In this document: piece after piece, positions 1 through 43,701 of the stretch | Layout of the letters: every line of letters starts with the position of its first letter | Position numbering within the stretch: the first letter of the stretch is position 1 | Made by a program: the position numbers and the translations under genes | Notes under the pieces: model-generated | Seen by the model: the letters and a program-made list of their open reading frames with translations, nothing else | What the model was told of the DNA's origin: nothing | The model's database searches: none | Virus record (IMG/VR): IMGVR_UViG_2571042636_000008 | Span: 1-43,701 of that record | Strand: one strand, 5' to 3' | DNA: 43,701 nt | From: a virus | Lineage: Duplodnaviria; Heunggongvirae; Uroviricota; Caudoviricetes

Positions 1-1260
1 TCATATTCCTATCGCCATGCCATGGGGCATGGATGGGGCAAAGTCCGATAATTTCTGGTTCAACATAGCAATCTGATCGCTGCTGCTGTCGGCCATCCAG
101 GCGCCGTAAACATTGAAAACCATCTGGGCGCTGGAGTGTCCCATCTGGCTGGCAATGAAACTCGGATTGGCCCCGGCAGACAGCGACCAGCAGGCGTAAG
201 TGTGTCTCGACTGATACGCCTTGCGGTGCCTTAAACCTGACCGTTTAAGCGCCGCATCCCATGAGTCACCAACTGAATCGGCTTTGTACAGGTAACCTAC
301 GCTGCCACTTTTTTTAACCAACTGAGGATTGAACACAAATGTACAGTCGTGAATGACCGTTCGGCCATACTCCCGCAGTTGTACCTCAACCTGATACTGC
401 CTGCCTAACCTGGTCATTTCCGCCTGGTTCCTCAAAGCGTCAATGGCTGGCTTGATCAGGTGAACGACCCTGTCGGTACCGGCTTCGGTTTTTGGTAGAG
501 TGAAATCACCGAGTTTCGTATAATTCCGGCGTATGGTCATCGTTCCAGTTTTCAGATCTATGTCTTCCCATGCGAGGGATACCAGCTCACCGTGACGTAA
601 TCCTGTGTATACCGCAATTGACCACAGGTTTTTCGTTTGCTGATGCTTGCAGGCATCAATGAAGCGAACGAATTCATCACGTGTGAGCGGATCTGGTTCT
701 ATCCTGGCCCTCTTTAGCGGCTTGATGCCGTTAAACGGGTTTTCACTCACATAGCCATTATCAACAGCGAACTGAAACATACCCGCGATCGTGGTCATGT
801 AGTAGTTTACCGTCACCACACTCAACCCTTTATCCCCCGCCAGCATATCCTTCCTGATATAGAGAAGCTCTTCTCTTGTCACAGACGAAACCAGCTTATT
901 CGCGCCAACCCTCGGCAGCATGCTTCTCACCACCGATTCATACCTGTTTATGGCATTAGCGCAGATCTCCATCCGTTTAAGCTCAAGCCATTTTTCAGAC
1001 AGATCTTTTACGGTGATATCTTTCTTCCCGATGCCGAAAGTTTTCAGATTTGGCGAGTTGGGGAATTGGGCCGCATAGTCAAAGGTCCCCATGCGGATAG
1101 CGAAACAAACTGACGTTCTCAGCTCCCCGGCCACCTTCCTGTTTTTAGCGGTGTCAGGGACACCGAGGTTTTCCCTGACACGCTTACCTTTAAAAATGAA
1201 CCATATGCGGAGTGACTTTCCGTGGTTCTCAACGCCCGTTGGGTATGATTCTTTACTCAT
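1..1260 (-). CDS. int: Tyrosine-type site-specific integrase
   Basis: 419-aa ORF; C-terminal catalytic region with R...HxxR...Y pattern (LRHRKAYQSRHTYA...VYG) typical of lambda-family integrases; stop codon at window positions 1-3. Confidence 0.9.
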   Translation of the reverse strand: MSKESYPTGVENHGKSLRIWFIFKGKRVRENLGVPDTAKNRKVAGELRTSVCFAIRMGTFDYAAQFPNSPNLKTFGIGKKDITVKDLSEKWLELKRMEICANAINRYESVVRSMLPRVGANKLVSSVTREELLYIRKDMLAGDKGLSVVTVNYYMTTIAGMFQFAVDNGYVSENPFNGIKPLKRARIEPDPLTRDEFVRFIDACKHQQTKNLWSIAVYTGLRHGELVSLAWEDIDLKTGTMTIRRNYTKLGDFTLPKTEAGTDRVVHLIKPAIDALRNQAEMTRLGRQYQVEVQLREYGRTVIHDCTFVFNPQLVKKSGSVGYLYKADSVGDSWDAALKRSGLRHRKAYQSRHTYACWSLSAGANPSFIASQMGHSSAQMVFNVYGAWMADSSSDQIAMLNQKLSDFAPSMPHGMAIGI

Positions 1261-1302
1261 TTATCCCTCCCGACGTCCAGGAGCGTTGCAAGTTTACCTG
1301 TT

Positions 1303-1548
1303 TCATACCGCCCGATCACCCAATGGTTGCTTTTGCGCCTGAATCCATGCGTCTACCGCTTTGCGGTTGTACATGCATTCGCTGGTTGGCTTTGGGTCAC
1401 CTTCAGGGGAAACGTGCTTATACTCACGCCCAAGCAGCCAGGATGATTTGCGGGCCCGTGTAATGGTTCCACGTTTCATCCCTGTGACTGCCATCAGCAA
1501 GTCCTCTGAAACCCATTCGTTTGGCTCGATCTGGATTATTGTCTGCAT
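1303..1548 (-). CDS. Excisionase-like small DNA-binding protein
   Basis: 81-aa basic ORF immediately upstream of int on same strand, classic xis position; sequence family not verified. Confidence 0.55.
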   Translation of the reverse strand: MQTIIQIEPNEWVSEDLLMAVTGMKRGTITRARKSSWLLGREYKHVSPEGDPKPTSECMYNRKAVDAWIQAQKQPLGDRAV

Positions 1549-1707
1549 GCATCACCTCTGCCGCACTCTTTAACTGATATAGAATTCCCAGCTACTGGCG
1601 ACGGAATTCATAACCTTAATCGCCATTTCAGCCGTTTCCCTGCTGTCGTAACACTGGAAATACATCTCCTGCCCAGTACGTTTAAGCTTCATCATTACCC
1701 ACATACA

Positions 1708-1926
1708 TCACCTCAGGTGCTTACCACGTTCTTCAAACTCTTCTTGGCAATCAGCGCAGCGCTGACAACCCGCCACCAGTTCCCGGCGCCGCTCGGGTAT
1801 CTCTTCCCCGCAGTCGCGGCAGTGAGTAGCCGAAACCGCCGCATGATTGATGCGCATGTTCTGGATGGTCATTTCCAGCCGGCGCTCTGCCAGCTCGTTG
1901 GCCTGATCGATGATTTCTGCGCTCAT
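1708..1926 (-). CDS. TraR/DksA-family C4 zinc-finger protein
   Basis: 72 aa with CxxC-(17)-CxxC (CRDCGEEIPERRRELVAGCQRCADC) as in phage TraR-like proteins. Confidence 0.7.
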   Translation of the reverse strand: MSAEIIDQANELAERRLEMTIQNMRINHAAVSATHCRDCGEEIPERRRELVAGCQRCADCQEEFEERGKHLR

Positions 1927-2597
1927 GCTGCACCGCCTTCAACGCGCTTAAACGAAATGACCCAAACCCAGGGATTAGCTTTCCAGCTTTCGTCGCCGTA
2001 GATAGATGACCACAACTCAGCAAAGTTGTCGTATGGCGTCATAACCTCGCCGCCGCTATCCGGGTCAGAGTATGTTGGCCGCCACCCAGTAAGCTCCATG
2101 CCTTCAGCTTGAGCATCTTCTTGGCTAATAGCGTTCAGCCGCTCAACGCGCACATCAGTGATTTCCAGCAGAATGCGGCTGGCCCAGCGCGGCATGTGGA
2201 TTGATGGTCGCCAGCAGCAATGCAGTTCATCATCTGCATCGTAAAACTCTGGCGCTGGCACTCCATCAGCCTTGTAAACGCAGAATTCGGGCTTCTCAAA
2301 CGGAGTGGGGTCTTTGCAATAGCTATCCATTAGGTCGTAGTCGAACAGTGGACCCTGAAACGTCTCGCGTACCCAGATACGGTCGCCTGGTTGTCCGTAA
2401 TGGCAAAAATGAGCAGTGGTGCTGCCATGCTTGTGTCTCAGAGATGATTTCCAGCCAATTGCTTCTGGGTTAGGAAAAATGCAACGCTCGATATCGTCTG
2501 CTGGTTGTGGTGCCATAATCCGCCTGGTCTGTGTCTTCCGACCGTCGAGAATGGCCCGCACCATCTCCCCGTTAAAAATCATTCCGCGTTCTTTCAT
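1923..2597 (-). CDS. Hypothetical phage protein, possible ASCH/PUA-like N-terminus
   Basis: 224-aa ORF, 4-nt overlap with neighbours; N-terminal MVRAILDGRKTQTRR resembles the GxKxxExR motif of ASCH domains (weak, from memory). Confidence 0.55.
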   Translation of the reverse strand: MKERGMIFNGEMVRAILDGRKTQTRRIMAPQPADDIERCIFPNPEAIGWKSSLRHKHGSTTAHFCHYGQPGDRIWVRETFQGPLFDYDLMDSYCKDPTPFEKPEFCVYKADGVPAPEFYDADDELHCCWRPSIHMPRWASRILLEITDVRVERLNAISQEDAQAEGMELTGWRPTYSDPDSGGEVMTPYDNFAELWSSIYGDESWKANPWVWVISFKRVEGGAA

Positions 2598-2815
2598 GAT
2601 TCCACTCCATAGCGGCCGCTAAGCCGCCCAATAACACTGACAAATTTCACCAGACTGACACCCATCGGCTTTACCTTCTCGTAGTGCTTGCGAAGGATGG
2701 GGGGGCATACAGCGTTCCACTTCGGTTTAGGCTTTACGTTCATCGCTTTGGTTATCTCTTCTGCGCAGCGACGAGCCTGGGCGCGGAGAGCGTTTTCTTT
2801 TTCTTCTGGCGTCAT
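2594..2815 (-). CDS. Hypothetical small protein
   Basis: 73-aa ORF translationally coupled (4-nt overlaps) on both sides. Confidence 0.45.
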   Translation of the reverse strand: MTPEEKENALRAQARRCAEEITKAMNVKPKPKWNAVCPPILRKHYEKVKPMGVSLVKFVSVIGRLSGRYGVES

Positions 2816-3339
2816 GCAGCCTCCAGATTCCCGATCCGCTTTAACTCAGCCAGCGATACAGTCGTGATGATGTGTCGCGGGGTGATGTACGGACGCCAGA
2901 TAAACAGAAGCGAGCCTTTGGGGTTGCTCCGGCGCTTTCCTGTAACGGATGCCGGAACAAACTGAACACGGCCGCCGGTTATGAGTCTGAGTTCATCAGC
3001 TGATTGCATGGCTGAAATAAACCAGCCGGTAGAAATGTCAGCCGGTAACAACATCACTACGGCCTGAGACTGCGCCCGGGATTGCTCGGCTGCCTTTTCC
3101 ACCCACGGCCCAATATCGGAATAGGGCGGGTTACACCATATTGCCCCGTATGACGTCCATTCACTGTTCAGCGAGTCATCCAGCTCAGTGAGGTAGTGAG
3201 CGCATAGCGCATTACTCTCAGAGGCTGCAGCATCCAGCCAGAAGCCAAACTCGCGGTCGAGCGCATTGAAAATTTCAATCGGTGTTTGCCAGTAGTCACG
3301 TTCATTTTTTGGAGTTTTCGACCCGCCGAAATCAGTCAT
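2812..3339 (-). CDS. Phage DNA N6-adenine methyltransferase (Dam-like)
   Basis: DYWQTP...CNPPYS (NPPY catalytic motif); start moved to internal ATG at 3339 preceded by AGAGGTG RBS; the track ORF extends to 3378. Confidence 0.8.
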   Translation of the reverse strand: MTDFGGSKTPKNERDYWQTPIEIFNALDREFGFWLDAAASESNALCAHYLTELDDSLNSEWTSYGAIWCNPPYSDIGPWVEKAAEQSRAQSQAVVMLLPADISTGWFISAMQSADELRLITGGRVQFVPASVTGKRRSNPKGSLLFIWRPYITPRHIITTVSLAELKRIGNLEAA

Positions 3340-3367
3340 TGCGCACCTCTTTTCGTGTCTGCCTTTC

Positions 3368-3991
3368 TCATGCGGCATGGTCGTGGTTTTTTATGCTGGA
3401 AATTTCTTTCTCCAGCTCTTCCAGGAACTTTTTCACTTCGGACTCAATCTCATTTGCCAGTGCTTCGTCGAAGTGAATGCGCTTTTTGAAATAGGCGAGG
3501 TCTGGTGGTAGACGATCGTCGAAACTAACGAAATCACACCATTTACGCCCTGTGCACATCATCTGAGCGTGCATCTGCAGCAGGTACTGGCGTTTTGGCT
3601 CGCCAGTTTTTAAGGTCTCAAGATGAGTCCAGGTGTTGGGGCACTTAATTTCGATAAGCCCATCACCATTAACAAGCCCATCAGGGCTTGCTGCAAATCC
3701 TGGTATAGATGGGTGATCGATAAGCCCCACTTCAGTGATTTCGGCATCGAACTCATTCAGCGCATACATTTCGCGCGCTACCGGCTCGAGTTCTGTTCCG
3801 CGCATCATTGCGGCGTTGGAGAAACCTTCTTCAAGCTTCCCGGTGAGGCGCTGGCAAATCAGCTCGGCCATGTAGTTCTGTCGGCTTGCGGCATAGCCAG
3901 ACTTGGTTCTGGCCATGACGTCAGCAAGGCGGCTGGCTGTGACTTTTCCGCAGCGAGCGGCAAACCATTCTGGGGTGCGTTGTTCCATCAT
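3368..3991 (-). CDS. YqaJ-like viral recombination exonuclease
   Basis: RTPEWF...GKVTASR...EIKCP motifs typical of the YqaJ/lambda-Exo-like family; adjacent to RecT. Confidence 0.8.
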   Translation of the reverse strand: MMEQRTPEWFAARCGKVTASRLADVMARTKSGYAASRQNYMAELICQRLTGKLEEGFSNAAMMRGTELEPVAREMYALNEFDAEITEVGLIDHPSIPGFAASPDGLVNGDGLIEIKCPNTWTHLETLKTGEPKRQYLLQMHAQMMCTGRKWCDFVSFDDRLPPDLAYFKKRIHFDEALANEIESEVKKFLEELEKEISSIKNHDHAA

Positions 3992-4734
3992 TTATCCTCC
4001 GGCGCTGCGGCATCGACAGGTTCTGCGTTGTCGACTGCAAGGCTCATGTCATACATGCGACGCTTCTCAACCGCGCCGATAACCTGTTTCTCTTCTGCGC
4101 TTAACGCCACCCAGAATTCCTGATACTTAACAGTTCCAAGGCGTGCGGCAGACTCGCCTTTTGCGATCAGTTCCGGGCGGCGATCATCCGATTCATGCCC
4201 TACATGAACCTCTGTCGCACTCCCTTCAATGACACGTTCGGCTTCGTCCTGATCGAAGATGCCAGCAAACCCAAATGCGAGACGCGCACACTGGATCAGC
4301 GTCTTGTGACGAAGCATACGGGTAGGGTGGGACTGCCATGGCTGAGTGTTGCGTTTGCACTCTCCCATGTACTCAGTAACGATGGTCGGGTGTGTGCGGT
4401 CTTTCCGGTATATCTTGCAGGTACACGCGCCTTCTTCCTTGTCGTAGGCAAACTCCATTCCATCAAACTGAGGATGTTCGTTGATGATTCGAGCCCAGCC
4501 GTCAACGCCGACCACTGGAACAATTCCGCCTTTATCCGGGAATGCATAAATCTCCTTCGTCCACGGATTTAGTCCGTACTGGTTGGCGACGATCAGCAGT
4601 GCCGTGAACTGCTCATCAGTGACATTCCCACCCTTAAATGCTGTATTTTTCAGAGTGTTCATCAGGTCAGTTCCGGCATCCATGCCGAGGCGGGAGGCAA
4701 GCTTCCCGGCCATTGTAGAAAGTGCTGTGCTCAT
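3988..4734 (-). CDS. recT: RecT-family single-strand annealing recombinase
   Basis: RecT-like sequence; start chosen at internal ATG (4734) with GAGGGG RBS; the track ORF extends to 4785. Confidence 0.85.
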   Translation of the reverse strand: MSTALSTMAGKLASRLGMDAGTDLMNTLKNTAFKGGNVTDEQFTALLIVANQYGLNPWTKEIYAFPDKGGIVPVVGVDGWARIINEHPQFDGMEFAYDKEEGACTCKIYRKDRTHPTIVTEYMGECKRNTQPWQSHPTRMLRHKTLIQCARLAFGFAGIFDQDEAERVIEGSATEVHVGHESDDRRPELIAKGESAARLGTVKYQEFWVALSAEEKQVIGAVEKRRMYDMSLAVDNAEPVDAAAPEDK

Positions 4735-4750
4735 AGAATTCCCCTCAAAG

Positions 4751-5041
4751 TTAAAACGGGCAGCCGGTGCGGTGGTCCCAGTCATATTCCGCCTGGGCGT
4801 AAGCTACTGCCGAGATGAGATCGTTATATGCCTCGCCAGCTGCATCGCTGCGGAGGCCTTCGTATGGGCTTTTGTCCATCGGCACAGAGAAGCGGAACAG
4901 GCCTGACGGCTCTTTCGGCAGGGCGTCGATAATTTCCTGCGCCCGATCGTCAATCCACTTTTGCTTCTCTTCGGTTAGCGACTGTTCAGCCCATTTCCTT
5001 TCTTCGATAGCGTCGTATGCGCGGTATGCGTTCATAAGCAC
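4751..5041 (-). CDS. Hypothetical protein
   Basis: 96-aa ORF in the early-left operon between the coiled-coil gene and recT. Confidence 0.5.
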   Translation of the reverse strand: MLMNAYRAYDAIEERKWAEQSLTEEKQKWIDDRAQEIIDALPKEPSGLFRFSVPMDKSPYEGLRSDAAGEAYNDLISAVAYAQAEYDWDHRTGCPF

Positions 5042-5042
5042 C

Positions 5043-6014
5043 TCAGTAACTGATACCGGTATGGGGAATGCAGCCGTCTTTAACCGCTGTAAGCACCTCG
5101 ATAGCCTGATCCCGAGTAAGGCTGGTATTGGCCAGAAGAGCTTTGACGATTTCAGTGCCTACAGCCTTGCGGTGCTTAACGTCGGCTTCGCGGCGAGCCT
5201 GCTCATCGGCTTTACGTTTCTCCTCAGCCAGGCGGGCCTGTTCGCGTTGCTCTGCCTCGCGGCGGATGCGATCGGCTTCTTCCTGAGCTTTGCGGCGCTC
5301 CGCTTCGATAGCGGCCTGCTTGTCAGCCTCAGCTTTCTTCTCGGCTGCAATGCGATCTCGCTCTGCCTGCTCAGCTTGTGCTTTCAACACAGCTTCGCGA
5401 TGCGCCGCTTCTTCACGTTCACGCTGTGCGCGCTGCTCAACTTCTCGGGCTGCTGCGGCGGCTGCCATTCGCTTAATTTCTTCTTCATGGGCAATGCGCT
5501 GGCGCTCAGCCTCAGCTGCTTTATCTGCCTGCTCTCGGTCGAAAGCGTCATTCATCAGCAGGGCCATTTCGTGGTCAGACTCAATCCGAGCTGCCAGCTG
5601 CCGATCGAACTCTTCATTCATGGCCAGTGCTTCGACGTGAAGGGCGTTCATGGCTTCTTCGGCCTTAATGCGTTCCTGCTCCGCCTCCCATTCGGTCAAC
5701 GGGCGACGCACTTCATCTTTCAGTGCATCGAGACGCTCACGGACAACGCGGCGGCTTTCATCAATCTGCTTTGGCAGCGCCTTCAGCTCAGCGACCAGGG
5801 CTTTACCTGCGTTGTCGATGTAGGTTTTAGAGCGCGCGACCTTGTGAGCCATGGATGCGATAGCATCGCGGCCTTTTTTGGTGGTCACGTCCGGCACCAG
5901 ACTGCGAGCCTCTTTTTCGATCGCTTCGATAAGCGGATCGAGTTGGTCGTTATTGGTGAAAACCGCCATCGCGTTCTTTTTCTCGATGACGACTAAATCC
6001 ATTATTTCGCTCAT
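5043..6014 (-). CDS. Coiled-coil protein, Ala/Glu/Arg-rich, unknown function
   Basis: 323 aa; long low-complexity charged helical region (AEAERQRIAHEEEIKRMAAAAAAREVEQRAQREREEAAHREA...); antisense ORFs in this region are GC-skew artefacts. Confidence 0.6.
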   Translation of the reverse strand: MSEIMDLVVIEKKNAMAVFTNNDQLDPLIEAIEKEARSLVPDVTTKKGRDAIASMAHKVARSKTYIDNAGKALVAELKALPKQIDESRRVVRERLDALKDEVRRPLTEWEAEQERIKAEEAMNALHVEALAMNEEFDRQLAARIESDHEMALLMNDAFDREQADKAAEAERQRIAHEEEIKRMAAAAAAREVEQRAQREREEAAHREAVLKAQAEQAERDRIAAEKKAEADKQAAIEAERRKAQEEADRIRREAEQREQARLAEEKRKADEQARREADVKHRKAVGTEIVKALLANTSLTRDQAIEVLTAVKDGCIPHTGISY

Positions 6015-6101
6015 GGTTTCCCCTGAAATTTGGTTGTAAGAATCCCGGCACCGTATTGGCTGCCTGATAGCTCAGTTAAATTCGTGCGCTGATATGCGCG
6101 G

Positions 6102-6296
6102 TTAATGCGTCCCGGCTGGAACCAGATTCGGCAGCAGGTCGCGTGCCTCAAATGCTTTGCGAATGTGGCGCAGGTTGCCCTGTGGCTCGAACCAGAAGGT
6201 TTCTTTCAGGTAGTCACGTGAAACCTTCCAGGCGGCGCCAGTTTTAGCGTTGCGCATCATCACGGCGCGTCCGTTGTTAGGAATTGAGTTAGCCAT
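6102..6296 (-). CDS. Hypothetical small protein
   Basis: 64-aa ORF in early-left operon. Confidence 0.4.
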   Translation of the reverse strand: MANSIPNNGRAVMMRNAKTGAAWKVSRDYLKETFWFEPQGNLRHIRKAFEARDLLPNLVPAGTH

Positions 6297-6395
6297 TGAA
6301 CACCCCCGTAGCGTGCAGAATTTTGATAATCACCGCTGTCCAGATAACGCCGCAGATCAGCAGGCAGTAAATCAGTGAACGAATGCCTTGTTTGC

Positions 6396-6626
6396 TCATA
6401 CTTTCTCCCGCGCTTTCAACATTGCATCAGCCATCAGGTAAGAAAGCTCAGCAATAATGAAATCATCTTCACTTCTCGCAGGGTGCTCAATGCCCGCTGG
6501 ATAACCTGCCAGCCAGCCCTGCATCGCTTTTGCTGCAAAGTAATCACGAACAGTCAAACCTTCGTACCCTTGCGTTGGATATGCAGGGCCGCCATTGTTT
6601 TCTTTGCTCATTTTCCACCCCAGCAC
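6396..6626 (-). CDS. Hypothetical small protein (first gene of the leftward early operon)
   Basis: 76-aa ORF immediately downstream (leftward) of the AT-rich OL region; not Arg-rich so not an obvious N-type antiterminator. Confidence 0.45.
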   Translation of the reverse strand: MLGWKMSKENNGGPAYPTQGYEGLTVRDYFAAKAMQGWLAGYPAGIEHPARSEDDFIIAELSYLMADAMLKAREKV

Positions 6627-6779
6627 GGATAGCTAACTGCGATAACAGCAACCAAAAACGGAACGACCTTTAACCAAAAATTACGCCATGCAGGCTTGTC
6701 TTCTTCGCGGATCATCTCTTAACCTTTGCCTTATCGCGGCTAACGGGACGTTTTGACTTCACCCCGGCGTTGCCGGTGT

Positions 6780-6900
6780 TGTTTGGATAAATTGAATATA
6801 CAAAATACAATCAATCTTGTAAACACATAAAATTGTATTTTGTTGTATTTAACAACCAAGTGGTTGTTTTTGTTGTTTTTATATTTGTTATTTGGCGTAT
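6780..6900. promoter_or_regulatory. Putative OL/PL operator-promoter region
   Basis: AT-rich; contains TACAATCAATCTTGTA (TACAA-N6-TTGTA) and further TACAA/TTGTA half-sites matching the motif in the cI-cro intergenic region. Confidence 0.5.
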
Positions 6901-6931
6901 TTCAGGAGGGGATGTTGTGTTACAGGCGAAA

Positions 6932-6958
6932 AAAAAGCCCGTCACCGGGCTTTGCAGT
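6932..6958 (-). terminator. Rho-independent terminator downstream of the cI-linked membrane-protein gene
   Basis: Minus strand reads GCCCGGTGACGGGC followed by an 8-T run. Confidence 0.55.
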
Positions 6959-6969
6959 AGTGATAGTGG

Positions 6970-7404
6970 TTATTTTTGCAGGGATTTTATTGCGGAAGGG
7001 GTAAGCATAGAAGGGGGAAGGCTGCGAAGGTTATAAATGTAAGTCATATAGCACCCGCAATCTCTTGGGAGCGGTATGTCATTAAGGAATCCATCAACCC
7101 CGGGCTTTATCAATTTTTTCTTTATCGCCCATGATCCCTTAATTGTATAGATCCTCCCCTCTCGTTCTGCATGCTCTTTGCAGCCCCTTGATTTCCATAC
7201 AGCCGCAAGGGCATTGTTATCAACTGCATAACTGTGATCAGCCGCATTAAGTAGCGTTTTCGCATTTTTAACCGAAGAGTCTATGCTTACTGGTTGATAC
7301 TGTTTTAACTTCTTTTTTGTGGACTGTTTTGTATGCCAAATAAAAACGAACAGGCAACACGTAACTGCTAAGAACGCCCCAAGCAAAAAAGAGAAAAAAC
7401 TCAT
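6970..7404 (-). CDS. Membrane-anchored protein in the immunity region (rexB/sieB position); candidate superinfection exclusion or abortive infection factor
   Basis: 144 aa; N-terminal hydrophobic helix FFSFLLGAFLAVTCCLFVFIW; 20 bp downstream of cI on the same strand, followed by a terminator; more AT-rich than flanks. Confidence 0.6.
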   Translation of the reverse strand: MSFFSFLLGAFLAVTCCLFVFIWHTKQSTKKKLKQYQPVSIDSSVKNAKTLLNAADHSYAVDNNALAAVWKSRGCKEHAEREGRIYTIKGSWAIKKKLIKPGVDGFLNDIPLPRDCGCYMTYIYNLRSLPPSMLTPSAIKSLQK

Positions 7405-7423
7405 GATTACAATCCCTTAATGG

Positions 7424-8119
7424 TTAAAGTAAAACTGAATACCAGAAAACCCTTCCTATGATTTCAACATCTTGCTCCATTGCCTCTTCGTCCTCTCGGT
7501 TGAAGCTGCGTATCACAAGAATTCCACCTGGCTTACGGTATAACTGCTTTATCCGCTTTAGCTTTTCATCTCCGGCACCTGGTTGCGCGATAGCATATAG
7601 TTTTCCATCAATGATCCGTTTGTTATTGGTGTCTACTGCAACCGTTGTTCCATCTGGAATAACAGGCTCCATACTGTCTCCAGTGGCTGGGAAGCAGATA
7701 ACTCCAGAACCATCGCTGTTAGCGCCAACTCTTCGTAAAGTTGCTTTGGAGAACCTCAACTTAAAGCCATTGTGATCATCGCTTTGAATGCGACCATCCC
7801 CGCAGGCAAATTCGATATCTTTCAAAAAAGGCACTTCTACTTCGCCCTCACTTAGTGGGGTATTTTTGTCCCATGAATCGACTTGGGACCATTCTTTTTC
7901 GGGAGGAATTTCACTGGTCATTTCATGCTCCCCAGTTAAGAGCCAGCTAACTGAGCACTTTAAAGCTGCTGCCAACTCCGGCAAGTATCTTGGGCGCTTA
8001 GTCCTTCCGTCTTCGAGTTGCTGTATGGCCTGCTGAGAGGTTTTAGCTAGTGAAGCCAGCTCCGCTTGCGTCAATGATAGCTCCGCACGCCTAAGTTTTA
8101 CTCTGTCCGCAATATTCAT
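7424..8119 (-). CDS. cI: cI-type repressor (N-terminal HTH + C-terminal S24 LexA-like autopeptidase domain)
   Basis: HTH region [33 protein letters not shown]; S24 motifs GDSM and KLKRIK; start at ATG 8119 with GAGGTGGA RBS; the track's longer N-terminal extension rejected. Confidence 0.9.
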
Positions 8120-8159
8120 ATCCACCTCATAAACCGATCCCTCATGCTTACAAGAAATA

Positions 8160-8217
8160 AGGTATTTGACAAACAAGTTTGTTTGACAATAAAATACAAA
8201 TAACCTTGTAAAGGAGG
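8160..8217. promoter_or_regulatory. OR/PR region: operators and rightward promoter for cro
   Basis: Direct TTTGACAA repeats; -35 TTGACA (8166-8171) with 18-bp spacer to TAAAAT (8190-8195); operator-like TACAAATAACCTTGTA; AAGGAGG RBS before cro. Confidence 0.6.
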
Positions 8218-8221
8218 CATC

Positions 8222-8443
8222 ATGGAAACTCTTTCTGACCGCGTTAAAAAACGCCGCAATGAACTTAATTTGACCCAAGCCGGTCTTGCTGAGCTTTCTG
8301 GAACCAAACAACAGACTATTCAGCAAGTTGAATCCGGATTAACAAAACGCCCACGCAAGCTCATTGAGCTGGCGACTGCCCTTCAGTGCGAGCCACGCTG
8401 GCTTCTTTTTGGAGAGCAAGGGAATAAAACCAATGCCGCCTAA
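8222..8443 (+). CDS. cro: Cro-like HTH (XRE-family) regulator
   Basis: 73 aa; [26 protein letters not shown]; divergent from cI across the operator region. Confidence 0.8.
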
Positions 8444-8482
8444 CCGGCGGCCTTTCAAACAACACCAGAGGAAGTATCACAA

Positions 8483-8704
8483 ATGGAGAGTTCAACGACA
8501 CGCAACAAAGTGGAGGCTCGCAGGATAGAAAGCTGGTTACACAGCCAGATAGCTGAACTGGGAACCACGAATATCGCCAAAGTGGCCGGAGTGAATAAGT
8601 CGACGGTGAGTCGCTGGCGGGAAAGTCTGCTGCCGAACATGTCGCTGCTGCTGGCCATCCTGATTTCTAACAGGCCGGGAGAGAAAGGTGATTTTGAAGC
8701 ATGA
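8483..8704 (+). CDS. cII: CII-like transcriptional activator
   Basis: 73 aa; matches lambda CII core from memory (RIESWL...AELGTTNIAKVAGVNKSTVSRWR...LLLAIL); cII position after cro. Confidence 0.75.
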   Translation: MESSTTRNKVEARRIESWLHSQIAELGTTNIAKVAGVNKSTVSRWRESLLPNMSLLLAILISNRPGEKGDFEA

Positions 8705-8789
8705 GTGGGAACAGAAAGGCGAAAGCCGCAGTGCAGCAACACTAACGGCTTTCTACGCGAATTAACTGGATCAATTCACAGGAGTAATT

Positions 8790-9644
8790 ATGGCAAATAC
8801 TGCCGAAGTAATCAATTTCCCTGTGCCTGTCGTGGCACTACAGGAGCTGCGCGTGGCAGATCTCGACGATGGGTTTACGCGCATCGCCAATGAGCTCCTT
8901 GAAGCTGTCATGCGTGCGGGTCTGTCGCAGCATCAGCTTTTGGTGTTCATGGCTGTCATGCGCAAAACATACGGCTTCAACAAGAAATCTGACTGGGTCA
9001 GTAACGAGCAGCTCTCGGAGCTGACCGGCATTCTCCCGCATAAGTGCTCAGCTGCAAAAAGCGTCCTGGTTAAGCGGGGGATATTAACTCAAACCGGTCG
9101 TGTTATCGGGATTAATAAAACGGTCAGCGAATGGTCATCTTTACCCGTAAAAGGTAAAGAAAAAAAACCTTACCTGAAAAAGGTAACATTACCCGAATCA
9201 GGTAAGAAAAGTTTACCCGAATCAGGTAACGCCTATTACCCGAATCAGGTAAACACAAAAGACAAACATACAAAAGACAATAAAGACAATATTAATAACC
9301 CCCCTAAATCCCCCCGGGCGGTTTCGTTCGATGCGTTAGCTGTTCAGTTGCCTGACTGGCTTTCTGCAGAAATCTGGTCGTCATGGGTGGCATATCGTCG
9401 CGACCTGAAAAAGCCGATCAAGTCTCAGCAGACGGTCACCCAGGCTATCAACCTGCTGGACCGCTGCAGACTGAACGGTTACGCGCCCGAAGAAATTATC
9501 AACCGCAGCATCGCCAATGGCTGGCAAGGCCTGTTTGAGCCAAATGGTGCCAAGCCTCAACCAAGTCAACAGGTGCGAGTTGCCGAAAATTTCGCAGGGA
9601 AGGATTACGGGCAGACTGAAATCCCATCATGGGCGAGGGACTGA
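8790..9644 (+). CDS. Replication initiator, lambda O-like
   Basis: 284 aa in O position; in-gene iteron array followed by an A-rich stretch as in lambda ori. Confidence 0.75.
   Translation: MANTAEVINFPVPVVALQELRVADLDDGFTRIANELLEAVMRAGLSQHQLLVFMAVMRKTYGFNKKSDWVSNEQLSELTGILPHKCSAAKSVLVKRGILTQTGRVIGINKTVSEWSSLPVKGKEKKPYLKKVTLPESGKKSLPESGNAYYPNQVNTKDKHTKDNKDNINNPPKSPRAVSFDALAVQLPDWLSAEIWSSWVAYRRDLKKPIKSQQTVTQAINLLDRCRLNGYAPEEIINRSIANGWQGLFEPNGAKPQPSQQVRVAENFAGKDYGQTEIPSWARD
9141..9252. repeat. Replication-origin iterons (five ~17-bp TTACCCGAATCAGGTAA-type repeats) inside the O gene
   Basis: Copies at 9141-9157, 9170-9186, 9189-9205, 9213-9229, 9236-9252, followed by an A-rich tract 9253-9300. 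Confidence 0.75.
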
Positions 9645-9646
9645 TC

Positions 9647-10498
9647 ATGGAACTGGAAGAAAAAATCACTGCCATTGAGCGGATGCTTGATCAGCTGAGT
9701 AAGCCACCGGAAGACATCCCGAATTGCGAAGTGGTTATCGAGCGCGTCTGTTGCGAAAAGCATGGCGAATATGAGCAGCGCAAGCGGATCCTGACCAGCA
9801 GCATCATCAATCTGCCATCACCGCCGACACGCTGCCCGGGCTGCCTGGAAGACGAACTGAATTTTCTGAGGGATGAAAAGGTTCGCTGGGATAAGCGAGT
9901 ACGCCAGCAAACTGCAGAAAGGCTGCTTCGACAGCTGGACATACCAGAGCGCTTCTCCACGTGCACACTGGACAGCTACAAGCCTGTTGGGAAGGATTCT
10001 GAGCGAGCATTACGGGTCTGCCAGGCCTACGCATCGAAATGGACTGATCGCCTCCAGCAGGGCGGTGGGTTGGTTATGTGTGGCAAGCCTGGTACCGGTA
10101 AAAACCACCTTGCGCTGGCCATTGCCCGTCATGTGATTGAGCACCACCAAAGCTCAGTCATTTTCACGACGGCGCTGAAGATTGCCCGGGAGTTTAAATC
10201 GACCTGGTCAAAAACAGCCACGCGCACTGAGGATGAGGTGATCCGCTACTTCACGAAGCCAGACCTTCTGATTGTCGATGAGGTTGGTGTGCAGTTTGGC
10301 AGCGAAGCCGAGAAGATGATCATGTTTGAAATCATCAACACCCGCTACGAGCGCCTGAAGCCGACGATCCTGATCAGCAACCTGCCGAAGGATGAGCTGA
10401 CGCAGTTTATCGGCGAGCGCGTCATCGACCGCATGAACGACGGCGGCGGCTGCACGATTTCGTTTACCTGGGACAGCTATCGGGAGAACCGGTCATGA
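9647..10498 (+). CDS. DnaC/IstB-like AAA+ helicase loader
   Basis: Walker A GKPGTGKNHLA, Walker B LLIVDEVG; start at ATG 9647 (GAGGGA RBS) just after O stop. Confidence 0.85.
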   Translation: MELEEKITAIERMLDQLSKPPEDIPNCEVVIERVCCEKHGEYEQRKRILTSSIINLPSPPTRCPGCLEDELNFLRDEKVRWDKRVRQQTAERLLRQLDIPERFSTCTLDSYKPVGKDSERALRVCQAYASKWTDRLQQGGGLVMCGKPGTGKNHLALAIARHVIEHHQSSVIFTTALKIAREFKSTWSKTATRTEDEVIRYFTKPDLLIVDEVGVQFGSEAEKMIMFEIINTRYERLKPTILISNLPKDELTQFIGERVIDRMNDGGGCTISFTWDSYRENRS

Positions 10499-10788
10499 CA
10501 GGAAAAGACGCAATTCTGAACTACCTGAAAACGAATAAAACCTGCAGCTCTCCAGATGTCGCCGCGGCTTCCGGGATGACGCATACCTGCATCAACCAGG
10601 CTGCCAATATCCTGGCAAAGCAGGGGGTACTGGTAGCGGAAGCTCGGGTGTGGCGGACGGTTTACTACCGGCTGGCCACTGAAGAAGAAATTTCAGGCAG
10701 GAAGAGCACCAATCAGATTTTCAATGAGTGTCGGCAAAGCCCGGCGATGAAACGGGTACTGGCTGTTTACGGGAGAACATCAGCATGA
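10495..10788 (+). CDS. Hypothetical protein (nin-like region)
   Basis: 97-aa ORF, ATGA overlap with upstream gene. Confidence 0.5.
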   Translation: MTGKDAILNYLKTNKTCSSPDVAAASGMTHTCINQAANILAKQGVLVAEARVWRTVYYRLATEEEISGRKSTNQIFNECRQSPAMKRVLAVYGRTSA

Positions 10789-11231
10789 CTATCACATTAC
10801 AGGCAGTAAACGAGCTCATCGCCTCCCTTGAGAGCGCAGGCGAGCCGTCGATCAGAGAACAGAAGTTCCTGAAGCTGGCGAAAGAGTTCCGCATTTGCAG
10901 CGCTTCACTGGATGCCGCCATAAAAACCGGGAATATGCTGGCAGACCAAAATGCTCAGCTGGCTGCGGAGAATGTGGCGCTGAAGAATTTCTGCAAAAAC
11001 GCTGCATTTGATGCCGACTATGAAGCCGAACTTGGCATGGAAAGGGGCGGGTTTACTGACGCTCTCAACAATATCGAAACCCCCGCCACCGATCGCATCA
11101 TGGCCGAAGCCGAGGCGCGCGGAGTTGAGAAGGCCATCGCTCACCTGGATAAAAAGTTCAGCAATATCGGCGTGCAGATCATGAATTTGCAGTGGCTGGC
11201 AGACTCGCTGCGCGAGGGGGCCGGGAAATGA
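10785..11231 (+). CDS. Hypothetical protein
   Basis: Start set at ATG 10785 (MTITLQAV...), 4-nt overlap with previous stop. Confidence 0.5.
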   Translation: MTITLQAVNELIASLESAGEPSIREQKFLKLAKEFRICSASLDAAIKTGNMLADQNAQLAAENVALKNFCKNAAFDADYEAELGMERGGFTDALNNIETPATDRIMAEAEARGVEKAIAHLDKKFSNIGVQIMNLQWLADSLREGAGK

Positions 11232-11491
11232 GCATCGCTACTTATCTCAATACCGGTTTAGCCATTCTTGGATGGGCATACATCATGGTTAAAACAGGCC
11301 AGTGGATTACCAAAAATGCTCTGAGGCAGTGGGACAAGCGTCGTAAGGAATCTCGCCGCCAGAAAGCTGTGAATGAGTTTTATGACGCCTTTGAGCTTAA
11401 CAGCCTGGAACCTGGCTCTACCGTTCGCCTGGCCACTAAAGGCGACCTGACAATCATGATGTTCCGCAGCGAGGGAAAGGCCAATGACTGA
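11228..11491 (+). CDS. Hypothetical small membrane protein
   Basis: Start at ATG 11228 (MSIATYLNTGLAILGWAYIMV...), one hydrophobic helix; ATGA overlap. Confidence 0.45.
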   Translation: MSIATYLNTGLAILGWAYIMVKTGQWITKNALRQWDKRRKESRRQKAVNEFYDAFELNSLEPGSTVRLATKGDLTIMMFRSEGKAND

Positions 11492-11990
11492 TATCACCGA
11501 ACTGGCGCAGCGTATGAAGACTGCTGCTGAGAAACTTGACGCAGACCAATGGCAGACACGCAAGGGTTTTAGCGGTATTGAGGTAATCGTCAAAGGTAGC
11601 CTTGAAAAGGGACATGGCTGTGTGTCTTTCCAGCCTGTTGCTGCCGACATGGCTGACACAAAAACAGCAAGAGCGATTGCGTTGTTTAGTCCTGCCAACG
11701 TCCTCGCGCTGGTAGAGGCGCTGGAGAAGGCGCAGAAGCAAACGACTGAAAGCGAAAACCGCGTTCGCAAGCAGAATCGCCACATCTGTGAGCTGTTCGA
11801 CGATAACACAGCACTGCGCCAGCGCATCGCCGAGCTGGAGTCCCGCACCGTGAAGCTGCCAAAGCTCAAAATGCTCGAAGACTATCTCGCCGAGGTAGCC
11901 ATTGAAGAGAGAAAACAGATTTTGGTCGGCGTGAAACTGGAGTTTCATCGTGCGCTGGCCGCCGCTGGCATCAAGGTGGAGGCTGAGTAG
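11484..11990 (+). CDS. Ead/Ea22-like protein
   Basis: 168 aa, GAGGGAAAGG RBS; resembles Ead/Ea22-like family from memory. Confidence 0.55.
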   Translation: MTDITELAQRMKTAAEKLDADQWQTRKGFSGIEVIVKGSLEKGHGCVSFQPVAADMADTKTARAIALFSPANVLALVEALEKAQKQTTESENRVRKQNRHICELFDDNTALRQRIAELESRTVKLPKLKMLEDYLAEVAIEERKQILVGVKLEFHRALAAAGIKVEAE

Positions 11991-12338
11991 ATGAAACCTG
12001 CAAAATTTACACCCATAGTCGTCGCGCCAGTAACTTTTGAAACAGTACGTGAGCGACTTTCGTACCTGGAAGGCTTGAATGCCAAAGGTGCTGGCACCGC
12101 AGTAAAGTCGCAGCAATTTGAAATAGCGTGTCTGCGTGAATTGCTGGTACGCCTGGAGTCCCGCGCCGTCACCGTGAAGCTGCCAGACATCATGCCACCA
12201 GAAGCGGCACCGGCTCATTACTGGGGCTCCGGTGAGTCAATGGCTTATGCGGATGGATACAACAAATCGGCTGCGGATTTAAAGACCTCTTTTGCTCAGG
12301 CCTGCTCTTCTGCTGGCGTTAACGTGGAGTTTGAATAA
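11991..12338 (+). CDS. Hypothetical protein sharing a short module with the preceding Ead/Ea22-like gene
   Basis: AAGGTGGAGG RBS; shares LESR(A)VTVKLP segment and about 27 bp of near-identical DNA with 11484..11990. Confidence 0.5.
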   Translation: MKPAKFTPIVVAPVTFETVRERLSYLEGLNAKGAGTAVKSQQFEIACLRELLVRLESRAVTVKLPDIMPPEAAPAHYWGSGESMAYADGYNKSAADLKTSFAQACSSAGVNVEFE

Positions 12339-12802
12339 TGGTCATCTCACCAATAACGCTGAAAGCGGCGCAGGAATTTATCGCCCAGCATCACCGGCAT
12401 AACAAACCGCCGCGCGGCCACAAATTCAGTATCGGGCTGAAAAACGCCGCGGGCGAACTAATCGGCGTTGCGACGGCCGGTCGCCCGGTAGCTCGTCACT
12501 TTGACGACGGCCTAACTCTGGAGGTAAATCGCACCTGCACCACTGGCGAGCGTAACGCTAACAGCGCTCTGTACGGAGCAATCTGGCGCGCTGCCCGCGC
12601 AATGGGCTATCTCCGCTGCATTACATACACCCAGGCTGATGAGTCCGGCGCGTCACTGCGTGCTGCTGGTTTCGTGCGCGTCAAAGAGTTACCGGCTCGC
12701 CCTGGCTGGGCTGCGTCAAGCCTGGCATTGAAAGATAAGCGTGACCCTGTTGGTAATGGCGGTGTGCCTCGTGTTTTGTGGGAAATCAGGAGAATGAAAT
12801 GA
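12338..12802 (+). CDS. Hypothetical protein, possibly GNAT-fold acetyltransferase-like
   Basis: 154 aa; strand/helix pattern with WRAARAMGY reminiscent of GNAT motif A (weak, unverified). Confidence 0.5.
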   Translation: MVISPITLKAAQEFIAQHHRHNKPPRGHKFSIGLKNAAGELIGVATAGRPVARHFDDGLTLEVNRTCTTGERNANSALYGAIWRAARAMGYLRCITYTQADESGASLRAAGFVRVKELPARPGWAASSLALKDKRDPVGNGGVPRVLWEIRRMK

Positions 12803-13578
12803 ATCACACACTGAGCGATTCACAGTTGGAAGAAATGATTAAATCGGCTGTTAATTCATTCGGCCCGCTACCGCCTGACGAAAAATTCTCACTACTTATT
12901 TCTGCGCTGCGTGAGCTACAGGAACGCCGCAAGGCCGCAATGGAGAGCAAGCCGGTGATACTTTACCGACAGGTAAATCCGGTGAACGGAATGAAGACGT
13001 ATTGGGCTGAGTTAGACCCTGAAGAATTTAGACATTTAAAAAAATACGCTGATGAAAATGCTGAATTCATGACGCTCTATCGCCACTCGCAGCCAGCGCC
13101 GGAATATCCGGAAACACTGCCATGCCCCGTATTGCTGGAGCCAGGGTTGCGCTTTGGTAAAGGCATTAAAACCAGCACCATGCTTGCCGCACTGTCGCGC
13201 AGGGCCGTATACGAATCAGACTTGGCGGCACTATCACCGGAAGAGAGGGTGGAGTTTCAGGCGGGAATTGAGGACGTAAAAGCGCTGATTGCGCAGCCAG
13301 TGCCGGTAGCTCCTGTTTGCACCTGCCCCAGCGGCGATGGTTCGCTGCGCTGGCCTTGTCCGGTACATCCTGGCAGATCTCCGGAAAATCCGGGTTGTTG
13401 GTGCCTCACATGCCGTCCTGTGGCCATTAACGATATGCGCTTTGTGGTGTGCCCTGATTGCGGGAATAAGAGATGCCCACGGGCAAATGACCATAGAAAC
13501 GCCTGCACGGGAAGTAATGAGACCGGCCAGGAAGGAAGCGCATATCCGGCCGCACCGCAGGAGGTGAAGGGTGAGTGA
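12799..13578 (+). CDS. Hypothetical protein with C-terminal Cys-rich (putative zinc-binding) domain
   Basis: Start ATG 12799 with AGGAG RBS; C-terminus CTCPSGDGSLRWPCPVHP...CWCLTCRP...CPDCGNKRCP. Confidence 0.55.
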   Translation: MNHTLSDSQLEEMIKSAVNSFGPLPPDEKFSLLISALRELQERRKAAMESKPVILYRQVNPVNGMKTYWAELDPEEFRHLKKYADENAEFMTLYRHSQPAPEYPETLPCPVLLEPGLRFGKGIKTSTMLAALSRRAVYESDLAALSPEERVEFQAGIEDVKALIAQPVPVAPVCTCPSGDGSLRWPCPVHPGRSPENPGCWCLTCRPVAINDMRFVVCPDCGNKRCPRANDHRNACTGSNETGQEGSAYPAAPQEVKGE

Positions 13579-13831
13579 CGTCAAAAGCAAAATCATGCAG
13601 GTAATGACAGAGGGTGCGGACCAGCAGAGACAATGGGCTCAGGGTGAATATCCCTTTCGCATGGCTACCTGGAATATCCGCTGCGCGATGGAGCGCAAAT
13701 TCCCCGGGATAGAGTGGAAGAGCGCAGACCTGCGCAAAGAACTGATCGAACTGGCGAAAGAGGGGCTGGTATCCAAATGCCCCCACGAGAGCCGCATTGG
13801 TCAAGCCGTCTGGCGTCTGGAGATGAAGTGA
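13571..13831 (+). CDS. Hypothetical protein
   Basis: 86-aa ORF with GTG start preceded by GGAGGTGAAGG. Confidence 0.45.
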   Translation: MSDVKSKIMQVMTEGADQQRQWAQGEYPFRMATWNIRCAMERKFPGIEWKSADLRKELIELAKEGLVSKCPHESRIGQAVWRLEMK

Positions 13832-14061
13832 TGAATTCACGCCAACGATACCGAATGAAATACCCTGGTTGGTTTGTAGAGGCTGTAAAGGATTTGCTGA
13901 GCCGGAGAATGCTGGAAGATATTGCATATGGCGTGGTTTGCTTACTGTTCCTCATCACGTTACCAGTGTCGCTGCCGATTATCACGGCAATCAGGATGTT
14001 GGTCACCAAGCGCAAACTGCGTAAAGAGTACGGACACGATGAGTTGATGAGGGACGACTGA
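13831..14061 (+). CDS. Hypothetical small membrane protein
   Basis: ATG 13831 overlapping previous stop; hydrophobic segment VVCLLFLITLPVSLPIITAI. Confidence 0.45.
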   Translation: MNSRQRYRMKYPGWFVEAVKDLLSRRMLEDIAYGVVCLLFLITLPVSLPIITAIRMLVTKRKLRKEYGHDELMRDD

Positions 14062-14117
14062 TGCCTAAATCCCCCGCAGAACGCAAAGCTGCGCACCCAT
14101 CCAGTTGATGATATATA

Positions 14118-14144
14118 ATCCCCTCCACAGCAGAGGGGATTTTT
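14118..14144 (+). terminator. Hairpin + T-tract, candidate internal terminator in the nin-like region
   Basis: ATCCCCTC-cacagca-GAGGGGAT followed by TTTTAT, ending at the next start codon. Confidence 0.45.
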
Positions 14145-14402
14145 ATGTCACAGTGGAACATCGCAGCCAAATCGAAAGGCGAGCAGGACAAGGTCAATGT
14201 TGACCTCGCAGCCTCCGGCGTCGCGTACAAAGAGCGGCTTAACCAACCAGTGATAGCGGAGCAGGTGGCCAGAGAGCAGCCTGAGCATCTGCGCGAGTAT
14301 TTCATGGAGCGCGTCCGCTACTACCGCGAGCAGAGCATCCAGCTACCCCGCGCATCCGATCCGCGCTATCTGGAAATGGCTGAGCAGAACGCCAAGAAAT
14401 AG
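14145..14402 (+). CDS. Hypothetical protein
   Basis: 85-aa ORF. Confidence 0.45.
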
Positions 14403-14508
14403 CGATTTTCTCGTATATGCTCATTTTGCTTTTATCCCCGCGACGGGCGATAATTACTTAGTCAGTCTGGACAACTGACAACTTTACCCCGGCGCCAAGT
14501 GGGGACAC

Positions 14509-15105
14509 ATGGCGCAAACACTGCAATTTGAGAAGAGTTATCAAAACGTACTGATTCCCGCAGAGCCGGGAACCAGCGAATACCTGCAACTTATCCCCGT
14601 AGGGCAGCTGCTTTGCGGTGAGTTCCGCAAGCCCCGGAATTACGCATTCCACAAAAAGTTCTTCAAGCTTCTGACTCTCGGGTATCACTACTGGACGCCT
14701 TCCGGTGGTCTCATTGAGCCCGCGGAGCGTACCCTCATATCCGGTTTTATCGACTTTCTCTCATCCGACCTCGATCAGCGCGCTGCACTCCAGAACGCCG
14801 CGGAGATGTATCTCTCCTCGGTCGGTATATCCCGTTCCCGCGATATGGCGCTGCTGAAACACTTCGAATCCTTCCGCGAGTGGGCAACCATTCAGGCTGG
14901 CTTTTATGACGAATACCAGATGCCTGACGGCAGCCGTCGTCGTGTCGCAAAGTCGATCTCCTTCGCCAGCATGGACGACAGCCAGTTTAACGGCGTCTAC
15001 AAATCAGTGCTGAATGTGCTTTGGAACTACATTCTGCGTCGCAAGTTCCACTCGCCGGCTGAGGCTGAAAACGCCGCCAGTCAGCTGCTGAGCTTTGCGG
15101 GGTGA
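14509..15105 (+). CDS. nin-region protein (possibly DUF1367-like)
   Basis: 198-aa ORF; family assignment from memory only. Confidence 0.5.
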   Translation: MAQTLQFEKSYQNVLIPAEPGTSEYLQLIPVGQLLCGEFRKPRNYAFHKKFFKLLTLGYHYWTPSGGLIEPAERTLISGFIDFLSSDLDQRAALQNAAEMYLSSVGISRSRDMALLKHFESFREWATIQAGFYDEYQMPDGSRRRVAKSISFASMDDSQFNGVYKSVLNVLWNYILRRKFHSPAEAENAASQLLSFAG

Positions 15106-15311
15106 TGGCGATGAAATACTCATGGTTCCAGCATCCCGACTGCACAACCGAGCAGGCCGAACAGTTAGTGTCCAGATATCAGGCGCGAGGCATTGTCACA
15201 GAGAAAAGCCTTAACGCGGATTATCTGAGTTGGACGGTCAGCGCCCGGCTGCCGGTTTGTGTTCGCCCGGAGCATACTCCGCGATCACTTCGTCAACGTA
15301 TATGGGGGTGA
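15105..15311 (+). CDS. Hypothetical small protein
   Basis: ORF coupled to upstream stop (TGATG). Confidence 0.4.
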   Translation: MAMKYSWFQHPDCTTEQAEQLVSRYQARGIVTEKSLNADYLSWTVSARLPVCVRPEHTPRSLRQRIWG

Positions 15312-15313
15312 GC

Positions 15314-15604
15314 ATGGCCAATCTTCGTAAAGCAGCTCGCGGTCGTGAATGCCAGGTTCGCATCCCGGGCGTCTGCAACGGCAACCCTGAAACCACGGTA
15401 TTGGCCCATATCCGCATTGCTGGATTGTGCGGGACGGGGATTAAGCCGCCTGATCTGCTCGCCGCTATCGCCTGTTCATCCTGTCACGATGAAATAGACC
15501 GCCGCACGCGCCTGGTAGATGCGGAGTATGCGAAGGAGTGCGCGCTGGAGGGAATGGCCAGAACGCAGGTTATCTGGATGAAAGAGGGGTTGATAAAAGC
15601 ATGA
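15314..15604 (+). CDS. YbcO-like (DUF1364) putative nuclease
   Basis: [32 protein letters not shown]...[11 protein letters not shown] closely matches remembered DLP12 YbcO. Confidence 0.7.
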
Positions 15605-15963
15605 ACCAATATCGCATTTCATTACCCTGGCCGCCAAGCAACAACCGCTACTACCGGCACAACCGGGGACGCACACACATCAGCGCGGAAGGGCAGGCAT
15701 ACCGCGACAGCGTCGCCAGAATCATCAAAGACTCGATGCTTGATATCGGCCTGGCCACGCCATTGAAAATCCGTATTGAGTGTCACATGCCGGATCGCCG
15801 GCGCCGTGACCTGGACAATCTGCAAAAGGCAGCATTCGACGCCCTGACGAAATCGGGTTTCTGGCTCGATGACCAGCAGGTTGACTACTACAGCGTGAAG
15901 AGAATGCCTGTCGTCAAAGGTGGGCGGCTTGAGCTAACCATTACCGAAATGGAGTCCGCATGA
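15601..15963 (+). CDS. rusA: Holliday junction resolvase RusA
   Basis: [29 protein letters not shown]...[18 protein letters not shown]...[11 protein letters not shown] matches RusA closely; ATGA overlap with upstream gene. Confidence 0.9.
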
Positions 15964-16100
15964 GCCGTGACGTTATCGAACGCATCCGCGACCGCTGGCA
16001 AAAGCTTCGCCTCCTGCGTAGCCGCGGCACCGTGCTGGTCGACTACAAAATATTACGCAATTTCGTCCGTATCTATAAGCGCCTGGGAGAAGCAGCATGA
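15960..16100 (+). CDS. Small basic ORF (46 aa) translationally coupled between rusA and Q
   Basis: ATG 15960 overlaps rusA stop (ATGA); its stop overlaps the Q start (ATGA); [46 protein letters not shown]; below the track's size cut-off. Confidence 0.35.
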
Positions 16101-16786
16101 CAGCTCAATACTTGGAATTTGTTCGCCAGCAGCTGATAGTGGCCACCGCCGATCTGAGTGGTGCGACGAAAGGGCAACTGGTAGCTTTTGCAGAGAACGC
16201 GCAATTTACCGCTACGGCGCGCAGCCGTGGCCGGAAGAAGGTGTATAGCGAGGTGAAGCAAAAAATGGTTAACCCGGATGGACCGCCGATGAGCGGCAGC
16301 CAGTCCCGCGCTAAGGGTTCCTCAATCGCTCTCGTTCTGCCCGTTGAATACTCGACAGCCAGCTGGCGCCGCGCCCTCCTGTCGCTGGAAGACCACCAGA
16401 AATCCTGGTTGCTGTGGAACTACAGCGACAATATCCGCTTTGAGTATCAGGTAGCGATAACACAGTGGGCATGGGAAGAATTCCGTGATCAACTCGGCGC
16501 TAAGAAAGTGGCCGGCAAGACGATGGAGCGGCTGAAGAAACTGATATGGCTGGCGGCACAGGACGTGAAAGCAGAGCTGGCGGGTAAGTATGTATATCAG
16601 CACCAGGACCTTGCAGCCCTGTGTGGCGTTAAGCCTGATAACTGGTGCCATAACTACGCTGATTACTGGCGGGCTATGTGCGCCATTTTTAAGCGGCTTG
16701 ATAGCGACTCTCTTCTCTGTGCTGTGAGAACACGATCACAACAAAAAGCGACTTTTTCGCAGCAGGGTCTTGCAAAAGTCAATTAA
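16097..16786 (+). CDS. Late-gene antiterminator Q-like protein
   Basis: 229-aa ORF in Q position, followed by promoter/terminator-rich gap, tRNAs and lysis genes; family from memory. Confidence 0.7.
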   Translation: MTAQYLEFVRQQLIVATADLSGATKGQLVAFAENAQFTATARSRGRKKVYSEVKQKMVNPDGPPMSGSQSRAKGSSIALVLPVEYSTASWRRALLSLEDHQKSWLLWNYSDNIRFEYQVAITQWAWEEFRDQLGAKKVAGKTMERLKKLIWLAAQDVKAELAGKYVYQHQDLAALCGVKPDNWCHNYADYWRAMCAIFKRLDSDSLLCAVRTRSQQKATFSQQGLAKVN

Positions 16787-16874
16787 ATACGTCATATTTG
16801 AGTCTACTTTGATATGCTGCCTTAACTTTAAGTGGCGGCATGAAGATGATAGTCATATACCAGTTTGTAAAATT

Positions 16875-16902
16875 AGCCTCGGCAATCCGCCGGGGCTTTT
16901 TT
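16875..16902 (+). terminator. Rho-independent terminator (candidate tR' for the short PR' transcript)
   Basis: AGCCTCGGC-aatcc-GCCGGGGCT followed by TTTTTT. Confidence 0.55.
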
Positions 16903-17347
16903 ATGCCTGCGATCCGGTCAGGGCTCTTGGGTAGAGACGTGCTGCACGACACGTCAAAGCCCTTCCGCGCAGAGCCCTGAACCAGATTGAAGTTACTCAG
17001 CAATAAGAAAACTGCATGTCATCATTTGCTTATATCTTATTGACCAGAAAATTAACATGTTGTTAATCTATTCGTGTGGTGAATCCCCCTATGCGGAGGG
17101 GCGACCAGTCACTTACAGTGATCTGTAAATGCAGCGCGGGCCATGTCGACTGGGACATGCTCACCGGGAGGCACCCGGCACCATAATGCAATGCTACATA
17201 AGCTATTTGATAGTGGGGTTGCCGTTTCGGCTTCTCCAGCTATGTTTAAAAGGTAGTAACGGAAAACGAGCGCTCTCCTGGTAAATCGGAAGCTCGGACT
17301 ATTAGGTGCGCCTCGAACCGTTGAAGAATCAGTATTTCCTACCTTCT

Positions 17348-17374
17348 GCCCGCCCCTCTGAGCGGGCTTTTTTT
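17348..17374 (+). terminator. Rho-independent terminator
   Basis: GCCCGC-ccctctga-GCGGGC followed by TTTTTTT. Confidence 0.55.
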
Positions 17375-17407
17375 CGCCTAATTCAGGCAAAACCATAAAG
17401 CATTAAG

Positions 17408-17432
17408 GGCTGCGCTATTTCGCGGCCTTTTT
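17408..17432 (+). terminator. Rho-independent terminator immediately upstream of tRNA-Asn
   Basis: GGCTGCG-ctattt-CGCGGCC followed by TTTTT. Confidence 0.45.
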
Positions 17433-17439
17433 CATTTCA

Positions 17440-17514
17440 GGGTCAGAAGCACAGCGGTTGTGCGTTCGGCTGTTAACCGAATGGTCGAAGGTTCGAATCC
17501 TTCCTGTCCCGCCA
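17440..17514 (+). tRNA. tRNA-Asn (anticodon GTT), phage-encoded
   Basis: Hand-folded cloverleaf: D stem GCAC/GTGC, anticodon stem TTCGG/CCGAA with loop CTGTTAA, T arm GAAGG-TTCGAAT-CCTTC, 3' CCA; one T:T mismatch in acceptor stem and A at position 8. Confidence 0.6.
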
Positions 17515-17519
17515 AATTA

Positions 17520-17596
17520 GCGCCATTAGCTCAACCGGAGAGAGCAATAGCCTTCTAAGCTATCGGTTTCAGGTTCGAGTCCTGAATGGTGCACCA
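17520..17596 (+). tRNA. tRNA-Arg (anticodon TCT)
   Basis: Hand-folded cloverleaf: acceptor GCGCCAT/ATGGTGC, D stem GCTC/GAGC, anticodon loop CTTCTAA, T arm TCAGG-TTCGAGT-CCTGA, CCA; resembles E. coli argU from memory. Confidence 0.8.
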
Positions 17597-17730
17597 GATA
17601 ATGGCCTGACCTGATAACGGGTTCATACCCCAACTTATCAGGGGCGTTGCTGCAACAGCGTCACAGGCCGCCAGACCCAGCTAGGGTATTTTCGGTCATC
17701 ACCGACATTGCTATTACCCTCATGCTTATT

Positions 17731-17759
17731 GCCTGCCTAACCGCAGGCTTTTTTATTTT
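17731..17759 (+). terminator. Rho-independent terminator downstream of the tRNAs
   Basis: GCCTGC-ctaacc-GCAGGC followed by TTTTTTATTTT. Confidence 0.55.
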
Positions 17760-17865
17760 CAGGGTCGCGGGAATCACCCTCGACGCTTTGTTGGTAAATC
17801 AGCCCGACGGCCCTGAACCTTTTACTGACTACAGATAGCACCCCGAACATTATCGGAGGTGAGAG

Positions 17866-18180
17866 ATGCAACGTATGAACCCAACCGATGGTCACAATCT
17901 GCCTTACTGGTGGTCAGCCTTGCTTGGTATCTTTTCCGTCCTGAGTCTGCAGGATTATGTCTTCATCATTGGCGCCCTGATCTCTGCCTTCTTCACAATC
18001 AAGACGTATTACGCAAAGCGCAAGGAAGAGCGAGAGCGACTGGATGAAGAGAAAAAACGCACGCAGCTGTTGGCCAGTTATCTGGCTGATGTCTCCGCAA
18101 AGCCTGGAAGTGACCGCCCGGCTTCAGCCGAAGTGGTAACCGAGGCCTTGAAGCGGATCGCAAGTGATACACAGGGGTGA
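17866..18180 (+). CDS. Holin (pinholin-like, two TM helices)
   Basis: GGAGGTGAGAG RBS; hydrophobic segments [14 protein letters not shown] and [15 protein letters not shown] then charged C-terminus; first gene of lysis cassette, overlaps endolysin start. Confidence 0.65.
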
Positions 18181-18686
18181 GCATGACGCCATCAATGAGG
18201 AATAAACTGATTGGCGTGATCGCCGGCGGCGGTGGCGCCATAGCCATTGCCTCTGCGCTCATCACTGGCCCAACCGGTAACGATGGTCTTGAAGGTGTGC
18301 GATATGTTCCTTATCAGGATGTGGTAGGCGTCTGGACTGTCTGCTATGGCCATACTGGCAAAGACATCATGCTCGGCAAGAAGTACACCGAGGCTGAATG
18401 CCGTGCGCTGCTCAGCAAAGACCTGAACACCGTTGCTCGCCAGATTAATCCTTACATCCAGAAGCCGATCCCCGAGACAATGCGCGGGGCTCTGTACTCG
18501 TTCGCGTATAACGTTGGCGCTGGCAACTTCCAGACCTCCACGCTGCTGCGAAAAATCAACCAGGGCGACCAGAAAGGCGCATGTGACCAGTTGCGCCGCT
18601 GGACCTACGCCAAGGGCAAACAGTGGAAAGGACTGGTAACTCGCCGCGAGATTGAGCGCGAAGTTTGTCTCTGGAGTCAAAAATGA
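18177..18686 (+). CDS. SAR endolysin (T4-type lysozyme fold, GH24-like)
   Basis: Gly/Ala-rich N-terminal signal-anchor-release segment [19 protein letters not shown]; lysozyme-like body from memory of P21 R21. Confidence 0.85.
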
Positions 18687-19072
18687 GCCGGTTAACCGCC
18701 ATTATCAGCGCCATTGCGATCTGCCTGGTTGTTTGCCTTGGTTGGCTGGCAATGCATTACCGCAACGCTGCTGCTGAGCAGAAAACCAGAGCCGATAGCG
18801 CTGAGCAGCAGGTAAACGCAGCACAGGCGATCACCTCCAACGTTCTGACCACCATGACCATCTTCAACACCATCGCCGAGGCCAATCAGCATGCAAAAGA
18901 GCAGATCGCACTGGACGCATCGGGAGCCTCGGCTGATATCCGGGTTGCTGTTGCGAATGATGATTGCACTAATCGCACTGTGCCTGCTGGCGCAGTTAAG
19001 CGGCTGCAGCAATACGCGAACGGTCTACGTCAAAGTGCCGGTGGTCCCGTTACCAGCCAGCCTGACGGCTGA
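18683..19072 (+). CDS. Rz-like inner-membrane spanin (i-spanin)
   Basis: N-terminal TM helix [20 protein letters not shown], coiled-coil periplasmic domain; ATGA overlap with endolysin stop. Confidence 0.7.
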
Positions 19073-19208
19073 CACCCCGCAACCGGAAATCCCCGACAAC
19101 CTGACGTGGGGCCAGAGCCTGGATTTAAACGTCAGTCTGCTATCAGCGCTTGGCCAGTGCAACAGGGATAAGGCCGATATCAGGCAAGCAGAATCAAAAC
19201 GTCAGTAG
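18957..19208 (+). CDS. Rz1-like outer-membrane lipoprotein spanin (o-spanin), +1 frame overlapping the Rz 3' end
   Basis: Lipobox LAQLSGC, Pro-rich mature region [19 protein letters not shown]; starts inside Rz and extends past its stop. Confidence 0.6.
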   Translation: MMIALIALCLLAQLSGCSNTRTVYVKVPVVPLPASLTADTPQPEIPDNLTWGQSLDLNVSLLSALGQCNRDKADIRQAESKRQ

Positions 19209-19265
19209 GGCATTACAGAGCCACTTCCAGAGGTGGCTCGATAATGTCAAGGCGAGGACAAAATT

Positions 19266-20042
19266 ATGGCAAAACCGGACTGGGAGGCCATCGAATCGGC
19301 ATACCTGGCCGGAGTCCTTAGTCTCCGTGATATAGGCGATAAATACGGTGTTACTGAAGGGGCTATCAGGAAGAGGGCTAAAAAGTTTGACTGGGTACGC
19401 AATAGCGGTACGCAGGTACGCAAAAATGGTACGCAAAGTGGTACGCAAAAGAGTAAGGCGCGTACCAGCGAAAAGCCTGCCAGCGCTGGCCGCACGCAAA
19501 AAAGTACGCAACCAAAAGCCGAGTCTCCACCAGATACGAAACCGATACGCGGGGTGCGTACCGATCCGCCGACCAACCCATTCCAACCCGGCAACCAGCA
19601 GGCGTTAAAGCATGGTGGTTACGCCCGGCGCCTTCTGCTCAAAGATGAGGTCATTGAAGACGCGAAAGCGTTGACACTCGAAGACGAATTATTTCGCCTT
19701 CGGGCTAACAACCTCGTCGCGGCAGAGAATATTGGCCGGTGGCTGACCAAGCTGGAAGATGCTGAAGGGGACCAGGAAAGAGAGGTGCTGATGGAAAATA
19801 TCAGCGCCGCCGAGAAGGCGATGATGCGCAATACCGTTCGTATTGAGTCCATCGTTGGGACGCTTGCGACGGTAGGCAAAATATTTGCTGATACAGACTA
19901 TCGCAAGGCTGCTACTGATAAGGTGTCGCTGGAGGCCGATCGTCTTCGCCGTGATGCAGGTATTGATGATGGCAACGGAGAGCGTGACCTCAATGACTTC
20001 TACTCTGACATCCAAACCGACGCTGAATCCGGTCCTGCGTAG
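19266..20042 (+). CDS. Terminase small subunit
   Basis: N-terminal HTH-like region LSLRDIGDKYGVTEGAIRKRAKKFDW; immediately upstream of TerL; contains tandem GGTACGCAA repeats. Confidence 0.6.
   Translation: MAKPDWEAIESAYLAGVLSLRDIGDKYGVTEGAIRKRAKKFDWVRNSGTQVRKNGTQSGTQKSKARTSEKPASAGRTQKSTQPKAESPPDTKPIRGVRTDPPTNPFQPGNQQALKHGGYARRLLLKDEVIEDAKALTLEDELFRLRANNLVAAENIGRWLTKLEDAEGDQEREVLMENISAAEKAMMRNTVRIESIVGTLATVGKIFADTDYRKAATDKVSLEADRLRRDAGIDDGNGERDLNDFYSDIQTDAESGPA
19394..19511. repeat. Seven tandem copies of (G)GTACGCA(A) inside terS, candidate pac/terminase recognition site
   Basis: Copies at 19394, 19407, 19415, 19428, 19440, 19492, 19503; encode GTQ tripeptide repeats. Confidence 0.6.
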
Positions 20043-21393
20043 CTTCTGGACGACGCAGGCGCGTAACAAAGTGCTTTATGGTGGCCGGTCATCGTCAAAA
20101 TCATGGGATGCCGCTGGCATCGCCATATTTCTGTCGAATAAATACAGCCTGCGCTTTTGCTGTGCACGTCAGATCCAGAACAAAATTGAAGAGTCGGTGT
20201 ATACCCTGCTCAAAATTCAGATTGACCGCTTTGGCCTGCGGCATCGTTTCCGCATTCTGAACAACAAAATCATTAACCGGGTGACCGGGTCTGAATTCGT
20301 GTTTTATGGGCTCTGGCGTAACATTGAAGAGATTAAGTCTCTGGAAGGTATCGACGTTCTGTGGCTTGAAGAGGCCCACGCGCTGACGGAATACCAGTGG
20401 AAGATACTGGAGCCTACCATCCGTAAAGAGGGCTCAGAGTGCTGGTTTATCTTTAACCCTGGACTGGTGACTGATTTCGTGTGGCGTAACTTTGTGGTCG
20501 ATCCGCCAGAAGATACGCTGATACGCAAAATCAACTACGATGAAAACCCATTTTTGTCCGACACCATGCTGAAGGTTATCGAGGCCGCTAAGCGTCGGGA
20601 TCCGGATGGGTTTAAGCATGTCTACGAAGGCGTGCCAGAGTCGGATGATGATGCGGCCATTATCAAGCTGTCATGGATTGAGGCGGCCGTTGATGCCCAT
20701 AAAGTCCTTAATTTCGAGCCGAGCGGGCGCAAGCGTATTGGCTTCGACGTTGCTGATAGCGGCGCCGATAAGTGCGCTAACGTCTATCGTCACGGCTCCG
20801 TCGTGTACTGGGCGGATGAGTGGAAGGCGAAAGAAGACGAATTGCTGAAGAGCTGCCAGCGTACGTATCAGGCAGCACTGGAGCGCGATGCTGATATCGT
20901 CTACGACTCAATCGGCGTTGGGGCATCTGCTGGCGCGAAATTCTCAGAAATTAATGAGGATCGTAAGCGCGAAAACATGAACGCATCCCGCATCAACTAT
21001 CAGCGTTTCAACGCTGGCGCTGGTGTGAATGAGCCGGACTACGAATACATTGGCATCCCGAACAAAGATTTTTTCGCCAACCTCAAAGCGCAAGCCTGGT
21101 GGTTGGTAGCGGATCGCTTCCGTAACACCTTCAACGCGGTAAAGAACGGCGAGCAGTACCCGGTAGATGAGTTGATTAGTATTGACTCATCCTGTCCGCT
21201 GCTGGAAAAGCTCAAGCTGGAACTTACCACGCCGCACCGTGATTTTGACAAAAACGGGCGCGTGATGGTGGAAAGCAAGAAAGACCTCGCCAAGCGTGAC
21301 GTACCATCGCCGAACGTGGCCGACGCGTTCATCATGGCGTTTGCTCCAACCGATACGGCAATGGATATCTGGGAAGCGCTGGGAAACAGCTAA
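19993..21393 (+). CDS. Terminase large subunit
   Basis: Walker A-like GGRSSSKS, nuclease-domain acidic motifs; start ATG 19993 chosen (alternatives 19885/19963), overlapping terS. Confidence 0.85.
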   Translation: MTSTLTSKPTLNPVLRSFWTTQARNKVLYGGRSSSKSWDAAGIAIFLSNKYSLRFCCARQIQNKIEESVYTLLKIQIDRFGLRHRFRILNNKIINRVTGSEFVFYGLWRNIEEIKSLEGIDVLWLEEAHALTEYQWKILEPTIRKEGSECWFIFNPGLVTDFVWRNFVVDPPEDTLIRKINYDENPFLSDTMLKVIEAAKRRDPDGFKHVYEGVPESDDDAAIIKLSWIEAAVDAHKVLNFEPSGRKRIGFDVADSGADKCANVYRHGSVVYWADEWKAKEDELLKSCQRTYQAALERDADIVYDSIGVGASAGAKFSEINEDRKRENMNASRINYQRFNAGAGVNEPDYEYIGIPNKDFFANLKAQAWWLVADRFRNTFNAVKNGEQYPVDELISIDSSCPLLEKLKLELTTPHRDFDKNGRVMVESKKDLAKRDVPSPNVADAFIMAFAPTDTAMDIWEALGNS

Positions 21394-21630
21394 ATACCTG
21401 GAAATAACCGTTTCACGCAAAATTCACGCTATTCATTTTTCGACCCTGTTTATGCATGTTTTATTCACGCGCTTTTAGCCACTTAACCCCGATAAATAAG
21501 CCTTTGGCGGACATTTCATCATGGGAGGGATCCGGCTGGTGCGGGTAACAGTCATTATGTTAAGTCGGGTCGTTTTTTAACAAATTATCCTATCCGCCAC
21601 GAGTACCGAAAAAGCCGGAGAATAGTCACC

Positions 21631-23082
21631 ATGGCGAAGAAAACAGGACGAGTCGCCACGGCGGATTCGTACGATAACTTTGTTGCCCGTGTCGGAATGC
21701 AGCAGCCTAACCAGCATGCCGCATCAACCTACAGGGCGAACTATACCAGCCGCAACCGCCTGCTCATCGAGTGGGCTTATCGTTCCTCCTGGATTATTGG
21801 TGCCGCAGTCGATTCGAAAGCGGACGATATGACCAAAAAGGGCGTGCGGATCACCAGTGAGATTGACCCGAAACGTCGTGGCATTCTGGAATCACGGTTC
21901 GATGAGCTTCAGCTTTGGGATTGCATCAACGAGACGCTGAAATGGTCCCGGCTGTATGGCGGGGCGGTGGCGCTGATTCTGATTGAAGGTCAGGCACCGC
22001 TGACGCCGCTGGTGCTGGATAAGGTTGGCAAGGGCAGCTTTAAAGGTCTGGCTGTACTTGACCGCTGGATGATTAACCCACAGCTCACCAGGCGAATTAA
22101 GGCGCTTGGCCCCAATCTCGGCAAGCCAGAATTCTATGACATCGTGACGACGGCGCAGGGGCTTCCTGCGTGGACCGTTCACCACAGCCGACTGATTCGC
22201 ATGGATGGTGTGAAACTGCCCTACCAGCAGAAAATCACCGAAAACGAGTGGGGCATGTCCATTGTCGAGCGCATCTTCGATCGCCTGACTTCCTACGATA
22301 GCACCAGCGTTGGCGCCGCCCAGCTTGCCTACAAGGCACATCTGCGAACGGCAAAGATTAAAAAGCTGCGTGAAATTATCGCCATGGGCGGTAAACCATT
22401 CGAAGCGCTGGTTAAACAAATGGAGTTAGTTCGCCAGTACCAGACGAACGAGGGTATGTCCCTGTTTGATTCGGAGGACGAATTTGAAACACATTCCTAT
22501 TCTTTCGCGGGCCTGTCTGACCTGCTTAGCGAGTTTAAAGAGGATATCGCGGGTGCTGTTGGCATTCCTCTTGTCCGTCTGTTCCGCCAGTCACCGAAGG
22601 GTTTTTCAACCGGTGACGCTGACCTCGCGAACTACTACGACGACGTTGGAACGCTTCAGGAGCGAGATTTACGGCCTCACATCCGCCTGTTATTCGATGT
22701 ACTGCATCGCTCAGAGTTTGGCGAGCCGTTGCCGCAAGATTTCACCTTTGAGTTTAACCCCCTGTGGCAGATGAGCGACACCGATCGCTCCACGGTGGCA
22801 ACCAACACAACTACCGCTCTTGCAACCGCGGTGCGTGATTTGGGCATGTCGCCGGCTGCTGCTCTGACTGATTTGCGCGAGCTGTCTGACGTTACCGGCA
22901 TCGGTGCTTCAATTAGCGATGAGGATATCCAGAATGCGGCGAAACAGTGGCAGGAGACTGAATCTGAAACCAGCCCTCCGCCGCCGATCGGAGGTCCAGT
23001 ATCAGAAAAGCCTACTGGCGATAGTCGACCAGATAAATCAAATCGTCACGGGTTCCTACGATGGTTCACAGGCAAGCGCTGA
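21631..23082 (+). CDS. Portal protein
   Basis: 483-aa ORF after TerL with CCGGAG RBS; portal position and size; family (DUF1073-like) from memory. Confidence 0.75.
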   Translation: MAKKTGRVATADSYDNFVARVGMQQPNQHAASTYRANYTSRNRLLIEWAYRSSWIIGAAVDSKADDMTKKGVRITSEIDPKRRGILESRFDELQLWDCINETLKWSRLYGGAVALILIEGQAPLTPLVLDKVGKGSFKGLAVLDRWMINPQLTRRIKALGPNLGKPEFYDIVTTAQGLPAWTVHHSRLIRMDGVKLPYQQKITENEWGMSIVERIFDRLTSYDSTSVGAAQLAYKAHLRTAKIKKLREIIAMGGKPFEALVKQMELVRQYQTNEGMSLFDSEDEFETHSYSFAGLSDLLSEFKEDIAGAVGIPLVRLFRQSPKGFSTGDADLANYYDDVGTLQERDLRPHIRLLFDVLHRSEFGEPLPQDFTFEFNPLWQMSDTDRSTVATNTTTALATAVRDLGMSPAAALTDLRELSDVTGIGASISDEDIQNAAKQWQETESETSPPPPIGGPVSEKPTGDSRPDKSNRHGFLRWFTGKR

Positions 23083-23686
23083 GAGCATTGCTAAATCGCT
23101 TGTTGACTACTCCGGGGTGATCGACGACTGGGCCGAAATGGTCGGTCGAAAGATGTTTGCCCAGGTGGAGCGTGAAGAGTGGAATCAGTGGCGCTCTGTT
23201 TCGGAAGAAATATCCGCTGGTCTGCGTGACGTGATTAGTAACACTCCTGTCGGCATGGTGGCACAAGACACCGTTTACCGGCAGATTCGCTATATGAAAT
23301 CTCTGCCATTAGAGGCGGCCGGACGTGTCAGGGAGATTCAGGAGCGTGCGATAAAGGCTGTCATCCATGGTGAGCGTCCAGATCAGCTTTACGAGATGAT
23401 CATGCAATCCGGTGACGTGGCGGCCAGCAGGGCGCGGATGATAGCCCGCACTGAGATAGGCCGCGCCACTACCGCATTAACTCAGGCTCGGGCACTGTCA
23501 GTTGGTTCTGAGGGGTACTGGTGGCGCATCAAGGGGGCTGGTACCAGGCCATCGCACCGAGGAATGAAAGATAAATTTGTGCGCTGGGATAACCCGCCAA
23601 CGCTTGACGGCATGACCGGACACGCCGGATGCCTGCCGAACTGCGATTGCTGGCCAGAAGTGCAGATCCCTGAGTTTAGAAAATAA
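22904..23686 (+). CDS. MuF-like head morphogenesis (minor head) protein; start uncertain
   Basis: Phage_Mu_F-like C-terminus ...YWWRIKGAGTRPSHRGMKDKFVRWDNPPTLDGMTGHAGCLPNCDCWPEVQIP; the track ORF starts at GTG 22904, overlapping the portal by 179 nt; true start could be 22919/22934 or later. Confidence 0.65.
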   Translation: MLQLAMRISRMRRNSGRRLNLKPALRRRSEVQYQKSLLAIVDQINQIVTGSYDGSQASAESIAKSLVDYSGVIDDWAEMVGRKMFAQVEREEWNQWRSVSEEISAGLRDVISNTPVGMVAQDTVYRQIRYMKSLPLEAAGRVREIQERAIKAVIHGERPDQLYEMIMQSGDVAASRARMIARTEIGRATTALTQARALSVGSEGYWWRIKGAGTRPSHRGMKDKFVRWDNPPTLDGMTGHAGCLPNCDCWPEVQIPEFRK

Positions 23687-23724
23687 TGCATAATGCATTA
23701 GTAACAACTCGATAGGGATAGCAA

Positions 23725-24147
23725 ATGAAGCAAAACATACATAAGCTTAACGGGTTAGAATTCACCCATGAACGCGATTTTATCAACGGGCAATGGGTAT
23801 ATTCTTGGTATTTTAGACCCCTAGAGCAATCTGAATGGTGCCCATTCTCGCTGCCAACGGGGAAAACAAGAAAATCTGATATTGAGAATTTCTTAAAAAA
23901 TTGTGAAGAAGCTACCAAGTTCTATTTAGAGTGGTTAAGAAATGCCTCTGATGTGGAAGGTGCTGAACGCTATTTATTATCCGCAAAACAAGCTTGGGAA
24001 AGGATATCTAGCCCGGACTGGGGAGGGCGTGGAAGTAATCCAAACAAGGATGCCAGGAGGGTGCAACAAGCAAGAGAAACTCTCGAATCGGCAAAAGTAA
24101 AGCTTGAGAAAGCCAAGATATTACGAGAAAGATTAAATAGTAACTAA
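23725..24147 (+). CDS. Moron-encoded hypothetical protein (AT-rich insert between head genes)
   Basis: 140 aa; AGGGATAGCA RBS; visibly lower GC than flanks; own terminator downstream; Trp-rich N-terminus, basic helical C-terminus. Confidence 0.55.
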   Translation: MKQNIHKLNGLEFTHERDFINGQWVYSWYFRPLEQSEWCPFSLPTGKTRKSDIENFLKNCEEATKFYLEWLRNASDVEGAERYLLSAKQAWERISSPDWGGRGSNPNKDARRVQQARETLESAKVKLEKAKILRERLNSN

Positions 24148-24153
24148 CAACGA

Positions 24154-24179
24154 GGCCGCTATTCAGCGGCCTTTTCTTT
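24154..24179 (+). terminator. Rho-independent terminator after the moron gene
   Basis: GGCCGCT-attc-AGCGGCC followed by TTTTCTTT. Confidence 0.55.
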
Positions 24180-24202
24180 GCCCGCAATTCAGCAGGTAAT
24201 CC

Positions 24203-25405
24203 ATGAAATATTTCTTTAAAACCCGCCTGGGTAATACCCGCTTTCAACTTGCTGATGGGTCAGTCCTGTTTAAGGACGTCCCGATCGCAAGGACTGGTGA
24301 GCAGGAGTACGACGCCACAGAGCGGCCTGAGCTTGTCCCAAACGACAGAGGGAAAGTCATCGTACGCCGGATGCCAGAAGAGGTGTTCAGCGAGCGAGCC
24401 ATGGCGTCATTCGAAGGCATGGCAGTTACTATCGGCCATCCGCGAGATTTTGACGGGCAGATCATCTTTGTTACCCCTGACAACTGGCGCCAGCTGGCTC
24501 ACGGGCACATCCAGAACGTACGACGTGGCACGGACGATAAAACCGATCTGCTGATGGCTGATGTCATCGTTAAAACCCCGGAAGCCCTGCAGGCCATTGA
24601 TGATGGTGATGATGAGGTCAGCTGCGGGTACGACGCCGATTACGAACAAATTTCACCTGGTCTCGCAAAGCAATCTGCGATTACCGCTAACCATCTGGCC
24701 CTTGTCCCTAACGGGCGGGCCGGTTTCCGTTGTGCAATAGGGGATTCTATGCCAAGCACTACTAAAAACTGGTTTACCCGGCTCCTGAAGGCCCGTAAAA
24801 CCGGGGACGCTGCCGAAATGGCAAGTCTCATTGATAACCCGCCTGATGATGTCACGGGCGATAACGACGTATCGACCTCTATGACACCTGGCGGAGTGGT
24901 CATCAACCTTGCGCCGCAAAATCCGCTTCCCGGCCCGGCATTGCCTGGTACCGGCGATGCCGAGGAAGAAATTCCTGCATGGGGTAAGGCGCTGATTGAG
25001 GCGGTGGCCAAACTCACGCCTGCGGCAACTGCTCCTGGAACCGGCGATGCCGAGGACGAAGAGGAGAAAAAGGAAGAAGAGGGTAAGGTTACCGGCGACG
25101 CCGCTTACCGTGCCGATCTGATTCAGCCAGGCATCCAGTTGCCAGAGAAGGCGAAGCCGACAGCATTCAAGCGTCAGGTGCTCGCCTCTGCCGATCAATC
25201 TCTGGTGCGCTCTATTGTCGGTGATGCCGATATCAGCAAGCTGAAAAAAGCCACGGTAGATATGGCTTTCACGGCTGTTTCTGAGCTGGCGAAAAACCGC
25301 AATACCAAAACCGTCGACAGCCTGCAAACGCAGACTGCCACCACTGTTAAAACCATTGCCGGTATGAATCAGGCCGCGCAGGAATTCTGGTCTAAACGAG
25401 GCTAA
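24203..25405 (+). CDS. Head scaffolding/prohead-maturation protein (DUF2213-like N-terminus, acidic repeat C-terminus)
   Basis: 400 aa; acidic repeats PGTGDAEEE.../[17 protein letters not shown] typical of scaffolds; sits between MuF and capsid genes. Confidence 0.55.
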
Positions 25406-25408
25406 CCA

Positions 25409-25903
25409 ATGGGTAATACATTTCTTTACCGGATGCCAGCGGGCATCGCCGGGGCAATTTCTCGTCCGCAGGATCTGACGGTTGAACCTCAACTGCTGGA
25501 CTCCTCCAACCTTTTCCCCGCTTACGGCCTTGGCGGCAAGATTTCCTCCGGGAAATTTGTGCCAATCGCTGCGAGCGATACAGCGTCGGAGCTGGTGGGC
25601 ATTTATGTTCGTCCGTATCCGACCGCCAGCCAGCCGGATAAAGTCCAGCAGGTAGGCAGCGGTAAAAACTTCACCGGCGATTGCCTGGTACGTGGTTACG
25701 TCACGGTAAACATCGGCGCGGATGCATCAAGCGTTGCTCTGCATGGCCCGGTCTACATGCGAGTGGCCACACCATCCGCCTCAAGCCCTCTCGGCGCGTT
25801 CCTTGCCGCCGCTGATGGCTCGAATACCGTCCAGATCACTAACGCTTACTTCAATGGCCCTGGCGACACCAGCGGCAACATTGAGCTGGCCTTCAATATT
25901 TAA
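25409..25903 (+). CDS. Head structural protein (decoration or auxiliary capsid protein)
   Basis: 164-aa ORF directly upstream of major capsid gene, AACGAGG RBS. Confidence 0.5.
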   Translation: MGNTFLYRMPAGIAGAISRPQDLTVEPQLLDSSNLFPAYGLGGKISSGKFVPIAASDTASELVGIYVRPYPTASQPDKVQQVGSGKNFTGDCLVRGYVTVNIGADASSVALHGPVYMRVATPSASSPLGAFLAAADGSNTVQITNAYFNGPGDTSGNIELAFNI

Positions 25904-25914
25904 GGAAATCGCAA

Positions 25915-26856
25915 ATGCCAATGACATTTGACCAGGCGACAGTCGACGGCACTGGTGCCTTTCTTGTCCATGAGCTGGAGCGTCTCGATCAGACACTGAA
26001 TCTGCCGCTGGTGAATTTCACCTGGTCGCGCGATATCCAGTTGCGTGAAGACGTGTCTATTGCTGATGAGATCAGCTCGTTCACTAACACCACTTTTGCT
26101 GCTGCCGGTACGCCGAATGCTAACGGTAAAAACTGGCTTAGCAAAGCCGCGACCGCGATGGCTGGCCTTAACGTCGACATCGCAAAAACTGGCTTCCCGC
26201 TCACACTGTGGGGTATGGAGCTTGGCTGGACCGTTCCTGAATTGCAGGCAGCTGCGCAGGTTGGTCGCCCGATCGACACGCAGAAGTACGACGGCATGCA
26301 GCTGAAGTGGAACATGGACACGGACGAGCAGGTTTATATCGGCGATTCCGGTCTGAACGTTAAAGGCCTGCTGAACCTGACGCAGGTAACGCCGACCAAC
26401 GCCGCGAAGACCTGGGCGACCTCCACCGCTGACGAAATCCGGGCGAGCATTAATGCCGGGTTGAGTGCTGCGTGGGCCAACTCAGCTTACTCCATGGTAC
26501 CGACGGACCTGTTGATCCCGCCGGAGCAGTTCTCTCTGCTGGCAAGCACCATCGTATCCAGCGCTGGTAACCAGTCCCTGCTGACCTATCTGGAAACCAA
26601 CACCATCGCATACCACCAGAACGGGCGTCCTCTGAACATCCGTCCGGTGAAATGGGCGAAAGGTCGTGGCGTGTCGAACTCTGATCGCATGATGTTCTAC
26701 ACCAACGACAAGAAATACGTTCGCTTCCCGATGGTTCCGCTGATGAGCGTGCCGATCCAGTATCGCGGCCTGTATCAGCTCGTAACCTATTACGGCAAGC
26801 TGGGTGCAGTAGAGCCGGTTTATCCGGAAACTCTGGCCTACGTCGACGGCATCTAA
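25915..26856 (+). CDS. Major capsid protein
   Basis: 313 aa, AAGGAAA RBS, followed by strong hairpin; position and size; family (DUF2184-like) from memory. Confidence 0.7.
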   Translation: MPMTFDQATVDGTGAFLVHELERLDQTLNLPLVNFTWSRDIQLREDVSIADEISSFTNTTFAAAGTPNANGKNWLSKAATAMAGLNVDIAKTGFPLTLWGMELGWTVPELQAAAQVGRPIDTQKYDGMQLKWNMDTDEQVYIGDSGLNVKGLLNLTQVTPTNAAKTWATSTADEIRASINAGLSAAWANSAYSMVPTDLLIPPEQFSLLASTIVSSAGNQSLLTYLETNTIAYHQNGRPLNIRPVKWAKGRGVSNSDRMMFYTNDKKYVRFPMVPLMSVPIQYRGLYQLVTYYGKLGAVEPVYPETLAYVDGI

Positions 26857-26862
26857 CCTGCG

Positions 26863-26880
26863 GCGGCCCGAAAGGGCCGC
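26863..26880 (+). other. GC-rich hairpin with GAAA tetraloop after the capsid gene (RNA stability element or partial terminator)
   Basis: GCGGCCC-GAAA-GGGCCGC, no T-tract. Confidence 0.4.
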
Positions 26881-26886
26881 TCATGA

Positions 26887-28067
<1,181 letters not shown>

Positions 28068-28068
<1 letters not shown>

Positions 28069-28454
28069 TGCCGTTTCTCGATGTGACGGATGTTCTGCTT
28101 GATCCGGACTTTGTCGACCTGTCTCTGGTGTGTTATCGACAGGTGCAGACAGTGGACGAAGATAATTTTCCAACCAATACCGTGCAGGCTATTCCGTTCT
28201 CTGGTGTCGTAACCGTCGACCGTTCACTGGAAGCGAAGCGTATGGCCGCCGGACAGAACATCAACGGGGCCATTCTCATCGTGACGCAGTTCAGGCTGAC
28301 TCAGGGGCAACCCGGATTAGATGCCGATATCGTAACCTACCGCGGGCGAGATTATCGTGTGACGTTTGTCGACCCGTATACGGCGTACGGTGCCGGGTTC
28401 GTTCAGGCGCATTGCGAGCTTCTGGAATTCGACGGGGGAACGCCAATTGAGTAA
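28068..28454 (+). CDS. Head-tail joining/head closure-like protein
   Basis: 128-aa ORF, TAATG overlap. Confidence 0.5.
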
Positions 28455-28989
28455 CGACAGCACAACGGCGGGATATCTGACCCCCGTCGGTGATTCACCG
28501 CCCTACGATGAGGATCTGGAACGGCTAATCAGCCGCTGGATACGGGGTGTGACAGGGCTGGCTGCCACGCTGGTTTACCCACGCTGGACTGACCAGCAAA
28601 AGCAGATACCCAAAAACGGCACCACCTGGTGCGCGTTCGGTATCACCGGCATTCAGGAGGACTTCAACCCGGCGTACGTGCAGGGCGAAGAGAACACCGA
28701 ACAGTGGTCGCATGAGACCGTGAGCCTGATCTTGTGCTTCTATGGCCCGCAGGGGCTGGCAATGGCCACGCGCTTTCGTGACGGTCTGCTGGTCTCGCAG
28801 AACAATGACGAGCTCAACCGCTCAGGCCTGACATTTCTGCAGCATGGGCGGATCCTCAATCTGCCCGAACTCATCAATAACCAGTGGGTGCGCCGGTACG
28901 ATATCAGCGTTGACCTGCGCCGCAAAATCATCCGCCAGTACGGCATTCAATCGCTGGTCGACGCGCCAGTGCAATTTTTTGGAGATTAA
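28447..28989 (+). CDS. Tail completion/neck-like protein; non-ATG start
   Basis: No in-frame ATG near 5' end; TTG 28447 preceded by GGGGGAA chosen; the track ORF starts at TTG 28366. Confidence 0.45.
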   Translation: MSNDSTTAGYLTPVGDSPPYDEDLERLISRWIRGVTGLAATLVYPRWTDQQKQIPKNGTTWCAFGITGIQEDFNPAYVQGEENTEQWSHETVSLILCFYGPQGLAMATRFRDGLLVSQNNDELNRSGLTFLQHGRILNLPELINNQWVRRYDISVDLRRKIIRQYGIQSLVDAPVQFFGD

Positions 28990-28992
28990 AAC

Positions 28993-30138
28993 ATGGCACA
29001 GGGCTTACCTGTTTCCAATGTCGTTAACGTTGACGTCATCATGTCACCGGTAGCGGCAACGGGGCGAAACTTCGGTGCGCTCCTCATTTTGGGAACCTCT
29101 ACCGTTATTCCGGTTACCGAGCGCATTCGCCAGTATTCGGCCATTGAAGATATCGGCGATGATTTTGGCGTTGACTCCCCGGAATACGAAGCAGCGACCA
29201 TCTTCTTTTCACAATCACCAAAACCCACGCTGGTCTATATCGGCCGTTGGGCGAAGACGCTGGCGGAAGAAGAGGCCGGGACGGTGGAAACCTTGCTACA
29301 GGCCGTTAATGCCTGCCTTCAGTATACCAACTGGTACGGGCTGGCAATTGCCGACAGCGCCGATCTGGTTGAGGCTGACGTGATTTCCGTTGCTGCTGCT
29401 ATTGAGGCATCCAGCTTAAGCCGCATTCTGGCCGTTACCACTGCTGATGTGAATGTGCTGGTGGCCGGAAATACCGACAATATCGGCTACAAACTGAAAG
29501 CCGCTGGCTATGCCCGCACATTCTGGCAGTACAGTTCCAGCAGCAAATACGCCGCTATCTCGGCCTTTGGCCGCGCATTCACGGTGAATTTCACCGGCAG
29601 CAATACCACGATCACACTGAAGTTTAAAACCGAGCCTGGTATTACCTACGAGACGCTGACAACCGCACAGGCCGCAGCCATTGATGCCATTAACGGTAAC
29701 GTCTACGTCTACTACGCCAACGATACGGCAATTATCCAGCAGGGTGTGATGGCGAACGGTGATTTCTTTGATGAGCGGCATGGCCTGGACTGGCTGCAGA
29801 ACTACGTTCAGACCAATCTCTATAACCTGCTTTACACCTCGGCCACCAAAATCCCGCAGACCGACGCAGGCGTAACCCGGTTAATGACCAACGTCGAAGC
29901 CTCACTGGATCAGGCGGTAAATAACGGCCTCATTGCTCCGGGTGTCTGGAACGGTGGCCCGATTGGCCAGATTGAATCCGGGGATACCCTGACCAAGGGT
30001 TACTACGTCTACGCCGACGCGGTAGCTAACCAGGCTCAATCCGACAGGGAAGCGCGTAAGTCGCCGGTAATTCAGGCGGCGATCAAGCTGGCTGGCGCTA
30101 TTCATTATGGCGACGTGCAGATCAATGTGGTGCGATAA
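28993..30138 (+). CDS. Tail sheath protein (DUF3383-like)
   Basis: 381 aa; followed by tube, chaperone and tape measure; family from memory. Confidence 0.6.
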
Positions 30139-30147
30139 GGAGCGACC

Positions 30148-30591
30148 ATGAGCGGAACCTATAGTTTTATTGACGTCTCGGCATCCCTGACGGGCCCAAC
30201 CGGCAGTATCGATCTGGGCTGCGGCTCGGCGAACTCCGAAGAAGGTATTACGGTTGCGATGACCGAGGCAAAAAACACCATGACCGTCGGCGCCGATGGT
30301 GAGGTGATGCACAGCCTGCACGCCGGTAAGAGCGGCACTATCACGGTAACTTTGCTGAAAACCTCCCCGGTAAACAAAAAGCTCTCGCTGATGTACAACG
30401 CACAGAGCCTGTCCTCGGCGACGTGGGGCAATAACGTCATCGTCATTCGCAACAAAGTATCAGGTGATACCACTACAGCGCGTTCTTGTGCTTTCCAGAA
30501 GCAACCCGATCACGCTAACGCCAAAGTCGGCAATACGGTTTCCTGGGTCTTTGACTGCGGCAAGATTGATCAGCTGCTTGGGGAGTTTTAA
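30148..30591 (+). CDS. Tail tube protein (DUF3277-like)
   Basis: 147 aa with AAGGAG RBS, between sheath and chaperone. Confidence 0.6.
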   Translation: MSGTYSFIDVSASLTGPTGSIDLGCGSANSEEGITVAMTEAKNTMTVGADGEVMHSLHAGKSGTITVTLLKTSPVNKKLSLMYNAQSLSSATWGNNVIVIRNKVSGDTTTARSCAFQKQPDHANAKVGNTVSWVFDCGKIDQLLGEF

Positions 30592-30594
30592 CGG

Positions 30595-31014
30595 ATGGAA
30601 TTTGAAATCAAAGGGGTTAATTACCGAACCGCCAAACTTGACGTATTCCAGCAACTGAAGGTCAGCCGTAAGCTGCTGCCGGTGCTGGCCGGGCTCGTTA
30701 GTGAATTTTCCACGCTGAAAGCGCAGGCCGCTGCGGGTAACTCTGGTGCAGTGCTGGAAAGCGTACTGCCGAAAATTGCCGATACGCTGGCCGCGCTGCC
30801 GGATGAGGACGTTAACGCGGTGATTCATCCGTGCCTGGGCGTTGTTATGCGCCAGCATGAAAAAGGGTGGGTGAAAATTTTCGATCAGGGCGCGCTGATG
30901 TTCGACGATATCGACCTGTTCACGATGCTGCAGTTGGTGGCGCGGGTGGTCGCCGACAGCCTGGGAAATTTTTTGAAAGAACTCCCCGGCAGCGGGACGC
31001 CTACCCAGCCATAG
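30595..31014 (+). CDS. Tail assembly chaperone (short, zero-frame product)
   Basis: 139-aa ORF immediately upstream of tape measure gene. Confidence 0.6.
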   Translation: MEFEIKGVNYRTAKLDVFQQLKVSRKLLPVLAGLVSEFSTLKAQAAAGNSGAVLESVLPKIADTLAALPDEDVNAVIHPCLGVVMRQHEKGWVKIFDQGALMFDDIDLFTMLQLVARVVADSLGNFLKELPGSGTPTQP

Positions 31015-31208
31015 GTCCTGTCCTGGAATCCATGCAAGAAGGTGAGGATTTCCTGATGCGTCCGGTGGATGCCGGGCTTATCCCTTACACCGCCCTGAAA
31101 GATGGATCAGTAGACCTGGCTGATATTGCCCGTATGAATGACTGGCTGGACCTGAAAGCCGATAACGAAAACCGTATAGCGAAATGGAGAGAGGCTAATG
31201 AACGCTGA
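30595..31208 (+). CDS. Tail assembly chaperone, frameshift-extended product (gpGT-like)
   Basis: Joining the zero frame to the -1 frame at 30969-30975 gives about 204 aa; conserved chaperone-frameshift-tape measure synteny. Confidence 0.5.
30969..30975 (+). other. Putative -1 programmed ribosomal frameshift slippery heptamer T TTT TTG
   Basis: XXXYYYZ heptamer in zero frame near chaperone 3' end; the -1 frame stays open to 31208, ending at the tape-measure start. Confidence 0.55.
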
Positions 31209-33114
31209 AACGCTCAAGGACTTTCTGATCTCGCTTGGGTTCAAAGTTGATGAGGCTGGCGCCAGAAAATTCGATGCCGTCGTTGCCGGGACAACGCTTA
31301 AAGCGATTGAACTGGGCGTCAAAGTTGAGGCGGCGGCACTTTCCGTCGTTGCATTCACCGCGAAAATTGCCAGCGGTCTCGACGACCTGTACTGGGCCTC
31401 TCAGCGCACAGGCGCGACGGTGGAGGGCATTAAGCAGATTGGGTATGCGGTTAGTCAGGTTGGCGGCAGTGTCGACGGGGCCCGCGGCTCTCTCGAAAAT
31501 CTTGCCAGGTTCATGCGTAACAATCCCGGCGCTGAGGGTTTTCTGAACCGGCTGGGGGTTCAAACGCGTGATGCCAGCGGTAACATGCGGGATATGGCGA
31601 CGATCTTTACCGGCGTCGGCCAGCGTCTTAGCAGCATGCCGTATTACCGCGCGAACCAGTACGCTCAGATGCTGGGTCTGGATGAAAACACCCTGATGGC
31701 AATGCGTCGCGGTATCGGCCAGTTTAGTGGCGAATACACCGCGATGGCGAAGGCGATCGGCTATAACGCTGATGTGGCCGCCGTCAGCTCCAATAAATTC
31801 ATGACCTCGCTGCGCTTCTTTGGGCTGATGGCAGGCATGGCGCGGGATAAAATCGGCTCCAGTCTCGCTGATGGACTTGCTGGCTCTCTGGACAGGCTGC
31901 GTCGCCAGATCCTGGAAAACTTCCCGAAAATTGAAGGCGCTATAACCGGTACCGTGAAAGGCATTCTCTGGGCTGGCGAGATGGTAGGCAGGGTAATTTA
32001 CCGCCTTATTCAGCTGGGTCAGAGTATCAGCGACTGGTGGGACTCTCTTGATAAGCAGTCGCAGCAGCTGATCGAACTAATTGGAGCGCTAACCGCAGCG
32101 TGGTGGATGCTCAACCGCGCTATGCTCGCATCGCCGATTACGTGGGTTCTCGGTCTTGCCGCTGCCATAGCTTTGCTATGGGAGGATTACCAGACCTGGA
32201 AGGAGGGCGGTAAGAGCCTCATTGACTGGGGTAAATGGAAGCCTGAAGTAGACGCAGCACTGAAGATGGTCGGTGACCTGAAACAGACTGTCCTCGATCT
32301 AGGAAAAGCGCTGGCAAAGCTGCTCAATATCGACCCTAAATCCTGGTCTTTGAAATGGGATTTCAGCAACTTCATTACCCAGATGGGTGAGTTTAGCAAG
32401 ATGCTGAGTATGATCGGCGACCTGCTTAACGCTATCAAGGACGGTCGCTGGTCGGATGCTGCAAGCATTGGCAGGGCTCTTCTCAAACAAGGCAGTAACC
32501 AGCCTGATGCGCTGCCCGGCGTTTCTGACAGTGCCAATAGCGCAGCTGACTGGATAAAGGATAAGACAGGATTTGACCCGCGCAGCATAGGCCGTTTCTT
32601 CCGTGGCGAGGGGAATACGCTTGCAGATCGCAACAATAACCCCGGTAATATTCGGCCCGTAGGCGGTGGTGGCTTTCGTGCGTTTGGTTCTGCGCTGGAA
32701 GGCTGGGAGGCCATGAAAAACCAGCTCATGCGGTACTTTACTGGTAAAACGACCGGGCGCCGCCTGCAGACTATCATGGATATCGTCAGCACCTGGGCAC
32801 CTGCGGCCGATAACAACGATCCTGCCAAATATGCCCGTGATGTTGCTGGCTGGATGGGGGTATCGCCGACGGCAGCATTAAACCTGTCCGACCCCAATAC
32901 GATGGCTATGCTCATGCAGTCTATGGCCCGCAAAGAGGGGTATTCGAACTGGAATAGCCCGCTTGCCCATCAGGCTGCTGGAGCGCAGGTGAATCAGCAA
33001 AACACCTACAACATCTATGGCGGTAATGCTCAGGAAATTGGGCAGGAAGTCAGTCGCCGCCAGCTTGATGCTAATGCCAGGGTGCTGAGAAATAACCAAA
33101 CTGGAGCAGGATGA
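31198..33114 (+). CDS. Tail tape measure protein
   Basis: 638 aa, largest tail gene after the chaperone; helical N-terminal part with hydrophobic segment. Confidence 0.8.
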   Translation: MNAETLKDFLISLGFKVDEAGARKFDAVVAGTTLKAIELGVKVEAAALSVVAFTAKIASGLDDLYWASQRTGATVEGIKQIGYAVSQVGGSVDGARGSLENLARFMRNNPGAEGFLNRLGVQTRDASGNMRDMATIFTGVGQRLSSMPYYRANQYAQMLGLDENTLMAMRRGIGQFSGEYTAMAKAIGYNADVAAVSSNKFMTSLRFFGLMAGMARDKIGSSLADGLAGSLDRLRRQILENFPKIEGAITGTVKGILWAGEMVGRVIYRLIQLGQSISDWWDSLDKQSQQLIELIGALTAAWWMLNRAMLASPITWVLGLAAAIALLWEDYQTWKEGGKSLIDWGKWKPEVDAALKMVGDLKQTVLDLGKALAKLLNIDPKSWSLKWDFSNFITQMGEFSKMLSMIGDLLNAIKDGRWSDAASIGRALLKQGSNQPDALPGVSDSANSAADWIKDKTGFDPRSIGRFFRGEGNTLADRNNNPGNIRPVGGGGFRAFGSALEGWEAMKNQLMRYFTGKTTGRRLQTIMDIVSTWAPAADNNDPAKYARDVAGWMGVSPTAALNLSDPNTMAMLMQSMARKEGYSNWNSPLAHQAAGAQVNQQNTYNIYGGNAQEIGQEVSRRQLDANARVLRNNQTGAG

Positions 33115-33689
33115 TGGATATTCTTTCTACTCTCTTTCAGCAGCAGAGCAGGCGGATCGGGCTGATAGTCCCCAGTGTTGTTATTTCGGAAAAGCACGAT
33201 GACTCGCTTGAAATAACCGAGCATCCCGTAGAGGTCGGCGCAGCAATTTCCGACCATGCATTTCGACGTCCTTCGGAAGTGGTAATGCAGGTCGGTTTCG
33301 CTGGTGGCGGTTCCTTGCTTGACTTTGTAGATACGTCTTCTCTTGGGCTGAGCGTAGGTATTGGCCCGAAGGAGACGTATCAGGAACTGTTAAATCTGCA
33401 GAGCAGCAGGGTGCCTTTAGATGTGGTGACCGGTAAGCGGATTTACACCAATATGCTGATCCGTGCGCTTGAGGTCACTACCGACAGGACGTCGGAAAAT
33501 ATTCTCTCTGCCGTGCTGACGCTCCGGGAAGTGATTATCACAAGCACAACCACCACGCAGGTGGCTCCAAAGTCCAATATGAAGTTAGGGGCGAACACCT
33601 CAGCCGTGCAAAACTCCGGGGTGAAAACGCCAGTGCAAAAAAATGAATCAATATTGAGCCGGTTAAGTGGCTTTGTAGCGGGAGGGTAA
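33111..33689 (+). CDS. Tail/baseplate-associated protein
   Basis: 192-aa ORF, ATGA overlap with tape measure. Confidence 0.5.
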   Translation: MMDILSTLFQQQSRRIGLIVPSVVISEKHDDSLEITEHPVEVGAAISDHAFRRPSEVVMQVGFAGGGSLLDFVDTSSLGLSVGIGPKETYQELLNLQSSRVPLDVVTGKRIYTNMLIRALEVTTDRTSENILSAVLTLREVIITSTTTTQVAPKSNMKLGANTSAVQNSGVKTPVQKNESILSRLSGFVAGG

Positions 33690-33992
33690 ATGACGATCAG
33701 CGAAATCCCTCTTTCCCCGGAAAACCAGCGATTCTCCATATCTGTGGCAGGTCAAAGTCTGCAAATGGCTGTGACCTGGCGTGCTGCTTTCTGGTGTCTG
33801 GATATTATGGATAGCAGCGGTGCGGACCTGATAAAGGGGATCCCGCTTATCACCGGCGCCGACCTGCTGGCGCAGTATCGCTATCTCGGGCTTGGCTTTT
33901 CGCTTTATGTTGGCTGTGACAACCAGTCCAGCGAAAATCCCACTGAGGCCGATCTGGGGATTTACAGCCATCTTTATGCGGTAACGGAGTAA
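33690..33992 (+). CDS. Tail/baseplate-associated small protein
   Basis: 100-aa ORF with GGGAGGG RBS. Confidence 0.5.
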   Translation: MTISEIPLSPENQRFSISVAGQSLQMAVTWRAAFWCLDIMDSSGADLIKGIPLITGADLLAQYRYLGLGFSLYVGCDNQSSENPTEADLGIYSHLYAVTE

Positions 33993-33994
33993 AA

Positions 33995-35056
33995 ATGTCT
34001 CAGAACTGGATGCGGCACTTCGAATTGCAGTTAGTCGATTCGAAGGGGAACGCTACTGATTTTGGTAGCTTCAAGGTCACTTTTACTATCGACTGGTTTA
34101 ACCTCAGCAGCGAAACGCGAGTAGGTACTTTCAAAATCTATAACCTTTCAGCTGATACCGTAAACCGGATCGTCGGTGAGGAATTCTCCCGGATTAGGGT
34201 TATCGCTGGATACGATGGCATTGCAGCTGACGTTCCCGCCAGTCAGGTAGGCGTCGCCAGGACAGTAAACCCCGATGAAGTCGGGCAGATGGACAGTCGA
34301 AATTATGGGCTGATTTTCGACGGGGAAATCCGGTACACCATCACAGGGAAAGATAACCCCGTTGATAGCTTTGTCCTCATTCAGGCGGCTGATTCTGACC
34401 GGGCATTCGCTACCTCGATCACTGCGCAGACGCTGGCGGCTGGCTATACGGTCTCTGACGTCAATGCAGTGCTAATGAAGGACTTCAACGCTAACGGGGC
34501 CACGGAAGGGAATACCCCTACCATGCCTGCAACGGTGTTTCCTCGCGGCAGGGTGCTTTTTGGTATGACCCGGCATCTGATGGATAACGTCGCCGAGCAA
34601 TGCAAGGCTGACTGGATGTTTGTCGACGGCAAGCGGGAAATGGTGGCGAAAAATGAGTTTGTTCACGAAGCCATTAAACTGAACAGCGCCACCGGCCTTG
34701 TAGGTATGCCTCAGCAGACCATTGGTAGTGGCGTTAACGTCCGCTGCCTGATTAACCCTAACATCCGCGTTAATGGCCTGATCGAGCTGAATCAGGCTTC
34801 TGTATTCCGTACCGTGCTGGGAAATAACGATATCGCCATGACGCAAGGGCGTATCACTGACCAGAACAACAACGGAAACATCACCATTGAAGGCACGACT
34901 GCGCAGCCTGCCAGTATTGCGACTGACGGCGTTTATATTGTCCGTGGCATTATGTACACTGGCGACACAAGGGGCCAGGCGTGGTACATGGATATGATGT
35001 GTGAAGCGCGTGGGTCCACGGATCTTTACTCCCAAGGCGCACTTAATCGGGGATAA
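33995..35056 (+). CDS. Baseplate hub/tail protein
   Basis: 353-aa ORF in baseplate block. Confidence 0.55.
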   Translation: MSQNWMRHFELQLVDSKGNATDFGSFKVTFTIDWFNLSSETRVGTFKIYNLSADTVNRIVGEEFSRIRVIAGYDGIAADVPASQVGVARTVNPDEVGQMDSRNYGLIFDGEIRYTITGKDNPVDSFVLIQAADSDRAFATSITAQTLAAGYTVSDVNAVLMKDFNANGATEGNTPTMPATVFPRGRVLFGMTRHLMDNVAEQCKADWMFVDGKREMVAKNEFVHEAIKLNSATGLVGMPQQTIGSGVNVRCLINPNIRVNGLIELNQASVFRTVLGNNDIAMTQGRITDQNNNGNITIEGTTAQPASIATDGVYIVRGIMYTGDTRGQAWYMDMMCEARGSTDLYSQGALNRG

Positions 35057-35059
35057 AAA

Positions 35060-35398
35060 GTGAAAATCTTCACCATCGTTTTTATCGCATTCGCATCCTT
35101 TGGGGCTACCGCCGGTGGCTTCACATCATATTGTGGACCTTACACTTTAGTAGCAAGGGAAGGTGATGTAAGCATTATCAATGGAGAGCGAGTCACCTCT
35201 CAGAAAATAAAATTATTGGGGGAGGACGGCATCAAGATAAACATGGGGATGATGCCTGCCAAAGACGGCAACAACTACGGCTTTCAGTACATCCACCGTC
35301 CTGGTAGTGAATCTCGCTTTCTGAACGTCCAGCTTCTGCAAAACAGCATGGATGCGCCGAAGATTATCGGATCCTTCCCCTGCGTCAAGGTGAAGTGA
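35060..35398 (+). CDS. Moron: small secreted (periplasmic) protein
   Basis: GTG start with GGGGA RBS; signal-peptide-like N-terminus MKIFTIVFIAFASFGATAGG; two Cys; AT-rich relative to flanking baseplate genes. Confidence 0.55.
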   Translation: MKIFTIVFIAFASFGATAGGFTSYCGPYTLVAREGDVSIINGERVTSQKIKLLGEDGIKINMGMMPAKDGNNYGFQYIHRPGSESRFLNVQLLQNSMDAPKIIGSFPCVKVK

Positions 35399-35400
35399 TT

Positions 35401-35847
35401 ATGGAATTTTTCGCAATTATCCTCTTCTTTTTGGCAATAGCCATTGTTACTAGATGGAATAACCATAAGAAAGCTAAAAAGCGGAAAGAAGAAGATAACT
35501 TTATCCATAGTATTGATTATTCTTATCGTCGTCCTGAGGTTAAATCTAAGCCTAAAAATGGTCGTAGAAGAAGCAAGGAGGAAATGCTTGCTGATGGAAT
35601 CGCATATCAAAAATTGATGGGTGATGATTTTAGAAAGTCAGCAAAAGCTACGCAAATCCAGGCGGAAAGAGTCGGATCTAAGAAATATATTTGGCGTGGT
35701 TCTGATTGCTGCCCAAATTGCGATAAGCAGAATGGGAAAACATTCTCTTGGGCAAGACCTCCAAAAACAGGTCACCCAGGAGAAGGAAAATTATGTCCTA
35801 ACGGTTACTGTCGCTGTTGGGCTGAGGTGATAATTCCGAAACCGTAA
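35401..35847 (+). CDS. Moron: membrane-anchored protein with MuF-C-terminal-like Cys/His motif
   Basis: N-terminal TM helix EFFAIILFFLAIAIV; basic linker; C-terminus YIWRGSDCCPNCD...KTFSWARPPKTGHPGEGKLCPNGYCRCWAEVIIP parallels the MuF C-terminus at 22904..23686; strongly AT-rich; terminator follows. Confidence 0.55.
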   Translation: MEFFAIILFFLAIAIVTRWNNHKKAKKRKEEDNFIHSIDYSYRRPEVKSKPKNGRRRSKEEMLADGIAYQKLMGDDFRKSAKATQIQAERVGSKKYIWRGSDCCPNCDKQNGKTFSWARPPKTGHPGEGKLCPNGYCRCWAEVIIPKP

Positions 35848-35868
35848 GGCATTACAAAATTCTATAAA

Positions 35869-35891
35869 AAGCCCACCCATGTGGGTTTTTT
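35869..35891 (+). terminator. Rho-independent terminator after the moron cassette
   Basis: CCCAC-ccat-GTGGG followed by TTTTTT. Confidence 0.55.
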
Positions 35892-35909
35892 ATTGCCTGG
35901 AGTAAGGTA

Positions 35910-36563
35910 ATGGCAATATCCGATAAAACCCGCAGTGGGGCGCTTGCTGAGGTTCTGGCGTCAGAGAGAAGGACGCTCAACGAACAACTTCGCGTTGCAA
36001 TGCCCGGCATCATCCAGTCTTTTGATCCTGACGCAGTGACCGCCGTGGTGCAGCCGGCGATCCGCTACATCGAGCGCGATAACGACGGCAACAAATTAAC
36101 GAATGATTATCCACTGCTGGTAGATGTTCCTGTCGTTTTCCCTCGCGGCGGAGGCTGCACACTGACTTTTCCTGTTAAGGCTGGTGATGAATGCCTTGTT
36201 ATCTTTGCGGACCGCTGTATTGATTTCTGGTGGCAGAGTGGGGGTATTCAGGAGCCGGTAGACGAGCGCATGCATGATTTATCCGATGCCTTCTGCATTG
36301 TCGGCCCGCAGTCGCAGGCGAAGAAAATCGGCGGTATCAGCACCAGTGCGGTAGAGCTGCGCAGTGATGACGGGGAAACAAAGTTGAGCCTTAATCCTGC
36401 CAGTGGAGCTATCAACGGCACGGCGCCGGGAGGTTTTAACCTGAACGGGCTTAAAATTCTCTCGGACGGCCGCCTGCAACTGGTGGATGGCTCAATCGTT
36501 GATAAGCATACGCATGGTGGCGTTGAGCCTGGTGGCAGCAGTACAGCACCACTCGGAGGATGA
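35910..36563 (+). CDS. Baseplate central spike protein (gpV/Gp138-like)
   Basis: 217 aa, Gly-rich C-terminus with HTHGG; GGAGTAAGG RBS. Confidence 0.6.
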   Translation: MAISDKTRSGALAEVLASERRTLNEQLRVAMPGIIQSFDPDAVTAVVQPAIRYIERDNDGNKLTNDYPLLVDVPVVFPRGGGCTLTFPVKAGDECLVIFADRCIDFWWQSGGIQEPVDERMHDLSDAFCIVGPQSQAKKIGGISTSAVELRSDDGETKLSLNPASGAINGTAPGGFNLNGLKILSDGRLQLVDGSIVDKHTHGGVEPGGSSTAPLGG

Positions 36564-36564
36564 T

Positions 36565-36918
36565 ATGCGATACCGTCGAGAAGATGACGATGGGGATTAC
36601 ACCTTCGGTCAGGGCGATGATACCTGGCTGGTTAACTCACCCGAGGCTGTAGCGCAGGCCATTAAAACGCGCTTCCTGCTCTGGTACGGTCAGTGGTTTC
36701 TGGACACCACAGAAGGTACGCCATGGATTCAGTCCGTTCTGGGTAAGCAAAAACCGGATACCTACAACCTCGCTATCCGTAAGCGGATCCTCGAAACGCA
36801 GGGGGTTAGCTCAATCACTGCATTTAACACCACCGTTGACGGTACCACGCGCCGTGTAACGTTCACAGCAACGGTGGAAACCATCTACGGGACAACCACA
36901 GTAACTTCGGAGGCGTAA
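36565..36918 (+). CDS. Baseplate protein (gpW/gp25-like)
   Basis: Start ATG 36565 (MRYRREDDDGDYTFGQG...), about 117 aa, between spike and J-like genes. Confidence 0.5.
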   Translation: MRYRREDDDGDYTFGQGDDTWLVNSPEAVAQAIKTRFLLWYGQWFLDTTEGTPWIQSVLGKQKPDTYNLAIRKRILETQGVSSITAFNTTVDGTTRRVTFTATVETIYGTTTVTSEA

Positions 36919-38114
36919 TGGCTCTGGACCTCGACACACTCGGCTTATCGGCAACGGTAACCGCTGAGGGGATAAGTGCGCCTGATTATCAGACGATACT
37001 CAGCACCCTGATTAGCTATTTTCAGCAGATTTATGGCAGTGATGCCTATCTCGACCCGGACAGCAAAGACGGCCAGATGGTCGCTCTGGTGGCTCTGGCC
37101 ATTCATGATGCCAACAACACGGCTATTTCTGTTTACCGGTCATTTTCTCCGTCGACGGCGCTGGACGATGCATTAACCAGTAACGTCAAAATTAACGGCA
37201 TCGCTCGCCGGGCTGCGACAAATTCTACGGTCGATGAGCTGATCGAAGGTGAGGCCGGAACGTTAATCACAAACGGCTCTGTGAAAGATGCCAACGGCAT
37301 CATCTGGAATCTTCCTGCTCAGGTGACAATTGGTATTGATGGGACGGTTATTGCTACAGCGACGTGTTCTGTTGCTGGCGCTGTGGCGGCCCCTGCCGGG
37401 TCAGTCAATAAGATAAACACCCCGACACGTGGCTGGGTATCAGTAACTAACCCTCAAGCGGCTACCGTTGGCGTTGCTGCCGAAACAAATGCTGAATTGC
37501 GTGTCCGGCAATCACAGAGCGTTGCTTTACCATCTCTGACGCCGTTTGAGGCGGTAGATGGTGCGATAGCAAATATCAGCGGCGTAACCCGTCACAAGCT
37601 GTATGAGAACGATACAGATACCACTGATGCAAATGGCCTGCCGCCGCACTCAATCGCCGCCATTGTAGAAGGTGGTGATGCGACGGTCATTGCAAACAGC
37701 ATTCGTGGTGTGAAAGGGCAGGGCGTAACACCCTACGGTAGTACGGTGATTGTTGTGCCTGATAAGTACGGAAACCCTCACCCGGTAGGTTTTTCAAGGC
37801 CGGTCGATGTACCCATTTACGTCAAAATCACTATCGAACCCCTTACGGGCTACACATCCCAGGTCGGCGAAGAGATAAAGGCGGCTGTATCTGCCTACAT
37901 TAACTCACTGGCAATCGGCGCCAGCGTTCTTCTCAGTCGCGTTTACTCACCGGCTAACCTTGGTGTTGTCAGTGGTGGTAATGCCAGGTATTACGACATT
38001 ACCGAGTTGCTGATCGGGACGTCCGCCGGTGGCGTAGCCGCGGCAAACGTGGATATTGCCTTTGACCAGTCAGCATCCTGCGCCGTCAGCAATATTAATC
38101 TGGTGGTCTCATGA
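36918..38114 (+). CDS. Baseplate J-like protein
   Basis: 398-aa ORF, size and position typical of gpJ/gp6-like wedge proteins. Confidence 0.65.
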   Translation: MALDLDTLGLSATVTAEGISAPDYQTILSTLISYFQQIYGSDAYLDPDSKDGQMVALVALAIHDANNTAISVYRSFSPSTALDDALTSNVKINGIARRAATNSTVDELIEGEAGTLITNGSVKDANGIIWNLPAQVTIGIDGTVIATATCSVAGAVAAPAGSVNKINTPTRGWVSVTNPQAATVGVAAETNAELRVRQSQSVALPSLTPFEAVDGAIANISGVTRHKLYENDTDTTDANGLPPHSIAAIVEGGDATVIANSIRGVKGQGVTPYGSTVIVVPDKYGNPHPVGFSRPVDVPIYVKITIEPLTGYTSQVGEEIKAAVSAYINSLAIGASVLLSRVYSPANLGVVSGGNARYYDITELLIGTSAGGVAAANVDIAFDQSASCAVSNINLVVS

Positions 38115-38884
38115 GCAGATACACTGACCGCATAACAAACTACCACGCCGGTAAACCAAAGTTCTTTGCCCACGTCGACCTGTCCACCAGGCCACTGAGT
38201 GATGTTTCCGATGCCATGTCACGGCTAATACCCGATTTTGATATTGATACCGCCATTGGCGTGCAGCTTGACGTTGTGGGCGAATGGGTTGGTCGTTCCC
38301 GTCGCGTGGCTACACCGGTAACCGGGATTTATTTTTCGTGGGACACCGAGCGGGTTGGCTGGGACCAGGGGATTTGGCAGGGCCCATATGACCCAAACGA
38401 TGGGTTTATCGATCTCAGTGATGAAATATATCGGCTAATGCTGAAGGTGAAAGTGGCGATAAACAACTGGGATGGTCAGAACGATTCGCTTCCTTCAATT
38501 CTTGATGCCGCCCTTGCCGGGTCCGGGATCCGCATGACTATTGTCGACAATCAGGATATGTCGATTTCCATCTGGATACTCGGTGACCCATCGGTATCCC
38601 TAAGTGAAATAGACCGGTTAATTCTGGATAGCGCCGTCAATAAAGGCCCCTTTATCGCATTACCGGCAGGTTACGTACCATCGCGCTATGACATTAACCC
38701 GATTGACCAGGTTAACAGCGAGCTATGGTGGGCGATTCAAAACGGTTATATGACGGTTAAGGCCGCCGGAGTTCGTGTCCGTGAAATAGAGACCGTCAGT
38801 AATGGTTATCAGTTTTTTGGCTTCGATATCGAAAATGACTATATCGCTGGTTTCGACCGCGGGTCATGGGGAGAGAGATTTTAA
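38111..38884 (+). CDS. Baseplate/tail-fibre-associated protein (DUF2612-like)
   Basis: 257-aa ORF, ATGA overlap, precedes fibre gene. Confidence 0.5.
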   Translation: MSRYTDRITNYHAGKPKFFAHVDLSTRPLSDVSDAMSRLIPDFDIDTAIGVQLDVVGEWVGRSRRVATPVTGIYFSWDTERVGWDQGIWQGPYDPNDGFIDLSDEIYRLMLKVKVAINNWDGQNDSLPSILDAALAGSGIRMTIVDNQDMSISIWILGDPSVSLSEIDRLILDSAVNKGPFIALPAGYVPSRYDINPIDQVNSELWWAIQNGYMTVKAAGVRVREIETVSNGYQFFGFDIENDYIAGFDRGSWGERF

Positions 38885-39765
38885 TGGCGACTAACGATTT
38901 TAAGCCCTTCGCTACAGGTAGCGGGGCAAACGTATTATCACAAGCTGATTATGATGCACTGTCGGCCAGAACAACTGGCTTTTTAAGTGGCAAAGCCTCT
39001 TCGGCACAGGTCAACAAAGCTTTAAGGCAGGCATCAACTATTGCGGCGGTTGTGGCGCAGTTTATTTCTGATAACAGCGGCGATGACACCCTTGATAATG
39101 GTAATTTGCCTACCTTGCTGGCCAGTCTCGAAAGCGCCCTTCTCAAGTCCTCCCCTGGGCGGTTACAGAATATCGTTAGCTTTACCGCAAATGGGACCTA
39201 CACCCCATCTCCAGGAACCAAACATGTAAAAGTTATTGTTACTGGCGGTGGTGGTGGCGGGGGTGGTTGTCAGGGAACTTCCGGAGCTGAATCAATTTCA
39301 GGTGGTGGTGGCGGTGCTGGCGGTACGGCCATTGGTTATTTTGCCGTTACTGAATCCAGCTACGCAGTCACTGTAGGTGCTGGTGGTTCTGCTGGCGTTG
39401 GTGCTGTGCAGGGTGGAACAGGCGGAACCTCAATCATTAACGGCATTAGCGGATTGGGCGGAGATGGTGGTCAGAAATCAGGGATCACTACGCTGGCTGG
39501 TGGGAAAGGCGGTGTTTCTATTGGTGGCTCGGTTAACCTTCCCGGAGGTTACGGTACTGATGGGCAAAATGGCTCTCTGATTATCCCCGGCAATGGCGGA
39601 TCATCATATTGGGGCGGCGGTGGTCGTGGGGGCGCACGCGGGGGCGTGGCAGGGGATTGTTATGGTGCCGGTGGTGGTGGTGCATATGATGCTGCCATGT
39701 CTGGTAACTCCTACAATGGCGGACAGGGGAAAGCAGGGATTGTATATATTGAGGAATATTCTTAA
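38884..39765 (+). CDS. Glycine-rich tail fibre protein
   Basis: Conserved fibre-like N-terminus MATNDFKPFATGSGANVLSQADYDAL...; C-terminal Gly-rich repeats (GGGGGGG, GGxGG). Confidence 0.65.
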   Translation: MATNDFKPFATGSGANVLSQADYDALSARTTGFLSGKASSAQVNKALRQASTIAAVVAQFISDNSGDDTLDNGNLPTLLASLESALLKSSPGRLQNIVSFTANGTYTPSPGTKHVKVIVTGGGGGGGGCQGTSGAESISGGGGGAGGTAIGYFAVTESSYAVTVGAGGSAGVGAVQGGTGGTSIINGISGLGGDGGQKSGITTLAGGKGGVSIGGSVNLPGGYGTDGQNGSLIIPGNGGSSYWGGGGRGGARGGVAGDCYGAGGGGAYDAAMSGNSYNGGQGKAGIVYIEEYS

Positions 39766-39934
39766 TGGTAAGCAAATATGCAGTCCTGAAAGATGGCGTG
39801 GTAGAAAACATTATTGTTGCTGATGATAATTACTCTCCTGATGATTTCGAAGTCGTAAAATATAGTGACGAAACATTTTGCCAGCCAGGCATGTTGTACA
39901 ATAAAGAGGATGGTTTATTTTATGATGATAAATA
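39764..39934 (+). CDS. Small acidic ORF (56 aa) coupled to the fibre gene, possible fibre assembly factor
   Basis: ATG overlaps previous stop (TAATG); MVSKYAVLKDGVVENIIVADDNYSPDDFEVVKYSDETFCQPGMLYNKEDGLFYDDK; AT-rich; terminator follows. Confidence 0.35.
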
Positions 39935-39983
39935 ATCATCAAGAATAAATAACATTATCTACATATCTATACATTACCAATCA

Positions 39984-40006
39984 ACCGGCTTATGCCGGTT
40001 TTTTAT
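39984..40006 (+). terminator. Rho-independent terminator
   Basis: ACCGGC-ttat-GCCGGT followed by TTTTTTAT. Confidence 0.6.
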
Positions 40007-40016
40007 TGGGGCGACC

Positions 40017-43000
40017 ATGAGTGAATACGATACCGGCAATCCTGTGCCGTCTGCATCAATGCCTGATGCATGGGATAATATGCAGTCTATTGACAAGTTC
40101 GTTAATAGCAGCGATGAAACCATTACCACACGCACGGGCGAACAGTTAGATACTTTGCATGGCGTTAATGTTAAGGCGGACAACCAGCTAACGCAGCAGC
40201 AAGCAGACTTTGAAACCTCGCAAGAAGAAAGGGATGCTGTAGTTGAGGAAACCAGGCAGAACCTGATCCCTCTCAGCCGGCAGTATATGACACTGGCCGC
40301 GGCACAGGCAGATATTGCTAATATCCCCGAGGGGAGCACTACGTATTACCGAAGCCCTGACGATAGCGCTCTTGCGATAGAGGCAATCAACAACGCCGGT
40401 ACGCTGACCGCAACCGGGAGAAAAATGCCAGCGTACTCTTCTTTGCGCAGAGGCAACATTTTATTCGACGCATTTAATGAATATTCCTCAAGCCTTTTAA
40501 CATTCGCTAACTGGGATTGGTATAAAGGCGCTACGCCAACATTTTCTACTACTGATGTTAATTTGCCGCTTCCAACACCTGTTATTCAAGCTTCTGGTGT
40601 AACATCGTTTGATAAATATTACGATGTGTCAAAATTACAGGTAAAACCAGGAGACACTTTAGCTTTCTCTGTTTTGGTATGGTTCGAGAACGCTGGAGGC
40701 AAGTTACAGATTTATTGGCTTGATTCAGCAGGAGTAACCATCACTACAGGGGAGGCCTCTCCACTGGTTGCTGGTATATCCTCTCCGGTTGTGGTCATTG
40801 CTGTGCCATCTGGCGCATCATCCATACGAATTCGGGTGCAAAACACTGTGTCAGGGGCGTTCAAAATCGGTGTCTATGCCGCAGCTATTGGTGATGTTAC
40901 TCCTGAATTCACAAGGTCTTTCCCTTCAAAAGCGTACCAGGAGGCATTGGGTACCCCTGATAACCTCGTGTACGACCCTTTTGGCGAGATGCTTTCCGTT
41001 CGTCCTAAGCAAGGACTTCCTGCAGGCGTGGTTGACGCCATGAGTTACGCAGGAACATTGATTCAGAACAGCGCAAATTCACCATGGGGTAAGACCGGGA
41101 TCCAAAACACGTCAGGAGTTGGTGCTGATCGTATTATTTCTCTCAGTTCGATGGGGGTTAAGCCGGGAGACACAATCACTGTCCGTCTGGCTGCATGGTT
41201 CGCGTCAACGGGTGGCACGTTTCAGGTTTTCTGTCGTAATGCATCCGGAGTACTTTCTTCGGCAACTATTGCCGCATCAGCATCCGGCTTTAATGATGGA
41301 AGTACCACGCTGACAATACCAGCATCAACGACATACCTTACGCTTCGCGCATCAGGGGCTATGGTCAAGGAGCTGGTTGCCATAGGTGTAGCTTTCGGAC
41401 GATCTCGCCCTGAGTTTATTTACGGTAGCCTTCCAGCAGAGTATTCAGGATACCAGCGCCAGCAGATTAACCTGTGGCCTGATCCCTGGTATCGCCGCTA
41501 CGAGTGCGGGGAAACGTGTATTGATGGTTGGGGTCCTGCTCAAGTAGCAGGGGTTTCACTACCAGCATATGTTGCGGATTATTCTGGCAGCCCGTTTCTT
41601 AGGAAAAAATCTCTGATTATCCCAGTAGGTGGTGGTCAGACGGATATTAACATTTCAGCAAAGCGGCTTGGACTGCGTGCTGGAGATTCGCTGACAGTAG
41701 CGCTGGGTGTGGTATCGTCTCAGGCAATCAACGTGGCAGCATATTTCCGGACGGCTAGCGGGACTGTTATTAGTGACAGTTCGTCTCAGTTGTTCCAGTT
41801 CCCAACCCAGCAATATCAGACTCTGGTTCGCACAATAGCTATCACCCAGACTATTGTTGATACGGCTGGATATCTGCAAATCCGCCTTATGAATGGGCAG
41901 ACTGTTGGCGCTGCAGGTGTTTATGTTGTTGCCAGGGGGCTCTTTGTTGGGAATGGCTCTCCTGTACTGAGTGATGATACGTACCGACAGGATGTCGATT
42001 ACACAACTTCCAGAGCATTCACGTTAAATCAGGATTCACTCAGAGAGACACATAAGCGCCTGATGAACAGGCGGCTTTCTCAGTCAGCAACACTGGTAAC
42101 AGCGCACATTGGCGATAGCTGGACTCACCTGTGGAACCGATGGAGCGGAATTTTTGCCGGAAAAATGCAGGCTGACTATGGCAGTGCAGGTATCGGCTAT
42201 ATCGGATTTGGCTATCCGTCTGAGGCGGGTTTCGGGCAGTATAACGGCAATATACTTGGTCAGATAACTTTGACCAAAACAGGAACATGGACTCCGACAT
42301 ATGCGGCAGCACAGAGCGCAGATATTTGTAGCGTCTCGTCTTCTGATACCACCGCTACTTTCAGGGCGAACGGTATACCGGCAAATGCATCGTCAGTCCG
42401 CCTTTTTGCTAAACCTCAGGGGAGTGTTAAATACAGCACAGATGGTGGAGTTAACTGGACAACTATCGACCTGAGCACGTTCACTGACCTTGCGGTTGTC
42501 AGCCTCACGGTACCGGCAACAGCTTTCAATATCTGGTTCAGTCCGGTATCAGGAACCGTTGAACTGTACGGTCTGGATGTGCAGACCGCGACAGATGGTG
42601 TCCGGTCTCACAAGCTGGGTGCGACGGGGAGTTCTGCTCAACAATGGGCGGCGCAGGTTACCAGCGCAACATGGAAAGCAGCATTCACCGCGCTGGCCCC
42701 CAATCTGGTGACAATTCTGCATGGGACCAATGACCAGACATCATCCCGTGATCCATCCGCGTTTGCTGCCGATATTCAGACGATAATCACAGCAGTTCGC
42801 ACTGCATGCCCGTTGGCTGATGTTCTGGTGATCATGCCATGTGAAAACCAGAGGAATAACAATGTGGCAATGGCGGCGTATGCGTCTGTTGTACGGGATG
42901 TTTGTGCGCTAAACAGGGTGGCTTATCACAATCTCCAGATTGACTACGGAGACAAGCCATCTGATTACGCATCGACATCTCCACGCAACTGGTTCAATGC

Positions 43001-43073
43001 TGATGGAATCCATCCTGACCCTGCAACTGGAGGTGGGCTGCCGATCGTTTCTGCTGTTTTGAAGTTAATGTAA
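40017..43073 (+). CDS. Tail fibre/tailspike with three internal repeat modules and C-terminal SGNH/GDSL-type hydrolase (esterase) domain
   Basis: 1018 aa; three divergent ~115-aa repeats each containing (V/L)KPGD(T/S)...WF...; SGNH block I HIGDSWTH and block V DGIHPD near C-terminus. Confidence 0.75.
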   Translation: MSEYDTGNPVPSASMPDAWDNMQSIDKFVNSSDETITTRTGEQLDTLHGVNVKADNQLTQQQADFETSQEERDAVVEETRQNLIPLSRQYMTLAAAQADIANIPEGSTTYYRSPDDSALAIEAINNAGTLTATGRKMPAYSSLRRGNILFDAFNEYSSSLLTFANWDWYKGATPTFSTTDVNLPLPTPVIQASGVTSFDKYYDVSKLQVKPGDTLAFSVLVWFENAGGKLQIYWLDSAGVTITTGEASPLVAGISSPVVVIAVPSGASSIRIRVQNTVSGAFKIGVYAAAIGDVTPEFTRSFPSKAYQEALGTPDNLVYDPFGEMLSVRPKQGLPAGVVDAMSYAGTLIQNSANSPWGKTGIQNTSGVGADRIISLSSMGVKPGDTITVRLAAWFASTGGTFQVFCRNASGVLSSATIAASASGFNDGSTTLTIPASTTYLTLRASGAMVKELVAIGVAFGRSRPEFIYGSLPAEYSGYQRQQINLWPDPWYRRYECGETCIDGWGPAQVAGVSLPAYVADYSGSPFLRKKSLIIPVGGGQTDINISAKRLGLRAGDSLTVALGVVSSQAINVAAYFRTASGTVISDSSSQLFQFPTQQYQTLVRTIAITQTIVDTAGYLQIRLMNGQTVGAAGVYVVARGLFVGNGSPVLSDDTYRQDVDYTTSRAFTLNQDSLRETHKRLMNRRLSQSATLVTAHIGDSWTHLWNRWSGIFAGKMQADYGSAGIGYIGFGYPSEAGFGQYNGNILGQITLTKTGTWTPTYAAAQSADICSVSSSDTTATFRANGIPANASSVRLFAKPQGSVKYSTDGGVNWTTIDLSTFTDLAVVSLTVPATAFNIWFSPVSGTVELYGLDVQTATDGVRSHKLGATGSSAQQWAAQVTSATWKAAFTALAPNLVTILHGTNDQTSSRDPSAFAADIQTIITAVRTACPLADVLVIMPCENQRNNNVAMAAYASVVRDVCALNRVAYHNLQIDYGDKPSDYASTSPRNWFNADGIHPDPATGGGLPIVSAVLKLM

Positions 43074-43105
43074 AACTCCTACATTGATCTTCCCTCACAA
43101 CAATA

Positions 43106-43125
43106 ATACTGTATGTTTGTACAGT
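43106..43125. promoter_or_regulatory. LexA (SOS) box
   Basis: TACTGTATGTTTGTACAGTA matches CTGT-N8-ACAG consensus in 17 of 20 positions and lies within a 12-bp perfect inverted repeat, 20 bp upstream of the next ATG. Confidence 0.75.
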
Positions 43126-43144
43126 ATTATTGGGAGGGCAGATC

Positions 43145-43384
43145 ATGCTTCGACAGTCAGACATCGCAGCGGCGTTCCGCGAGTCGGTATTGCGCAGTTC
43201 CAAGGGGTTCCAGTACCTTCACACCCGCGACTTCGTTACCGCGCTGCGCCGGCGCGGCATCCATTTTTCCGAGGTGGAGGCGAACTCCTGGATCGCACGC
43301 GAGCAAACGTATTTCGTCGACAAAACGGCAGAGCATAGTGAAAACTGCCTGTGGATGATGGCCAACATGGGGAGGATTCTGTAA
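43145..43384 (+). CDS. Small SOS-regulated protein of unknown function
   Basis: 79 aa; GGGAGGG RBS; directly downstream of the LexA box; coupled (TAATG) to the UmuD'-like gene. Confidence 0.55.
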   Translation: MLRQSDIAAAFRESVLRSSKGFQYLHTRDFVTALRRRGIHFSEVEANSWIAREQTYFVDKTAEHSENCLWMMANMGRIL

Positions 43385-43701
43385 TGGGCTTTCCATCACC
43401 GGCGACGGACTACACGGAACAGCGATTAACGGTTAACTCGATCTGCAGTGTTGGGCCAAATACGCGCCTCTTCGAGCGTTCAGGCGGTTACGTTGTGCTG
43501 GATATCTCCCTGAAGCCATCACAAGGTAGTCAGGTTCTGATCCAGCACGGCGGCGGGACGGAGCTTGCCACGCTGAGAGGAAAGTCGCTGATTACCGAAG
43601 ATGGCGAAGCGATCGAGGGCGAGGCCTTGGACGATGTTAATGTCATCGGCGTCGTGACGTTTACTATCTGCGATGTGCGCCAGGACAATGCGGTTGTTTA
43701 G
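43384..43701 (+). CDS. UmuD'-like (S24-fold) protein lacking N-terminal arm and canonical catalytic Ser
   Basis: Begins MGFPSPATDYTEQRLTVN, matching the UmuD' N-terminus created by UmuD self-cleavage; C-terminal VIGVV like UmuD FGVV; SGDSM position reads SGGYV; stop codon is the last 3 nt of the window. Confidence 0.6.
   Translation: MGFPSPATDYTEQRLTVNSICSVGPNTRLFERSGGYVVLDISLKPSQGSQVLIQHGGGTELATLRGKSLITEDGEAIEGEALDDVNVIGVVTFTICDVRQDNAVV

Follow-up and report, generated by a model that had tools for sequence, protein, structure and literature searches.

A probable exchangeable side fibre of a temperate Klebsiella myophage, with three jelly-roll modules and a predicted Ape1-like O-acetylesterase

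Tailed phages of Klebsiella carry receptor-binding proteins (RBPs), and one such protein is probably encoded at positions 40017 to 43073 of the window, the whole 43,701-nucleotide stretch of viral DNA analysed here (IMG/VR record IMGVR_UViG_2571042636_000008). We consider the gene to specify an exchangeable side fibre of a Mulock/Wanchaivirus-like temperate Klebsiella myophage, built from a virion anchor, three jelly-rolls, and an Ape1-like O-acetylesterase. All computational tests favour the core of an earlier note on this DNA, that of a receptor-modifying SGNH esterase fibre with three CBM-type modules and a history of modular exchange, in which activity, binding, and substrate are predicted. 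SGNH esterase fibres have lately been recognised as the dominant enzymatic RBPs of temperate Klebsiella phages. The locus is a fully dissected example, with its cassette limits (40431-43083), its catalytic residues, its Ape1-like insert, and an array of 1-4 units. The class was described in 2026, and the fibre is a well-formed member of it rather than a new kind of system; current understanding is not overturned. The locus can conveniently serve as a template for swapping domains and for host-range experiments, and it helps to annotate hundreds of entries named "SGNH/GDSL hydrolase family protein" in Klebsiella, E. coli, Serratia, and Burkholderia.

Features of the fibre locus (all on the plus strand):
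39765..39935, +, 56-aa open reading frame, flanked by the Gly-rich fibre gene and the esterase fibre gene; conserved backbone
39983..40006, +, terminator-like GC-rich hairpin (AACCGGC-TTAT-GCCGGTT) and T-run, ending 10 nt before the ATG
40017..43073, +, tail-fibre/receptor-binding protein gene, 1018 aa
40017..40277, +, N1, aa 1-87, virion-attachment anchor, common to other RBPs of the phage lineage
40278..40451, +, N2, aa 88-145, conserved junction domain (QNLIPLS...TGRKMP); its end is the recombination breakpoint
40431..43083, +, cassette exchanged relative to PDP110P2, from codon ~138 to 10 nt past the stop codon
40452..40961, +, R1, aa 146-315, CBM-like β-jelly-roll of the R1 subtype
40962..41474, +, R2, aa 316-486, CBM-like β-jelly-roll of the R2 subtype
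41475..42020, +, R3, aa 487-668, diverged CBM-like module of the R3 subtype
42021..42182, +, SGNH esterase segment 1, aa 669-722: β1, block I (G699-D700-S701), and helix α1
42183..42596, +, inserted β-sandwich, aa ~723-860, between blocks I and II, in the position of the Ape1 CBM35-like domain
42597..43070, +, SGNH esterase segment 2, aa 861-1018: blocks II, III, and V

The fibre gene and its phage

The 1018-aa reading frame on the plus strand is as the earlier note described it. The protein matches phrog_38670, "tail fiber protein", at 1724 bits, and NCBIfam holds no model for it. Upstream lie genes with Pfam matches to Baseplate_J, DUF2612, and Gly_rich_2 (a fibre), and along the backbone the phage shares 92-98% identity with Klebsiella phage Mulock and Wanchaivirus PDP110P2. 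The gene thus has the hallmarks of a receptor-binding fibre: it lies in the tail/baseplate module, and its conserved N-terminal anchor is followed by a C-terminal body open to exchange.

A conserved anchor with exchangeable bodies

The first 145 residues would hold the fibre on the baseplate and are common to alternative RBPs of the lineage. N1 has 90-93% nucleotide identity to PDP110P2 and P18-100, and its profile matches the tail protein gp13 (PDB 9occ_G, E = 1e-5). Many PHROG matches are limited to aa 88-141, within N2. Foldseek searches of the PDB returned matches the size of an N-terminal domain (122-136 columns) to CBA120 TSP4 and K2-2 TSP; reported without a query range, these presumably belong to N1/N2.

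Comparison with PDP110P2, 97.7% identical to this phage, delimits the cassette. Blastn recovered flanking blocks at 38802-40430 (95.9%) and 43084-43679 (87.8%) and no similarity between 40430 and 43084; identity is lost at ~40390-40430. On the same anchor PDP110P2 bears a 174_38-type SGNH fibre, and in related prophages the anchor is combined with further SGNH fibres or with β-helix depolymerases of capsule. A recent survey of Klebsiella prophages gives, in its supplements, β-helix depolymerases with this N-terminus, one of them active on KL60; there, signature peptides of our fibre body are absent and only its anchor is present (PMC13123978). Modular exchange, as first proposed, is therefore borne out by near-identical phages with different bodies on one anchor; its boundary is intragenic, at codon ~138, and not upstream of the gene.

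Three diverged jelly-roll modules

The body begins with three repeats. They had been described as ~115-aa units with a KPGD(T/S)...WF core; their number stands, and their period is ~170 aa, with ~115 aa corresponding to the β-sandwich core only. Units start at an N-[IL]-x-x-D-[AP]-[FW] motif at aa 146, 316, and 487. The core holds for the first two copies, with KPGD at aa 210 and 382 and WF following at 222 and 394. It is degenerate in the third, which has RAGDS at 554 and a YF ~10 aa further along than the WF of copies 1 and 2.

Statistical support for the repeats depends on the depth of the comparison. Self-BLASTP of the fibre protein detected no internal repeats. In Smith-Waterman alignments against 300 shuffles, R1-R2 scored z = 16.5 and R2-R3 z = 4.1 (a score reached by 1/300 shuffles), and R1-R3 was not significant at z = 1.6. 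Profile-profile comparison by hhalign, with profiles restricted to collinear homologues, gave 99.7% for R1-R2, 96.3% for R1-R3 (E = 2e-9), and 95.7% for R2-R3 (E = 1e-8). Inflation of the R2-R3 similarity by mis-registered homologues in the profile was considered and rejected, as the strictly collinear set still gives 96%. The repeats thus fail self-BLASTP and the R1-R3 alignment and are upheld by profiles and structure.

Because the full-length AF2 model was poor at aa 464-666, a second model of aa 140-680 was built from a deeper alignment. This model (mean pLDDT 88.3; R3 about 80-97) predicts three all-β domains, offset by ~+171 aa, whose strands follow one common order; each is a CBM-type β-sandwich jelly-roll. 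The only DNA-level repeat is one 25-nt pair at 72% identity, so a recent duplication is rejected.

Identity to CBM22, CBM4, and CBM16-type modules is 7-14%, and, unlike these, each unit is extended by a linker helix and, at its N-terminus, by a segment of ~50 aa. A domain search found Lipase_GDSL_2 in the C-terminal part of the protein and no CBM family in aa 146-668, in Pfam or NCBIfam, even at E <= 1; it is consequently the predicted fold that suggests sugar binding by R1-R3. Among 1.84 billion proteins, the 146-668 region recurs in only 45 cluster representatives. In our proposal, these jelly-rolls would hold the fibre on the host surface polysaccharide through multivalent, low-affinity contacts, and the protein would assemble as a trimeric "brush", joined at a trimeric N-terminus and ending in three free arms.

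A divided SGNH esterase domain

The C-terminal part (aa 669-1018) is predicted to be a two-domain O-acetylesterase with the triad Ser701-His999-Asp996 and the oxyanion residues Gly871 and Asn905. The GDS(W) and DGIHPD blocks noticed at the outset are present as GDSW at 699-702 and DGIHPD at 996-1001, and alignment places all four conserved SGNH blocks (S701, G871, N905, D996/H999). Block I supplies the nucleophile Ser (S701, codon 42117-42119); G699, D700, and S701 are invariant in a 30-sequence alignment. Block II is LGATG (aa 867-871; G871 codon 42627-42629). LGA[ST]G is kept in all insertion-bearing homologues, and LGATG aligns at the start of the Lipase_GDSL_2 match (position 33 onward); by analogy, the oxyanion Gly is probably G871 rather than G868. 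Block III is GTND (G903-T904-N905-D906; N905 codon 42729-42731): T904, N905, and D906 are invariant in the alignment, and at least 90% of a diverse set of 35 proteins keep N905. Block V is DGIH, with D996 at 43002-43004 and H999 at 43011-43013; H999 is invariant, and D996 is replaced by E only in an insertion-less subfamily of ~780 aa.

This conservation bears on whether the tip is an enzyme at all. Many phage fibre tips are pure lectins, and R1-R3 together with the insert would give several putative sugar-binding domains; the SGNH and CBM-like modules could then act as a non-catalytic adhesin that only binds acetylated glycan, with infection needing no hydrolysis. We judge this improbable. 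All five catalytic/oxyanion residues are kept in relatives down to about 30-50% identity (esterase segments), a pattern that would not be expected had catalysis been lost, and the other SGNH fibres that have been assayed are active. An esterase is the preferred reading.

The domain was correctly recognised as C-terminal SGNH in the earlier note, which missed that it is split, between blocks I and II, by a ~140-aa β-sandwich. The Pfam match to Lipase_GDSL_2 (E = 5e-14) covers aa 862-1003 on profile positions 33-174 only, and the alignment leaves a ~160-aa gap between GDS (699) and aa 862. The AF2 model has a pLDDT of about 80-90 for aa 670-1018, and likewise for the all-β segment at 725-857. 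The insert is absent from the ~780-aa subfamily. As a candidate fourth copy of the repeat it was rejected, with an hhalign probability below 5% against R1-R3.

Likeness to Ape1 peptidoglycan esterases

The predicted C-terminal fold matches O-acetylesterases. A three-layer α/β/α arrangement is indicated in the model by Foldseek matches to Ape1, CE2 esterases, and TesA. Against the PDB, Ape1 O-acetylesterases rank on top (4k3u, E = 6e-17, TM 0.70, then 8gld/8gkd), with a target TM of 0.69-0.72 over about 370 columns, which span the whole Ape1 chain. The best-matching structures thus act on peptidoglycan and not on capsule or O-antigen, which counts against the preferred explanation. A single-sequence search of the PDB gave nothing meaningful, and a profile match to CjApe1 was marginal (E = 1.4e-3) and confined to the SGNH part after the insert.

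In CjApe1, a CBM35 is inserted in the SGNH fold between the catalytic S73 and G237; its loops are required for full activity, and the Ape1 insert walls the substrate groove on one side. Ape1 of N. meningitidis (4k3u) and C. jejuni (8gld/8gkd) and our fibre share a β-sandwich between the block I Ser and the block II Gly, and the insert of the fibre likely shapes the substrate groove. Identity between Ape1 and the fibre unit is 12-16%. Ape1 works on peptidoglycan as a housekeeping enzyme of the periplasm, whereas the fibre unit sits at a phage fibre tip and presumably acts on capsule or O-antigen. The fibre resembles Ape1 in architecture and is not filed as an Ape1 member.

Should the likeness extend to function, the fibre would be a virion peptidoglycan O-acetylesterase that readies the wall for the phage lytic transglycosylase at genome delivery. 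The shared insertion topology of the top matches from Neisseria and Campylobacter speaks for such a role, as does the annotation of a lytic transglycosylase domain protein in related phages. The slot is distal and exchangeable, is occupied by capsule depolymerases in sister phages, and lies far from peptidoglycan; three CBM-like modules precede the esterase, as is typical of surface-glycan recognition; and the sequence similarity to Ape1 is marginal. O-acetylated peptidoglycan, moreover, is not known from Klebsiella. A peptidoglycan target is therefore highly unlikely.

Lipids are another conceivable substrate: a Serratia homologue is annotated "lysophospholipase L1-like esterase", and E. coli TesA appears among the matches to the SGNH core, as might be expected of a lipase or lysophospholipase whose substrates are outer-membrane lipids or lipid A acyl chains. 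TesA covers only the ~165-residue core, at E 1.8e-5 vs 6e-17 for Ape1, and is outranked by two-domain carbohydrate-esterase matches (Ape1, CE2); database names are automatic, and the CBM-like context indicates glycans. We give lipid hydrolysis very little credence.

Proposed deacetylation of surface glycans, and known SGNH fibres

We favour an enzyme that would take O-acetyl groups off capsular polysaccharide (most likely) or possibly O-antigen, leaving the chain uncut; deacetylation would give a glycan that the phage is able to bind or to cross, on the precedent of G7C gp63.1 and Possum gp66. These RBPs, of E. coli phage G7C and Pectobacterium phage Possum, carry SGNH domains that deacetylate receptor polysaccharide without depolymerising it, and they serve as a functional model for the fibre. 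Deacetylation of O-polysaccharide by Possum gp66 has been seen by NMR (PMC9569702). G7C and Possum are podovirus/N4-like lytic phages, and the overall architecture of their proteins is unlike that of the fibre; neither protein is described with a CBM-like array of 1-4 copies, and gp63.1 is absent from the 50 best PDB fold matches.

In Klebsiella prophages, SGNH fibres are the commonest enzymatic receptor-binding domain and are GWAS predictors of K-locus; two of them hydrolyse pNPA and are thus active esterases (Otwinowska et al., PLoS Biol 2026, PMC13123978). Because SGNH RBPs are on average less K-locus-specific than depolymerases (PMC13123978), a capsule target is not assured. The 164_08-KL2 and 174_38-KL55 proteins share host genus, kind of temperate phage, and receptor-binding slot with the fibre, and both classes, like the fibre, have a C-terminal SGNH esterase on a non-depolymerase fibre. 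In its anchor, the fibre is a homologue of 164_08-type proteins, P0001 for example. Unlike the fibre, 164_08 has the catalytic motif GQSLSNG and is without the R1-R3 array; the two assayed Klebsiella fibres differ from the present one in body and SGNH subtype.

A whole-length match is a protein of Mydo, a 145-kb lytic myophage. It has the architecture of the fibre, matches its structure over the whole length (E = 3e-46, about 1035 columns, 26% identity), and shows 40% identity over aa 102-1006 by tblastn. The Mydo protein is uncharacterised; going by names, it is presumably the class member meant in a preprint that defines the class only by fold matching.

Variation of the module array

Across the family, module copies vary from 1 to 4, with position-specific subtypes; a four-copy array, R1-R1-R1-R3, occurs in Burkholderia. 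R3 is the unit that most constantly adjoins the esterase: the last unit is typed R3 in all nine (9/9) distant three-copy proteins and in 15/21 two-copy proteins. R1 is more changeable. In P0002/8/9/10 it has diverged while the remainder is conserved, in P0019 it is found at 56% with an unrelated body, and at the nucleotide level it matches the tail spike of phage NDO71 at 88.7%. By these comparisons, R1 behaves as an independently mobile unit. The clusters P0001-P0010, taken to represent the cassette, comprise over 1,000 member sequences.

A speculative extension, which we regard as doubtful, is that the CBM-like array is a tunable "ruler/avidity" device and not a passive spacer, and that copy number and R1 swapping, not the enzyme, set host range. 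Units of R1/R2 type are gained, lost, or duplicated upstream of the R3-type unit that almost always adjoins the esterase. If this were true, the array could set the reach of the esterase into the capsule or which glycan epitopes are read, and an Ape1-like deacetylase fibre without any depolymerase would be enough for capsule-specific infection by temperate Klebsiella phages.

The upstream hairpin and leader

The gene had also been credited with its own terminator and AT-rich leader. The hairpin is real: with its T-run, 39983-40000 has a folding energy of -15.8 kcal/mol (z = -2.98). Terminator-like sites in the region show no excess, 5 being found vs 4.5 expected in shuffled sequence. No promoter-like site was found between the hairpin and the fibre ATG, a point that counts against the preferred explanation. 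The supposed leader holds a 56-aa reading frame without a Pfam or NCBIfam match, whose start overlaps the preceding stop codon (TAATG); it belongs to phrog_18617 (E = 1e-23) and is near-identical in PDP110P2. Terminator and leader were rejected as the cassette boundary, since nucleotide comparison with PDP110P2 places both in 100% conserved backbone; the hairpin stretch is identical at 30/30 positions.

The fibre gene in its prophage setting

The window is a prophage whose left end carries an integrase (1..1260, minus strand) and whose structural module is of myovirus type; its backbone is 97.7% identical to that of the Wanchaivirus phage PDP110P2 and about 93% identical to that of Klebsiella phage Mulock. 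The fibre ORF has exactly the extent claimed in the earlier note, and its product belongs to an already known kind of tail fibre, the SGNH fibres. The gene and its upstream neighbors are as follows:

36918-38114: Baseplate_J
38111-38884: DUF2612
38866-39765: Gly_rich_2 tail fibre
39765-39935, plus strand: 56-aa ORF (MVSKYAVLKDGVVENII...), phrog_18617 (E = 1e-23), function unknown
40017-43073, plus strand: SGNH fibre, 1018 aa

The start codon of the 56-aa ORF shares a base with the stop of the Gly-rich fibre gene (TAATG), and the ORF takes up most of what had been read as an AT-rich leader. It has no match in Pfam or NCBIfam and may encode a small fibre-assembly or accessory protein. A hairpin at 39983-40000 (-15.8 kcal/mol, z = -3.0), a credible intrinsic terminator, ends just 10 nt short of the fibre ATG. 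Since the stretch from hairpin to ATG (interval 39983-40016) shows no promoter-like site, expression of the fibre gene seems to require read-through or attenuation at the hairpin, which could set fibre stoichiometry.

Three CBM-like modules

Behind an N-terminal anchor (aa 1-145) lie three units, R1 (aa 146-315), R2 (316-486), and R3 (487-668). Each opens with the motif N-[IL]-x-x-D-[AP]-[FW]: NILFDAF at 146, NLVYDPF at 316, and NLWPDPW at 487. The earlier note described three tandem repeats of about 115 aa with a KPGD...WF core. All three are recovered by profile-profile comparison, but with a period of about 170 aa; the core is present at aa 210 and 382, with WF some 12 residues on, and is degenerate in the third copy, where RAGDS at aa 554 replaces KPGD and YF follows about 10 residues further along.

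Self-BLASTP of the fibre protein detected no internal repeats. In Smith-Waterman comparisons with 300 shuffles, R1 (150-318) against R2 (319-486) gave z = 16.5, R2 against R3 (487-665) gave z = 4.1, and R1 against R3 was non-significant (z = 1.6); self-alignment statistics thus uphold the first pair and leave the third repeat borderline. Profiles from all homologues aligned by hhalign at 99.9% (R1-R2), 98.7% (R2-R3), and 97.2% (R1-R3). The comparison was rerun with collinear homologues only, a guard against MAFFT placing the repeats of shorter homologues in the wrong register, and gave 99.7%, 95.7% (E = 1e-8), and 96.3% (E = 2e-9), respectively, which decides the matter in favor of all three repeats. 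There is no DNA-level repeat among R1-R3, so the duplication is old.

The full-length AF2 model (30 sequences) is poor across R3; a model of aa 140-680 built from 48 diverse sequences has a mean pLDDT of 88.3. It predicts three all-β domains that share one order of their nine or ten strands, are offset by about 171 residues, and each end in a short helix. Fold matches include the CBM-like domains of the Klebsiella phage fibres Kp7 gp52 (10.2) and KP32gp38 (10.1). Because aa 146-668 match no family in Pfam or NCBIfam, "CBM-like" describes the predicted fold and does not place the modules in a CBM family.

Searched exhaustively with HMMER, 1.84 billion cluster representatives yielded only 45 matches to aa 150-670, which marks the module array as a narrow family; the SGNH part, by contrast, has thousands of relatives. 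According to a repeat HMM, the number of units per protein ranges from 1 to 4, and recognisable SGNH motifs mostly follow them. We typed the units of distant relatives against subtype HMMs made from close homologues only. In three-copy distant proteins, unit 1 is of type R1 in 8/9, unit 2 of type R2 in 6/9, and unit 3 of type R3 in 9/9; the last unit of two-copy proteins is R3 in 15/21; and a Burkholderia vietnamiensis protein carries four units, R1-R1-R1-R3. The "triplication" is thus but one form taken by an old array that varies in its units, of which the esterase-proximal one is the most constant. The architecture of array plus esterase also occurs outside Klebsiella, in B. vietnamiensis (P0121 / P0165) and Serratia fonticola; a chromosomal protein of the latter (P0013) matches 91% of the query at 70% identity.

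A predicted esterase with Ape1-like architecture

The GDSW (aa 699-702) and DGIHPD (aa 996-1001) blocks of the predicted SGNH hydrolase are both present. In an alignment with 29 homologues, G699/D700/S701, T904/N905/D906, and H999 are invariant, and LGATG (867-871) and D996 are kept in every insertion-bearing homologue. The Ser/Asp/His triad on which the esterase claim hinged is therefore in place (S701, D996, H999); beside this conservation, a fibre that merely binds, as an adhesin, is improbable.

Pfam Lipase_GDSL_2 (E = 5e-14) aligns to aa 862-1003 only, at profile positions 33-174, and block I GDS (699-701) precedes this match by about 160 residues. Between them, aa ~723-860 are confidently modelled as a β-sandwich; kinship of this insert with R1-R3 was rejected by profile comparison. 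An Asp-box/BNR-like motif, STDGGVNWTT (42432-42461, aa 806-815), sits within it; Pfam BNR is below threshold (E = 0.14), and the motif is conserved in the consensus of the family as DGGxxWT.

The top Foldseek PDB match is the peptidoglycan O-acetylesterase Ape1 of N. meningitidis (4k3u, E = 6e-17), followed by C. jejuni 8gld/8gkd, with target TM 0.69-0.72 over the full length of Ape1. CE2 esterases (TM about 0.35) and TesA, matched in the core only, come far lower in the ranking. We give a lipase reading very little credence. According to the paper on CjApe1, a CBM35 is inserted in its SGNH fold between catalytic S73 and G237; loops of this domain border the active-site cleft, and the enzyme is not fully active unless they are present. 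The predicted fibre esterase shares this topology of a β-sandwich inserted into an SGNH fold. Sequence similarity is marginal (E = 1.4e-3, family profile). We therefore call the modelled unit Ape1-like in architecture, a term that carries no claim on family or substrate; that it is a peptidoglycan esterase, like Ape1 itself, is very unlikely.

Cassette exchange in a capsule-directed slot

Nucleotide identity to PDP110P2 is 95.9% over 38802-40430, drops between about 40390 and 40430, and returns at 43084 (87.8%). The exchanged cassette is thus 40431-43083, from codon ~138, directly behind the conserved TGRKMP junction, to 10 nt past the stop. The terminator and leader had been taken as consistent with modular exchange. 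Exchange did occur, but a link to terminator and leader is not supported: PDP110P2 has the 56-aa ORF, the AT-rich stretch, and the hairpin in identical form, as part of the backbone, and the boundary lies inside the gene.

The fibre that PDP110P2 has in this slot is 857 aa long, and its body is similar to that of 174_38-KL55; this is one of two SGNH fibres from Klebsiella prophages that hydrolysed pNPA in experiment (Otwinowska et al., PLoS Biol 2026, PMC13123978). In that collection, the anchor (MSEYDTGNPVPSAS...) also bears β-helix depolymerases, among them 1724_71, for which activity on KL60 is listed (PMC13123978). A 174_38-type fibre and depolymerases on one anchor indicate that the gene occupies the capsule-directed receptor-binding slot of the lineage.

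Per-domain identities of homologous protein clusters tell of further mosaicism. In P0019-type proteins, aa 1-145 are shared in full (100%), R1 at only 56%, and the remainder of the protein not at all; P0002, P0008, P0009, and P0010 are 88-100% identical from R2 through the esterase and only 66-80% in R1; in P0004, P0005, P0007, and P0011, this body is joined to anchors of other descent, among them N-termini of PF18668 and of lambda-type PF08400. R1 is 88.7% identical in nucleotides to the tail spike gene of the 136-kb lytic Klebsiella phage vB_KpnM_NDO71, a sign that modules pass between temperate and lytic phages. The shared stretch, 40346-40819 (junction domain and most of R1), corresponds to OP558001.1 30631-31104; the NDO71 "tail spike protein" (P0060, 642 aa) has PF18668 and PF13884, and no precomputed SGNH match.

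Proposed mode of action

The anatomy, conservation, fold, context, and exchange of the fibre are established; conserved residues, fold matches, and the cassette swap support the core of the earlier reading, an SGNH esterase fibre with CBM-type modules. The likeliest picture, in which we have good confidence, is an N-terminal anchor, probably trimeric, from which three flexible arms would extend, each with three putative glycan-binding modules and tipped by a predicted O-acetylesterase. Deacetylation of capsule or, less likely, O-antigen would then permit binding or passage; capsule is favored mainly because of the receptor-binding slot.

Precedent exists. SGNH fibres made up 6/16 of the best K-locus predictors in the Klebsiella study, two were active acetyl-esterases, and in the view its authors put forward, a capsule may be deacetylated instead of depolymerised (PMC13123978); receptor deacetylation has biochemical precedent in G7C gp63.1 and Possum gp66 (Possum: PMC9569702). 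A BFVD structural search gave a whole-length match to a 1122-aa uncharacterised protein of Proteus phage Mydo (E = 3e-46) and many Ape1-like units of ~380-420 aa in tail proteins of Gordonia, Arthrobacter, Rhodococcus, and Klebsiella phages. The Ape1-type insertion topology, the exact limits of the cassette, and position-specific subtypes in an array of 1-4 CBM-like units are apparently not spelled out in the available portions of earlier papers.

The right end of the prophage

Beyond the fibre gene, 34 nt past its stop, comes a perfect LexA (SOS) box, TACTGTATGTTTGTACAGTA (43107-43126; 0.02 expected by chance), and then two ORFs:

43145-43384: 79-aa ORF, phrog_3893, unknown function
43384-43701: 105-aa UmuD'/HumD-like ORF overlapping the former, phrog_3469 (E = 2e-46); NCBIfam HumD 42 bits, under the 120-bit cut-off

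From its sequence, 43107-43701 looks like an SOS-controlled accessory module, and it is 87.8% identical in PDP110P2. There, a second Gly-rich tail-fibre gene (23829-24860, 343 aa) lies downstream of the SGNH fibre and the matching region; the window stops before the equivalent position, so the prophage may reach beyond its end.

Follow-up and report, generated by a model that had tools for sequence, protein, structure and literature searches.

The prophage in the 43,701-nt stretch of viral DNA analyzed here (the window) ends, as judged from its sequence, in a DNA-damage-inducible operon of two genes, A and B. The product of B appears to be a pre-truncated UmuD'-like protein which begins exactly at the glycine of the UmuD cleavage site and, having no Ser-Lys dyad, is predicted to be protease-dead and non-cleavable. 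We consider it probable (roughly 0.6) that the pair represents an SOS-regulated accessory ('moron') operon that acts, in the manner of HumD, on the Pol V system of the host. The most likely function of the two proteins would accordingly be the SOS-timed modulation of host Pol V or of RecA*.

The features of the operon are listed in Table 1. The -35-like hexamer is found 17 nt before TACTGT (43107-43112), a -10-like sequence that forms the left half of the LexA box, so that the box overlaps a conserved promoter; TTGATC or TTGAC was observed at an equal distance in the upstream regions of related loci. A consensus promoter scan did not call the operon promoter, since it scores only 7/12. Of the 20 positions of the box TACTGTATGTTTGTACAGTA, 17 agree with the consensus TACTGTATATATATACAGTA; both half-sites are perfect and all mismatches are located within the weakly conserved centre, and LexA is predicted to bind the box. 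The stop codon of A and the start codon of B overlap as TAATG, a type of overlap that is kept in related loci and is indicative of translational coupling, and each of the two genes has a ribosome binding site. These observations bear out the preliminary description of this DNA, in which a near-consensus SOS box had been noticed upstream of what was taken to be a LexA-controlled, coupled two-gene unit.

Table 1. Positions of the operon features within the window.
Feature	Position	Strand	Basis
-35-like hexamer TTGATC of the operon promoter	43084..43089	+	Read from sequence
LexA (SOS) box TACTGTATGTTTGTACAGTA	43107..43126	+	Sequence match and conservation in relatives
Shine-Dalgarno GGGAGGG of gene A	43132..43138	+	Sequence; ends 6 nt before ATG at 43145
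Gene A, 79 aa	43145..43384	+	ORF; PHROG 3893
Shine-Dalgarno GGGAGGA of gene B, within the 3' end of gene A	43370..43376	+	GGAGG 8 nt before ATG 43384
Gene B, 105 aa, last prophage gene	43384..43701	+	ORF; PHROG 3469

A LexA-type box located 34-43 nt before the A start codon was present in 81 of the 86 distinct upstream regions of A homologues, against a background of 0.9% of random 100-nt windows, a conservation far beyond chance. The consensus of the boxes across the A-family upstream regions is TACTGTATATATATACAGTA itself, and the operator is conserved across Klebsiella, Escherichia, Enterobacter, Leclercia, Citrobacter, Erwinia and Pantoea while the identity of B drops to 36-58%. Many relatives carry the operator as TACTGTATATAAAAACAGT[AG], the same as that found before the genuine umuD of Klebsiella and Phytobacter loci. 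Elsewhere in the window, CTGT-N8-ACAG occurs once, at 41764; this second candidate lies inside a tail-fibre ORF, is no more than would be expected by chance and was not retained as an operator.

Protein B is acidic (pI 4.4), and its start, M-GFPSPATDY, aligns to UmuD from Gly25 (G25-FPSPAADY), in line with the earlier proposal that the protein starts at the residue where UmuD is cleaved to UmuD'. The N-terminal arm, GFPSPAxDYxExRL, is conserved in the B family, with its GFPSPAxDY portion present in 233 of 240 family proteins. The possibility that B is an ordinary UmuD with an upstream extension was rejected, as the in-frame open stretch upstream of its start is usually no longer than 17 codons, lies inside gene A and is unconserved, and a strong ribosome binding site precedes the ATG.

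Alignments of B to its better-known relatives, by profile-profile comparison in hhalign (probability 98% versus UmuD) and by MAFFT with HumD and gp26, revealed an 11-12-residue deletion that takes out the whole SGDSMIDGGIS loop carrying Ser60. When aligned without gaps by HMMER, Val37 of B falls opposite Ser60 and Tyr36 opposite Asp59, whereas the preliminary description had placed a Tyr where the catalytic Ser would be; that detail has to be withdrawn. The non-cleavable character that had been drawn from it is nevertheless supported, given the absence of the Ser60 loop and the alignment of UmuD Lys97 to Ala62 or Leu64 of B. Amongst 36 diverse B members, neither the Ser60 nor the Lys97 position holds a conserved Ser or Lys. 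Hence neither an intact dyad nor a genuine in-frame extension, the two features expected of an ordinary UmuD, is present. Where UmuD has LIPMNSAYSPITI, B has the near-invariant acidic motif ITEDGEAIEGEAL. This motif, combined with the loss of 11-12 residues, suggests a changed interaction surface, and for this reason a UmuD'-like activity of B should not be assumed. In the MAFFT alignment, most B-family members, HumD and gp26 carry an acidic tail, D-D-x-P-V-[ILM], that UmuD lacks; the B protein of the window ends in QDNAVV, a degenerate or weaker tail from which the Pro is missing.

The family assignment of B is clear at the level of phage protein clusters (PHROG 3469, 'UmuD-like', E 2e-46). 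Searches with HMMs of the Peptidase_S24/UmuD type, which had been proposed as a check, gave a mixed outcome. No match to Pfam Peptidase_S24 (PF00717) was obtained at E <= 1, whereas HumD and gp26 do match this model; weak matches were found to NCBIfam HumD NF051876 (42.3 bits, E 6e-11, below the 120-bit equivalog cut-off) and to NCBIfam PRK10276 for UmuD (29.6 bits, not reaching the cut-off of 110). By sequence, B matches UmuD/UmuD' entries of the PDB at E 1e-4, over the arm. The best PDB matches that Foldseek returned for the AlphaFold model of B (pLDDT 80.9) were UmuD' (1AY9, 1UMU, 1I4V), UmuD-RecA (8GMT) and LexA C-terminal domains, with TM scores of 0.57-0.63 and a probability of 1.0 but E-values of only 5e-3 to 2e-2, and the model thus predicts a LexA/UmuD-type beta-barrel fold.

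Protein A is basic (pI 9.1), and across family members the median pI is 9.7 for A versus 4.4 for B, such that the two proteins carry opposite charges. The preliminary description recognized no family for it, and indeed zero Pfam, NCBIfam or PADLOC matches and no function were found; the protein does, however, belong to PHROG 3893, a family of unknown function (E 1e-37). An exhaustive phmmer search of 1.84 billion representative proteins returned 65 small proteins of the same family as its only relatives, with no remote homologues beyond those 65. The members listed are all short, and wherever the source states an organism, it belongs to an enterobacterial genus. B follows A in 77 of the 79 loci retrieved via A. 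A represents a tiny orphan family, encoded almost exclusively ahead of UmuD'-like genes. Homologues annotated as 'invertase/recombinase' were set aside as chimeric ORFs fused to remnants of invertase genes. B occurs without A in some phages (loci L003, L013, L067 and L199), and A is therefore not essential to B. Both genes are under purifying selection, with dN/dS values of 0.10-0.24 for A and of about 0.11-0.15 for B.

The AlphaFold model of A (pLDDT 89.9) has its elements in the order H-E-H-H-E-E (H4-14, E23-26, H27-36, H43-53, E57-59 and E69-72), which agrees with the H1-b1-H2-H3-b2-b3 topology of winged-helix domains. The top PDB matches in Foldseek were mostly winged-helix proteins (ORC, MarR, PadR, FoxO, Fur, SarA, STIV F93) at non-significant scores (E 0.15-1, TM 0.4-0.5), and in a viral structure library the sole significant match was a member of the same family. 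We therefore describe A as winged-helix-like, an assignment of the model that rests on non-significant Foldseek scores. The basic pI is the only hint of DNA binding by A, and the putative recognition helix, with its invariant A-N-x-W-I, is hydrophobic or acidic, not basic. An identity of A with DinI or ImpC, which had been raised as a possibility to check, was ruled out by the lack of a Pfam match (none to the DinI model PF06183 at E <= 1) and by the different predicted fold; DinI structures were absent from the top PDB matches of the A model.

The position of the pair within the prophage was established through a related locus (L196) that is 100% identical to positions 35384-43701 of the window and then runs into host genes, namely an isochorismatase-family gene followed by aspS and ruvCAB. 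The pair thus sits, as had been supposed earlier, at the right end of the prophage, which is its tail-fibre end, with B as the last gene. Whether a UmuC-like gene follows could not be seen in the window; the continuation into host genes shows that none does, and umuC was likewise not found after the pair in any prophage context examined. A 348-aa gene that follows the pair in phage RothC was considered and discarded as a UmuC candidate, being glycine-rich and tail-fibre-like. The pair is phage-borne and without umuC; it is not a host umuDC or imp operon, the other identity against which it had to be checked.

Prophages of Klebsiella and E. coli frequently carry the pair. The family comprises thousands of member sequences; of the 5426 complete E. 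coli genomes searched, 146 (about 3%) gave a match, and among clinical Klebsiella pneumoniae a large proportion harbour prophages with the operon. An unrelated lambda-like prophage contains a 99.9%-identical cassette, and family members occur in phages with many immunity types. Additionally, relatives of B that have no arm were located immediately beside or inside genuine umuDC operons of Buttiauxella, Kosakonia and Phytobacter, in which UmuC was confirmed by the Pfam domains IMS, IMS_C and DUF4113; this neighbourhood speaks for a connection with Pol V. PADLOC gave no anti-phage defence match, and no functional study came up in a literature search that covered the pair, its accession numbers and its PHROG identifiers, along with mEp390 and HK140 as carrier phages. 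The CI repressor of the window (7427-8128, minus strand) has HTH_3 and Peptidase_S24 domains (E 1e-14) with GDSM and Lys intact, features that predict a RecA-cleavable repressor.

These features can be assembled into a working mechanism. In an undamaged lysogen, LexA bound to the box overlapping the -10 element would keep the operon off, independently of the phage CI repressor. Upon DNA damage, RecA would be activated and LexA cleaved, and A and B would then be transcribed and be translated as a coupled pair. B would be born 'activated', as it starts at the glycine that UmuD exposes only after RecA-stimulated self-cleavage, and it keeps the arm, the predicted S24 beta-barrel and, in most members, the HumD-type acidic tail. 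Because the catalytic loop and the lysine are lost and the start is pre-truncated, B would bypass the checkpoint by which slow, RecA-dependent cleavage times Pol V activation, and because it has no protease site, LexA-controlled transcription would be the only evident regulatory step acting on it. The target that we infer (UmuC, UmuD or RecA*) belongs in the first place to the host Pol V system, which B may enter either in homodimeric form, together with UmuC, or by forming heterodimers with UmuD or UmuD'; binding of B to RecA filaments or Pol V components, as put forward in the preliminary description, is plausible. Translesion synthesis could be either promoted or restrained as a result. Any Pol V role of B would depend on the umuC of the host, because no umuC travels with the operon. 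Protein A, which seems to have co-evolved in front of UmuD'-like genes, may be the partner of the acidic B, as a stoichiometric binder or as a nucleic-acid-targeting subunit. We tentatively entertain, as possible though unlikely, that the pair is a new type of phage SOS modulator and not just a HumD substitute; B would then be a catalytically dead UmuD' decoy whose conserved arm and near-invariant acidic motif trap host UmuD, UmuD' or UmuC or occupy the RecA* groove, with A targeting or regulating B. If this were true, the prophage of a Klebsiella or E. coli lysogen could reset when Pol V mutagenesis sets in or how far it goes, and perhaps its own induction as well.

Other explanations of the pair need to be weighed against action on Pol V. 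In a manner comparable to the action on RecA that is ascribed to the DinI homologues of prophages, B, with or without A, might block the RecA* filament and serve as an SOS timer, an uncleavable groove binder that competes with LexA, UmuD and phage CI and thereby damps or delays SOS mutagenesis and prophage induction; we regard this as rather doubtful. The predicted fold of B is that of the UmuD/LexA C-terminal domain, with a UmuD-RecA filament (8GMT) amongst its best matches, the RecA-cleavable CI predicted in the window would give B something to compete with, and in mEp390 and HK140 the pair has a divergently oriented dinI next to it. Known RecA groove binders all use an acidic patch against RecA K232, R243 and K245 (PMC9926225), and B is very acidic with a near-invariant acidic motif, but this motif lies off the position of the acidic patch in UmuD. 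Moreover, the residues through which UmuD contacts RecA (Y52, F94, D91, E93, and F18 of the N-terminus that B is missing) are not clearly conserved in B, with Y52 falling opposite a variable position and D91 opposite Gly in a region where the alignment is uncertain by 1-2 residues, and the arm-less relatives in umuDC operons would be left unexplained. LexA-controlled antirepressor genes are typically located near a prophage end. The pair could alternatively be an SOS-controlled antirepressor module, in which one or both proteins would inactivate a repressor of their own or a co-resident prophage once LexA is cleaved, like 186 Tum, Gifsy GfoA/GfhA or N15 AntC. Small LexA-controlled genes outside the immunity region, as the pair would be, are the hallmark of the Gifsy system (PMC3121763), A has no known function, and the predicted fold of B, being that of repressor C-terminal domains, could in principle allow heterodimerization. 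Such a role is nonetheless improbable, since the CI of the window has an intact HTH_3 domain and Peptidase_S24 domain with GDSM and Lys and would need no antirepressor, the near-identical cassette in an unrelated lambda-like prophage and the many immunity types argue for a host target, and the descent of B from UmuD'/HumD is clear; no antirepressor family was revealed when the pair was scanned against PHROG, Pfam and NCBIfam.

The basic, winged-helix-like model of A, the start of B at the residue right after the cleavage site and the TAATG coupling of the genes could also be accounted for by a split transcription factor, in which A would be the DNA-binding domain and B the dimerization domain of a LexA/CI/UmuDAb-like regulator whose gene was divided at the cleavage site, the two proteins associating non-covalently into a regulator that is uncleavable and made only during SOS. 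UmuDAb and DdrR of Acinetobacter provide a precedent. We find this very improbable: no genuine A-B fusion exists among the 1.84 billion representative proteins (two ORFs that resembled fusions, of 178 aa in P0290 and 159 aa in L026, were frameshift artefacts), the LexA N-terminal domain is absent from the top structural matches of A, the A-N-x-W-I of the putative recognition helix is hydrophobic or acidic, several phages have B but not A, and the UmuD'-like gene of P1 and N15 likewise comes without A. Finally, the missing catalytic loop, the lack of a Pfam match and the occasional frameshifted or chimeric copies (L026, L027, P0290, P0171) are what would be seen if B were a functionless relic of humD or umuD' and A a chance ORF. 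This is hardly credible in view of the selection and conservation data, which contradict it: both genes show dN/dS values of 0.10-0.24, full length, operator, ribosome binding site and overlap are kept across genera at 36-58% identity, and a 13-residue motif of B is near-invariant. The high-confidence folds predicted for A and B point the same way.

The mutagenesis of the SOS response is driven by Pol V (UmuD'2C) and contributes to antibiotic resistance evolution; a delay is imposed on it by the RecA-dependent cleavage of UmuD, which serves as a safety catch. With the operon, a UmuD'-type protein that is ready-made and uncleavable would be governed solely by LexA. Were B to activate host UmuC, exposure to DNA-damaging antibiotics would make lysogens mutate sooner and to a greater extent; were it to poison UmuD/UmuC or compete for RecA*, they would mutate less or induce the prophage later. 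Either outcome would be relevant to resistance evolution and to phage-antibiotic synergy. A further outcome is the recognition of A as an orphan partner protein for which a confident fold is predicted.

Several known systems share parts of this arrangement. E. coli UmuD/UmuD' resembles B in its predicted fold, N-terminal arm motif, C-terminal strand and type of LexA operator sequence. UmuD is, however, a 139-aa precursor that undergoes RecA*-stimulated self-cleavage at Cys24-Gly25 through Ser60/Lys97 and is co-transcribed with umuC, whereas B lacks the precursor segment, the dyad and a umuC partner gene. The plasmid operons of the impCAB/mucAB type likewise place a small first gene before a UmuD-like gene under LexA control, and ImpA is about 31% identical to B, but ImpA is full-length and cleavable and is followed by impB (umuC-like), which has no counterpart after B. 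ImpC, which we take to be DinI-like, differs from A in that A has no PF06183 match and another predicted fold. In the UmuDAb-DdrR system of Acinetobacter, a UmuD homologue is reported to act as a repressor with the small co-repressor DdrR (PMC11332147, PMC7273328); this system also combines a UmuD-family protein with a small accessory protein of narrow range in the DNA-damage response. UmuDAb differs in that it is a repressor that can be cleaved and carries a DNA-binding domain at its own N-terminus, and the resemblance is one of function only, as A has no detectable homology outside its own family.

The closest relatives of B are found in other phages. N15 gp26 and HK140 gp28 are also pre-truncated with a LexA box upstream (17 nt upstream in the case of gp26, which follows the tail fibre), and they occupy the same slot after the tail-fibre genes, adjoining attP, integrase or partition genes; phiKO2 gp23 is placed with them on the basis of the similarity note in the HK140 record only. 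In HK140 an A homologue (gp27) precedes the HumD-type gp28, and the LexA box is shared with a divergent dinI, while mEp390 has an HK140-like layout with the divergent dinI but a B-type protein. gp26 and gp28 differ from the loop-deleted B in their length (128-129 aa, gp28 having 129) and in keeping the loop, in which Thr replaces the catalytic Ser, and they seem to represent an intermediate step in the decay of the active site. P1 HumD, also present in P7, D6 and other P1-like phage-plasmids, is similarly phage-encoded with a LexA box just upstream, starts with MGFPSPA, needs no RecA-mediated processing, is about 30-32% identical to B and shares with it the arm and, with most members of the B family, the acidic D-D-x-P-V tail, which is degenerate in the B protein of the window. 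It is 129 aa long, keeps the Ser and Lys active-site loop and passes Pfam Peptidase_S24, whereas the 105-aa B has neither loop nor dyad, carries ITEDGEAIEGEAL and fails Pfam; humD of P1 has no A-type gene in front. The LexA site of humD is annotated in its GenBank record, and complementation of UmuD' by HumD is known from that record and the title of the paper it cites, so that this activity is recorded as tested for HumD, while B is known from sequence only. In a Citrobacter phage-plasmid, B is followed by a phd-like gene, matching the position of humD-phd-doc in P1. B belongs to the P1 HumD/N15 gp26 lineage, with which it has in common the arm, the genomic position and, more weakly in the copy of the window, the C-terminal tail. 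The family also records a stepwise decay of the protease active site once self-cleavage was no longer needed, from UmuD with Ser and Lys, through the pre-truncated HumD with both residues and gp26/HK140 gp28 with Thr for Ser, to B with the loop gone. A LexA-controlled, pre-truncated UmuD' homologue, as put forward in the preliminary description, is a known concept, exemplified by P1 HumD, N15 gp26 and HK140 gp28; the new elements here are partner protein A and the fact that the catalytic loop has been lost completely.

The pair of genes at the right end of the prophage, encoding a small basic protein (A, 79 aa) and a UmuD'-like protein (B, 105 aa), was found to be real, and its central reading as a non-cleavable UmuD' mimic controlled only by the SOS response appears sound as judged from sequence. 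Compared with the LexA consensus of E. coli, the LexA-type 20-mer upstream of gene A agrees in 17 of 20 bases and has perfect CTGT and ACAG half-sites; only one other CTGT-N8-ACAG is found in the 43.7 kb, within the tail-fibre ORF and within chance expectation. The comparison set comprised 27 loci spread over different species of enterobacteria (36-58% identity in B), together with viral contigs retrieved via B (80) or via A (80, 79 of them new). With a box called at >=7/8 core positions and >=15/20 overall, a LexA-type box was located 34-43 nt before the A start in 81 of the 86 distinct upstream regions of A homologues, whereas the background rate in random 100-nt windows was 0.9%. The boxes have precisely TACTGTATATATATACAGTA as their consensus, a -35 element (TTGATC/TTGAC) is kept upstream of them, and the box of many relatives, TACTGTATATAAAAACAGT[AG], is identical to the operator that precedes genuine umuD in Klebsiella and Phytobacter loci. 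The match, the overlap of the two genes and the recurrence of the box thus bear out the preliminary description of a near-consensus SOS box upstream of a coupled two-gene unit, and both operon and operator are real.

Coordinates of features in the window and of arm-less B-family proteins in related loci
Feature	Position	Remark
Integrase	1-1260	opposite prophage end from B
CI-like repressor	7427-8128	minus strand; HTH_3 + Peptidase_S24
Cro-like HTH	8222-8443	divergent
CII-like ORF	8483-8704	
SGNH-esterase (SGNH/GDSL-esterase) tail-fibre gene, 1018 aa	40017-43073	intergenic region after it holds the control elements of the pair
TTGATC, -35	43084-43089	
LexA-type 20-mer TACTGTATGTTTGTACAGTA	43107-43126	17 bases after TTGATC
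GGGAGGG before gene A	43132-43138	
Gene A, 79 codons	43145-43384	ATG start
Terminator-like call inside gene A	43239-43257	GC-rich hairpin then T-run (CCGCGCTGCGCCGGCGCGG CATCCATTTT)
GGGAGGA of gene B	43370-43376	
Gene B, 105 codons	43384-43701	start overlaps gene A stop as TAATG
Arm-less (no GFPSPA) B-family proteins	L021 231-539; L022 1077-1364; L023 3669-3956; L025 5756-6276	

Some variation in the control region was observed among relatives. In the closest relatives of the window (L001 6108-6127 and the same position of L030; 99.9% identical) the box reads TACTGTATGTTTGTGCAGTA, its right half-site changed from ACAG to GCAG, whereas the window palindrome is intact; this change may leave the operon partially derepressed in the strains concerned. 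In a few other close relatives, a minority (L031, L032, L064, L065, L088, L091 and L100; ~120 nt upstream of A), A is not preceded by a LexA box but by a different, GC-rich sequence (GCCAGACACCCGAGGCAGGA...), and transcription from genes further upstream may then extend into the operon. The terminator-like hairpin inside gene A could be due to chance or could be an internal attenuator.

Protein B matched PHROG 3469 ('UmuD-like', E 2e-46), scored below the NCBIfam cut-offs for HumD (42 bits, cut-off 120) and UmuD (30 bits, cut-off 110), and gave no match in a Pfam scan. Its residues 2-44 match UmuD and UmuD' sequences in the PDB, G2 pairing with G25, the glycine that becomes N-terminal when UmuD is cleaved between Cys24 and Gly25, and B therefore does begin where UmuD is cut to UmuD', as had been proposed. 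A profile of 90 B-family members aligned with UmuD across its full length at 98% probability, with an 11-residue gap that takes out the SGDSMIDGGIS loop bearing the nucleophile Ser60; the gap recurred in a MAFFT alignment of B with HumD (the pre-truncated UmuD' homologue of phage P1), N15 gp26 and two UmuDs. The Tyr previously read in place of the catalytic Ser is thus an artefact of an ungapped hand alignment. The absence of a catalytic dyad nonetheless stands. Lys97 of UmuD lies opposite Ala62 or Leu64, and among 36 diverse members the dyad positions show no conserved Ser or Lys. The closest structures to the AlphaFold model of B (pLDDT 80.9) were UmuD' (1AY9, 1UMU, 1I4V), the UmuD-RecA filament structure 8GMT and LexA C-terminal domains, at TM ~0.6. 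Conservation in this strongly acidic protein (pI 4.4) is concentrated in an N-terminal arm (M1, F3, S5, P6, A7 and D9 invariant), a C-terminal strand and a near-invariant acidic stretch, ITEDGEAIEGEAL, that UmuD lacks.

Protein A, as anticipated, has no recognised family: Pfam, NCBIfam and PADLOC scans gave no match, and its PHROG, 3893, is of unknown function. An exhaustive search of 1.84 billion representatives returned only 65 small proteins as relatives, none fused to another domain barring frameshift artefacts and invertase chimeras. The AlphaFold model was confident (pLDDT 89.9), with the H-E-H-H-E-E order of a winged-helix topology; Foldseek matches in the PDB were mainly winged-helix DNA-binding domains, only at E 0.15-1 and TM 0.4-0.5, and a viral structure library yielded one family member only. 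Homology to DinI or ImpC was rejected on the lack of a Pfam match and the winged-helix order of the model. Basic (median pI 9.7) where B is acidic, A is directly followed by B in 77 of the 79 loci fetched via A, and B occurs alone in L003, L013, L067 and L199, which makes A an accessory partner of UmuD'-like genes. Some A homologues (P0171 and P0131; 105 and 124 aa) carry the annotation 'recombinase/invertase', which stems from 3' ends joined to serine invertase remnants (resolvase catalytic or HTH_7 parts); B has apparently been replaced or deleted there through rearrangement with a tail-fibre invertase.

Other roles for the pair were also weighed. That it is a decaying remnant is contradicted by conservation and by purifying selection on both genes (dN/dS 0.10-0.24); for a split LexA-like regulator, no fused relative was found among the 1.84 billion representatives, frameshift artefacts apart. 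An antirepressor role is spoken against by the repressor itself, which combines HTH_3 with a Peptidase_S24 domain retaining GDSM and Lys and is thus self-cleaving, and by the occurrence of the cassette in phages of different immunity. The immunity region as a whole (7427-8704) has the appearance of a standard RecA-cleavable switch. Competition for the RecA* groove is possible: known groove binders present an acidic patch together with a hydrophobic pocket (PMC9926225). The residues through which UmuD makes contact are not clearly retained in B, and the alignment of that region is uncertain.

For the UmuD' mimic, the best available hint of work with Pol V comes from chromosomal relatives. Genuine umuD-umuC operons, their UmuC confirmed by Pfam IMS, IMS_C and DUF4113, directly adjoin arm-less B relatives, which lie just upstream of umuD-umuC with their own LexA box in Buttiauxella, and 23 nt downstream of umuC without an operator of their own in Kosakonia and Phytobacter. 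Adjacency to a single-copy operon in 3 of 27 independent genomic loci is not chance, and suggests that outside phages the family has an accessory role with Pol V. In a further Phytobacter locus, an A homologue is followed by an arm-less B.

The window ends with the stop codon of gene B. An E. coli contig (L196, GCA_964037255.1), 100% identical to window 35384-43701, continues for ~265 bp beyond B and then into host genes (an isochorismatase-family gene, aspS, nudB, yebC and ruvCAB); with the integrase at the other end, B is thus the last prophage gene. The pair therefore lies at the right end as described, and no UmuC-like gene follows in this extension. A 99.9% identical copy of the tail-fibre-A-B cassette (window 40017-43701 versus L001 3627-6702) stands at the end of another, unrelated prophage, which is lambda-like (gpJ, Lom) and lies at tRNA-Pro/yejM, whereas the window prophage is of myovirus type (baseplate J, sheath initiator) and adjoins aspS/ruvCAB. 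Tail-fibre remnants, DUF2971 and DUF4236 genes and a DinI-like pseudogene, with no umuC, follow the cassette in the lambda-like prophage. These data point to recent transfer between unrelated phage types. In other genera, too, genes for tail fibres, tail spikes or O-antigen modification precede the pair, which adjoins the integrase or the host junction; it behaves like a mobile accessory cassette. In Klebsiella provirus contigs (L096 6852-9509, L062 2803 onward, L040 6852-8251), an integrase fragment lies ~0.5 kb downstream of the pair. Beyond it, L096 and L062 carry a full umuD-umuC operon, and L040 carries another, divergently oriented pair (A2-B2) that has a LexA box of its own; this junction looks like a variable SOS-gene islet.

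The two genes are abundant: member sequences number in the thousands within single 90%-identity clusters, and matches occur in 146 of 5426 complete E. coli genomes. The pair is widespread in clinically important hosts, with a bearing on SOS mutagenesis.

Amongst known systems, the nearest is the HumD lineage. P1 humD has a LexA site annotated 20 nt upstream and is recorded as complementing UmuD', and N15 gp26, located after tail-fibre gene 25, has a perfect CTGT-N8-ACAG at 17 nt upstream. Both proteins start with MGFPSPA and end in an acidic C-terminal tail, D-D-x-P-V-[ILM], which is absent from UmuD but found in most B-family members; the window protein itself ends in QDNAVV and so lacks the Pro. 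The active site decays stepwise: HumD retains the loop along with Ser and Lys, in gp26 and HK140 gp28 the loop persists with Thr for Ser, and B has lost it; HumD and gp26 pass Pfam Peptidase_S24, whereas B-family proteins do not. Gene contexts agree. HK140 carries a 79-aa A homologue (gp27) and then the 129-aa HumD-type gp28, and mEp390 (L110) shows this same layout with a B-type protein, its 'UmuD-like' gp26; in both, the LexA box is common with a divergent dinI. In front of mEp390 gp26 we noted an unannotated 79-aa A homologue (L110 2262-2501), and the annotated gp25, overlapping it on the opposite strand, is probably spurious. On a Citrobacter phage-plasmid (NZ_CP114569.1; L199 3950-4634), B occurs without A, behind the LexA box TACTGTATATAAAACCAGTA, and precedes a phd-like antitoxin gene, mirroring the P1 order humD-phd-doc. 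The shared start, the tail kept by most B-family members, the stepwise active-site loss and the humD-slot contexts identify B as the terminal, loop-deleted form within the HumD lineage of phages. Altogether, the SOS control and non-cleavability of the proposed mimic hold, but the mimic is not a new kind: a pre-activated UmuD' under LexA control only is already known from HumD and gp26, and the pair is a shortened variant of that class, departing from HumD in the deleted loop of B, in the almost invariant acidic motif and in the orphan partner A.
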